The notes below the pieces were generated by a model. It did no database searches and was not told where the DNA came from. It saw only the letters and a list, made by a program, of their open reading frames with translations. Below, one piece after another: positions 1 to 64,000 of a stretch of DNA of 64,000 bases. Source of the stretch: Paramecium tetraurelia (Eukaryota); assembly GCA_000165425.1 (NCBI GenBank), contig CT868097.1:68867-132866 (forward strand). Reading direction: 5' to 3'. Made by a program: the position numbers and the translations under genes. Each line of letters opens with the position of its first letter. Within the stretch, counting starts at the first letter, position 1.

Positions 1-11
1 TATACTACAAA

Positions 12-2465
12 TCAAAAATAATGTTCCTTTAATATATCGTTGAGTTCTTAGTCTCTAATAGGTTTGACGAGATAATTCAATACGCCAATTTTCTTACATT
101 CTTCTCTTTCCTTATGATCTGTATACCCAGAGCAAGCAATGATAATTTGATTTGGATTTATTTTAAGCACTTCCTTAGAAGCATTAAAACCATTCAATAT
201 TGGCATCTCCAAGTCCATAAAGATTAATCGATAGCCACTACAAGTTTAGCAACATTTTTTTTTTTTCAACTTTTCAATGCATTCGCTACCATTTGATGCC
301 GAATCTATATCTAGAATGTTTCTAACTATCAATATCAATATTTACTTTTTATTCAATAATTTTGTGAACGTAAAGACATTAAATATCTCATCATCAACTA
401 TTAAAATATGAGGGCATCTAGTAAGAGGGGGTTCTAAGTCGATTGATTTTGGAGGTTCCAACAAAAATGTCATTCCTTCATCAACATCTTAGGACTAACC
501 TTGATTTTCTTTAATGCGATAATTTGACACTCTCTTCAGTCTAGTTTATTAGATTTGCAAGTTAAAAAAAAAATAAGTACCTTAATTTAACTTTGAATCT
601 ATCTATAAACCACCAAAACCTATAGAACTTGCTATCTGATTACTGATAACCAAACCTAATCCCACTCCATTCTCATTCCTCTTTCTACTTTCTTCAGAAT
701 TAACTTTCGAAAATTACTTGAATAGTTATTTTTAATCTTCATTAGAGATACCAATTCCATCATCTTGCACGCCTATTCTGATTGTTGTGTTATCTATAGA
801 GGAGACGAGTATGGTAATTTTATTGGACGCAAATTTAAAGCTATTGCTCAATAAATTCACCAAAATTTATTTGATTCTATTCCGATCACTAAAAACTAGA
901 GAGGGAGCTTAATTATCATAGACATAGGAAAGGTTTAATTTTAAGATCTTAGCCTTCAATGCAAATAATTTCAAGCACTCTTTGATCAGTAATTACAAAT
1001 TGAATCTTGTCTATTGAATTGTAAATTTACCATTTTTTATTTGAGCCAAGTCTAGCAAATCATTTGATAAATTTAAAATATAATATGAATTATCCAAAGC
1101 AGCTTGAAGCATCTCAGAATTGTCCATAGTTAATTAATTAGTGTGCAGTACATTTTCAATCATCTAAATAATGCAATTCAGAGGAGATCTGTATTCATGA
1201 CTTACATAGGATAGCATTTTTGATTTTTATAGATCATATTCTCTCAAATATTTGATTTTTTATTTATGAGTAATGTCTCTAATCAAAATAAAGAATAAAT
1301 TGTTCTCCCTTTTGGTTATAGTGAGTTCCAACATTTTCTCTGTTTTTCTTTCATTCTAAGACATTGCAACAATATTATGAGGGTAGAATGTTTGTAATGT
1401 AAAAAATTCGTTCTAAAGACTATTTTATTTAAATTTACTAAAAATTTCTTTAAATTAGTTGACTACTTTTTTTTCTTGATTCAATTCTAATAGAATTTAG
1501 TAATGCGGATTGTTGGATTGATTTATCTATTCATTCTTTAAATAAGCCATACTTTTGCATAATTATTTTTATTGATTAATTTGTAAAAAATTGTCATCTT
1601 AGGAATGATGCTATTAATATTATATGTTGTTTAAAGAATTAAAAATGTCAAGAATTTCTTTTGCTGAGTTAACTGAAAACAATGTTTTTGATGCTATATT
1701 GGTAAATACTATCTCCATCTCCTAATTTAATTAGTTTAATCTCATAACTACTAATCCTTCATGTGTAAATTCCATCATTACGTCTAGTATATTCGTGTTT
1801 AAAACTTGTTTTTGAAAAGTGTAATCTGGCAGCAGAAAATGATAGAACGGAAATTCTTTACTCTTTGGGGATAGCTTATCTGTATCAGACAATGAAGATG
1901 CCCTGTCTTTCCTAGTGATTATGTAATCTATCTTCTAGTTGTGTTGCTAAACACTTAATTTGTTTTTTGGAATAATCACTTTTTACAATCCGTTGGCCAA
2001 ATTGATGAACAAGGAGAAGAGCAAATAAATTATGCATTAATAAAAGGATATGTCAATTTATTATGCTTAAGATATGTAAAAGATCTACAAACAAGTTGAT
2101 TAAAGCAACAAAACTAGCCAAAATAATCTACATCGAAACAACTATTTTTGAAATCTTAACAAATCCTCAATTAGTTGTGTTGTGATAAAATGCAAAATGA
2201 CAACATATGCAGTACATTCAATTTGAGAGTTACTTTCGTTTTGAATCAGAAATAAGCATAAACTCAGTTGAATTAATATCAGGCTTCCAATGAATAGGGT
2301 TGGTTTATTTTTGGTCTAAAAAAAAAATAATAATAGAGACGAAAGAGCTTAGATGACCAGATATGCCAAATTGGTATTTTCCAATGATTTTAAATAGTAA
2401 TAAATTGAAAACCCTAATCCATAGGTCTAAAAGAGAATTACTATCAATCTCCACACAGGTTTCAT
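12..2465 (-). CDS. Membrane-anchored hybrid histidine kinase (TM, HisKA, HATPase, receiver)
   Basis: Code-6 translation shows H-box SYVSHEYRSPLN, N-box ILVNLLSNSFKF, G1 VQDDGIG, G2 GVGLGLVIS and receiver LIVDD..LIFMDLEMP..KP. Hydrophobic N-terminus; intron 322-345. Confidence 0.92.
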
Positions 2466-2917
2466 TTATCAAATAATAAATTATACAAAACCTTCATATT
2501 ATATGGCTTAAATTATTATTCAAATGAGACCAGTCTGACTGCTTTTATTGGAATGTTACACATTTAAAGAATAATATCAAATGAAATGCAATAATTTGCT
2601 GAGAAATTTATTTTAAAATATAAAGGTTACTTAGAAAACTATAGTACAATTGACCAAAATTGAAAATCTTATTTTTAATTAAAAGATAGCAGATAAAAGG
2701 AAAATGCCACTAAAATTAGAAGTATTTCATATTATTTAATTTGAGTTCACATTGAGTTAGGTTAAAATATCTTCTCTACTTCTAATAAAATATGTATAAA
2801 AAAGAGATTAATTTGATAAGAAGTTATAATCAAACAAATTCTGCATTAAATTTTTATATTTTAATTTCTGACAAATCAAGATACTGGAATCATGTATAAA
2901 AAAAAATATTGTAAATT

Positions 2918-3576
2918 TCAAAGTTTTAATAGGACTTTCTTCACTATGGCTTTGTGCTTGATGTGACTTGTTTTTTATCTTATTTTTGAATTATAAATGT
3001 AACACGTACTTTCTTTCCTTAAAAAGTTATTACTAATATTATTCATATAATGTACCCTAAAATCCTTATGACTTTAAGATATTCTTCATCCTAAGTGTAT
3101 TTCACCAGATGAAAGAGATTTCTGAGTTGATTTACAAGTTCACTCATGAACAAAAGAAATTGATTTCCTTTTTCTTCTCCCAGAATTTGAAAAACAGTTT
3201 TTTTTTGTCTCAAAGCATATTAGACGATGGCTTTTGAAAAATTTTTCTGAATATTCGTTGAGTCCACCAATAAATTAGGTTTTAAATTGCTCCCTTTTTC
3301 GTCTGATTAGATTTAAACTGAAGGTGTTTAAATTTGTTCTGAAGTTTTCTCGAAATCAATGAAAGGAACAGACTTTTTAGGCAGAGTTTCAAGGGTTTTC
3401 TCCTCTTGTTTTATTGGATCTCCTTTCGTCTTAATGGCAAGAGTTGGCCCAGCCTACATTATTTGATATTGTTAAAAATATGGATTTTAAGCAGGATAAT
3501 AGTACTAAGGATAGTATTATGGGTAGTATTGTCCTTAGGGAGTTGGCATGAAGTTCTAATATAAGTTCTGGTACAT
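2918..3576 (-). CDS. Hypothetical protein with Q/Y/P-rich N-terminus and a STNIQKNFSKAI motif
   Basis: Open code-6 frame MYQNLYQNFMPTPQGQYYPQYYPQYYY... with one 23-nt GT..AG intron, ending in TGA at 2918. Confidence 0.75.
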
Positions 3577-3863
3577 TAAATAATTATTGTTTTTTGCAAT
3601 ATTTTGTATCACATTAGAACCCGATAGATAATAAAACTTTTATTTAGAATAATTAAAATATCATCCGATTAAATTAAAATGTTAATGGCGATTTCAGAAA
3701 TGAATGCGATACAAAGTTTATGAAATTATCGCATCATGTCCATAAGGATTAATAAGCAAAGAAATTTTTTTTGAATTAGTATCTAATTAAGAAATTATTT
3801 TTAAACTTTAATTACAAAAAATAGTTATAAAATATTATTATTATTTATCTGATTAACTCAGAC

Positions 3864-6788
3864 TCACATTTTAAAATACTTTTCAAAGTCCTTATCCGTC
3901 TATGGACATATGGTGTTGCTTTTTATACAGGTATGATGGGCGATAACACCATTAGGATAAACAACAAATACCTATGTGATCAAAATTATATTTACCTTTT
4001 CACCAATTGATCTACTGCAAACTGCACACTTCTTTTCAGATGTAATCCTTACGTTGGCTTACTTGGTGCTGGCATTCAAGCATTCGACATTCAATAAATC
4101 CATATCAGATAGATGGAACGCAGCTTTTGTCGATCTCTTTTAATGTAGTGTGTGGCCTAAAGTAAAGTATCTTATTACTTATTACACTATTTAAAAATTA
4201 AAATAATCCATCATCTTCTCCTTAATCAGCAAGTATCCAATTCTCTGGTATCATTTCTAATACTTCCAAAGCATTTAATTAAGAGTGTGTTGCATATTTT
4301 TTCAAAAAATTGTTGATTGTAATCTACATTTTGAATGAAAAATTGAATTACTTTAACTTAATTAAACGCAAATAATGTTTACTGATCAGTTGATCTTTCC
4401 TTCTATTTTCCCTCCAAAAAGAAATATAGCTCTTTATACTTTAAATTAAAGAGAATTCATACCTTTTTGAAGAGTTTAGTCAATAAGTTATCAGTATACT
4501 CGCAACAATATTTTTCAGCCCAATCATAAAATCCAAGATTTAATAATTAACTTAATGCTTCCTCATGTCTTTTCTCTCTACCATACAACAGAATTACTTC
4601 TCCAATCATCCAAGAATCCTTTACTTTTTTTTCCAAAATGCTTGAAGAATTATATTTGGCATTTGGATTCTTTAAGAACTTTTTTAATGACGAATAAGAT
4701 TCCTATGCAATCTAATTCTTCTTCATATCAATCTAAGCTGGCTACGTCTCTTTAGGAAATATGGTGAACAAGAAATCTATGTAAGAATATACTAATTGAG
4801 TATGGAATCTTTCTTCCTCTGTCTACTTTTCCAATACTAAGACTTCTAAATATTTCTCTTTGAGTTTCCTCTTTAGATCTTGTTCCTTTTCTTCATCCAA
4901 AAACTTTAACATTTAATCTGGTGATATTATGCTTTCACTAACGTAAAAGATTTAAATTCCTGTTTTGAATTGCTTTTTCAAAACCCATTGAATGAACTTG
5001 AATATTCTATTCTTTTCTGGATTCTACTTAAGAATTCGAGTAGTTTCCTCACAGGCCTCCTATTGCACTTATTAATTCAAAGAATCACCCCCAATAGTCC
5101 TCCAGACTTCCAGCGACAAATCAATTTTATTAAATGATTCATAAAATCTGGCTAAAATACCTTATTGTTATTCAATTGCTTTATTATTTTGAAATATGGC
5201 TTGTAATTCAGCATACATCGATAAACAATATATTTGATTACAAGATAAAAAGTTCTTTAATTTAGGTAATTGTTAAGCCTCTAAATAGGCCTTTATCAAT
5301 GCAAAATCTATCAATTCCAACAGTTATTCACACTGTATAGCATGCCATTAATTTTAATTGAAAATCTAAGTACTAGTTAATAAATTCAATTTATCCTTCA
5401 TTGAATAAGCATATTAAGTTGAAGTTAGTACAGCCCTTTTCTTTTCTAGAATTTCGATCAAGAAATCTCTAGCTTATAATTTCAATTCTTAACTCTTCTT
5501 AGGATCACCTTTATTTTATTCTTATACATATTTGGCAATAATTAGTGATATCGTATTTTAAGATGGATTTGGATTAACTGATTCTAATTTCTCTACAGCA
5601 TAGTAATAATCTGGGAATAAACAAATGAAATCTCTTGGTTCAAAATTTGTCTATAATATATAATTCAATGCATTCTAAAACTACATCTATCTAATCAAAG
5701 CCCAACCACAATCCAATTTTAACTATTCCAATTACTAATTCTTTTATGCATCTTAGTTTTAATTGTATTGTTAAAATACTTGGAGTGCATCTTCCACCTT
5801 ACCTTACTTTAGTAAATCCTAAATCTATTGTTCAGGAGGTGTTTAATATAAGTAGATGATCTAAAAATGTTGATAAAATAATTCATACCTCACTAGAACT
5901 TCCATAAAATAAATGGTTTGATGTTTAAGTAATACATTTTGCTGAAGATGACAATTAAATATCACTCATAGGTTTAGAGTCCAATAAATTGAACACTTGT
6001 ATTAAGTTATCAAATAGTACTATCAAATATTACTTAAATATTGTTATTATTTATATTGACTTATTTTGTATTTGGATAGTACTCTTCTATTTCATTTAGC
6101 CATCCTTGCCAATAAAAATACCAACATTGTTAGTTGTTATTATTAATAATTCATCATTATCGGTTGCCTTCAGATATGGATTAGATCCAATATCCAGAAT
6201 TAAATTGGCTACCTAAAGTTATTTATCATCAAGATTTATCACAGAATAATTTTTCTTTGATATTCCAAAATAGAATAAGCTCCCTATAAATGCAATTGTT
6301 ACAGGAATATCTGGCAATAAGAATCTCTCTCTCAAACATTCAAATTTTCCTGCTTTCTAATTGTATTATAAAATGAAGCCTTCTTTCTTCTTAGTCACTA
6401 TCACAATCTCAAGTTAATTTATTTTCGAAAATTCGTTTAAGGCAAATAATGATACCTTTTCTTTAGAGATCTAATCCCCTTTTAGAGTCTTTTCTTCAAC
6501 AAAAAATAATGTTTGATCTGATAAAACCAAAAGATTAGCACCCGCTTAAGGGAAGACTTTTATTTAATCAATCCTTGATTTAGTTAAAGATTTGGATTAT
6601 GCTTAATTTGCTTGTATAATCATGGCTTAATCCGGCTACAATTGATATCTAATTCAATTAATCCTTTACCTATATAATGTGCCTTTCTCATCTCCAGTGT
6701 ACAAGACATTTTAATAAGCATCTATAGATGATATCTTGTAGTTTATTTCAAGGACACCTCTTGGATTAAATACACTTCCCAATTTCAT
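3864..6788 (-). CDS. VPS39: Vps39/Vam6-like (TGFBRAP1-like) HOPS/CORVET subunit
   Basis: N-terminal CNH-like region (ISSIDAYQNVLYTGDEKGTL) and C-terminal ITSEKKCAVCSRSIGEKVFVVYPNGVIAHHTC, typical of Vps39_2. Several tiny introns. Confidence 0.85.
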
Positions 6789-7323
6789 TAAATAATATAT
6801 AATAATATTTAGATTAATTCATTAATTTATTAGCTTCATTAGCAATAATTACATTATTTGACTTGAAATATTATGAGAGGTTTTTGAAAGCATAAAAACA
6901 TTGTTTTCACTTTATAAAATCAAAATTGTTATGATGTTAGAGTATTTTAGCAAAATTTGCTGATTCCTCTGATTCTTTAATTAATGAAAATCATCATGAT
7001 TCATCAAACATGTAATATCTTCATACAATTTCCAATACTTAAAGAAGAGATAAGATGAAAACTGTTACTGATTAATCTGATCTAATAATTCTAATTTAAG
7101 TTTTGTGTTCATATTTAAGTAAGTGAAAAGTTAAAAAATGAATAACTAATTATTATGATTAATTATTTATTCTATTTATTTGCTCAGTTTTCTTTAGATT
7201 TTGAAATCTATTATTATAATCTTTGAAATAAAATTTTATTTTAAGAAATGGACAATTAATAATAATTTGATAAACTTACAAATAAAAGATAATCAACTAA
7301 ATACTGTTTATAATGATTATATA

Positions 7324-9533
7324 TCATATTTCATATATTCTAACTGTGTGATCATCACTACAGGAAGCAAGCAAATTATTATTAAATTTGATTCTGTTAA
7401 TAGTTTTAGAATGTTAATGATATTTATCTACAGCAGACAGCAATTTTAATTCAAGAGCTTATGTAAGTTCAAATGTCTCTAGTTGTCCTTAACCATAGGC
7501 TACAGCGACAATTTATTTTTCATTAAGTTAAACAGAATCTATAGCTGTGATCTCATCTGGGAAATCGATTTCTTTTATTGGCAATGATGCCTCTTTAGTA
7601 TTATAAATTCTAAATTTTTTATCTCTGCTTCCAGTAAAGATCAGAGATTCATCATTATTGAATGAACAAGTATACACAATTCTTGAACAAGGCTATGATT
7701 TTGATAGTAATTAATAAGTGTCATCATCCTATTTAACAAATACTCCTAAGCATCTGTCTTTACTAACACTTATCAAATATTTTCCACTCTTAGAAAATAC
7801 AAGTTAGACAACAGTGTAATTATGACATGGTAATAATTATTTAATTTTGAAAGTGTTTGTATCCCAAATGATTATTTCAGCAGCTTTAGATGTAATGGCA
7901 ACAGAGGATGAAGCAGCTATATTTTAATGTATAGCTATTGCCTAAATTGCATAACCGTGCCCATATAATTTATTAGTTTCTGGCCATAAGGATTTCTTTG
8001 CAAGCAAGGCATCATTTGGAGGTTATCCATATTTGACTTCAAGATTGACTTCAACTTCATTAGCTTTGACACTATCATATATAAAATAAAGTCTACTTCT
8101 CATCTTCTTCATCCTCAAATTACATTTGTACATTCATCAATCCAAGTGCCTATTGTATTCCTTCAGTAGCTAATTTAAATTCATTAAATTATCTATTGTT
8201 ATAAGTTACAATTTGTGAAGGAATATTTTTATTCAAAAAGACAGATGAATTAATATTTTATTCATTCAAATAATTGAGCTAATTAATTGTAAAAGGAGAT
8301 GGATTGAACATTCTTAATATCTTCTCATCTCCTCCACTTATAACTTGATTTCCAATTTGTTTTATAGCATTTAAATCATAACCATGAATTTATGGTCTGG
8401 ATATTTCATGATATGTGCCATTTTGAATCCACTTGGCAAAGATTCGACTAGTTTAATCAATACTACAAGTGAGTAAATAGTCATTAAAATCAAGATCTGT
8501 TACCTCTGCATAATGGCCTGTTATCACAGGTTATTCTACCCAATTATCTTATTGCTATTTCCAAATATAAATTGCCCCAGTCAAAGTATAACATATAATG
8601 TATTATTTATCATATGATGTTTTCAATCCAAATATCTGATTCTTATTTCCACTTGTTTATCCTAATCTGGAAACACTTAACCATAATCCGGTATCCTTGT
8701 CTTGCTTCCAAATGATAACATTGTAATCAAATGAACCACTCAGAATTGTATTCTCATCAAACCAATTTACTGTAGAAACCTCTTCATTATGTCCTTAGAG
8801 GATTGTCTCCAATTTGAAACTATATAATTATTAGCCTATTCTAAAAGATCTAATCTTAGCCTCAACCTCATTAACCTTGTAGATGCTCCAGATTCTAGTG
8901 TATGTATCCTTAGATGCACTTGCCAATTACAAGTAATCCTAGTTTTTTTAGAAAAACTGCAAGTGATTTAAACTTCTCTAATGACCTTTCACTGAAGCTT
9001 TATATTATAATTGATTGTTCTCTAAGATGTATAAATGGATTTGAGTATCTACTCCACTGAGAGCAACAAAAATGAAATTATCAAAAGCAATTGCATCAAT
9101 GTTCTCCATCACATTATTACCAAACTCAAGCTTTGATAATTCTTTTAATTCTAAATCCAGCACTGTAACTAAGCCATCGATAGACAAGGCAATTAGGTGT
9201 TTACCAATAACTTTGAACAATTATATTGATTCACTTAATTTAGTTTCATGTAAAATTTAGGAATCGTTGAATATAGCTATTTTACCCTCTCCATCAGCAG
9301 CTATCAATGTATTTGCATCCAGAAATCTTACGTAATTGACTCTCTTATTAAAAGTTGAATAAGAATATATAACCTTTAATTTCTCAATATCATACACTAA
9401 TATCTAAGATAAAAAATTGAGTTACTTGGTTACTACAAGGAAATGCTATCAAATGTGAATTTGGTTCAAATTAACAAACATCCAAACCATTATAGACTGA
9501 ATTACAGCCTCCTGATATGAATACATTTTTCAT
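7324..9533 (-). CDS. ELP2: Elongator complex protein 2 (WD40 repeats)
   Basis: MKNVFISGGCN start, YHEISRPQIHGYD, LWPETNKLYGHG, terminal LASCSDDHTVRIYEI*. Confidence 0.93.
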
Positions 9534-9566
9534 TCTTAATTAATTATTTTAATTAAAGAAAGAATA

Positions 9567-10706
9567 ATGGATTATCAATTATAATTATAATTAGAAGTAC
9601 CTTAATCAAAATTATTTGAAATTAAAAACCAATAGCCAAAATAAGTTGATGCTGGCATTCTCTAAGTATTGAAATGGCTAAATTTATTAGTTATATTAAT
9701 CAGAACAACTTAAATTAACTTTCTTAAAATTCGGCTAGTTTTAATATACATTGCAAAAAAATATCCCTGTGATGGTTGCTTTAATAGTTAATGGTAGCAA
9801 AATGTACATTTTCCCTGGTCTTAATGATATATTTTATGGAATCATTGTAGAGAAGTAAGATTAGGTATCTGATACATTTGAACATATTCTCTCAGTTAAT
9901 GTTCGACTTGTGATTTCTCCCCAAAAGCAACACTAAAATGTTATGTCTAAGTCTATTTATGGTGGAAGAAATGATATGAAGTAATTAAATGAATAGCAAA
10001 AATTGACCCAACAGGAATTAATGTTGAGAACTGGAATAATGCAAGTCAATTTGTGGGAACATGTTGGATAAGGAGAGAAACCTGCAGGAGTTAGCGATTA
10101 TATAAAATAAGGAGGAAATGCTATTAGATAAGGCTTAATTTCTGTAGCTGGGTTTATTGGAGAAGGGATAAAGAAAGGAGGTGAATTGATTTCTGAGAAG
10201 ATCACTGATAAAGAATAAAAAGAAATATCTGAAGACACATTGAATAAAGTTAAATTAGTGAATAAAGGGTCTAAAGCTATACTTCAATTTACAAAGGCTT
10301 AAGTTGATGCTTTGATTAATTTGGGAAAGTTGATTGCAGATGAAGCTGAGAAATAATTTGAGAATAGTGAAACTGGTAAAAAGATGTAAGAGCACAAATA
10401 TTATGATGATGCTAAAAACGTTGGGGGAGCTGCTGTTGTTGCTGTTGTTAGCATTTATGATGGACTAACCGAAGCTCTAAGTGTATTATTGGATTGCACT
10501 GGCTAAGCAACTACAGAAGTAATTTTCATCGTTAATCACTTTAGGTTATTAAAAATAAATATGGAGATTAAGCTAGTGAATTAAGTAAAGAAGGATTTTA
10601 AGTTGCAGGAAACGTTCTCGCATTCGATAAAATATATGTTTAAGCAGCAGCAAAAGCAGTATTAGAATAATAATAGCAATAATAATAACAATAACAAAAA
10701 TAATGA
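9567..10706 (+). CDS. Senescence/spartin-associated domain protein
   Basis: C-terminal ...GEGIKKGGELI...VGGAAVVAVVSIYDGLTEAL...ATTEV-IKNKYGDQA resembles the spartin/ERD7 senescence domain. One intron; polyQ tail. Confidence 0.8.
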
Positions 10707-10795
10707 AGATATTTAATCATTCTTATTTATTTTTAATAAATAAATATTTTTAATTTTTAGGTATCTAAGTTAAATATTTATATAAATTATAGACT

Positions 10796-13479
10796 TCAAT
10801 AATCTCTTCTACTGAATTCCCTTCGAAGCTATTTTGTATTTCTATATTTTTATTTTTCTTTATAGAGTTGCTTGATTACATTATTGAAATTGTTGTGAGG
10901 AAGATATTCATTATAATTATGTATTTTATCAAATCCTTCTAATTCAGAATTATGTATATAGCCTCGAAATTGATCTAATTATTGAAAAATTAAAGTTTCT
11001 TTTACTAAGGTTTTCCTTTTATCATTCTCTATTAAGGAGGGTTTTTTCTTTTAAAATATTTATGATTTGTTTTGTTTTTCACTTTCAGTTTTTTTAGGGA
11101 AAAGAGACTCCCTTCTATTTTCGGAAGGCACATTTTTATTTTATTCTTGCTTCGAAAGTGATTTGTTTGATAACTATATTTGATCTATTCCTAATTGAGA
11201 CTCTTAGAGATAACTTAGAGAATTTGAAATTTAATAATTGAGCATATTATCCGTATTCAATGAATCTGCATAGTCTTCTTAGATTTCTTTTGTGGCTTAT
11301 TAAATTGAATAAGAAATCATAATAGATTTTGATTTCTAACCAGATCTCCTTTGATAAAACCGATAATTAGTTTGTGACTAATTCATCTTCAAAATTTTGA
11401 TATATAAATTTGGCTAATAGGTGATGTAAGGACATTCAAGTTGTAGATGATTGGATTGACCACAGAATTGACATTTTTTTTAAATAGCTGAGAATGATTT
11501 TGAATAAAAAATATTGTCCTTTATCTTATGAAATCTTTCGAAATCTTTAGAGTTTTATTTGATGATAGTAATAAATTGATCTCTATCTATTTTGAATAGT
11601 TGAGTGAATCCAACGCTAATAATAGATTCTTTAGTAGTTTAGCCTGTAAAAAATTAATATTCTCCAAATGTTTCTCCCGCCTTTAAAACTTTTATAATTT
11701 TCAAACTTTGTTCCTCTACAATTTAAACCTCTCCTTCCTTAATGAAATATCTAAATGAAAATATAACTTTACAAACTTTTATCCTTATTGTCATTTGTAT
11801 GATAAATGAAATCGTTAGGAGTAGACTTAACTTCATTTAAAATATTCTATAGTTTATTTTAAGTTGAAGTTGAGAAATTGTCAGTGAAAACTTTAATTTT
11901 TAAAATTGCTCTGTATTGAATGTCTTATTCAATTTATTTTTTTAGGTTTACAGGTAAATCATTAATTATTTTAGTTGTGTCCTCTTGGTTTTCGAGAATG
12001 TCATTTTCAATATTATATTTGATATAATTTTTTACTCTTCTTTATATTTATTAATCAACCTCATTCTTAGACATGAACTAATTCATTAATATTAAAGTCC
12101 GTCTAGGATTATAGGTTAATAAATACTTGAACTTTGTTTATTAATCATATATTGTTTTGACAATTACTCCAATAGAATTCATTGTGTAAGCAAACATACA
12201 ACTTGACAGTAACATCATGATTGTTGCAAATGTCACTTCAAATTAATTTTTAGGTGTGATATCACCATATCCTACTGTTACCATAGTCATTGTTGCCCAA
12301 TAAAATGAGTAATTATATCTCACCCAAAATGGCTCATCAATGATATTGTAATAAGTTAACCAAGATCCATATTTTTAAGTAAGATTTCCTACATGATGCC
12401 ACAAACATGCCATTGTATGTGCAAAGAAACAAATAATGATTACTAAAGTTACTATATTAAGAAGATTACTATTAAACCCTTTTAAATATAATTGTTCCAC
12501 TAGAATGTTGAATTTTCGATCTATCTTCCTAATCGTAATTACAAATTATAAAACTACCATGATCTCATTTAGGTATTTTTACTCATCAAAATCAAAATAT
12601 ACTAAAAACCATATGGTAAAACTGATAAGATCTTCCAGCAGTTAAGTTTACAAATAATTTTTCCATATTTATGAAATCTCAAAAACCACTTCTCCATTCA
12701 ATATAATTGGTCGATAAACTGAAAACAATATCTCCAAAATTATATACAGATTTATAATAATTTCTGCGGGTTTAAACGTATATAAATGCTAACCAAAAGA
12801 TGCAATTAGTGTGCATAAAAAAAGACTCAAAAATAGCAACAATAATGAAATTAAATCCCAAACCAAAGTGAAGTTTCGATCTGGCATTAATAGGTTAATC
12901 AGTGTTTTGCTTTTTTATTGCTAATTTTTGTTTTACTGCCTGATATAATACAATATATATTTTATACCTCTCAATAACATAATTTGCAGATTTTACTTTA
13001 TCCTTTTGCTCTTATAGATATCCTTCATTACCTAGTATATTTTTCATTCTATATGGTAAGACATAGGATGAGGAAAGCAGATTATTTTTAAATTTATTGA
13101 TCAAGTTTGATTTTAATATTGTTTTAATAAAATTAAAAGTGTCTTGCTTACTTGACTTTTCTACTCTATCAATTTACTAGATCTTTCCTTCAAATAAATT
13201 TCTTCTACTCCCCTTTATAAAATTGCTTTAGGAAGTCTAAAGGTTTTAATTTTTCTTAGTAAATTATTACTTAGCTTTCAAAATTTAATAATTTAAAGAT
13301 GCTATTCCAACTTTTTTTGGGCTTTCCTTTTCATTTTAAATCTCATTTTAACTTGTTTCTGAGAGAATTGAATTTTTTGAAGATGGATTTTTTTTATACA
13401 GATTCACTTCAGATTATTCAATTGAAGGCCCGAAATAACAATCTTATAGGAGACCATTCTCTGTCCTATGAGTACTCAT
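10796..13479 (-). CDS. K+ channel with cyclic-nucleotide-binding(-homology) domain, EAG/CNG-like
   Basis: Pore YWATMTMVTVGYGDITP, TM segments, C-linker and CNBD (GETFGEY). Ends are approximate. Confidence 0.88.
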
Positions 13480-13876
13480 TTATATTATATTAATTTAATT
13501 AGATAGTTGAATTGTATTAAATCATGAAATATATTTTATGAAATTAAATAGTTATTAAGAGAGTTTAAGTATTTTTGATTACTCATTTAAAAGAATTCAT
13601 TAAAGATATTTTAAATATTGTAGAAATATTACTACTCAGTTACACAATTGCTCTTCACACTAAATTTTACAAATTTTAATATCATTTTTATTACTTAATT
13701 GATCTTTGGCTTATTTTGAAGGCTATTATTTTCAATTGTAATGTTTGAGGTTGTTTATCAAAAGATCACATTTGAAATATTTTTAATTACAATAAAATTA
13801 CTAAAACAATAATATGGTAATTAATTATTTACATCGAAAAATAAAAAATAAAATAATTAAAGTTAATTGAGTATTT

Positions 13877-14698
13877 TCATGAAAATTATTTCTTTTATTT
13901 ATCTTTCTTGATTAAAGCTCGTAATTCTTAGGATGAACATTTCCAATTCTTCTAAGTGTACCTCTAAAATGATTCTATTTTATTTATAAATGATTCCTCT
14001 TATTCTTATTTAATAAGTTGTTCTTTTTGTTTATTTAGTTCTTAAATCCTTTAAAGTTCTAATAAGCTATCTTAAATCTCCTTAAACTATGACTACAAAG
14101 TAATTTGGCTTTTAGACTGCTAAATTGCCGTATCATAATTTTGAGGTTTCTTTAATTTCACATTACTAAAACCAAGGTTTGAGTTAGAAGTTGATTCTTA
14201 CAACTCAGCCATTTATTTTTCTTTCTTTAGTTATTTCAATTACATCTCTTGTTTTATCTCTTTTTATACTCTCTCCTTCAATATTATCCTTTGTTATAAT
14301 GCTTCTAATTTCCTTATATCAGCATGTTAATTTTTAATAGCACTTTCAACTAAGTAAGCGTTATCTTTGTCTACTGTCACTTATTCATTTGGCTGGTTAT
14401 TAGGAGCGTGATAATAGTAGGAAATTTAGGGTCTCAATTCTTCAGAATGAATCATACTCATATAATTTTAATTCGGAGGATTAAAAACCTCGAAAAATGG
14501 TTTATCCATGCGGATTTCTTTAGGGATAACTTCTTCTCCTTTTCTCTAAAGTAATTAGTTAGGTCTACCCTTTGCTTTCAGTAATTTGAGAGAAAAAGGC
14601 TTAATTTGTGGAAGATCGAAAAACTGATCCCCGAACTTACCAGTGGCTTTGAGTGGGATAATTGATTATTATCCAAATTGAGCAAAACGATTCTGCAT
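13877..14698 (-). CDS. Hypothetical protein (coiled-coil C-terminal half)
   Basis: Code-6 frame beginning MQNRFAQFGQQSIIPLK and ending KKKQFS*; the middle was not fully traced. Confidence 0.7.
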
Positions 14699-14755
14699 TA
14701 TTAATTGAAAATATTTATAAATATTTTATTATTTATTTTAAAACTAACATTCAAA

Positions 14756-14986
14756 ATGGGAAATTGCTCATCCTAGAAAAATCATAAGAATAATACAACA
14801 ACTACCATAAAATTAGAAGAATTTATAAAAACTGTAGATCATAACAATGTCCATGATTAAGCATTGGTCATATTATATCATAGTAGAAACCAACGTCTAA
14901 ATCATTTAAATGAACCTGTATTGAGTGGTTTTGGCAAACAATTTTCCAGAACATCTGATTAATCATAACAAAGAAATTCTACTTGA
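14756..14986 (+). CDS. 76-aa small protein with N-myristoylation-like start MGNCSS
   Basis: Intronless 231-nt ATG..TGA frame in an aaaATG context, divergent from the upstream gene. Confidence 0.65.
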
Positions 14987-15186
14987 TCTTTTCTAATATT
15001 AATAATAAATTACTATTTAAATTATATTATGATGTATTATATTGTAGTTTATACCAAAATAAGTTTATAACTAACCTAATATCCTCTTACAAATAATAAT
15101 TTTCTTGATACTGATAATTGCAGATATTTTTTTATATAGATTGATTGAAATATCAAAAAAATATATTTATATATTTATATAATTAT

Positions 15187-18100
15187 ATGTTTTTTAATAT
15201 TATTGACGACTTCCTAAAATAAGATAATATTGGGATGCAAGAAGCAAATTTCAGTACAACAAGATACATTGCTTAGTTGTTGATCTCAAAGAAGAATGTA
15301 ATTGATTCCCCTTTATCCTAATAGATAGAACAAGTGTATTAAGAGATGTCAACCAAGGAAAATTAATGCGAGGAAATCATTTCCTAGATAATAGATCAGA
15401 AATATGATAAATTCAATCCAATGATTAATAAGCCTTAAATATACGGAGTAAAATAGTAAAATTATGTAGAAAGCATACGACGAATTATCCCACAATGTAA
15501 AGCAAAGTAGAAAAAGATTGTAAAGTAGCAAAGAATTGTTAAGTTCTAAGTCTGCGGAATTGAAGCATTTTTATTATTAGAATATATACTACAAGGAGAT
15601 TATTTCTACTTTAAATAAATTGAAAACTATTAGATCATCTATTAAATTGATACAAACCTAAGCTTTGAATTAACCTTATGAAGGCAGTTTGGAGTGTAGA
15701 AAAATTAAATCTTTAATAAGTATTTTCCCGAAGTAGGAGTCCTTTTAAATTCAATATATTAACAAAGGGTTCAATTTAGGACTTTCTTAAATTTTGGGGG
15801 AATTTTAAAATTAGTTAAAAGAGTTTTTCTTCTTGCAAAGGGGCTCCATCTTAAAAAGCACAGATGCTTAAAAGTATTATGATTTAGAGAGAAAAGTAAG
15901 AGATTTAAAGTCCTTAAGCGAAATCTTGCAATTCATTAAGGCAAATCTCCCAGAAGTGACACTGCAAAATGATGATGAGTTGGAACTATGTTTGATTGAT
16001 TAACAACTCAATAGCAATGAATTAATCATATCTTATAATCAATTGAAAAGGTTTATTCAAATGAGTTTTTAATTTAATGATTTTGATGCTGTAAAGTAGT
16101 ATGTCGATAACAACACATCCAAGACAGGAGACATAAATTTAAATATAAATACGTAATAAACTAGTTTATTAAATATATTTCTCTGTATCAAAGGATGTAC
16201 AATAATTAGAAAAACAAATGAATTATTAAATAAGCATTTCGAAGATTTCAAATATAATTTGTAAGATTTATTTACTAAATCTTTGACTATATTTATTAAA
16301 AGATAAACTCCCAATGACAACATTAAGATTTCATTGTTTGGAGAACTAAATTTTAGTAGTTTTGCAACTTATAAGATTATAAGTTAATTTTTCAAGAAGC
16401 TCATAGCTTATGCCATGATTATTTTGAGAAAGTAAGTGTTATTTGGAAAAACATTGCATTGCTTAAATGTTGATGTTGACGAAAACACTCTTCTACTTTC
16501 ATTATCAGAATTATGCAGATAGTTGTTTTGGTAGATCAATGTGGTTTTGAGTATGTTCTATAAGTCTTCGAAAATTAGTGAGTAGAATAAGGGTAGAGAT
16601 GTGTTGGATGTGAGAAATGAGTATCATTTATTCATTCAAACTACTCTTTAATAATTAATCAAACCTAGTCCTCTTTATTATTTATTATAGAGACATCTGT
16701 TAGATGAAGTCTTACAACAATGTATTGAGTCACTGAAGGTGTTCATGAGAGTAGAACCAATCTTCAAAGAGCCTATTGATAATGAGATTTAATTGTAGTA
16801 GGAATTAAGTAAGAGTATCTATTTAGATTGCATCAAGTAATTAAATGAAGGAGTAAAAAATGTAGTCAGAAATGTGGTGTCATTGCCAAAACGATAGAAT
16901 AAATCCTTTATCCCTCAAATAAATTATTAATTGACGTAAGATGTTCAAGATCAACAATTAAAGCAAATGCTCAGCGATTTTCATTTGATTAATCTAAAGA
17001 TGTAAATTCCTGAATCAATACAATTTTGTTATTTAATACATGAACTCAATGTCATAGATCAGATAACCAATCTTTCAATAGATTTCATTCAAATATTGAA
17101 TTGGATTTTGAATGTCTATCTCCAAGAAATACGAATAAAATTAAAAGCATCTATATAGGGTTCCCAATCAGAGATTTTGATGTATAATCAAGACAAGTAA
17201 GCCTTGCAAAAAAAGTTGTTGTCTTATATGGAATGGAAATGCAAGTTTTAATAGTCGAATCCTCTGTTAAATGATGGCATAAATACATAATAAAGACTGT
17301 AGAAGGCTAAAGGCGATAAGTAATTTAGATTTTAATTGAAATAACCTATGTATTAAGGATATATGGAATACTTGGTGAATTAGGTTGATGAATCAAAAAC
17401 GAGTCCTTTAATTAGATCGAAAGAAGTGTTGCACACATTGGGTGCATTACATGACAACATCCATGCTTTTCTAACCTTTACTTTTCAATCCATAGAGCAA
17501 TATTTAGATAAGATGTATAGATATTGATATTGATAGTGATCAATAATATTTGATAAAGTAGTTGGATATATAATAGAAGGATGTTCCATTGGAATAGCAG
17601 AGCATAAAAATCCAATTGCTTAAGATTTTTTAATTGAGGTGTGAATAGCAAAGTTTTTAGTTGGAGTAATTCAAAAACAAGAATGCAATAGAGTATACAA
17701 TTGTTAAAATAGAATAGAATTTAATATAATGACAATGTGCAATAGTCCTTTTACAGGTTCTTAAAATTATGCAATGAAATATTTCTGGTTCAATTCGATG
17801 TTTATCTGGTATTGAGATTTGAATTTCATATGAGACATTTATTGATGACCAACATTCAAGAATTCAATTTCGAATACATTAACTTTTCTCAAACTCTTAA
17901 GGAGAGTATATAAGATGAAACGGTATTTTTTATCATCATCCATGATTTTAGTTCAATATCATTACATAAGATTTCTGGACGATCTTCAAGGCGAGTTTGA
18001 AGGCTTAGTTCATAAGGTAGAGGGACTTCAATCCAAAGAAAATTTAGATGATTTTGAAGGATCTTAATGTTATGAAGGATGAGATGAATAATCAAGGAAA

Positions 18101-18269
18101 AAGAATTTCACATTTGCGAAGATACTTCAAGTTGTATTTAGTGAATGGATAGGACATAGAGAAGTTCCTAAAGATCAACGCTTATAAATACAAATTTGAT
18201 CAAATATAGGAATATTGTAAATTAGTCAAAGTGGAGAATGCGGAATCATTAAGAAAGTATTGTTTATGA
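15187..18269 (+). CDS. SEC8: Exocyst subunit Sec8 (EXOC4)-like protein
   Basis: N-terminal RKRLQSSKELLSSKSAELKHFYYQNIYYKEIISTLNKL resembles the Sec8 N-terminal coiled coil; C-terminal YLVLRFEFHMR resembles Sec8 LxLE..C. About 1000 aa, helical, with several introns. Confidence 0.65.
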
Positions 18270-18345
18270 GCAAAGGTGTGATTTTGATATAAATAGTAAA
18301 TGGATCCGTATATTGTTTTTATTTAATAATTATATTATTTACAAT

Positions 18346-19551
18346 ATGAATAAGGTATTAGTGTTATCACTGACATGTCTAATTAGTATTAAAGGATTTG
18401 AAATTGATTTCTCATTGCTCTTGCAAGTATGAATCATAGAAATAATTAACCAAAAGACAGGATCTGAATCAAATTATGCATTTTAGTCTGTTTATGATTT
18501 ATTGAATGATTTGAAGACAAACAACATAGAGGCTTAAGGAGTGGCAGATGAGAAGAACATTTCAGATGAGGTGATTGGATAAACTAGAATAGTGCTTTAT
18601 GGAAAGAGATGGTTAAACAAAAAACCTTTGATAATTGCAAAACTTAGAATAGAAAAAATTGATGTTTAATTAAGAGTAATACTTAGAGTGATATGTATAT
18701 ATAGATGGCTAAAGATTAAATTGCCTTAGCTACCTAAAAATTGGTGAATATTCACAAAAGACCTATTGGGTTGTAAGAGTTTAGATGTCTTTCAAATGGT
18801 TTGCTTGAGAGAGCCATCAAATAGCCATTAGGATGCTTTGAGAGTGATTAGTATATTAAAGAATGACTTAAGTGGATATTTGACAGGTCAATCATCCTCA
18901 TTGGGATAGATTAATGTGCACAATGTATCTGACAAATTGAAATAATACAGTCATCTGTTTAATCAAGATGCAATTACCAAATTTGCATAATTAGCTGCTG
19001 AATAGGCTTAAGGTGATGCAGAATTGAATGCAGTTGGTCAAAAGGAAGGAGCATCATCAGACAGATTACCAGGACACAATATTGGTCAATTGGTTTAAAA
19101 TGTTCTCTCAGATCTTGAGGATTAATTGAAGGGATCCTTAGCCGATTTAAAGGCCAATGAAATTGCTGCCTATTATTAATTCGCCGATTCGTTAGCAGAC
19201 ACAGAATCTGAAATTGCTCATCTTAATGAAGAAATCTAAAGGAAGACCCTATTGTAAGACATGTTGGTTGTGGTATGTAAGATTCTACATAATTGTAAAG
19301 TAACGAAAAGCTGCTCTTGCTGTGCACAGCTATGCCTTCAGAGCGTTGAGGGATTCTCAAAATACCCTTAATGCAGCTGCAGCATCCTTGTAGAAGTTGA
19401 GAGACCTATACGAGACTCAGTTGAATAGAAGAAACGGTAAGGAGATCAAATTAATATTTAAGTGGAGAATGCCATAATTGATGAGGTTATCCATATCTTC
19501 AAGTAACAAGTGTGGGAAATGGCTAATTAAAGTTCTTATGGAAAGAAATGA
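18346..19551 (+). pseudogene. Trichocyst matrix protein (TMP family) gene with a +1 frameshift
   Basis: Signal peptide, VYDLLNDLK, RCLSNGL, NEIAAYYQ and LNRRN-ENAIIDEVIHIFKQQV motifs, four tiny introns. An extra C at 18825-18826 breaks the frame and gives a TGA near 18865. Confidence 0.75.
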
Positions 19552-19579
19552 TTAATATACATATATATTAATAGTAAAA

Positions 19580-21005
19580 ATAGGAGAAAAATATTAAAGG
19601 ACATTTTACATAATCCTTGCAATAATTTGGGTTAATTGCTAATTTGATCAGTTTAGTAAACATAATCCTATCTACACACCCAGGGTATGGATATTTATAT
19701 TAACATTAGTTTGATGAAGTCCTGACTGAATTGGTGGGCACCCTTGGAGAAGCTAAATGGGCTGAAATTACTAGACAGATGAAAACGATTTATGGACTTT
19801 CTATTCCCCATAAACCAATGGTGTAAGCTAGATGGAGAGCAATAGATCCAAAAATTAATAGACAAATATTTTCAGCGGAAGAAACAGTCACTCATTGGCA
19901 TATTTGTGTCAAATATAAGTGTCATTGGGATGCAGTCAAAGCTGAATATGAAGCAATTGGTTAAATCAGAGACAAATGTTTTTTGAGTCAAAAATTCTAT
20001 GCACATTTCTAATTCAAATTGGTTGATTTAAATAGAATGATGGGTAAGATGGTAGCCTACAATTAACCTAAAATTGAAAATATGAGAGATACAACAAAAA
20101 AAAGAATCTTGGAAATCAATGCCAGAGAAGCATCCAGCGTTAAAGATCAATCTGCAAGAGAAATCATATAAAGTTGTTAAATGCTCATCAAATTATTGAC
20201 TTATGTCGTTGACAATCATAAAGAAGACTATAAAGTGATTACAGAAGAATTGAAAAAGATGATCACTCCAGAGAAGTTTGCCAGAGTCCTTCAAAACATA
20301 TTCATTATTGATTTAATTGTGTTGATAGCTTGCAACGAATTGAAACCATCTGATGAAACTCCAGATTTCATTAAAATGGATGAAAGAAAGAAAATCAAGT
20401 ATAAAAAGCCAACTAAAGTTAAAAGATGGGATGAAGCACTTCTATTAAGTTCAAGTCCAGAAAACACTGAAGATGAAGATGTACTCAGAACTGAATAGGA
20501 GATCAACAAAGTTACTGGAGGAACCAATTTCACAAAAGCAGATATGGAAGAAATTAAGTAGAGTCCAATTTATTGTGTTTGCAATACAGATTAAAATCAA
20601 ACATTTTATGATTGGTACAATGAAGCCAAAATTCAGAAGGCAACTTTAAAAACAGACTTATTAGTTGATGTCATGGATATCATGAGTAATAAAGAGAAGT
20701 AGAAATCTGAGAAGAGTAAACCTCCTGTTTAAAAAAGAACAGCGTTATTGGCAAAGAAATAAATGAAGTTGATTGAAAAAAAGAAAAATGAACTTATGAA
20801 ACAAGATAAGGATGATAAAATTAAGACTGTGAGAGGCAAAATTAAAATCGATAAGGAAGTATTCCCAGGGTGTTACACCAAGTTCTTTGACAAAGAAGAT
20901 GAGGATGATTATGGAGATAGTCAAGACAATCCAATATATTCAGCTATTGATGCAGATCAGATCTACTAGATTATTATGCAGCAGAAATAAGCACAAGATA
21001 ATTGA
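19580..21005 (+). CDS. Myb/SANT-like (two repeats) protein; 5' end uncertain
   Basis: YTPR|FDEVLTELVGTLGEAKWAEI...QARWRAIDPKINRQIFSAEE...HWDAV shows Myb Trp spacing. Intron 19685-19709. No in-frame ATG upstream of the first repeat. Confidence 0.7.
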
Positions 21006-21114
21006 ATAATCCTTACATAATTATTTATGATAATATAGATTTTATTATAATCATTATATAATTATTAATTAGATGATGTCACACAAAAATTTGTTTTCTA
21101 AGATTTAAAATAAT

Positions 21115-24100
21115 ATGAAAAGCAAGATAATCGCCTATTTTGTCTTAATTTCTCTTGTCTCATCTTAGATGACCCTCGTAAGTGAGGATCTCATGAATTT
21201 CTCTGTATCCGATAGTAATTGGAATTATGCTACTGCATGCGATTGGACCTATAGTGCTACCACAACATCTCAAGTTGCAGGTTGCACCCCAAGCAATTTC
21301 TAATACTCTTATGTGGGATAAACCTATAGTAGATAAATGTATACAGTTACAAGTATGCCTCCGCATTTTTAAGTTAAAATCATAGTGGATGGCTATTTTA
21401 TTAATTCAGGCAACAACATGAACACCATTAATTACGATTGCAATGTCTCAACCACAGCTACAAAGACTTTCTAATTTAAAAACAATGGAGCGAATAGCGT
21501 TAAAAACTATTAAAATGTTTGCAATGCAAGTTGGGGAAACTTTTAGATCTAAACGTATATTCTAACTTATGTGCACAACGATAATGATACACTGTAATTC
21601 AGGGTTTGTGGAACATTAAATGCTGGGTAGACCTATGGAACACGCAGTTTATAAATATACGTTGATCGCTGTCATTGGTCTTGCATGAAATGCGAAACAA
21701 GTTCAGCTAGTAATAAATGCAAGGTCTGTTTTAACAATCCCACCGTCACTTTGGCAACAGCCAGTACTTGTGGTCTATGCCCCACAAATTACCTTTATAT
21801 AGAGTATCTGAATAGCTCAAAAGGATGTTTTACTGAATGCCAACATTATAGAGTGCCAGACTCAAATAATGTATGCTAATTCAACGAGAGTAAGATGATC
21901 CTTATTTATTATAGATATGTTACCATTTACAACCTATCTAGATACAAGTACATTTACAACTGCATCTCCTTGGGTCTTTGTTCCTGATCCTTTCAATTTT
22001 AATATTGTCAATGTAGAAAGAATATCTTAAATACCTTGTCAAACTACTAAAAATTACTTAGGCCCATTTTATTCAAATGAAGGATATAAATTATAGTTAT
22101 CATTACCCTATAATCTAACTTACATAAGATTTCGTGTAACTTTATTGAAATTTGGAACTTGGACAGATTATTCAACCATAAGAATACTTTTAGATAGTGA
22201 TGAATAGGCATCCATCTACACTATTAGTAATGCCATACTAAACAGAAATGGATAAGCATTATTAACAGATACAAATTGCACAAGTCCTGTAGTTACCTAT
22301 TACAGAATGGAAGCAAAGTTAAGAAGTAACGTTGTATCTCCAATCTTATGGATATAGGGAAACATGGAGTAAGAAATTAAATTTATTTCAGCACTGCTGG
22401 ATCCTAATCTTGGGGATTTAGAAATGTGGTTTTGGATATAATGAAATGTTAATCAACCTGTTCCTGGTGTGATTATGATTTGAAATGCTATGCTTGCTCT
22501 ACAGGAGTGTTGTATAAGAATAGATGCGTACCTTCATGTCCTCCTTATTCGACTTTGAGTTCTGGTAAATGCTTAGACTTTGATGAAGTCGTCTAAAGTA
22601 GTAACTCTATTTAATGTAGATACTAGATATATAGTAAAGGCCTTCTATGATTCCACTAATACCACAGAAACAGATATACCTGCCATCATAGGGACTCCAT
22701 CTTCAAGTGCTTCAGACTTTTAAACCACCAACACGTTCATAGGATCTGGACCCACAATCTATTTTAGTTATTACTTAGGCAAAAGAGCTTTAGGTGGTCC
22801 TTTAGTTTGGAACAAGGCTATTTTTACTTAGAATTTTGTCCTGAACCCGCATTATAAATTCAGAATCAAATTTACTCTAGTTTTGGGAGATGATTTTGTC
22901 AACGCTGGAGATTTTCGCTATACTGTAGGAGGATTCTCTTAATAAATTATAACCTATGCTTAAGGAGCTACTACTTCTAATAATATTGGAGCTTTGGGTG
23001 TGGATAAATTTATACAAGTAGATAGAACAGAGAATCACTCTCTGAGTAGTTTCTAAGTGATTTTATAATGCAATGCAAGTTCATCTCAATCTATTAATGA
23101 CAATTTTTGTTTAATATATAACTATTTCATTCTTATCTTAGAAGTATTTTAATATAATAATTATAGTGCACTCAATATTGTACAGCATGCACAGGTCCCA
23201 CATGGGCAGAATGCACTGGTCAATCCGCAATACCAACTGGAATGCTTACCCCAACCTCTTGTGTAGATGCCACTTATTATCTTGATAGTTCAGTCACTCC
23301 TGCTGTATGCACAAAATGTTCCCCTTCATATTGTTTAGAATGTACAAATCAATACATCTGCACTAAATGTGCAACCAATTTTTATTTATCCAATGGCACA
23401 TGTTAATGTTATTCATGGACTTATTTAACAGCCACGAACACTTGTGATAATTGTCACGATTAATGTTCTAGTTGCTATGGCTCTGCAAAAAACTAATGTT
23501 TATCATGCAAGAATTCTCAACATAGATATATTAATAATAATGTGTGTCTTTGTTAAAATAACTATTACGATGATGGAGTAAGTAATAAATGTCAATCTGT
23601 ATGTGGTGATATGGTAGTGACTGATGGTGAAGATTGCGATGATGGTAACACAACAAGATTCGATGGATGCAATAATTGTAAATATGAGTGCCAAAAGGAA
23701 TGTTCAATTTGTGTCAATGGTAAATGTTCAGTCTGTTCAACTGGATATGTCTTGAATTCTACCATGAAGTGGTGCATTCCTTTATGCGGAGACAACATAA
23801 TAGTAGGATCTGAGCAATGTGATAATACCTACAATTATCCCATCAGATATTGCTTCAATTGTCTATAACAATGTTAATCTCAATGCTTAAATTGCTAATA
23901 AGGATTGTGTTATAGTTGTGATAATACTTAGGGATATTATGTGAATTAGACTCTCTTAAGATGTGAAACTTAATGTGGAGATGGAATTATAGCAGGAGTT
24001 GAAGCATGTGATGATGCTAATATCACTTCATTTGATGGGTGTCACAATTGTTATTTCTAATGCGATTCCTTTTGCGATATTTGTTTGTTCTCGATATGTA

Positions 24101-27100
24101 CTAAATGCTAAACAGGATATCAATTATACAGCAAAACTAATCAATGCTTACCAATATGTGGAGACAATTATATTACATTCTATGAATCATGTGATGATGG
24201 AAATTTGATTAGAACTGATGGTTGTGTTCAATGTTAATTCTAGTGTTAAGATGAATGCACCAACTGTATATTGGGTTAATGTTATGAATGTAATACACCA
24301 GGTTATACATTAAACTAGAAACTATTAAAATGTGTTCCTGTTTGTGGAGATGGAGTTACAACTTAATTTCAAGAATAATGTGATGATCTGAATTCTGAAT
24401 TTGAAGATGGTTGTTATCAATGTAGATATGAATGTTAGGCTGAATGTGCAGTTTGTGCTGCAGGAATATGTTATTCATGCAAATCTAATTATTATCTGGA
24501 TTAAAATAATATTTGTACTCCTCTTTGTGGAAATGGAGTTGTTTCAAAATATGAACAGTGTGATGACAGTAACACAGTTCTAGATGATGGATGTAATTAA
24601 TGTGTTTTCAATTGCGATTAATATTGTGATTAATGTATCTTTGGAGTATGCAAAAAGTGCATTACTGGTTACAACTTAAATTACAGTTAAAAAGTATGTA
24701 CTTCAATTTGTGGAGATGGGATTATCACAACTGAAGAATAATGTGATGATATTTAAAATGAATAATTAAACCATGAAATGGAATGTATAAGCTGTTAATT
24801 ATAATGTCAATAAGAATGTGAATTTTGTGTATTAGGGTAGTGTTAGAGATGTAAACAATATAACGGATATTATTTAGATTCAGAAACTGGCACATGTGTC
24901 AGCCTATGTGGAGATGCTATTGTAAGTTTAAATGAACAGTGTGATGATTAGAATTCACAGTTATTTGATGGTTGCCAATATTGTTTATAAGTCTGTGATG
25001 ATGAATGTTATGATTGCAAATATGGAATTTGTTTTAGTTGTAATAGTGGATATGAATTAATAAACTAAAATTGTATATCAATATGTGGAGATGGAATTGT
25101 AACCAAAGATGAAGATTGTGATTTTGGAATAGAAACAATTAATGATTATGGATGTATCAGTTGTAAATTTGAATGTGATGAGGGTTGTAACTAATGTGTC
25201 AATGGACGATGTTTAGAATGCAAAAATGAAAAGGGTTGGCATATTAATTAAATAGATTAATAATGTAATTCTTAATGTGGTGATTTTATTGTAAGTAATA
25301 ATGAAATGTGTGATGAAAATTCCAGTTTTTGTGACTCTTGTGCTTTAGTTTGTGACGATAACTGTTCCCAATGTTTTTTAGGCATATGTTCTTAGTGCCA
25401 AAATGGATATTACCTTGATGAAAATAAGTGTTCCAGTAAGTGTGGAGATCTAATAGAGAGTGACAATGAGTAATGTGAAAGTGACGATCTGATCCCGTTC
25501 GATGGTTGTTATTTATGTGAATACTCATGTTAAACTTAATGCATCACATGTTTAAATGGTGGTTGTATAGAATGTGATGAGATAAACGGTTGGTACATAA
25601 ACAAAGAATAATGTCATACTATATGTGGAGATGGAATCAAAGCAGGCGATGAGGAGTGTGATATAGATATCAATTTAGATTAAGGGGACATATCGTTAAA
25701 TACATGTTTTGATTGTAAAATCCTTTGTGTAGAAAATTGCAAGTTGTGTGATAAAGGACAATGCACAAAATGTATTGATGGTTATGAATTAAATGATGAT
25801 AAGGAATGCATTCAATTATGTGATAGTTAATAGACACATCAAAAACAATGTGAAGATGATAATTTAGAAGCTTTTGATGGATGTTTCAAATGTAGTTTTG
25901 ATTGCGAGGATTTGTGTTAAAGTTGTGTTTAAGGAGTCTGCCAATCATGTAAATTGGGTTATCAGATGAATAAAAATGGAAAGTGCGAGTCAGTATGTGG
26001 TGATGGATATTTAAGTGAAATAGAATTTTGTGATGATGGGAATAACATTGAATTCGATGGATGCTATTAATGTAAATATTCATGTCCTTAACATTGTCAG
26101 ACTTGTGTGAAAGGTCAATGCAAGGTTTGTGAAATAGGGTATCATTTTGAGTATTTGAATTGTATTACTGATTGCACAGACTTGATTCTATCGTAAAGTG
26201 AAACTAAATGTAATAAAGTATAATGTCAAAATTAATGTGAAGTTTGCATGGATGGATAGTGTTATCAATGTAGGTAAGGTTGGTATTGGAATTAAATGAA
26301 ATTGAATTGTGAGAGTTTATGTGGCGATGATGTAATAATAGGTGATGAGTAATGTGATTATGCATCTGCATTAGATCAAATAAATCCTAAATGTAATAAT
26401 GATTGCCAATTTGAATGTCCTGATGATTGTTTGTAATGTGAATTTGGAGTTTGTAAGAAATGTTAAGTTGGATACTTCTTGAGTGGTAACATTTGTTATA
26501 GTCAATGTGGAGATTTACTGATTAATTCAAATGAATAATGTGATGACAATAATTTAGCACCCTTTGATGGATGCTACCTATGTTCTTTGGATTGTTAGTC
26601 TCAGTGTGAAATATGCGTTTAAGGTCTATGTGAGAAGTGTTTGATTGGTTATGAATTAATAGACAATAATTGTATACCAATTTGTGGAGATGGAATTGTG
26701 ACTAAAGACGAGTATTGCGATGATAAATTTGATGATTCATTGAGTTGTGAGAATTGTAAGTTCTCATGTGATATGTATTGTTAATTTTGCCAATATGGAA
26801 GATGTGTATTCTGTAAAATAGGATTTGAATTAAAGGGTAATAGTTGCTAACCAATTTGTGGAGATGGATTGATTTCAGGATATGAATAATGTGATGATGA
26901 AAACTCATTGGCAGAAGATGGATGTTTTGAATGTAGCTATTCATGTTAACATTAATGTTTAACTTGTCAGACTGGTTATTGTTTGGAATGTGATTCAACT
27001 AATGGTTGGTAACTTACTCCATAAGGAATGTGCATAGCCATTTGTGGAGATTTAAAAGTAACAGGGGATGAACAATGTGATGATGGTAATGAAATTAATT

Positions 27101-29562
27101 TTGATGGATGTTTCAATTGTCGATACATCTGTTAAGTTGCCTGTACAAAATGCTTATCAGGATCTTGTTATGAATGTAATACTCCTGGTTGGAGATTAGA
27201 TAACTTTTTCTGTTGGGAAATCTGTGGAGATGGCTTGTAAGTTGGAATAGAGGAGTGTGATGATGGGAATGATATACCTTATGATGGATGTTATGAATGT
27301 AAATCTTAATGCGAAGAAGCATGTGTATTATGTGATGCTGGAAAATGTTTGGATTGTGCTTTCGGTTGGAAGTTGAATGCCTAAAATAGATGTGAAACTT
27401 ATTGTGGAGATGGTTATGTCATTCCTCGATATGAAGACTGCGATGATGGCAACCTCATACCTTACGATGGTTGTTATGAATGCAACTACTAATGTGAATA
27501 ACTATGTACAAGTTGTTTAAAAGGCATTTGCTATGAATGCAATGTTCCTGGATGGTAGATCTCAGAGTTCTAATGCATTCCAATTTGTGGAGATGGAGCA
27601 TCCTATGGTAATGAACAATGTGACGATGGCAATTTAATTGAAGCAGATGGATGCAACAATAAATGTGAATTCTAATGTCATCCAGCTTGTTTATTATGCG
27701 AAAAAGGTATTTGCAAGGAGTGTGATGCATCTTAAGGGTTCTTTGAGTATCTGAATTAATGTGCTTCTTAATGTGGTGATGGACTCTGGGAACCCTTAAC
27801 GGAATAATGTGATGATGCCAACAATTTTGATTTTGATGGATGTTCTGCAGATTGCAAAATTGAAATCGATTGGTTTTGCTAAAATCATTAGTTATTAGTT
27901 AGTAATTGCTTTTATGAAAAGTAACCTATCATTCAACTAGAACTCATTGATCAATAGGATAATATCTCAACCATTTAGATTTCATTCTCAACTAAAATGA
28001 TGCTCAGCTTTAACATTGATTCTTCTCAAGTATTCTTGGAAAATTAAGTTGAGGATGGCAATAACAATGATATCAATTTAATAGATCTAAAGATCGAAGA
28101 TTTAAATGAAAATTCATACAGCTACTCTATTAACCCTATTGCACCTGTTAGTTAAAAACCATCCTTTGCGATTTATCTTGCATACATTGAACTCAAGACT
28201 ACTATTTCCTAAGAAAAAATTAATGTTATCTTTATAATCAATAATAAACTTATTGTATCAGAAAACAAAACAAAATTAATTAAAAATGTTGAATCAATAT
28301 AAATACCTACGCAAACCTATATTAGTCAATCAGCTGAACAGCTTATAAAGACATTTTCGGAATTTCAAACTTTTCAGTCTTATTCATTTTTGACTATTTC
28401 TCTAGTTAGTGTATTTACAAGTGGTTACTCAAATTTCTATATGGCATGTGATACATTATAGTATCTCTACTATTCCAAATATATTAACTTACCCTTCCCT
28501 GATAATCTATAATAGTATCTGAATATTTTAAAAGAATCCCAATTATCCCAAATTGCAACTAAAAAATTAGGTTTATCTATGATGAAATTTGAAGATAAAT
28601 AGACCCCTAATACAAATAGCAGTTAAATGCCTCAACCCTTCGAGAATGATTCTCTTAATTATGATTTTTTTAGCAATGTATCAACCAGTTTAACATTTTT
28701 CTCGATCAGTTTTGCAGTCTATTATTCATCACTCATCATTTCTAAGTTACTACATCACATTACTCCCTTTACACTCAATAGTTTAGGTTCAATTGTTGGA
28801 GGGTCAATCCTGACTATCAGATAGAAATGTACTAAATTTGTTAATAACTTTACTTTCTCTGGAATCATTAGAGTGATTACTATTAATTTTTATGAACTTG
28901 CTTTTTCATCTTTACTTCAACTATCTCACATAAATTTTAATGATACCAACAGTTTAATCAATATTATAGGAGCTATAGTTACATTACTATCCCAGTTTGT
29001 ATTTATTGGTCTTCTATTTCATAAAATTCAACAGATCCAAACTAAGAAAACTACTGATTTCAAATCCTCGATTAAAACATTATTTTTATAATTAGATTGT
29101 TCTCATCACCAAAAAATGTGGGTTATGTAATATAATACAGTTTTGTTAATAAAAAAAATCTTCTATATACATGTGATTGTGGGTATGCAACAATCAGGCC
29201 TCTATCAGACAATAGCTGTTGCTTTACAATCATCCATATTTTGTGTCTACTTAGTTGTACAACAGCCGTTAACAAAAATTGATGATCTGAGAAAAGCCTT
29301 AGTCACTGAGGCTGGAATGTTTCTGAATAGTTTATCCTTTATTCTGTATTCAGTTAACTAATAATTTTAATTTCATCAAGAAACATTATTTTACTTAGGA
29401 TGGATAAATATTGGAATTTATACTATTATAGTGAGTTCTAATGTATTGATAGATGGGTTTGCTTAGTTCAAAATTGTTTACTCAAAAGTTAAGAAGACAT
29501 TCAATAATTTTGTATAATCATAGCTTCCCTAACAATCGAGAATTTAACCTATATTCATTTGA
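21115..29562 (+). CDS. Giant (~2780 aa) Cys-rich cell-surface protein: signal peptide, furin-like repeats, ~24 Myxococcus-type CGDG repeats, multi-TM C-terminus
   Basis: MKSKIIAYFVLISLVSS signal peptide; repeated CGDGI...EQCDDGN...DGC; hydrophobic helices from ~28370 to 29480; four introns, all in the 5' part. Confidence 0.9.
23590..27860 (+). repeat. Coding tandem array of ~24 Cys-rich units of ~180 bp (Myxococcus Cys-rich/DUF4215-like)
   Basis: tgtggagat-type motifs recur about every 180 nt (23602, 23785, 23974, 24157 ... 27586, 27772); two units are degenerate. Confidence 0.9.
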
Positions 29563-29672
29563 ATTGATTTTCTTTTATTATATTTATATAAAAATTTACT
29601 TAAGTGTAGATAACATAATATAAAATAGATTTTATATAAATATTACAATCACAAGTACAAAGTCGATCAGGT

Positions 29673-31395
29673 TCATAATGAAAATTCGAAGGATAGAATT
29701 GTCTGTCCAAAATTTACTTTGATATTTATATTGCATTCTCTCCATGCATTCCATAACAAAAACTTAGTTAAATAAATTGATATTATTTAGGCTTTTTTCT
29801 TAATGTCTAAGGATTTGTCGTCAATCGTTTTTTATAAATTTGATAAAATGATTTTATAATTTTATTCAGGATTCCTACTAAAATTTAAATTCTATTTAAG
29901 AATTTTTGAATTTAGTATCATATCTATCATTGATCCCTCTAAACTTACTTTTAATCTATCTTAATTTAATTTGTTTCGTTTCTTTAATTTAATTGTTTAG
30001 AGTCGATCAAAAAGCTAAGCCAAACTTATTAAGATGCTAAAAAAATAGACTTGATTTGTTATAAATCCAGTTAATTCACTATGGACATTAAACTCAATTT
30101 TCTTTTGCAGTAATAGATTCATCTGATTTTATATTTGACTAATTTGAATCCACCCCTTCCTATTTCGCATATCATAATAGTTAAAAAATAATCTTATTTA
30201 TTGTAAGTTTATAACTAAAAGAACGATTTAAAGTCTGGTTTTTATGGTTTTTAATTAGGTAGTTAATTATTATAAAAGGAATAAGATGAATGTTTCTTTT
30301 TGCTTCATTACTTGTTGGAAATCACGAATTTTATTCTTTTAATTCTATTCGAAAATCAAAATCACACATTCTTCCTCTTGCATAATAGATTGAATCAATT
30401 TAACCTTTAACTCTTTATTTTACTACTATGATTTTACCTCTAACTAGTATTATATTAATTTCTATTTCTAATTCTTAATGACATCTCGAATTTCCTCCTC
30501 CAAATTTTACTTTTTGGCTTCAATATTTTTGTTCGCTTCTTATATAATGAGCATCTTTAAAATTAAAATACATATTACATCTCTTAATACTGTCCTCATA
30601 TCCTTATTGTTTGAGATTTTCAATCTCTATTTTGATAAATCGTTGATAGATGACAATATTAATTGATCTTATTTTTCATCAAATTTAATTACTAACACGG
30701 ATTACTCTAGAATTTAATCAATTGTTTTTATCCAATTATTTTGCTCTCTACTATTTCTAAATTGCATACGCCTTGTTTTTTCATTCGTATATTTCATCAT
30801 AATCAATCCAATGAAAACCAACAGTATTGTTAAACACATTGCATAATACTCCAAAGTTTTCGAAGGATAATATGTCACATACTAAAAATAGATGATCAAT
30901 AAAGCAACTGCTTAAGGCCAGATCTAATATCCTAATTACATAACCGCTAAGATTATATTACCATTTACCAAAATGAAAATAAAATGCTTACATTCCATAG
31001 TACCAATTGTAGTCGTAAGTAAATGGTGAGTAAGAATAGTCGTCTTCGGCTACTTACTATGGAAAAAAATTGTCAAGATTCCAAATGAAAGCAAAATAAA
31101 TTTGTAGAAAAGGTAATATATATTTATTACTACTAGGTTACTTATCAATTAGCCATTTCCATAAGAGTATTAAAACCATAAAGACTAGAATATTAGTTAC
31201 AACTATCAAATTGAAAGTTTCTTCTTGAAAGTAATACAATATGTAGGCCACAAAAAATAACTAAATAAGTTCTTATTATACAATTGTCTATATTGAAAAT
31301 AGTGTAAATTCTGATTTTAAATGGATATGCTATTCTTATCTATAGTCATTTTCAATTTGATTCGACTTAAATTTTAGAGTGAATCTAGAAATCAT
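29673..31395 (-). CDS. Multi-pass membrane protein, possibly degenerate histidine-kinase-like
   Basis: MISRFTLKFKSNQIENDYR start, several TM helices, then FITNQVYFFSILISL resembling a decayed N-box. 3' end is approximate. Confidence 0.6.
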
Positions 31396-31691
31396 AAGAG
31401 TTTTTTTATTTAATTTATAATTCTCGCATTTAATTATTTCAATGATCTCATTACTGTTTTGAAATATTTTATTAATGTTTTGAAAGCCCTATTTAATTAG
31501 AAAATCTGTAGATCCATCAAATTAGAAAACTCTCTAATTGATATTCACTTTTCTTCAAATTTCTCAAAGTAAAGACCATTATGCAAATTATAGTAATTAA
31601 AATATATAGAGAGAGTGGCTTAAAGACATCGAATAGAGAATTATAGATTAATATAAATACAATTAATTAATTTAGTATTATGCCATGAATA

Positions 31692-32944
31692 TCAAAAACA
31701 AAGAACCTTGTTTAGATTGAAAAGATTTAGGAAATATTGAGTTGCCACATCGTATTCTGGATATAATATGATCTCTATGGTTTATTATTAGTATTTCGCA
31801 CTCTATTTTTGTTCCCCTTAGTTGTACATTCCTTTAATATGTTGTTCGAGAGTGCAAAAGTGATTTTAGATCAATTGAATCCTTTTTTCAACATCAACAT
31901 CATAATATTATGAAATAGTTTGATTATTTAAGGTAGCCAATAGTATTAGACTACTATCAGCACTTGATACCAAGTGTAACTTTTTCATAAAACTATCGAA
32001 TAAGGAATGCAAATCGGATTTGATATTTCTGTAAATCTCATCCAAAGTTAATACAATATTGTTATATTATTAAATGCTATTCTCTTTGAGGATTTAATCC
32101 TTGACATGTTAATATGAGCAAAGCCAAAAGGATTGAGCATTTTAGGGTTGATATGATGTCTTGATTCCGTTGATATAGTTATATACAGATTTGATTTTCA
32201 CTCTTGCTATAGCCTCTACAAGCACTTGGTATCCTTTATTAATTTTTTTGATATTTTTAATTTTAACTAAATCTCCATAGATAAAATCTCCTGAAACAAT
32301 AAAATTGCATGAGCCTGAACAAACTCTTCTGATCATCTCCTAGTATCTGAGTTCAAAAAAAGTGAACTGAGTTTCCATATGAACTATCACTGTTTAATCA
32401 AAATTAAAGATTGGTAATCCATTTACATTATCTAATCCCATAATTTCTTCAGTTTGTTGAACCTCTTCAATCTAAAATTGCTTCAAATACCAATTGATAA
32501 GATCTTTATATTTCTAATTTATGCTAACTTTAAGTGAAAAACTAAACTCAGAGCATACTGGGCATAGCAATTCCTCTTGAAGACTCTCATAAATGCATTT
32601 CTAACAAAACATATGTTAGCATGGTAGAACAATTGGATTTATTGGAGTCAACCCACAACAGAGACAGATAATTAATGAAGGGAATTCGTTCAAAAGTTCT
32701 GAAATTATTGAAATCTATTACCTTCTATGCCATCCTTTTCATATATCTATTAGACAATCGATAACAATTCATCAGATTTATTCTATGAGATCAACACAGG
32801 CTAACGACACAAGGGACAAACACTCTACTCTTGTTTGTCTAATGTGTTATGAATACAATTGTGACAAAATGTGTGTCCACAACTGAGAGACATAGGATTG
32901 CATAAACTTTATAAGCATATAGAACATTGTAGTATGAATTTCAT
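31692..32944 (-). CDS. RING finger and LON substrate-binding domain protein (LONRF-like)
   Basis: Two C3HC4 RINGs (CSICLQSLCNPMSLSCGHTFCHNC; CLCCGLTPINPIVLPCQHMFCQKC), then LPIF...FFELRYQEMIRR typical of LON_substr_bdg. 3' end is approximate. Confidence 0.85.
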
Positions 32945-34023
32945 TAATAAAAATATCAAATAAATTCTTGAATAATCAAGTATTTTTTATTAGAATTTTT
33001 AAGAATTTAAACAAATGATTATCAAAATCTTATGAATTATTTCAAGTGCTATGAATTTCAAAGTCTGATTTATCAATGTATTTTTGTTATATTCTCGACA
33101 ATATTTCGAATTTTAAGAAACAAATGGCTTCAATTCTTCTCAGATTATCCCCCAAGTAATTTAAGAAAAAATAGATATAAAAAGTTTTAGTGGCCCCCAA
33201 ACTTCTTATAACTAAGGATGAGATAGCTAAATCTCGAATTGAACTCAAGAAAGTTTTGTATCAAATGGTGACATTTTAGCTTGGGCTGCATATCTATTTT
33301 TATTAAACTATAATGTAACATATTTAGAAAATAAATTATGGAGCTATTCTGAAAATCTAATAGTGTAATCTAAGCCCGAAATTATATTATTTGATATCAG
33401 TTTAGGTTATCTAATTTTTTTATAAGGGGATATTACACCTAAGTGCATTGGTAAATTATATAATTATTTTATAATTCTAATTTAAGAAATAAATTAATTA
33501 ATCTAAAACATTTTAGCCATTCAATAATGCTCCATCTATTTCTAAGTTATAAAACTCATTTTCACCTTCATAAGTTGATTGTCATGTCAAATATCCATTG
33601 ATGAATTAGATCATTTGAGTTTGAAACAGTCTTTATTAATTCAAAAATATATTAATTGCATAGATTTACTAATTTATTATTTGCTTATAAGCATTTTAAA
33701 TTGATTACTTCTCATAGATGTCTTTTTTCATATTTGCATTTATTATTGAATTAAATTGAGACCATAATTTCATTTTAATTTTAAAGCATTTAAAGTATAT
33801 TTTTAATGTTTCTTAATATATTACTCTAATTTCTATATTTATATCATATATTAAATTAATATAAAATAGGGTTTGTGTCTATATTCATTGAATTTTATTA
33901 AAAATAGTTCTGTGTTTATATCATAAAAAATGGAATAACCTATATATGAAGTTCAGGTCTAAAGTTATATAGCCATATTTAGTAAATTAAATTATATTTT
34001 TAATAGAAATACAATAATCCCAA

Positions 34024-34428
34024 TCAATCATAATGCTTCTAATAATGCTATTTAATCTGATCTTGTCTCTCCTTGGCCTCCTACACAACAATGTTTAACT
34101 GTTTTATAATTTCCTCCTTTTCCCTATCCTTTTCTTTTTAATTCAAATCTTGAGTCTTAAAAATAGGGTTTTGTGCTTAGTTTGGCATTTGAATTAGATT
34201 TATTCCTTGTATAGGCATATTGTTTTGCGCTTAGTTTGGCATTTGCATTTGATTTATTCCTTGTATAGGCATATTGGATGGTGCTGGAATTAAGTTTGCA
34301 ATTGGGAACATATTTTTGTTCTGAATTGTATTAAATCCTGAATTATTTGCAATATTAGGTCCTGGTTATGGAACTTGACTTGTAATAGTTGATCTTGGTG
34401 GATTAAACTGTATTGGATTAGGATTCAT
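34024..34428 (-). CDS. 134-aa hypothetical protein with N/P/Q-rich N-terminus and an internal 18-aa duplication
   Basis: Intronless 405-nt code-6 frame MNPNPIQFNPPRS...QKHYD*. Confidence 0.7.
34168..34275. repeat. Tandem duplication, 2 x 54 bp
   Basis: 34168-34221 and 34222-34275 differ at 3 positions and encode NMPIQGIN(Q/L)(M/I)QMPNQAQN. Confidence 0.95.
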
Positions 34429-34536
34429 AAGAAATTATAATAAATTAATATATTCCAATATTAAAACAATATTAGTTAAATAGTAATTCTATTATAGTAT
34501 TAAAGGAGTGTCTGAATAACTACAAACAAAACAATA

Positions 34537-36230
34537 TCATTCTAAATTAGCAAGTAGAGCAATGAATTCATCCTCCTCTATTAGACCATCCTTATTGTTG
34601 TCACATGCAGCTAATATATCTTACCAAGCAGAATTATCAATCTGAATACCTCCAAATATTTCCTCAAGTTCAATCCTCGATATAGTTCCATTTCCATCAA
34701 GATCAAATAAACGAAAAGCACTCTTCAGACTCTCTTTTAAGAACATCTGCTCTTGAATAATTGAGGCAGTGAGAAACTCTGTGAAATCAACTCTCCCAGA
34801 ATGATCTGTATCAATTTTCTCCATAATTTCCTTAACCATAAGTTTAGATTCAATCTTATCCATTTTCACATTTATCATTCCTTAAAGAATTTCCTACTAA
34901 CTTAATAATCCATCTCCATTTTTATCCAAGGATTTGAATATTTAGAGGAATTTGTATTTTTCTTCCTTTTTCGATATTTAAACTGTTACAAACTAATTAA
35001 TGGCCACTCTAAGATTATTATACCCTTTAAATTTTGTAATTTCTTTAAAGAAATCTTGATCAAATTAAATGCTTTATTTTGATTAATTTTAAATCCATTT
35101 ATGATTCAATGCATCTTTCATTGAAATCCTTTTTTGAGGATCCTTTTAAATCATGTGTTTAACTAAGTCAATGGCTTCTGGACTTATATTATTCCAGCGT
35201 TAGCCTTTTATTACTTAAATAAAGTACCACTGAAACTCAAATGCGCTTTCTATGCTAATTGCAGGGTTTCTAATTAATTTTTCCCTCTAAATGGGGCTTT
35301 CCCAATCAATAATATATAAAGTATTACTCCACATGACCAGACATCAACTTTCTCGTCATATCCATTTGACCCTAATATTTCAGGTGCCAGAAAATAGGGT
35401 GTACCAATTTTGGTTGTTAACTTTTTGGATATTATCTTCTCGCTTGCACCAAAATCTATTATTTTTAAATTAGAATTAATATCCTTGTCGTCAAATAAAA
35501 TATTTTCAGGCTGCAATTAATTTAATTAATACTTTCAAATCTCTATGTACAATTTTTCGATTATGACAATAGACCATTGCAGATAATATTTATTACATAT
35601 AATATTTTGCAATATCTTCGTTATAGTTTGTAATTGATCTGACTCTCTCAAGCAATTCGCCTCCACATAAGCATTCAGTTATTATATAAATATTTTAAGC
35701 ATCACTAAATACTTCGAGTATTTTCACTATGTTAGGATGATCCAAGTCCTTTAAAATCTGGCTTTCAGATATTAACAACTGCTCATCATCAATAGCCTAT
35801 TTCTAAATTACTTTTGCGGCTCGAATTAAATTTGTTTTTAAATGCTTTACCTAATAAACAGACCCAAATCCTCCTTATCCTAGTTTTCTAATGATTTCAT
35901 AATGCAGTGAAAACATTTCGCCTTCTTTCTAATTTCTAACCAAAATATCTGGAGAAAGTTATAAATCCTACTGATATTTTACTTATGGGTTCGATGATTA
36001 AGAACTAAATACGTTAGGAGTTTGACTATCAGAATTCTCTTACACAACAACCTCATAATTTTAAGTCAATATTTTTTTGGGTTCAATTAAAGGAGGAGTT
36101 TATATGATTTCATCTTTGATAACCTCATCAACAATTTTTTATTCAATTTAATCATGGGTCTAAGCTTTATGAGGTTGAATAAAATAATACCTTTTTGGTC
36201 AATTTAGATCTTATAAATACAATTTCCCAT
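34537..36230 (-). CDS. Calcium-dependent protein kinase (CDPK)
   Basis: MGNC start, GQGGFG, HRDLKPEN (split by an intron), DFG, GTPYFLAPE and four EF-hands (DKNGDG, DTDHSG, DLDGNG, DNNKDG). Confidence 0.95.
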
Positions 36231-36478
36231 AGCTAATTTGAAATATTAGGTAATTAATTATTTTTTTAATTCATCTTACAAATCCTTAAAATCAACTATA
36301 ATTAATTTTTGGTTATTGTTATTTTTATAACACACTTAGAAAATCAACATATATCAAAAAGGTTGAAATTTTATGGAACCATTAATTTAGTTGATATATT
36401 TGAGATGTAGAATAGCAGACATACAAAAAATATTTAATTAATTTATAACATATTATTTAATTTTATTTTTTGATTGTT

Positions 36479-37319
36479 TCACATCAGTTTCTTAAATTAT
36501 TTCTCTTTTTTTGCATCTTATTTAGCTTGCAAAATTCTTTGTTTTTTCTACTCAATCTTTTCATAAACATTTGGATTGCCAATCTCCTTTTTTATAGACT
36601 CTGTCATTTATTAAAAGGTGTATTTATAGAAGAATAGCAAATTATCATAATTCTTATCTATGTTCATGGCCTTACTATATTCTTGGTAGCAGTAATATAT
36701 AGCCTCTATTGTAGCTAAGCATTTCAAACTATGATGCTAGTATCTCCAAAAATATGTTTGATAATCTTCTAGTTTGAGGAACTTTTGATTTGGATATTTT
36801 TTTGAAATTGTTTCTAAAATTGCTCCTGTTTGATGCCATGTACAATCTATGGCCACAAGTTTTTTAATGCCTTAAATTTCCTCTTAAGAGAGTTCTTTTA
36901 TATATTTGGCATTTTAGTGAGGATAAAGAATATATGTATGCTCATCAAATTCAAATTCACCAGGGAAATCTTTTACTTCTACTTAATCACTCAAAAATTT
37001 TGCAGGTATAGCTGAACTCTTTTAATGCTTTTCTTTGTTATGGTGTAGAATAAATAGATTTACAGGCAACTCAACTTTTGGAATTAGTTCTTTATTTACC
37101 AGCAACTCACCACATTTTAAACAATACACCTTATGAAGCAAATTACATTTTGGACATCTTACTTTCTCAGCCTAAAGATCAATCTTAGGGAATTAAGAGA
37201 AAAATTCATTGGCTCTATTAAATTATTCCTAACTAGAAGTCGAACACATAATTTTACTTGTCTATCTTTTCAGATTCTTTGAAATTCTATCTATCAATAT
37301 ACTTATCACGAATATGCAT
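36479..37319 (-). CDS. DTWD1: DTW-domain tRNA aminocarboxypropyltransferase (DTWD1-like)
   Basis: CPKC..YCFRC Zn motif, LPVNLFILHH..KSSAIPAK, ILYP, IDCTW, TYFWRYQ and CLATIEAIYY. Confidence 0.88.
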
Positions 37320-38063
37320 AAATAACAATAATTTATCAAATTAATTAGAAAATAATCAAATAATATGAATTGCTTTCTGAATTTCCTTCTAAGTAGTTTA
37401 GTATGAAATTAGATTCAAATATTCTTTAAAGTATAAATTTATAACTATCTGATTAAAATCTTTACAAATTTAATAAATTACATTTGTATCTATATTTGCA
37501 TAAAAGTGATTCTAATGATATCTAATGATAAACTAAATTTTCTGTGTTTAATTAATGAGACATTTATTTTAATACTGGTTATTCCCATCACAGAAGTGAG
37601 ATAATCTTAATCTTAGCTTTCTTTGCAAAATCCAAAAATAAAATATATTCTACTTTATCAAGGCTTATATGTAATAATTCAAAAGAGAAAATACCTTTTA
37701 ACAATTTTACAATTATGCCTTATTAAACTTAAAGATACCTCATATAGAGCACCACAATTTGAAAAACTCTATCAGTTTATGGACTATGCCAAAATATTTA
37801 TAAATCTCCACTTTGCAATTCTTCTTTGGATAATTAACCATCAATTGTCCTTCTTTTTATTCAATAATGATTCCATCAATTTAACTTATATTTGAACCTT
37901 TGAGAAGCGAAATAGTTATAAATAAAGGGTCTCATTTGAATTTATATCTCCATTTATTCATTAATCATTTTGTAATAATATGTCGGAAATAAAAGAAGAT
38001 AGATTATATGGAAGGATATACTATTTAACTTGATTGTTCTGAATATAGATTACAAAATTTATA

Positions 38064-39574
38064 TCACTTTTAACACTTCAGACAATTAATGGCCTAATTA
38101 GTTGGGTACATAACCAGATAAATTTCAAGACATTTCATGCAATATCTATAACTGGGAACTTATATCCGAGGAGGGTGAGCCACAAATCCATGACATTGTG
38201 AACAAGGATACGCCTTATTGCAGCATGAAAAAATAGGTATTGTATTGCACTTAGTCCTATGTTGACAATCTTCTGTGTATAACTTATAAGGAAAGGTTTT
38301 AAGAAGTTTATCTCTTTCACTCTATCTCTCAGAATTCTTTTAAGCTTCTTTTTATTTGAGAATCTATTCTTGCACTTGTTTTTGTCTTTCTTTCTCTTTT
38401 TTAACCTCCTCCTCCTTCTTTCTCTATTCTATTTGCTATTGGATTCTAATTTCTTCTTGTTTTTTCTCCTCTACTTTCCTTTCTTCTTCCTTAAGCATCT
38501 CTAATTATTAATGGAAGGGTTAACTCAATTCATTCACTTTCAATTGCTTTTATTAGAAAAATTGCATCTTATATTCAGCGAACTCTTTGCTCTATGGATC
38601 TAAAAACATCACCTTATTGTAATCATTAAGTTGTTGAGTTATATCTGTTTCTAATTAAATTTTATAATCATTCCAAATATGTTCAACTAAGGCTATTTTT
38701 TAACTTAAATAATTATTCGTCTCTTATTTTATATATTCCAACTCTTTAAAATGTTTACCTTAAATAAATTCTAAGCTCTCCTTCAATTCATCCTGTGTCA
38801 TATCAAAAATGAGTTTAGAACTCAGAACCTCCACTCTGTATAAAATCTCCTTTTATAATGGCTTCCATGCCAATTATTCCTAAATTGATTGCAAAATATT
38901 CTTTTCTATTTATTTCAACCGATCCATTATTTAATCTCTTAGTTATTCAAAAAATAAGCTTACTTAAGCTGTCTTATCTGGTACTTGCAAGATTGTGTCG
39001 CTTAGATTTTTAAACTAAAACATCATTTTTAGTAAATACTTGCTTTTTTCTATCATCAAATATCTTACAAAAGGTTTAAACTTCCATTACTTGTTAGGAA
39101 TGATCATTATGAGATTCTACCAAACAGTATGAGCATCCCAATCTGTTGTCCGCCTTACAATCTCCATATTAACAAATGTAGAGCATCTTATTTTTTTCAT
39201 GATTCTTTTTCGGACATACTGCCTCCATATTCATTCCAAGAACTTTGATTACAGAGCGTTCATGCATGTTTTGCAATTACTGTTTTGATATTATTTGTGA
39301 AGGTCTTTTCTACATATTTCTACCAGGAGATGTTACTGATTGTGTCACTTTAGAACTACTACTATAATATTTTGGTTTACCTTATAGATGGAGTCTGTCC
39401 TTAATGGCCAGTTGAGCTACGAAAAGATTATTGAGTTTTTAAGAGTTCTTAATTTACTTGGCTTTGAGTAAGCATATCCTCAGGTTTTGGATTTCCGCTG
39501 GGACTAGTGGGTGATTTGTTGGATCTCCTTGCCGAGGGCTCTGTTTTTGAATACTTGGCTGATTGCTTTTTCAT
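38064..39574 (-). CDS. Zinc-finger protein: B-box-like, coiled coil and C-terminal CHY-type finger
   Basis: CPKKNH..YICQYGDC..RLGCSYCLVESHNDH; C-terminal CQHRTKC..FSCCNKAYPCSQCH..H..YCMKC..CLKC*. Confidence 0.75.
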
Positions 39575-40191
39575 ATATATTTTAATTTTTTGATTCAACC
39601 AACATTATTACTCATTTCTTCTTATAGTATTGCAGATCTTATCTAGGATTTACACACATAAAGAAGAAAGAATAATTCAATTAAAGTAAAACAACATCAA
39701 CTCAACAGACCTAACAATACATTCAAAGAGAAAGTGGCATATAACTTTTATTAGTTTAATTATTCATAACAGAAAGCATGTAACCAGAACTAAATATTTT
39801 TTTGAGAATAATGTACTGAAATATGATTTATCCCTAAGAATAATAAAATAATCTAGAATAAATTTATTTTCTTTAATTCAATTTGGGCAATCTTTTCTTG
39901 TTTTAATTAGAACTTTTTAAAAAAACCAAAAATTGTGTATTTATGATTTATTATTTGAAGTAAATGTACTCTCACAATTAGAAATTACTTGACTTTGTAT
40001 GAAACATCTTAATAAATTGATCTATTATTCTTTTTGATAATATTTTTATTTCTATTGTAAAATCATTCTTATTTCAATATAGATCGATGAATTTTTGTTG
40101 TCTTTTTTAGTTAATAATGGTTAAGGATTATAAGAGTCTTAATTAATGTTATTCTATGCATATAAAATCTGATCTAATTAAATAAATAAAA

Positions 40192-41170
40192 ATGAAGACA
40201 TCTCCTCTATCATTCTAAAGGGAAAATGACGAAACTGTTTGGCATACTCGCAAATTACGTTAAGAGACTGAGAAGGATATCTTATTAATGAAAAATAGAC
40301 TCAAATTATTAAAGAGAGGTGATGCACAGTTATCTAAGAGAATTGATGAAACTAAGAAGAAAACCAAATCTATGATAGAACTGAAAATGAATCATCATGC
40401 ATAAATTGAATAAGTAACTAACCTTATTTATTCAAACTCATTAGAAAAAACTAAGTCAGAAGAATGATGAAGAAATATTGAAGGATAAATAGAAATTAAA
40501 TTATAGCCTCAAAAAATAACAAGAAGAACAACTAGAAATGATCAAGAAGGCTATGGAACAAATCAAATTGGATGAATATAAAAGAATTAAGTATTCTTAC
40601 AATTTATCATCTAATCTAGAGAAATATCCATTAAAAACTCTGAAGCCATTAATAAATAGAAAGAAGAGTTTCTTAAAAAAAACAAAGAGAAAAGAGAACA
40701 TATAAAGGAAATTATGTCCCAATCAAAAACCAATATATCGCTTTATTGGAATGAAAAATTGTCCCACATCCAAAAGGAAAACGAAAAGTAAGCATTATTG
40801 ACAATTTTTCATTAGAGCTAAATTGGAGAACAAAAGGGCTTGCGAATACAATAAGGTTTAATAAGAAAAAATGGAGATGGAAGAGTCATACATGATGCAA
40901 AAATTAATGAGATCACAAGAGGTTTAAAAGAAATTAGTAGCAAGATTAGAAAAAGCAAAAAACTTGCCTCATGACGAATTCAATCACATGATCAAAGAAG
41001 AAGAAGATCATTCGCATCATCATCATAAAACTAATAAAAGTGCAGAAGCACCTCGTTGGTTACCTACTCCAGAAAAGGATCTTGTTGTGTCTCAAAACTT
41101 AGATTCAGAACCTTAGCAAGATTCTGATTAATAAAAAAAAGATGATAATCATGAAGATTAGTAAGAATGA
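40192..41170 (+). CDS. Hypothetical coiled-coil protein
   Basis: MKTSPLSFQREND...KLRQETEKDILLMKNRLKLLK; three tiny introns; TGA at 41168. Confidence 0.8.
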
Positions 41171-41265
41171 TCTGTTATCATGATAAATTAAAATTTTATA
41201 AGACTTGATTATTAAGCACAATAATAAAATTAATAATTTATTCTAATATACCTCTTCATATTAAT

Positions 41266-42561
41266 TCACAATATAAACTATTCTTAAATGTATTATTTCA
41301 ATGTTTGAATCAATGAATTATCATTGATATTATCTATGATTAGCGTTTGATTCTTTGTGATCATGAGCATCTCAAATTCATCATAAATTAATGAGTTTAG
41401 GCTGTATAAAATTATTAAATTATCGTTTCTGAATTTAGACAATATAGAAAAAAGCTTGAAGCTTTTATAACAGTAAGGGATTAACCTTATTAATAAGATA
41501 TTTTATTATTGTGGTTTTTATAAAATAAGATCTAGTATTGCGATACTATGTAACTTATTTTAGATTTCTGCTTATACTTTCTATTAACTTAAAGTTAAGA
41601 ATGGTATTTATTATAAATATGGGTTTAAAGTTAATAGCTAAGATTGGAACTCATTTCTTATGTATTGTTACATCCATTGAGATACTTAGTAATAATTCCA
41701 CTCTTTGTTAAAGATGTTGAATTTGAACTGATTAAATTCTAAATAAACAAGGAAAGGCCCATCTTTAATGTTTTTATACAAAAACCGTTATAGCAGTGTT
41801 TTAGCCATGAAGATTGGTTCAGTAATGATGAATACAACATTTCTATTTTAGTTTGATTATCTATAAATATCAGATTGCTTTTAGATGATTAGTTTGTTTT
41901 CTTTAAATTGATAAAGATTAAAAGAAATGTAGAGAAATGCCCTTTAGTTTTGATTTTATTTTAGATATGCAATATGTTTCATTGTAAAGTATTATTGTTA
42001 ATAAGGTTTCGAGTATTTTTCTAGGAAGGGTTTAATTTAGTCTAAACTTAAAATAAGCAAATGATAATCATAATTATCTTATTTCCTTCTGATGATGAGG
42101 TAGTCCTATTGGATTGAATAGTTTTAAATAAAGAATTCTTAATATATCTTATGATTATGAGGGTTTGCATAGTAAAACATATATAAAGGGTATTCATAAG
42201 CCAGTTGAAGAAGGTAATTATAGTATGATTAGTTGAGTCCATAGAAAAAGAGTAAATTCTCTTAAATTAAGTTGAGTTAATTGACAGGCATATTGAGGAT
42301 TGGTAATTATTGATGGAAATAAATGGTAAGCCAATATTTGATATCTAATTCAAATACATCCCATTGATATTAAATAATTGAGTTAGAATTATTAAGTAAA
42401 ATGGCTGATTATTCTTCTGATGGGATGTTGAGGATAGATAGGTTGAATTCATTGGCTAATTTAATAAAAGTGTATCTGTATTGAGCACAAAATGGTGGAT
42501 AGTAGATGATAATTTATTCCTGTTGAGAATAATGTATTAAAAATAACAATATAATAAACAT
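41266..42561 (-). CDS. Secreted protein, possibly a redox-inactive PDI/thioredoxin-like protein
   Basis: Signal peptide MFIILLFLIHYSQQE and a long open minus-strand frame; YPPFCAQY and LIPYCYKS resemble degenerate YAPWCGHC sites. Confidence 0.55.
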
Positions 42562-43016
42562 ATAAATATTAATTGGATTGGTCACTCTTGCTTTTCATTG
42601 AGTTGTATTTTGTCTTCTACGTTCAGTTATTTTTTCTAATATATTGTTGCTAGTGATATGTCCAGGATAGCAATGTCAGCTGCAACATTTTATAATGCTT
42701 GACTTAATTCTATAATTTCAAAGTCATCTAAATTTTGAATGTGCTAAAATAGCGATAAATTAGAGAATAAAGTCAAGCATAATCGATATATGAGATTCCA
42801 AACAAAATGGAAAATGCTATTACATTAAAGATAATAATCCAAGATGTATTAACGATAGTTTGATACCCAGTCATATAGGCAACAACATTTAAGATGGATA
42901 TGATATTGGTATCATTACGATGAATTTGACATATAAACTACATAGCTAATTATAGGCATGAGTAGGAATTTATTTATCATAATTAATAATATCTTTATTT
43001 ATTTATTTTTAATCCA

Positions 43017-45084
43017 ATGTTCAGAATTACAACTTAGGCCTTGTACAATCAATAAGCCAGAAAATTAGTTAATCGATTCTGTGTGGTGTCAAAAAATAAA
43101 CCAGAAGCTGGTCCTTCTTAAGTAATATGGATGCATAATGTTGATAGGGACATTTGACAGACAAATATACAGTGATAGATCACACATATGATGCAGTTGT
43201 TGTAGGAGCAGGTGGTGCAGGTTTAAGAGCAGCATTTGGTTTGGTTGAGCTTGGGTTCAAGACTGCTTGCATTTCAAAGTTGTTTCCCACTAGATCTCAT
43301 ACAGTGGCTGCTCAAGGAGGTATTAATGCAGCATTGGGAAACATGACAGAAGATGATTGGAGATGGTACTGATTGAGTTATATCTAGGCATGCATACGAT
43401 ACAATAAAGGGATCAGATTGGTTGGGAGACCAAGATGCCATTACTTATATGTGTAAGGAGGCTCCAAAGGCAGTTTACGAATTGGAAAGTTATGGTTTGC
43501 CATTTTCAAGAACTCCAGAGGGCAAGATTTATTAAAGAGCATTTGGAGGACAGAGTTTGAAATTCGGAACAGGAGGACAAGCTTATAGATGTTGTGCAGT
43601 AGCAGATAGAACAGGACATGCTATGTTACACACTTTGTTTGGAAGAGCCTTGGGATATGACTGTATTTTCTTTGTTGAGTATTTCGCTCTTGATTTGATG
43701 ATGGATGATCAAGGGTAATAGAGTGTTGTTGATAATTAATCATAGAGCTTGCAGAGGAGTTGTTTGTATGTCGATGGCAGATGGATCGATCCATAGGATT
43801 AGAGCAGGATACACAGTTAATAGCAACAGGTGGATATGGGAGAGCATTTCAATCATGTACATCTGCCCATACCTGCACAGGTGATGGAGGAGGCATGACA
43901 ATTAGAGCAGGTTTACCAATGGAGGATTTGGAGTTTGTCTAATTTCATCCTACAGGTATTTATGGTTCTGGATGTTTGATGACTGAGGGTTGCAGAGGAG
44001 AAGGTGGTATCCTCAGAAACTCATTGGGTGAAAGATTCATGGAAAGATATGCTCCTACAGCAAAGGATTTAGCCAGTAGAGACGTTGTTTCTAGAGCTAT
44101 GACTAAGGAAATTTTGGAAGGAAGAGGGTAGTTATTATTGTCATTTATAGAGTTGGACCAGAGAAGGATCACATCTACTTGCATCTCAATCATTTACCTC
44201 CTGAACTCTTGCATGAAAGATTACCAGGAATCAGTGAAGCTGCTAAAATATTTGCTGGTGTTGATGTTACCAAAGAACCTGCACCAGTCTTACCCACAGT
44301 TCATTATAATATGGGTGGTGTACCAACCAATTTCAAAACTGAAGTCCTTAATTAAGTTGGTGGCAAAGATCAAGTTGTTCCTGGACTTTTAGCAGCTGGT
44401 GAAGCAGCTTGTGCATCAGTCCATGGTGCCAATAGATTGGGAGCCAATTCCTTATTAGATATTGTCGTTTTTGGAAGACAAGCTGCTAATCTTGTTGGTG
44501 AAAAGTGGAAACCTGGATAGAAACAGCCAGATTTACCCAAAAATGCTGGAGAAGCTGCAATAGCTAGAATTGACAGATTAAGATATCATGAGGGATCTTA
44601 GACTGTTGCTCAAGTCAGAAAAGACCTCCAAAGAACTATGTAAAAACATGCTGCTGTCTTCAGAATTGAAAAGACATTGTAAGAGGGTGTTGAAAAAGTT
44701 AAAGAAATCTATTCAAGAAAAGATGATATCAGAATCAAAGATAAAGGACTTGTATGGAACTCTGATTTGGTCGAGGGATTAGAATTAGACAACTTACTAT
44801 GTATTTCTATATTTAAATATTATTTCAGTGCAAGGTAAAATGACCATCGAAGGAGCTCTAAATAGAAAGGAATCCAGAGGAGCACATGCTCGTGATGACT
44901 TCCCAGATAGAGATGACAAGAACTGGATGAAACATACATTGGCCAGAATCAAAGACACCAAGAACGGTGATATTGAACTAACTTATAGAGATGTATTAAT
45001 TAATACTATATTTTATAGGTTATCACTAAGACCTAAGATCCAAAAGAATTTGATACCGTTCCTCCAAAAAAGAGAGTGTATTGA
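43017..45084 (+). CDS. SDHA: Succinate dehydrogenase flavoprotein subunit (one apparent +1 frameshift at 43819-43820)
   Basis: [45 protein letters not shown] and RKESRGAH. Introns 43122-43147, 43366-43387, 43715-43745, 44128-44150, 44801-44828 and 44993-45018. Confidence 0.97.
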
Positions 45085-45278
45085 ATAAATATTAATAATA
45101 ATAAATAAAATATCATTTAAAATTAATCTGATTTCTTCTTCAATCAAATTCATTTCAAGATTAATTGTTCCTTTAATTACGAATCTTTTTCTTCAATAGC
45201 TAAATCTATAGTTTGTAACTAACATATCAATCAAAGAAAAATGTTTAATAATAAAGAATTAGAAATTATATTAATATT

Positions 45279-46912
45279 TCATGATTGCATGAGCCTCTTT
45301 ATTTACTATCTAATTTCTAAATAGTCAGAGATTTTAAGTTCCTTTAATGTCATAAACTATTAATTTTTAAATTCTTATGCAAATTCTTCATCTCTAATTC
45401 TTTCAAATAATACTTATCAATGATGCCAAAATAATAATGTAATTACTAAAAAGCGAGATCTCAGTTTATTATTATTTGTTAATCTTATTAGATAAATTGG
45501 TTGCATCAATATTTTAAGCAAGTATATGATTAAATTCGATGATTGAGTTTCTAATTATCTTTTTAATGGTCTTCCACTTCAATCCAAATAAAATTAATAG
45601 AACTCTAAATTATATTTCTAATATTCTATTATTAATGATTTATTGGTTTTAATCGATTGATTAGATTCTAAACAAGTCTTTGTAAATTAGTTATTTTTTT
45701 AATAAAAATTTGCAATGAATTTGCTATATAATATGCATTTTCTTTGCAAAATAGTTACCAATCTTTAATTTTTAAACTTATTGTCATTTTCAATCAATTA
45801 CTTGTAAATTGTATCCTTGATATTTTAGAGATGCCTTGAAAAAAAAATCCTGCGTTTCTCAATTAATAAAGGACTGATCAATCTGATTTCTTTTAATTTA
45901 GATATAATATTATTTAGAAACAAACACAATAAAAGCTAGCTGTAGAGTATCAAGAAATTTCATCAAAAAAAGCTTAATTTTTTAGTTTTTCCCTTATTAT
46001 TAATAGTAGTTATTTAATTATTTTTTGAATTCAAGTGCTTTTTAAGTATTGCATAAACTTGAGGATTTTTGCAATTCACATAAAATAGTTTTTTATTATA
46101 ACTATTTTATGTCCATGGTTCTGAGCAGTTTGGATTTCAGATTTATTATTTATTCAGTACTTCGAGTATGCATAGGCCTTTCAAATCTTTCTGCTTTTTT
46201 ATACTTTCTTTACCAGAGGATGTCTTTATAGTTTTGCAATTCCTAATCTTAAATATTGTTCAACGATGAACCATTATTTGATAAAATCCTTTGCAGTTTC
46301 AGATACTTTAGGGACATCTGGAAATGAGATAAGTTAATTGAGAATCTTAAAAATCAATTCTTATTGAGCCTATGCTTACCAGGGCGGGTATCCAAAGAGA
46401 ATTTCATAAAAGAAGACACCGAGACTCCAAATATCACTTTTGGCGTTATATTATGATTTGATTATAGTTTATGGACTCATGTAAAGAGGAGTGCTAACAT
46501 TCATCTCATTTTATAACTGATATAAGGGTTTTGCAATCAGAAATCAGCAATCTTAATACAATCATCATTGATTATTATGTTTTATGGTTTCAAGTCTCTG
46601 TGTATGATATCTCATATGATAATTTAGAATACTTTGTTAAGTCATTACATACATACCATCAATGATTTATCTAACGATAGCTACTGAATGGTCTTAACTC
46701 AAATATCCAAATTGTTTCTATTTCTAAGCTAGATCTCCTTGTCTACAGTATTGAGTGATAATATATATATTGTTTTAAGTTGTGAAATGCTCATAAAAAT
46801 TTAAAAGTATTTAGACCCTATAGATTGATTTTATTTTAATCGCTACCTTCTCCTTTGTTATTGTTTTTAGGCCTTTACCAATAATATCGCAAATACTAAA
46901 CTAATAATTCAT
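45279..46912 (-). pseudogene. Decayed Ser/Thr protein kinase gene
   Basis: VAIK, HRDLKPQN and PLYMSP remain, but the Gly-loop and alphaC are deleted, DFG reads DF* (TGA 46537-46539) and a frameshift follows. Confidence 0.85.
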
Positions 46913-47030
46913 AATTATTCTGGTCTGAAAACTCATATATTTTAGTTTGATTAATTAATTAAGTTAATTTGTTTAATATATAAATCCTAAGTCAAGTGAT
47001 TAATCTGGTTATTCCTAATATTATAAATTT

Positions 47031-49122
47031 ATGATTAAAACATTTAGTTTACAGTATGTGTCTCAAGAAATTGAGCAGTTGTATCGTTAATCAATGCTGA
47101 CAGGTCTAAAACATAGAAGGGAATATTTGTATGCAGTAGTGAGCATCTATTTAATTCTAATAATAATAAAGTACCAGAATTAGATGCCAATAATATTTGC
47201 TAGCGTTAGTCTAGCATTAATAATCATTTGCTATATAGCCATGAAGAAGTATCAATAATACAAAGAGATCTTTGTTGTTACAAATATACTTATAATGAGT
47301 GCAGTAATTGAAAGTCTAAGGCTTTTTGGATAAGAATCAAGCCAATGGTCTTATGGTTATCATTCATCCGTTTTAAAAATGTGTAAAATCTTATTATTTA
47401 TCATAGTCATCTATCTAAGTGGTTCCTCATTCATCTTTTAAACTTTTTTTTTCTTACTAACTTAAATGGCCAGCTTTTATAAGCTCTAAACATATGATCC
47501 ATAGACGATCATCTCACACTGCCTTATAACTATTTTAATTGTTTTATTAAGATATTAGTATGAAATGATAAGCAGAAACCACTTTTTAGTTAATTTATCC
47601 AAAGTTCAATATGAAAATATTTTAGAAGACTTATTGCCTACTTGGGTTGTAATTGTGAAATATAATAAATAAGCAGGCTAATTGGATATTGAAAAGATCA
47701 ATAAACATCTAAAAGAAAAGTTCAATTTATAAAACAACGAAATGTTAAGAGATTTTTTAAGGAAATTAGTATTTTTTGATATGGAAAATCAAATAACATA
47801 ATAATTTATAAAAATAGAACATGAAATAATTAAAGAGCTTAAATTGAAAAATGAAGATCATCCTATTCAAAAATATTTTGCTATTCTAGAAGACCAACAT
47901 AACTCGAAATTATGGAAGTTCAGAGTAACTTAAGTATATTTCAATACCTTTTAACCTTAAGTTTTATTGTTCTTTGAAGAAATTCAAGAGGATAAATATG
48001 ATTATTACGTAAATGCAATCGAGCAAAGGGATAAATAATTATATGTAATTATATTTGTTATAATAGTATAATGCCAAATTAAATTTGAAATAAATTAATA
48101 ATTAACTTGAAAACATTCAATAATTTTATCATGAAATATAAAAACATGAATGCTTAACACATGTGCTGCAAAACCTAAAACAATAACTGCAATTAAATTA
48201 TTTCCTTTTCAATTTAAATAGCAACCTATTTAATTAATATTAAATTTCATATAGACAAATTAAGAGCGATGTAAGTATCTTCAAATTGAACTAATTCATT
48301 AAAGATGTCTGTCTTAACCTTCAAATAGAATAAAAATAGGATAAATAGGAGGATCAAAATTTAAATTACAAGGACATATATTTACAGACTGACAAATAAA
48401 AACTCATTTCAATTATTATGAACCTCGTTTAATTTATTAAACTGCTGCTTTCTATTATTTATTGTGAGACCAATATTTTATACCAAGCCTAGCCTCTAAA
48501 TAAACCAATTCAGATTTCGATAAAGCAATCAAAAGATTTTGATGACTCTCTGCAATTTTCTATCACTCATCCTAGTTTAAATATTAACAATTCGATAGTA
48601 ACATAATTATAAGATATTCAACCATTCTCTTTGGATGACGATAAGAGGAATTGGGAATACAAAAATTATTTTGATTAAATCATTAGTATAAACCAAACCT
48701 TGTAATAAATGTTGAATATGTATAAAAAAGAAATATCTTCATTTTAATGTATTTCAGTTGAAAATTCAAAATTAAGTAACCCTTAAAATTAAAAGGTCAA
48801 TAATCAAATCAGCTAGTAAGAATATAACACTATTGGATATATTATAGCTCAATACTTCGTAAGTAGGCTAGGTCCATAAAATAAGTTTAATTTCAAATAG
48901 ACTTGTTATGACTTTGAAAAATTTAATACATCTTAATTCATAGGATTACAATAAACTAAGATACAGTTCTCTATATATAAAAACTATTTAAGTTTTTAAA
49001 AAGAAATAGTAAGTAATGGATTAGATTAAATTTTTGAGAATGATGCCTAAATTTAATCAGAAAGGATGACAAACTAAGAAATCTTTTAGAAATTATATCA
49101 ATTAACTCGCAAATCAAAATGA
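47031..49122 (+). CDS. Multi-pass membrane protein with a degenerate histidine-kinase-like C-terminus
   Basis: MIKTFSLQYVSQEIEQLY start, TM helices, FTDKQKLISIIMNLV (N-box-like) and TIGYIIAQYFVSRLGP (G2-like). No H-box is recognisable. Confidence 0.7.
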
Positions 49123-49726
49123 AATTATTTAATTTTTGCTTTTTAATTTATAATCTAATTAGTTTAAGTAACAATAGTAAATATATAATCTGAAAATAGA
49201 AGAATTCTAAAAATTCCCTTTTAAACTGATAAATTTATAACATGTACTTTAAAGCTTGGGATTCATATATATACTAAGCAAATTCAATTTCATAAAATAA
49301 AGGTAAACAAATTATGGAAATTTAATCCCAAAATGAATTAGAATTAAATAATAGAAGGAAATTTAACTTTCTAAGTAAGGATGTACGAATTTAATCTAAA
49401 GAACAATTCTAAAGTAAAATTGAATGATCGGGTGAAATTTAGATTATATAATATAAAATATAAATTGACCAAATTATTGATCATATTTATCTAAGATTAT
49501 TTATGAAAGTAAAAAATTAAGTAAATAGTTTTTCAATAGATGATCTATTTTTTCTCTCTTTTGATTAAAATAGTAGTATGTATTTTATTTTGATTCTTAG
49601 CATAAATTAGATGTGAATTCAGCTATTATTTTATTATAAATATCAAGAGATATGATTAATTTAAAAATTTGGTATTCTACTTTTTCACTATTCTTTTTAT
49701 TTATTTATAAATATTTTTAACAGATA

Positions 49727-51685
49727 ATGAGTGGATAAATTTCTTCTTCTGAATCAGAGGAAACCTCGTTTATATAAACTGAATAAGAACGAATTCTCAA
49801 GAGTTCCAATATTTTCAAGTAGAAAGAATAATGCAACAACATTTGTGCGAAGCATCCAAACAAAAAAGTATAACCATTTATTTAATCAGGCAAAATATTA
49901 TGTTCAATCTGATAACAGCAGATTATTTTGTTCAAAATGCGCTTTGAATTTGGCCTTGAAGGGATTAAAAATAGAGGAAACCTTAGAGAAGCAACCAGAA
50001 ATTTATAGATAATAAAGAATATAGAGATTTTAAGAATAGTTAAGTGAGGTTTTGAAATAATGCTCAAATAAACTCTTTTAGTTAAGAAACATAGAGATGA
50101 ATTCGTCAAAGCAATTAATGGAATAAAAAGAGAACTGTCAAAAGTTCTTTGAATCTGTTATCAATACTGCAAATTAATTGAAACTTACGTATTTGTCTAA
50201 ATTTGAAACTGATCACATTACTTAGTTGAATTAAATCACAGAGAAAATAAGTTTAGTTTAATAAATTGATACTTAATTGAAATAATATGAAATTGATATA
50301 TCTAAGAATCATGAGAACATAGTGAAACACATGGAAATGAAACCATTTGAAGATATAATGAATAGATATGAAAAAAGAGTTTCATAAACAAAAGAATAAC
50401 TTCAAGAATTCAATTAGGAATATTTCCAAAAATCAATTAAATTTGAGAATAATCAAATATTAGCTGACATGAATAAGATGTGTTATAATTTATTACTGAA
50501 AAGCGAAGACTCCTCTGAGTAAGCACCCAAACAAATCAAACTTGAAACTAGTCCAAAAATATTACAAAAAACCACTAATTCCCCTGTGGATATGAAAGTC
50601 TTTGAATTATTGGAAGGTGAAGACATTTACTAAAGTACTTGCTCAAATCCAATTAAGGATCACATATAATCACCAGTTAAAATATCAACTCAACTATAAC
50701 AATAGTAAAAATCAAAAGTGAATACATATTCTAATCCAGGATCTACTATACAGAATTCAAGAAGGGAGAGTAATGCTAATACTCCAGAAAGCTGGCAATT
50801 CAAGGCCTGTTTAGATAGGAAAAATCATTAAGTGACTCCAAATGATAGAGAAAGCTTCAAACACAATATCAGTGTGGGAGATTAAACCAGTAATGTTTAA
50901 TATCTCAACAACTAATTTGAATTAAATGAAAGGCATTTCAATTAACAAAATGAGAAGTAAAAAACTATAATTGAAGGGGAGAGACTAGATGAAAAGTCAA
51001 ATTAATTATTAATCAATAACATTAATTAGTTATATATCTAAAAATAAACAAAGGATACTGAGAGAAAAAGTGTGGAAGATCGAGAATTTACACCGAAACA
51101 TCAGAAGAACTTAACAACTGCAATTCCATAAACTTTTAAGTTATTGACCAATCATGCAAGTCAAAAATGTATCTGTTTTCATTTATTCAAGCTTAATATC
51201 AGTATCCTTTAGTAAATAACAACTTATTAGAATAAAAGAGCTAAAAAGAATTTTCTAAAACTAATTATGATTCATAACCATAATAGAAATCTCTGACTCC
51301 CCTTCATTAGGAACCCTAGTCAAGGATGAATAATCAATAGAATCATAAATAGGATAACCGCAGATCCAATTCAAAATAACCTAAATAGCCTTCTTTAGAT
51401 TAAATAGATGGAAAGCGACAATTTATACTTGCAAATATGAACATCTAATAGTAATACACTTCGTAACCTACTGCAAGTGAAGACACTTTGAAAGATAGGA
51501 TTCTAAAGGAGTTATGCAGTCATCCCGGAGAATCGGTTTATAATCAGGTGTTAAAATTGAATTGCTAATAAAAATTGAAGAATTAAAAATAAATATCTAA
51601 AGAGAACTTTGAATAGTCAACAACAGTTAGAATGAAAAATGCGAATGGATACTTGTGCATTAAAAAGCAATCTTATTAATAATGA
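49727..51685 (+). CDS. B-box-like zinc finger and coiled-coil protein
   Basis: CAKHPNKK|AKYY...FCSKCAL, then a coiled coil and a low-complexity S/Q/N tail. Tiny introns. Confidence 0.75.
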
Positions 51686-51739
51686 ATGATGATTTTATTA
51701 ATATTGTCTAGAATTCAATAATAATAAATTTATATAATT

Positions 51740-52471
51740 TCAGATGCATATTTCAGTCTAACAAATTGGACATTTCTTTTCGTTCATCAACCATTTCTTA
51801 ATACATTTTGAATGGTAATAGTGTTTACACTTAAGTTCTCTAATGTTGTCATGTGTCAGTATATCATTATAACAAATTGAACATCTAAAATACATTAATT
51901 AAATAATACCCATCTTTCTATCTGAGATATACTGTTCTTTTCGGTATTTTCTTTATCTATTCTTTAGTTAATCCTCTTGATACGTGACCTACTTAATTTT
52001 GTAACTCTAATAATTCTTCGTAGGACATTCCATCTGTTTAAAACTGTCTTTGTGGCATCATTGCTTCTTGCATAAATTCATAATATTATTGATGTTTCAT
52101 TTGTCTTTACATTTCAAGGAGCATAAGATCTTCAGGCGAGTACCTGACTTAACTCTACAATTCGTGATATCTCTATTAGAGATTTTAATAATCCTCTGTA
52201 AGATTTTTGAGTTATTCTTTGCTGATAAGTAGTTCAGATTTGAGCATTGCGTTTTCCTAGAATCATATAAATAGTTATACTTTCTTGATTTTCTCAATTT
52301 CAGTCAGTGGAGCCACTTTCGAAGCTTATGACTACGTTTATTGATAAGATTGTTGTTGTTATTATTACTAGAAATTGGTTTTTTAAGGCTCTTCTCGATT
52401 GAGGCCGTGTTAATTGTTTATTGTCTTTGAATATTATCCATTTGGTCTGGTAAACCTTTATTTCTAATCAT
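51740..52471 (-). CDS. RING-H2 finger protein (putative E3 ligase)
   Basis: C-terminal CSICYNDI...LKCKHYYHSKCIKKWL..CPIC; one intron. Confidence 0.88.
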
Positions 52472-52516
52472 TTTTAGAATCCATATACAGATAAATTAAT
52501 TAATTGATAAATATAA

Positions 52517-54886
52517 ATGAATTATTCAACTGTCTTAAGTAAAAAACCTTTCCCTCCTCAAAAACAGGATCAAGCCATTAATTTATTAGTTTATGGATGT
52601 GAAATTCAAAAAATAACATCTGGGAATAAATTTGAGAAATTATTCATCTATATGTCCCATGAAGTTAGTTATCAACTTATTTATATTATAAATCAATACA
52701 CAAATTATATAGATTTGAGGAAAATTAGATTTATAACTGATGATATTCGAGATAGTAAGAAATTTACAGATGATAAATCAGTGTTATTACAAATCTTTGT
52801 TAGCGAGGAATGTTGGTATTTAAAATTTGCAAATCAAACTCTTAAAGAATTGTGGTGGCAAGGATTGTAATATTTTTATACAAAAGTAAAAGAAGATTTG
52901 AAAGAGTATTATTAATTTGGTACTATATAGAAAATTATAAATCCAATTGATGGCTTGGGAGATGTTTATTAAATTTGACGAAGATAGAGATGGTAGTTTG
53001 AATAAGGAAGAATAATAAGGGTTTCTTAATTGGATTAAATTGGTGTATCCAAATAAGAGTTTTATTGAAAATAAATGTATCCAATCAAGTTTTCAAAACA
53101 AATTAGAATTTATGCAATTTGAAGTACAATTTCCTCATTTATCTAGGAAATAGTTAGATTATTATACAAGTAGTCTATTTTAATTAAATTGAATAAGCTT
53201 TATTTAAATTCTTAAAACCTATTAATTGAAGCAGATTTTGAAAAGTTCATTAGAACTGCATAACGATAATAAGATACAGACTACTTCTTTGGATTCCCCA
53301 TGACAGCAGATAAATTTAATGATTTTCTATTTAGTCAATAGAATTCCATTTTTGAAATGGGTCATTCAGATGACATGACCAAACCTCTATCTCACTACTA
53401 CATCAACAGTTCTCACAATACCTATCTTACAAAGGATCAATTGGCAGGTGACAGCAGTGTAGGTCAATATGTAATTGCATTATTAAATGGGTGTCGATGC
53501 TTTGAATTAGATTGTTGGGATAGCATTTCTGACAGGAATCCAGTGGTGTACCATGGGTACACTTTGACATCCAAGATATTGTTCGAGGATGCCATTCTGG
53601 CCTTAGACAAATTCGGGTTCATGTTTTCGTCTTACCCAATAATATTGTCATTAGAGTTGCATTGCAGCATAGATCAATAGGAAGTATTGGGGTAGATTAT
53701 GAGGGCCTAATTTAAAGATGAACTTTATATCTATGAATAGAATCTTAGCGTTCTTCCTTCGCTTGACAAGCTAAAAAGAAAGTTCCTAATAAAAAGTTCA
53801 GGCATATTAGAGGAATCCTATAGTCTGCACAAAAACAATTAAGAGATCCACAAAACTATGTAGAGTCAAAAGATCGTTAAAACGCAGAAGACTTTGGAGT
53901 TGATATAGGTAGATTAAGATCCTGAACCTGGGTTGGTAAGAGAAATTGCATAGAAACAAAGAATTAGTAATAAAACTTTAAAAAATCTGAATTATGAAAA
54001 TAAACAAAAATAATTCATAAGACATGATGCAATTTGTGATTTTAAAATGATAGGAGATTAAATTGATCTGGTAATCCCTGTGAGTATGAATGTCAAACAT
54101 CATCCTTAGTTTTTGAGTTGCATAAGCTTATTTAATTCTCCTTTTGAAATCAATAAGAAACGATCAATTTGGAACATATCTTCTTTGAGTGAGGACAAAG
54201 TGGATAAAATCTTTAAAGAAAAGAAAGTTAAGGAAGTCTAATAACATTTAAACAATTACCTAGTTAGGATTTATCCTTCAGGAATGAGAGTGGACTCTAG
54301 CAATTTCGATCCAATTCCAAGTTTCATTCTGGGTGCTCAAATCATTGCCCTCAACTTCCAAACCAAAGATGAACCCATGTTAATTAATAGGGCAAGGTTT
54401 TCACAAAATCTTGGTATTGGTTATGTTCTCAAACCAAAATACTTGATTGAAGGATTGGATTAAGTGACTAATTTTGAATCTCCGGATTATCCAAAAAAAT
54501 TAGTAACTCTCGAGATCATCTCTTGCTAATTGTTTTTACTGCACACTAAAAATGTCATAAATCCACAGGTGATTGTGAAACTTAAAGGAAATAAAGTGGA
54601 TGAAAATGGGTAGGAGTTGCAAACTAATGTTATATATAATAATGGATTGAATCCAGAATTTGATCAGAATTATTCAAAAACAACTTTTGAGGTTAAAGAT
54701 GTGGATTAAGCTATCTTCATATTTAAAGTGTTCAATAAATCAGATGACAATAAATAGACTATCATAGGATAGTATGCTTTACCATTTAAAAATATGAGAG
54801 AAGGATTTAGAGCAATACCATTAAAAGATGAAAACTTAATGGTTATGGAATATTGCTATATATTTGCTCAAGTAACCATCTAATGA
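52517..54886 (+). CDS. PLC: Phosphoinositide-specific phospholipase C (PH, EF, X, Y, C2)
   Basis: [48 protein letters not shown] and a C2 domain with NNGLNP. Both catalytic His residues are present. Confidence 0.95.
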
Positions 54887-54917
54887 ATTAATATTATTAA
54901 AATAAAAGAGTTTAAAA

Positions 54918-56487
54918 TCATATTTATTTTTATTTAGAAAAATACACCTAAACCTTATTGTCGATCCAATCATAAAATTCTTGGTTTTCCACATACTTAG
55001 GATACCATGGACTTTTCTCAAAATTCTGAGTTATTTTTTACATTTTCTCAAACAAAGTGCTGGCCATCTAATATTTTTAGTATGAATTGTATACTTTTCT
55101 GGCAACCAAGGCAACTAATGCTTTAGGTATGTATCTACATTGGGGATCTGAATTGGTAACAGCCCTTACTCTACATTTATTTTCACTGATAGGTGTTAAT
55201 TCAAATACATAGTAATTCAATATCAGATTTACAAACTTTCCTTTGTCTTTTGACAAGTCTATATTATGTACTTTTAAAAATTCAGGATCATTGTCAATAG
55301 ATTTACAAAGAAATACTATAGTACCATTGATGTTAAGCCTATCAATTCCTTCTCCAACAAACACAGCTTTTCTGTCAGAAATCAAAGGAAAATACACCTG
55401 TATGTCACAAATTTTACAGCATTTTCCGATTTTTTTGGGCATTGATGATCTAACACAAAATGGAACATAGTTTTGATATAGTTCAATTTCATTAATTAAA
55501 GCCATCAATTTAGTGACATTTGCTTCAAATACTGAATCCATGAAGAGAGTCACAGTTGAGTTTTTGGAATCAATCTTATATTTAATGACAAGTGTTTTAG
55601 TATTTTTTTCGATAATCCAGCCACTTGATTCCAGTTCATTAAGATTGATTTGCATAGTATTCATTTTATCTTCGATCGAGGTAACGTATTCTCCATAGGT
55701 TTCGTAGAACCATTTTAGGAGTAGTTCGTTATCCTGCAGTTCCATCTTAGCTTGTTATATCACATAATAGGCCTATGTATATAAAAAGAACTACATCATC
55801 TAATTAGGCTTCGTTATAGTAGTAATTCTTGGATTAAGCCAATCTTTATTCGGTGACAGCTTTTAGATCGGATAAGGGGTTCCTTTCGAAGTTGATTTAC
55901 GAAAAGTAACTCTTCTCGTCAAATTCCTTTATGACATTAAGTTTATTCTCGTCTAATTCAGAGAAGCTCTACACTTTCTCTTTGGTGTGGTGTAATAGGA
56001 CTGATTAGGATCCAACTTTTAAAAATTCTTGTTTATCACAATTTTCATCTAAAATGCAACTAACTGCTTTCTTCTATTTCTGGGGTTGTTTTTGCTTTTA
56101 ATTGATTAGTTTTGGCAGGGCTTGGATTTGAATAGGGTGGATGACTAAATAAATCAGAGATTATAGATACATTCATCATATTCAAATAGCATTTCTTGTA
56201 TAATTTGGTCATCTGATGCTTTTTTTTGAAGAACTTTGAGATTCTAGTAAGTTTAATTAATTGATATATCTCCCATATTTGATTGTTCTAAAGTTCTGAG
56301 CTCTTAATTCAATTGAACTAAAAACGTTTGATAAAGGGGATATACAATTTGAGCATGGTTGAATGCAGTATATTCAGAAATAATGGTTTCGAACTAGATA
56401 ATAATATTTACATAGTACATAGAATTGAAGCATTTCAAGTGTTTATTAAGATGATAATTATTGGTTATCTGCAGGAATTTCAATCAT
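54918..56487 (-). CDS. START/SRPBCC lipid-binding domain protein
   Basis: C-terminal ~220 aa matches the ORF track (LINEIELYQNYVPFC...DPQCRYIPKALV) and has a START-like pattern. The N-terminal extension joins through introns. Confidence 0.8.
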
Positions 56488-56601
56488 AGATATTTATAAA
56501 ATAATAATTATTAAAAACTAAATTTTCGGATTCCTTTAAGTTCTTAGATTCGATTAATTCCTTGAAAATAATAGATAAATGAATTTATAATTATAAATGA
56601 A

Positions 56602-58737
56602 TCATTATTTTAACATACACATAATGGGATGTTCACCTGGTTCCAAAATCTCATATTTTTTGTCGCATAACAAATAAGTTCCAATTCTAATTTGGTATTT
56701 ACAAGTTTCCTCCTCTGTAACTGAGATGAACCTCATCAAATCCCCTGGATAACATTCAAGCTTGATTCGACTCTATCTCGTAGAATTAATAGGATTGCAA
56801 AAACTACCGAATCTATAATGTTCTTCAAAAACTCCATTTATTTCCCCTGTAAAATTTAATGGATGATAGTACTACGTTGATAAGTTTGTAGTAAATAGTC
56901 CAAAATCGATCAAGGGAAGTGGCATTATATCATAAATCTTCAAACCACTAGATTTCTTATCAAATTCAAAAATGATTGGTGAATAAGTTTTTCTTCTTAT
57001 TCTCTCTATTTTAAATTCAATGAGTGTGTTTGATAATTTTATTAAATTACCTTTCCCAACATACAACACGTCGGTTTCAGTATCCACTATAATCCAATAT
57101 AATTGATTTAGAAGACTACTATTTTGAAATCTAGATTCCATTTGAACATACCTTCCATACTTGTTTTTAACATAAATATTTGGTTGAGGCTATGTCAATA
57201 TGATAATCTAAGTATCTAAATACATATGGCTAATTAGATTGATGAATAAAGCGCAAGCTGTCTCATTATTTAATTAATAAATAGAAAATGTAACTCCCAT
57301 ATATTTTTGATATTGTTGTTTAATTTGATATCCTTAAGTTGGATTGTTGAATATATGGACTTGCACGAGATCATATTCTAATTTATTCAGTGAAATTAAG
57401 TATTCATCATCAAATTCGAAGGTGTCGAGTTGCGGTGGAATAACATTTGATAGTTTATTAAATTAGCCACTCCTTCTAATAAATGCTCTTCCTTCATAAC
57501 GCAAACCCTTGGTCAATTTCTTATCCAAAATGGCAATTCCATTATGTTCTGAGCTTACTCTGAAGGATTCAACATAAGTGAATGCTGAAGCAGTATTATC
57601 AAATAAAGTTATAAAATCATTAATATTGATCCTATTATCTTAATGATAAAATAGAGTATTCTCTGAAATCAGTACAGATCCTTTTAATAGTTCATAAATA
57701 GCATTGGTATCCATTACCATCAATTTTTAGATTAATGAGGGAGACTTTTAGTCTTTTGAATTAGGCAAGTAACCTAAGATTTAGATGGCACAGTAATCAA
57801 TGACTTTCTTTACTTACACTAGAAATGGCTTGTCTGTTAAGATTACACCAAGACTCTATTGTGGATGAAAGATAGTCTATGCTTAGAGATCCAACCCATA
57901 AATAATATCCTTGTATTGATAGTATTGATTCTATTTAATTACAGATTTCTATTTTTTTAATTGAATAATCTCGTAGTAATCTGAAATGATTACTACATCT
58001 GAACATGAGGATAGTAGTAGCAATTCATTGTAGATTACTTGAATCACACGAAATGTATACATTTTGTCTGATGTTGAAATATTGAGTTGATATTCGAATT
58101 TGTCTGATATCTAATAGTTTCTCAATTTGGCCAAGCATCCCTCGATAATTATCAATCGATCAATCTATTATCGTATTTAATGATAATTAGTATCTAAATA
58201 ATATGAAGAATTAGGAGGCTCAAAACCTGCATAGGAATAATTCTTGGAAATAAATTAATTCGAATATCCCAAACTAAAGTCCTCTTTTAACTTAGAATAT
58301 AAATATAAGTCTTACAATCTTTTGCATGTTTTAAATCGTATCTAAATCGTCATATTGTCTCACGTGTTTTCTAAAGCAATATTCATAGAGAAATTCTTTG
58401 GTTGTATGATGCACACATAAATCTATTAATGGAAATAGAATGCTATTGGCTTCATCTTCTATCAGAATTCTGGCAATTGATAATTCATCCACATTCAGAG
58501 GTTTAGATAGTTGGGGTATTGGAATTTGACATAGGACTGTTCTGCCGTCTCTGATACTACTAATGCAATACCTTGGAGGGTTATTTCTTTACCAATAGAA
58601 TCGAAAACATGTTATACAGCATAAAGTTCAGGGTAAGGGGTGCGATGGTCTTGATGGTCCCTCTCAATTGTATGTATTGTGTAGGTATTTTCTGCATTAA
58701 AAGCTTAAGCAATAGTAAATATTAGAAAAATTAACAT
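56602..58737 (-). CDS. OS-9/Yos9/XTP3-B-like ER lectin with an MRH (PRKCSH) domain split by a large insertion
   Basis: Signal peptide MLIFLIFTIAQA; LFPLIDLC...FLYEYCFRKHVRQY..FSLG; C-terminal HYRFGSFCNPINSTRQSRIKLEC...ISVTEEETCKYQIRIGTYLLC. Confidence 0.75.
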
Positions 58738-58741
58738 ATTA

Positions 58742-61298
58742 ATGAGTGTTGGATAGGTTCATCCTAGTTGCTCATCTCCGATTGATACCAAGGATTATAA
58801 AACAGGATTAGAGTATGATATCCATTTTACTTGAATAGTTCACTCAAACTATTTAATACAATAAGATAGAGTAGACATACATCAAAAGAAACCACTCTCA
58901 TTATCTCACCTAAACAGTATAATTTGATATTATCGAAGTGGAATAAGCAATCGCGCATTCTTAACTCCAAAACGTAGTTAGTTTACTAGTTAAGATTAAA
59001 TTGTTGAGGAAGATGATTATTTTAGAGATCGAAGAGCAAAAAGAAAATTTGATACTGCATCCCGAAAATTAATGATCCTATTGAACTTCTTTAGACATAT
59101 AAATCAAACAAAAGACACAGATAAAACATCATAGATTAAATAAATTCACAAGAAACGAAAAAAGCTGCCGTTCTATCCAAATTAGTTGCAAATTTGGAAA
59201 TAATTTATGTCAGTGCAAACATTAATTACTTTGATGTTGTATCCAATCTACATCAGTCTCTCAGACTATAAGAGTTTAGTATTCATATTAATCATTTTAG
59301 GATGTTTTGACCATTCTTATTTTGATTTTGGATAGTTTATATTTGGTTGACATCATTCTAAAATAAGTTACATGTCAAATCGATAAAAATCATAATTTAA
59401 TCGATACCTTCTAGGCCATATTCCTATTTAATCTGCAAAGATGGCTCATATTCGACATCCTCAGTATCATCCCATATAAGTTATTTGTTAATGATTTTAC
59501 AGATTAATTATGCTTAAATCTCTTAAAATTACTGAGATTTATTAAGTATTTCAGCTACAACGAAAGGTAAATCTACTAAGAGGCCTAAACATCCTAAGAC
59601 TAATCATAATATTTCGAGAGATTATTTTAACTCGATGGGAAATTGTTGAGTATTTTAAAGATATTCAAAAATATGCTCATCTTAATCAGTCTTTTTGGAT
59701 GTTTGTTTCATTCTGTTTTATTATACGATGGAATTTCATAATAAGAAGACAGTTCGAAAATCTATATTCAAGGATTGTATTGGGCTATTCAAACTGTTAC
59801 AGTCATTGGCTACGGGGATGTACCTATGACAACCTCAACATAATATAATTTAACAATCATTTGGATATTCTTGGGAGTTGGGTTCTATTCCATGACTATC
59901 GGCAACTTAGCTGCAATTTTGGAATAGCAATCTGCAAACGAAGGCTTTGATGAAGATTTAGAGGCCCTGGAGACTCTGATGTCTCAAATCCTCATACCAG
60001 AGGAATTAAGTGCTTAACTATTCTCCTATTATTATTATAATATTGAAAACAATCCATTTTGGAATTACAAGAAGTATTTCATTTTTATAATAAAGATGAT
60101 AGAATCATTGAAACCTTGCCATCTCAACTTAAAGTATTTGCCATTGCATTTTGTCAAAAACAACTAATCGAAAATGTCAACATCTTCTCTTTTGATATCA
60201 ACTTTGCTGCTGCCATCCTACCTTATTTTTCTATTTACTGTTTCAAACAGTATGAAACTGTATATTTCAATGGATCTCCTAGTCTTGAAGTCTATTTCTT
60301 AGTGGCTGGAGAGATCCGTCTATGTGATAAGGATGGCAACACACTTCTTAATATCAAAGAAGGTTATATTTTTGGGGAAATTGAAATACTAGAGGATACC
60401 TATAGAAAATAAGCAGCAATCGCCAGTAAGGACTCTGTTGTTATTATGTGTCCTGTATTTTAATTCTTACAATTAGTTTAAGATGATGAAAAATTGCTCT
60501 TTGAAATTGAGTAATTAGGATTAAGAAGAAGACTTTTATTGCAGGAAAGCATTTCCAAAATTAAAAGTATTTATATATCCTTATGTCTCAATAGAAAGTG
60601 CAAAATAAATAAAAAGGATAAGTGCATTAGATGGGTAATTAATGAATTAGTATGTTACAAAAAAGTAACTATTAGAGAGACAATTTAAAAGAAGTATTAT
60701 TAAGGATTCCTATCAATAAATACATAAAAAATTGATTAGATTCATTTTTGGACTGAAATAAGAGAAAAAATGGAAATATCAGGCTATATTTAAAATGGCT
60801 GTCAGGAAAATCATAGATCATAGGAAATAAGCCTTATTATTATCGAGAAAACACAGTATGGTATTGGGTAAGTAAATGCTTTAAAACTTTGCTCAAGTAA
60901 GAGAAGATGAAAAAAATCTTCAGAAGAAAATTTTGAATAATAAAAAGAGTGGAAAATATTAAAAAAGAGTGAAAATTAAAGATATCTTAAATCATCATAG
61001 ATAAAGTCGAATAGCACCATTGTTAATCACGCCTTCCCCATATTATGAGGAAATTATCAGTGAAGTTAAGGAAGAAAAATAATTATTTAAACAAAAACAA
61101 AATTTTATTGTCGAGTTATCTAACAAACTTATTAAAATAAATTTAACTGGATAATTAAAAATATTTAATACCTTATATGAAGAACTAATGAAAAGCATTG
61201 ATTACTTAGATGAGATTTAGTATCAAACTAATTAATCTGTAGAAGAAATGGAACTAATATACTATTAAATATCTTCATTGATTATATCTATTTTTTGA
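58742..61298 (+). CDS. Cation channel with cyclic-nucleotide-binding domain (HCN/EAG-like)
   Basis: Pore YWAIQTVTVIGYGDVP and CNBD GYIFGEIEILEDTYR. The ATG at 58742 joins the channel frame through two canonical introns. Confidence 0.88.
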
Positions 61299-61364
61299 GA
61301 CTTATTCTATTTTGTAGTTAAAATTTATTAAAATAATAAAATTATAAAAATTATACTTTCAATC

Positions 61365-62213
61365 TCACTAGTTTTCAGACGTATTCGATGTACCATTCAA
61401 TTTCAAATTTGCAATCTATTTCACACTCTTTACCCATTGACTAATCTCACAACAGCCCCCTTACAACGATCCAACTAAATATTCTGTTAATTTTGATAAA
61501 GCAAATCCCTCTGATAAGATCTCTGCAGTCAACGATGAATCTGCTAATAAAGTTTCCCTTATTCTTTGTTAATACTCCTTTTTATTTTTTACGCCAGAAT
61601 CCTACGTTTTCAAGACAAACTCTAACACTACATTCGCTTAATATCTCGCCTAAGTTTTAGCCTCAAACTCAATTTTTTTGTTTATTCTTAATTTGTATAA
61701 CATTGCCACCAACCATTCAGTAAGCTAAATTATTAAAGATATCAATACTAAATTTAGTCCAGATTTTAAAATAAGTGATTAAAGAGGATCTTAACCACAT
61801 ATTCTTAAGTATATTAATTGATCACTTTATATTCGGAATCTTTTACAAAGATCACTATGATTCTCTATAAAAGAAATAAGTTCTTCAGTAGCAGCTATAA
61901 TTTTCTAATATCTGATATCACTTGAGTACTAGTTTTATATTTATTTGAGTAAAAATTATAACTAAATTAAAGCATCATTTTGTTCAAACTCTTTTTCTTT
62001 TTCATAAATACTTTTGGATTCTGAATCAATAGATGTTATTATTCTTTAGACATTATTGTTAGCAATAACATTTATATCATAGCATTCTGAATAAATCTCA
62101 AAAAGATCCAATCCTTTATCAAATTGAGTTGCATTTAATTTTTGATATATCTATGCGTCCTAATTTATTATCTGTATTGCTCTTTCATAAAGTTCCTGAT
62201 TGACTTTTGACAT
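61365..62213 (-). CDS. Hypothetical protein
   Basis: Open code-6 frame MSKVNQELYERAIQII... with one probable 24-nt intron; TGA at 61365. Confidence 0.7.
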
Positions 62214-62765
62214 GTATTTTGAAGTCTATTGTTTATTAATTATTCTAATTATAAAAATTGAACTTCAAATATATTATTTATTAAAAAAGCTGATTAAGAA
62301 TTTAGTTATATCATAAATTTGTGATTAAATTTTTCGTGTATAACCTATAAGAACTACAAAAATACTTAATATTCAAATAATATTCGTCAAATTAGATAGT
62401 TTATAGATATTTGAACTTAATTACATAAGACCTTAAAATGAGTTTAAAGTCTTGTTTATAGATTTTTAATGGCCTTAACAATCAACCTTACTCTGCGTCG
62501 TTATTTGTAGATATTCGAATTTAATATCTTATCAACTTTTGATTTATTTAATTATTTTTTAAATATTCGTATCAAGTCTTAATACTTGTATATAATTTAA
62601 GTGGTTATTCAATTTTTTGTACTTATATGTATGTAGTTAAAATAGACCCAAAATCGTTTTTATGATATATTATGCATTATTAGTAATAATTTAATCTAAT
62701 TTAAGGTCAGAATTAACGACTATGCTTTTCTTTTATTAAAAAATATTAATTCATAAATATATTTT

Positions 62766-63011
62766 ATGCAAGAAGAATTGAATTCAAGTCTTGATTCTTT
62801 AGAATTGGAGTTATATCATAAACCAAATACAAAAATAAAATCAATACTAACCTACCTAAGATAACAAAAGATTTAATTTTGCACAGACCCTAAAAGGAAA
62901 GAGGACAATTACTATTCGAAAAACGATAAGGAAAACGACAGCAAAGATTTCGGCATATTTAAAAACAAATTTTATAAAAGAAAATCCTCAACCCATGCGA
63001 ATTAATTGTGA
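62766..63011 (+). CDS. 81-aa small protein
   Basis: Intronless 246-nt frame MQEELNSSLDSLEL...KSIL...KIQF...STHANQL*. Confidence 0.6.
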
Positions 63012-63479
63012 AATTGAACAATCATATTTATGTTTATGCTCACCTTCTAATTAAACAACAGATTTTATTATTTGATGTTATTTTGAATCTTATTGAATAA
63101 TGTTTAAAAATCATATCCTATTAATTATAAATATTCAATATAATTTTTTATATATTGAATTTTATTTATACTGATTATAAAACAGTATGCGACATCACAA
63201 ATTGAAAGGAAAATAAATTAATAAAAGGATTTATTTTTCAAATTGAGCTCTGATTCAGAAATAGTTTTCTTAGGATCCGCAATTTACACATTTGCAAAGA
63301 ATTAATAATTATTTATAATTGAGAATTTAATTATTATATATTATTTTATAATAAGTTGAGAAAAGGAAATAGAAACTTAATAAATTTATGAATGAATAAA
63401 AAAAAAAATCTGTTTCTTTGAGAATGTTATGATTAATCCTTAATTAAGCATATATTATGAAATAATATTATTCTTGTTC

Positions 63480-64000
63480 TCAACCTATTTCTATAAAGTT
63501 TTATGGCTCTTAATTCTACTAAGTATCCCTCTTGAATTTTTTTAAAATCTTTATTTGGTTATTCATAAACTTTTTGGCTTAATATATCTTTTCTATTTCT
63601 GATTGAGCATCCTTAATAATTTCTTCTTTACTCAAAACTGTATCATAAAATTTAAGAAGCATGTTATTATAGTCTTTATTTTCATTCAAATGAAAATACT
63701 GTATATTTTTCTTAAGAAAATAATCAATCTGACATATTGCATCTTTTAGCAATTGGGGGTCCTCCAAAAGCTTCCAATTTTCTATTAAAGCTAAACAAAT
63801 TTAATATCCCCTTATTTCAAATTGTTTTGGCATAACTTCGAGTAATTCAACTAGCTCATTCCACTTTTTAGATAAAATATATATCTTGACAACAATCTTA
63901 ACTACCTTTTATTTTAAGTATTAAAATATAAGATCATGATGATAATATTATCTTAAGACTTCATCTTATTCGGAATATTCCTCCCCATACTTTTTGTAAT
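63480..64000 (-). CDS. 3' part of a hypothetical protein continuing beyond the window
   Basis: Extends ORF 63579-63767 through TAA/TAG codons to a TGA at 63480. Confidence 0.6.

What the first reader, a model, noticed from the sequence alone, without database searches (positions are those of the whole stretch)
58735..58744. Divergent start codons only 4 bp apart (CAT-atta-ATG)
Seen: the OS-9-like gene (minus) starts with a clean signal peptide at 58737. The channel gene (plus) starts at 58742 and reaches its conserved frame through two canonical introns (58814-58839 region and ~58917-58938). Inference: the two mRNAs either have almost no 5' UTR or overlap head-to-head, and the promoter elements must lie inside coding sequence. 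Other divergent pairs here are 33-57 bp apart.
Basis: partly seen in the sequence, partly recalled or inferred. Interest (0 to 1): 0.72.

Follow-up and report, generated by a model that had tools for sequence, protein, structure and literature searches.

The report
Paramecium genes starting four bases apart
Two real, active Paramecium genes point away from each other with only four bases between their start codons, so the AT-rich start signal that normally sits between genes appears to be written into the first codons of one of them; it is an extreme but not unique case of this organism's tight gene packing.

Summary
Confirmed. An OS-9-like gene (minus strand, ATG 58737) and a cyclic-nucleotide-binding channel gene (plus strand, ATG 58742) start 4 bp apart in Paramecium tetraurelia. 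My gene model equals the two public protein annotations, and both N-termini are conserved in five species. The junction is kept in an older paralogous pair (both genes intact) and in the recent duplicate, where the OS-9 copy has decayed except for its first ~45 bp (41/45 identical against 69% further in). Stranded RNA shows both genes expressed, switching strand at 58710-58739. Likely mechanism: the ~30-bp AT-rich block that precedes ordinary Paramecium ATGs is supplied by the OS-9 signal-peptide codons; the channel mRNA starts inside them (an unstranded contig begins at 58730) and the OS-9 mRNA starts a few bases before its ATG, so the 5' ends cross. Neither start site is mapped. Rare, not unique: among 99 other predicted divergent pairs, one has 4 bp and one 10 bp, both kept in their duplicates. 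The scan noted 20-50 bp cases in other compact eukaryotes. New member of a known kind; a useful minimal-promoter test case.

The parts
56602..58737 (-). OS-9-like gene (PRKCSH/MRH domains), 695 aa; public annotation GSPATT00008004001
   Evidence: Self-trained gene model identical to P0001; PF07915 28.5 bits against cut-off 27; relatives in four other species
58735..58737 (-). Start codon of the OS-9-like gene
   Evidence: M1-L2-I3 invariant in 6 of 6 aligned proteins; no in-frame ATG upstream before a TGA, next Met at about codon 130
58699..58737 (-). Short hydrophobic, signal-peptide-like N-terminus (13 codons) made of AT-rich codons
   Evidence: 7-residue Kyte-Doolittle mean up to 3.4; codons 2-11 hold 4 G/C in 30 nt, lowest 2.6% of 235 genes; no signal-peptide predictor was run
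58712..58741 (.). 30-bp AT-rich block (3 G/C) holding AATTAA and ATTAAT; inferred core promoter / initiation region, lying almost wholly inside the first nine OS-9 codons
   Evidence: Matches the -30..-1 profile of 235 ordinary genes (G/C 11-15%; TTAATT 67, AATTAA 68 of 235 against about 46 in shuffles); retained in the decayed OS-9 copy on C65. Function inferred
58716..58731 (+). Inferred zone of channel transcription start (-26 to -11)
   Evidence: Genome-wide interquartile range from bioRxiv 10.64898/2026.09.19.752804; X3 contig of the window copy begins at 58730, that of the duplicate at the 58721-equivalent. Not mapped
58738..58741 (.). 4-bp spacer ATTA
   Evidence: Same length in C36 (ATTA) and C65 (ATAA)
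58742..58744 (+). Start codon of the channel gene
   Evidence: MSxxQVHP in 10 of 11 aligned relatives; the eleventh (P0012) is an annotation that starts later although its DNA holds the motif
58742..61298 (+). Ion-transport + cyclic-nucleotide-binding channel gene, 809 aa; public annotation GSPATT00008005001
   Evidence: Model identical to P0024; PF00520, PF07885 and PF00027 above cut-off
58760..58762 (-). Out-of-frame upstream ATG for the OS-9-like gene (the His codon of QVHP read backwards), 25 nt upstream; suggests an OS-9 5' UTR under about 25 nt
   Evidence: also present in C36. The constraint is inference
58813..58838 (+). Channel intron 1 (26 nt; in-frame TGA if retained)
   Evidence: Same position and phase in four paralogs with lengths 26/25/26/27; depth dip in X20 and X21; unspliced contigs also exist in X3
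58917..58938 (+). Channel intron 2 (22 nt)
   Evidence: Lengths 22/22/23/25 in four paralogs; depth 0-0.33 in bin 58920-58949
58549..58571 (-). OS-9-like intron 1 (23 nt, rare GAG acceptor)
   Evidence: depth dip over 58530-58589
58291..58315 (-). OS-9-like intron 2 (25 nt)
   Evidence: depth 0-0.27 in bin 58290-58319
59279..59300 (+). Channel intron 3 (further introns 60074-60102, 60567-60594)
   Evidence: model identical to the public protein

Best explanation
Both ATGs are true starts of two conserved, expressed genes (shown). Ordinary Paramecium genes have a ~30-bp AT-rich block right before the ATG, in which transcription starts 11-26 nt upstream (block shown here; start range from the literature). 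With no intergenic room, that block is encoded by the first ~10 codons of the OS-9-like gene, whose Leu/Ile/Phe signal-peptide codons are almost pure A/T (shown). Pol II starts the channel mRNA inside this block, so its 5' UTR is antisense to the first OS-9 codons (partly shown). The OS-9-like mRNA must start at or beyond 58737, probably only a few nt upstream, over the spacer and the channel's ATG (inferred). The 5' ends therefore cross by about 10-30 nt. The overlap is most likely tolerated compaction rather than a regulatory device: the macronucleus holds hundreds of copies of each locus (recalled), so different copies can fire in different directions (inferred). The geometry is locked because neither side can move without changing a start codon, a signal peptide or a promoter.
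For: Starts. Neighbouring protein accessions on equal-length contigs for both paralogous pairs in other aurelia species (adjacency only, spacing not seen). Expression: strand-pure reads on both genes in 3 of 3 raw runs, switch in bin 58710-58739; in X20, 9 nt of plus-strand coverage before 58740 must come from at most 2 reads, so one starts at or before the 58735-equivalent (duplicate's alleles); X3 contig with the window's alleles begins at 58730. AT block. Footprint after gene death on C65: 41/45 against 1279/1846, Fisher p = 5.5e-4; A/T sites alone 34/36 against 1024/1327, p = 0.006; 0 of 2032 other 45-nt windows reach 41. The footprint resembles that upstream of 55 ordinary duplicate genes. 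Same pattern in the independent 4-bp pair C688:257340: one partner has 3 G/C in codons 2-11, while 2 of 52 wide pairs reach 4 or fewer and 0 of 52 reach 3 or fewer.
Against: No start site is mapped. Depth is low (29-36 reads per run) and no joint or end site passed the listing thresholds. The contig at 58730 is unstranded and X3 is only guessed to be RNA. Minus-strand reads reach at most 58720, short of the ATG, so raw plus and minus reads do not overlap each other. The 30 nt upstream of the OS-9 ATG are G/C-rich (11 of 30, top 0.9%), so how that gene is initiated is unexplained. Intron 1 also appears unspliced in X3 (depth 9.4 and 12.4). Part of the C65 footprint may be the slower decay of AT-rich DNA. 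The AT-codon pattern rests on two independent pairs; the 10-bp pair does not show it clearly (7 and 6 G/C).
Confidence: 0.68

Rival explanations
1. Near-leaderless pair: both mRNAs start in or next to the 4-bp spacer with 5' UTRs of 0-4 nt and do not overlap, as in microsporidia.
For: Minus-strand upstream DNA lacks an AT block and has an upstream ATG at -25; X21's 6 nt of plus coverage before 58740 could come from several reads of 1-2 nt; UTRs under 7 nt exist in E. cuniculi (PMC2803860).
Against: X3 contigs begin 12 and 21 nt upstream of the channel ATG, and an X20 read of the duplicate starts at least 7 nt upstream; Paramecium 5' UTR median is 19 nt (PMC5485702).
Confidence: 0.12
2. The overlap is a selected regulatory switch (transcriptional interference or 5' RNA duplex) that couples or opposes an ER lectin-like protein and the channel.
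For: The exact 4-bp length survived two genome duplications; the pair stays adjacent in other species; X3 shows the channel start without OS-9 pieces, and X19 shows OS-9 without reads on channel exon 1; such duplexes act in human INO80E/HIRIP3 (PMC11890862 abstract).
Against: The channel duplicate on C65 kept its reading frame and expression after its OS-9 partner died; an older channel paralog has an ordinary AT-rich upstream region; short spacers in general keep their length between duplicates (33/32, 31/31); no excess co-regulation of start-start pairs genome-wide (PMC8997361); run differences rest on few reads.
Confidence: 0.12
3. One ATG is not the start actually used: the OS-9-like mRNA begins near 58720, or the channel uses a later Met.
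For: Minus-strand coverage in bin 58710-58739 is the same 11 nt in X20 and X21; unspliced intron 1 in X3; one public annotation of the C36 channel starts later (P0012).
Against: Both N-termini are conserved across species and across the older duplication; synonymous change is not raised in codons 2-11 (2 of 7 and 2 of 8 against about half elsewhere); intron lengths vary without breaking frame; short-read RNA-seq under-covers 5' ends (general knowledge).
Confidence: 0.05
4. The 4-bp spacer is a somatic product: in the germline an eliminated sequence (IES) sits at the TA of the spacer.
For: The spacer contains TA, the scar that IES excision leaves (recalled). Not tested.
Against: TA is very common in this genome; the expressed macronuclear locus has the 4-bp form anyway, so this would change the origin story, not the transcription problem.
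Confidence: 0.03

Closest known systems
Start-start (divergent) gene pairs of P. tetraurelia with short 5' UTRs (PMC5485702; PMC8997360; PMC8997361; bioRxiv 10.64898/2026.09.19.752804)
   Same: Same organism; 8,867 divergent pairs; 5' UTR median 19 nt; AT-rich initiation region at -26 to -11; the preprint suggests that core promoter elements may be shared or overlap a neighbour's 3' UTR.
   Different: The passages I read describe no spacer this short, no initiation inside the divergent neighbour's coding sequence and not this locus. In my sample the tight pairs cluster at 23-37 bp, and 4 bp lies below that.
Encephalitozoon cuniculi head-to-head S16/L13 pair and signals in adjacent CDSs (PMC2803860, passages)
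   Same: Compact eukaryote; one AT-rich signal proposed for two divergent genes; signals inside adjacent coding sequence reported as rare (9 cases).
   Different: There the spacer is 35 bp and holds the signal, UTRs are under 7 nt and a CCC motif is used; here the spacer is 4 bp and the AT block is coding.
Human 5'-overlapping head-to-head genes, e.g. INO80E/HIRIP3 (PMC11890862, abstract only)
   Same: Divergent coding genes whose transcripts cross at their 5' ends.
   Different: There an extended isoform overlaps and forms a regulatory duplex; here the overlap would be 10-30 nt, forced by lack of space, with no evidence of regulation.
Tetrahymena head-to-head pairs sharing a start region (885 pairs; PMC11754650, passages)
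   Same: Ciliate bidirectional initiation region.
   Different: Tetrahymena has much longer UTRs and intergenic regions, so the shared region is not coding.

Membership tests
5'-overlapping head-to-head gene pair | Two real protein-coding genes on opposite strands pointing apart | tested here: met
5'-overlapping head-to-head gene pair | Both are transcribed | tested here: met
   Strand-pure reads on both genes in 3 of 3 raw runs
5'-overlapping head-to-head gene pair | Transcripts share sequence at their 5' ends | tested here: inconclusive
   Channel side reaches 58730 (unstranded contig) and at least the 58735-equivalent (duplicate's stranded read); the OS-9 mRNA must include 58737 but reads stop by 58720
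5'-overlapping head-to-head gene pair | Regulatory duplex or interference | not testable with these tools
   Needs perturbation
Bidirectional promoter | Divergent starts close together around one AT-rich region | tested here: met
   One 30-nt window with 3 G/C at the junction; every one of the 34 tightest predicted pairs has a window with 4 or fewer
Bidirectional promoter | The same element drives both directions | not testable with these tools
   The block lies downstream of the OS-9 start, so for that gene it would be an internal element; needs a reporter
Bidirectional promoter | Co-expression of the pair | tested here: inconclusive
   Both seen in three runs of one study; too few reads
OS-9 / PRKCSH (MRH-domain) proteins | PF07915 above its cut-off | tested here: met
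   28.5 bits against 27 on one exon; also on record for 6 of 6 relatives
OS-9 / PRKCSH (MRH-domain) proteins | Second MRH domain (PF13015) near the C-terminus | tested here: inconclusive
   20.6 bits against 23; on record for 2 of 6 relatives
OS-9 / PRKCSH (MRH-domain) proteins | Cleaved signal peptide, ER location, mannose binding | not testable with these tools
   Only hydropathy was computed
Cyclic-nucleotide-binding-domain cation channels | Ion_trans pore with TxxTxGYGD-type filter followed by a cNMP-binding domain | tested here: met
   PF00520 38.7/25, PF07885 41.2/22.5, PF00027 44.2/27.5; TVTVIGYGD in the sequence (the filter motif itself is recalled)

The most novel reading that the evidence does not exclude
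Paramecium has a class of some tens to hundreds of near-zero-spacer divergent pairs in which the whole core promoter is a ~30-bp AT block encoded by one partner's first codons. That one block would start one mRNA from upstream and position the other from inside its own coding sequence, so N-terminal codon choice (here a signal peptide) is under promoter selection. This would show that Pol II initiation in this ciliate needs little more than a local AT-rich, nucleosome-poor patch and no intergenic DNA at all.
Probability: 0.4. Interest if true: 0.62.

Novelty: new member of a known kind. Interest (0 to 1): 0.4.

Why it matters
The Paramecium core promoter is undefined: the 2026 start-site survey found no well-supported motif. 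A pair with no intergenic DNA, plus a natural control in which one partner died and left a ~45-bp footprint, confines one gene's promoter to a few codons and makes the question testable by synonymous recoding. It also warns annotators that spacers this short can be real. It is not a new mechanism as far as shown: both genes were already annotated with these starts and similar pairs recur.

Tried and rejected
Chance string: rejected as the basis of the claim; the claim rests on conservation and expression. Annotation artefact, as in an earlier Giardia case of this scan: tested by independent gene prediction and by relatives, rejected. Metagenome scan for the junction pattern: 0 matches; no evidence either way. 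Run search: no RNA holder listed among indexed runs. Splice-junction reads: none passed the listing threshold. A fourth genomic copy (recent duplicate of C36) was not found. Candidate 8-bp pair C114:167496 set aside: the minus-gene ATG is absent in its duplicate. TCAT as an initiator-like motif made by the partner's ATGA: no peak near ATGs of ordinary genes (8 and 5 hits in the last two 10-nt bins against 14-23 in most upstream bins), dropped. Reduced synonymous change in codons 2-11 fits dual use but the counts are too small. Spacing in other species could not be read: no DNA of other Paramecium species was at hand; only protein records. The duplicates of the two C688 pairs were seen only as whole-stretch identity and junction matches, so their full gene models on C180 are unchecked. 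Literature searches found no description of this locus or of such spacers in Paramecium. The intergenic-distance classes of PMC8997361 Fig. 4B and S4D are pictures; two supplements of PMC5485702 were too large to read; the preprint's supplements are closed. Any of these may hold per-gene starts or the true distribution.
Full report
Observation. The letters are as described: CAT at 58735-58737, ATTA, ATG at 58742-58744. The DNA reads with genetic code 6. The genome is 72,094,543 bases in 697 contigs, the size given for P. tetraurelia in Table 1 of PMC5485702 (passages), and the protein records name that species. The string itself is common (19 in the window, 231 in 783 kb), so everything depends on whether both triplets are starts.

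Both starts are real. A gene finder that I trained on fetched DNA alone predicted 56602-58737 (minus; introns 58291-58315, 58549-58571) and 58742-61298 (plus; introns 58813-58838, 58917-58938, 59279-59300, 60074-60102, 60567-60594). Both products are identical to public proteins P0001 (GSPATT00008004001, 695 aa) and P0024 (GSPATT00008005001, 809 aa). The minus gene has a PRKCSH domain; the plus gene has Ion_trans and cNMP-binding domains. M-L-I is invariant in 6 of 6 OS-9-like proteins. MSxxQVHP opens 10 of 11 channel relatives; the exception is an annotation that starts later although its DNA holds the motif. These records are themselves predictions, but the conservation is real. Channel introns 1 and 2 sit at the same place in four paralogs with lengths 26/25/26/27 and 22/22/23/25, which keeps the frame only if they are removed.

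History. The genome holds three copies of the junction. On C36 (about 70% identical, an older duplication by its divergence) both genes are intact and 4 bp apart. On C65 (83-88%, syntenic over the fetched 200 kb) the channel is intact and the spacer is 4 bp, but the OS-9 copy has a frameshift after codon 11, deletions and stops, and a protein search does not find it. A more distant channel paralog (L004) has an ordinary AT-rich upstream region. In P. octaurelia, pentaurelia, primaurelia and sonneborni the two proteins lie on contigs of equal length, and in 6 such pairs where both accessions were listed they differ by two. That shows adjacency, not spacing.

RNA. Three raw poly(A) runs of one study and one contig set were laid on 58230-59129. 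Depth is low: 36, 29 and 31 reads. Reads are strand-pure on each gene and switch in bin 58710-58739. Depth dips over all four introns covered, but no joint passed the listing threshold. Plus-strand coverage begins before 58740 (9 nt in X20, 6 nt in X21). At 58765 and 58780, 4 of 6 X21 reads carry the window's alleles; 3 of 3 X20 reads carry the duplicate's. In X3 an unstranded contig with the window's alleles runs 58730-58812, ending at the intron 1 donor, and the duplicate's begins at the 58721-equivalent. Against a clean reading: X3 is only guessed to be RNA and also holds intron 1 unspliced for both copies; minus-strand reads reach at most 58720; raw reads of the two strands do not overlap each other.

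Where the promoter is. In 235 ordinary predicted genes G/C falls to 11-15% in the 30 nt before the ATG, with TTAATT/AATTAA enriched (67 and 68 of 235 against about 46 +/- 6 in shuffles). The channel has such a block (58712-58741, 3 G/C), but it consists of the first OS-9 codons, which are among the most AT-rich N-termini (4 G/C in codons 2-11, lowest 2.6%). The OS-9-like gene has no such block upstream (11 G/C, top 0.9%) and an out-of-frame ATG at -25. The dead C65 copy is a natural control: its first 45 nt are 41/45 identical to the live gene against 1279/1846 beyond nt 60 (p = 5.5e-4; A/T sites alone p = 0.006), and none of 2032 other windows does as well. The footprint looks like that upstream of 55 ordinary duplicate genes (0.84-0.87 at -30..-1, 0.64-0.72 beyond -70). 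So the channel has a normal-sized promoter that happens to be coding.

How rare. On 783 kb (C114 1-462,866; C688 100-300 kb; C36 100-220 kb) I predicted 100 divergent pairs of genes of 80 codons or more, without N; the C65 and C36 460-520 kb stretches were left out as non-independent. Four have 10 bp or less, including this one; the next lie at 23-37 bp. Of the other three, C688:257340 (4 bp; EF-hand-like and kinase-like by eye) and C688:236145 (10 bp; alpha-SNAP-like by eye) align across the junction with duplicates on C180 at 92% and 88% and keep both ATGs and the spacer length; C114:167496 (8 bp) failed that test. That is 1 of 99 at 4 bp and 2 of 99 at 10 bp or less; scaled to 8,867 divergent pairs (PMC8997360, passages) about 90 (95% range 2-488) and 179 (22-630). 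The predictor is rough: of 81 C114 starts that could be mapped to C65, 57 were called at the same place, 16 had an ATG there and 8 did not. In the second 4-bp pair one partner again has very AT-rich first codons (3 G/C), seen in 0 of 52 wide pairs; two cases are a lead, not a rule.

Mechanism. Published 5' UTRs have a median of 19 nt (PMC5485702, passages) and starts fall mostly at -26 to -11 in an AT-rich region without a clear motif (bioRxiv 10.64898/2026.09.19.752804, parts 1-4 of 6 and passages). Applied here, the channel mRNA starts at 58716-58731 inside the first OS-9 codons, and the OS-9 mRNA, which must contain 58737, starts a few bases above it. The 5' ends cross. I read this as tolerated compaction, not a switch: the channel duplicate lives on without its partner, and start-start pairs show no extra co-regulation (PMC8997361, passages and supplement passages). 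Shown: starts, expression, AT block, footprint. Inferred: start sites, overlap, promoter function, tolerance through polyploidy (ploidy recalled).

Comparison and verdict. It works like a 5'-overlapping head-to-head pair with a promoter inside coding sequence, known from E. cuniculi (PMC2803860, passages) and human (PMC11890862, abstract); Tetrahymena has shared start regions (PMC11754650, passages). Membership in the overlapping class is likely but not proven without mapped 5' ends. Seven searches found no account of this locus or of such spacers in Paramecium; figures and supplements that I could not see may hold one. Earlier notes of this scan describe 20-50 bp cases in other compact eukaryotes. 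Verdict: real, rare (about 1% of divergent pairs), new member of a known kind, interest 0.4.

Noticed in passing
window 58549-58571 (minus): OS-9-like intron 1 ends in GAG (about 1.5% of predicted acceptors) with a CAG 2 nt upstream; use of the CAG would give a 21-nt intron and a premature TGA.
   Followed up: partly
G000:C65, beside the channel ATG at 114,187 (L002): Decayed OS-9-like copy, still about 69% alike over 2 kb; a clear post-duplication pseudogene whose first ~45 bp are kept.
   Followed up: yes
G000:C688:257340-257345 (L082): Second pair 4 bp apart (EF-hand-like gene and kinase-like gene); 29-bp junction identical in the duplicate on C180.
   Followed up: partly
G000:C688:236145-236156 (L080): Alpha-SNAP-like gene and a neighbour 10 bp apart, kept in the duplicate on C180.
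   Followed up: partly
window 9533/9567 and 52484/52517; several pairs in L007-L104: Tight divergent spacers cluster at 23-37 bp and often hold TTAATTAA-like palindromes (17 of 235 upstream regions against 8.7 +/- 3.1 in shuffles); a candidate core element.
   Followed up: partly
window 58813-58838: Channel intron 1 appears unspliced in X3 contigs for both duplicates (depth 9.4 and 12.4); the retained form has an in-frame TGA.
   Followed up: no
G000:C36:490694-493257 (L090): The public model of the C36 channel (P0012, 745 aa) starts about 70 codons too late; the DNA holds the conserved N-terminus.
   Followed up: yes
window 60074-60102: 29-nt intron here; in the C36 paralog the matching stretch can be read through in frame and public models of relatives disagree on whether it is removed.
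   Followed up: no
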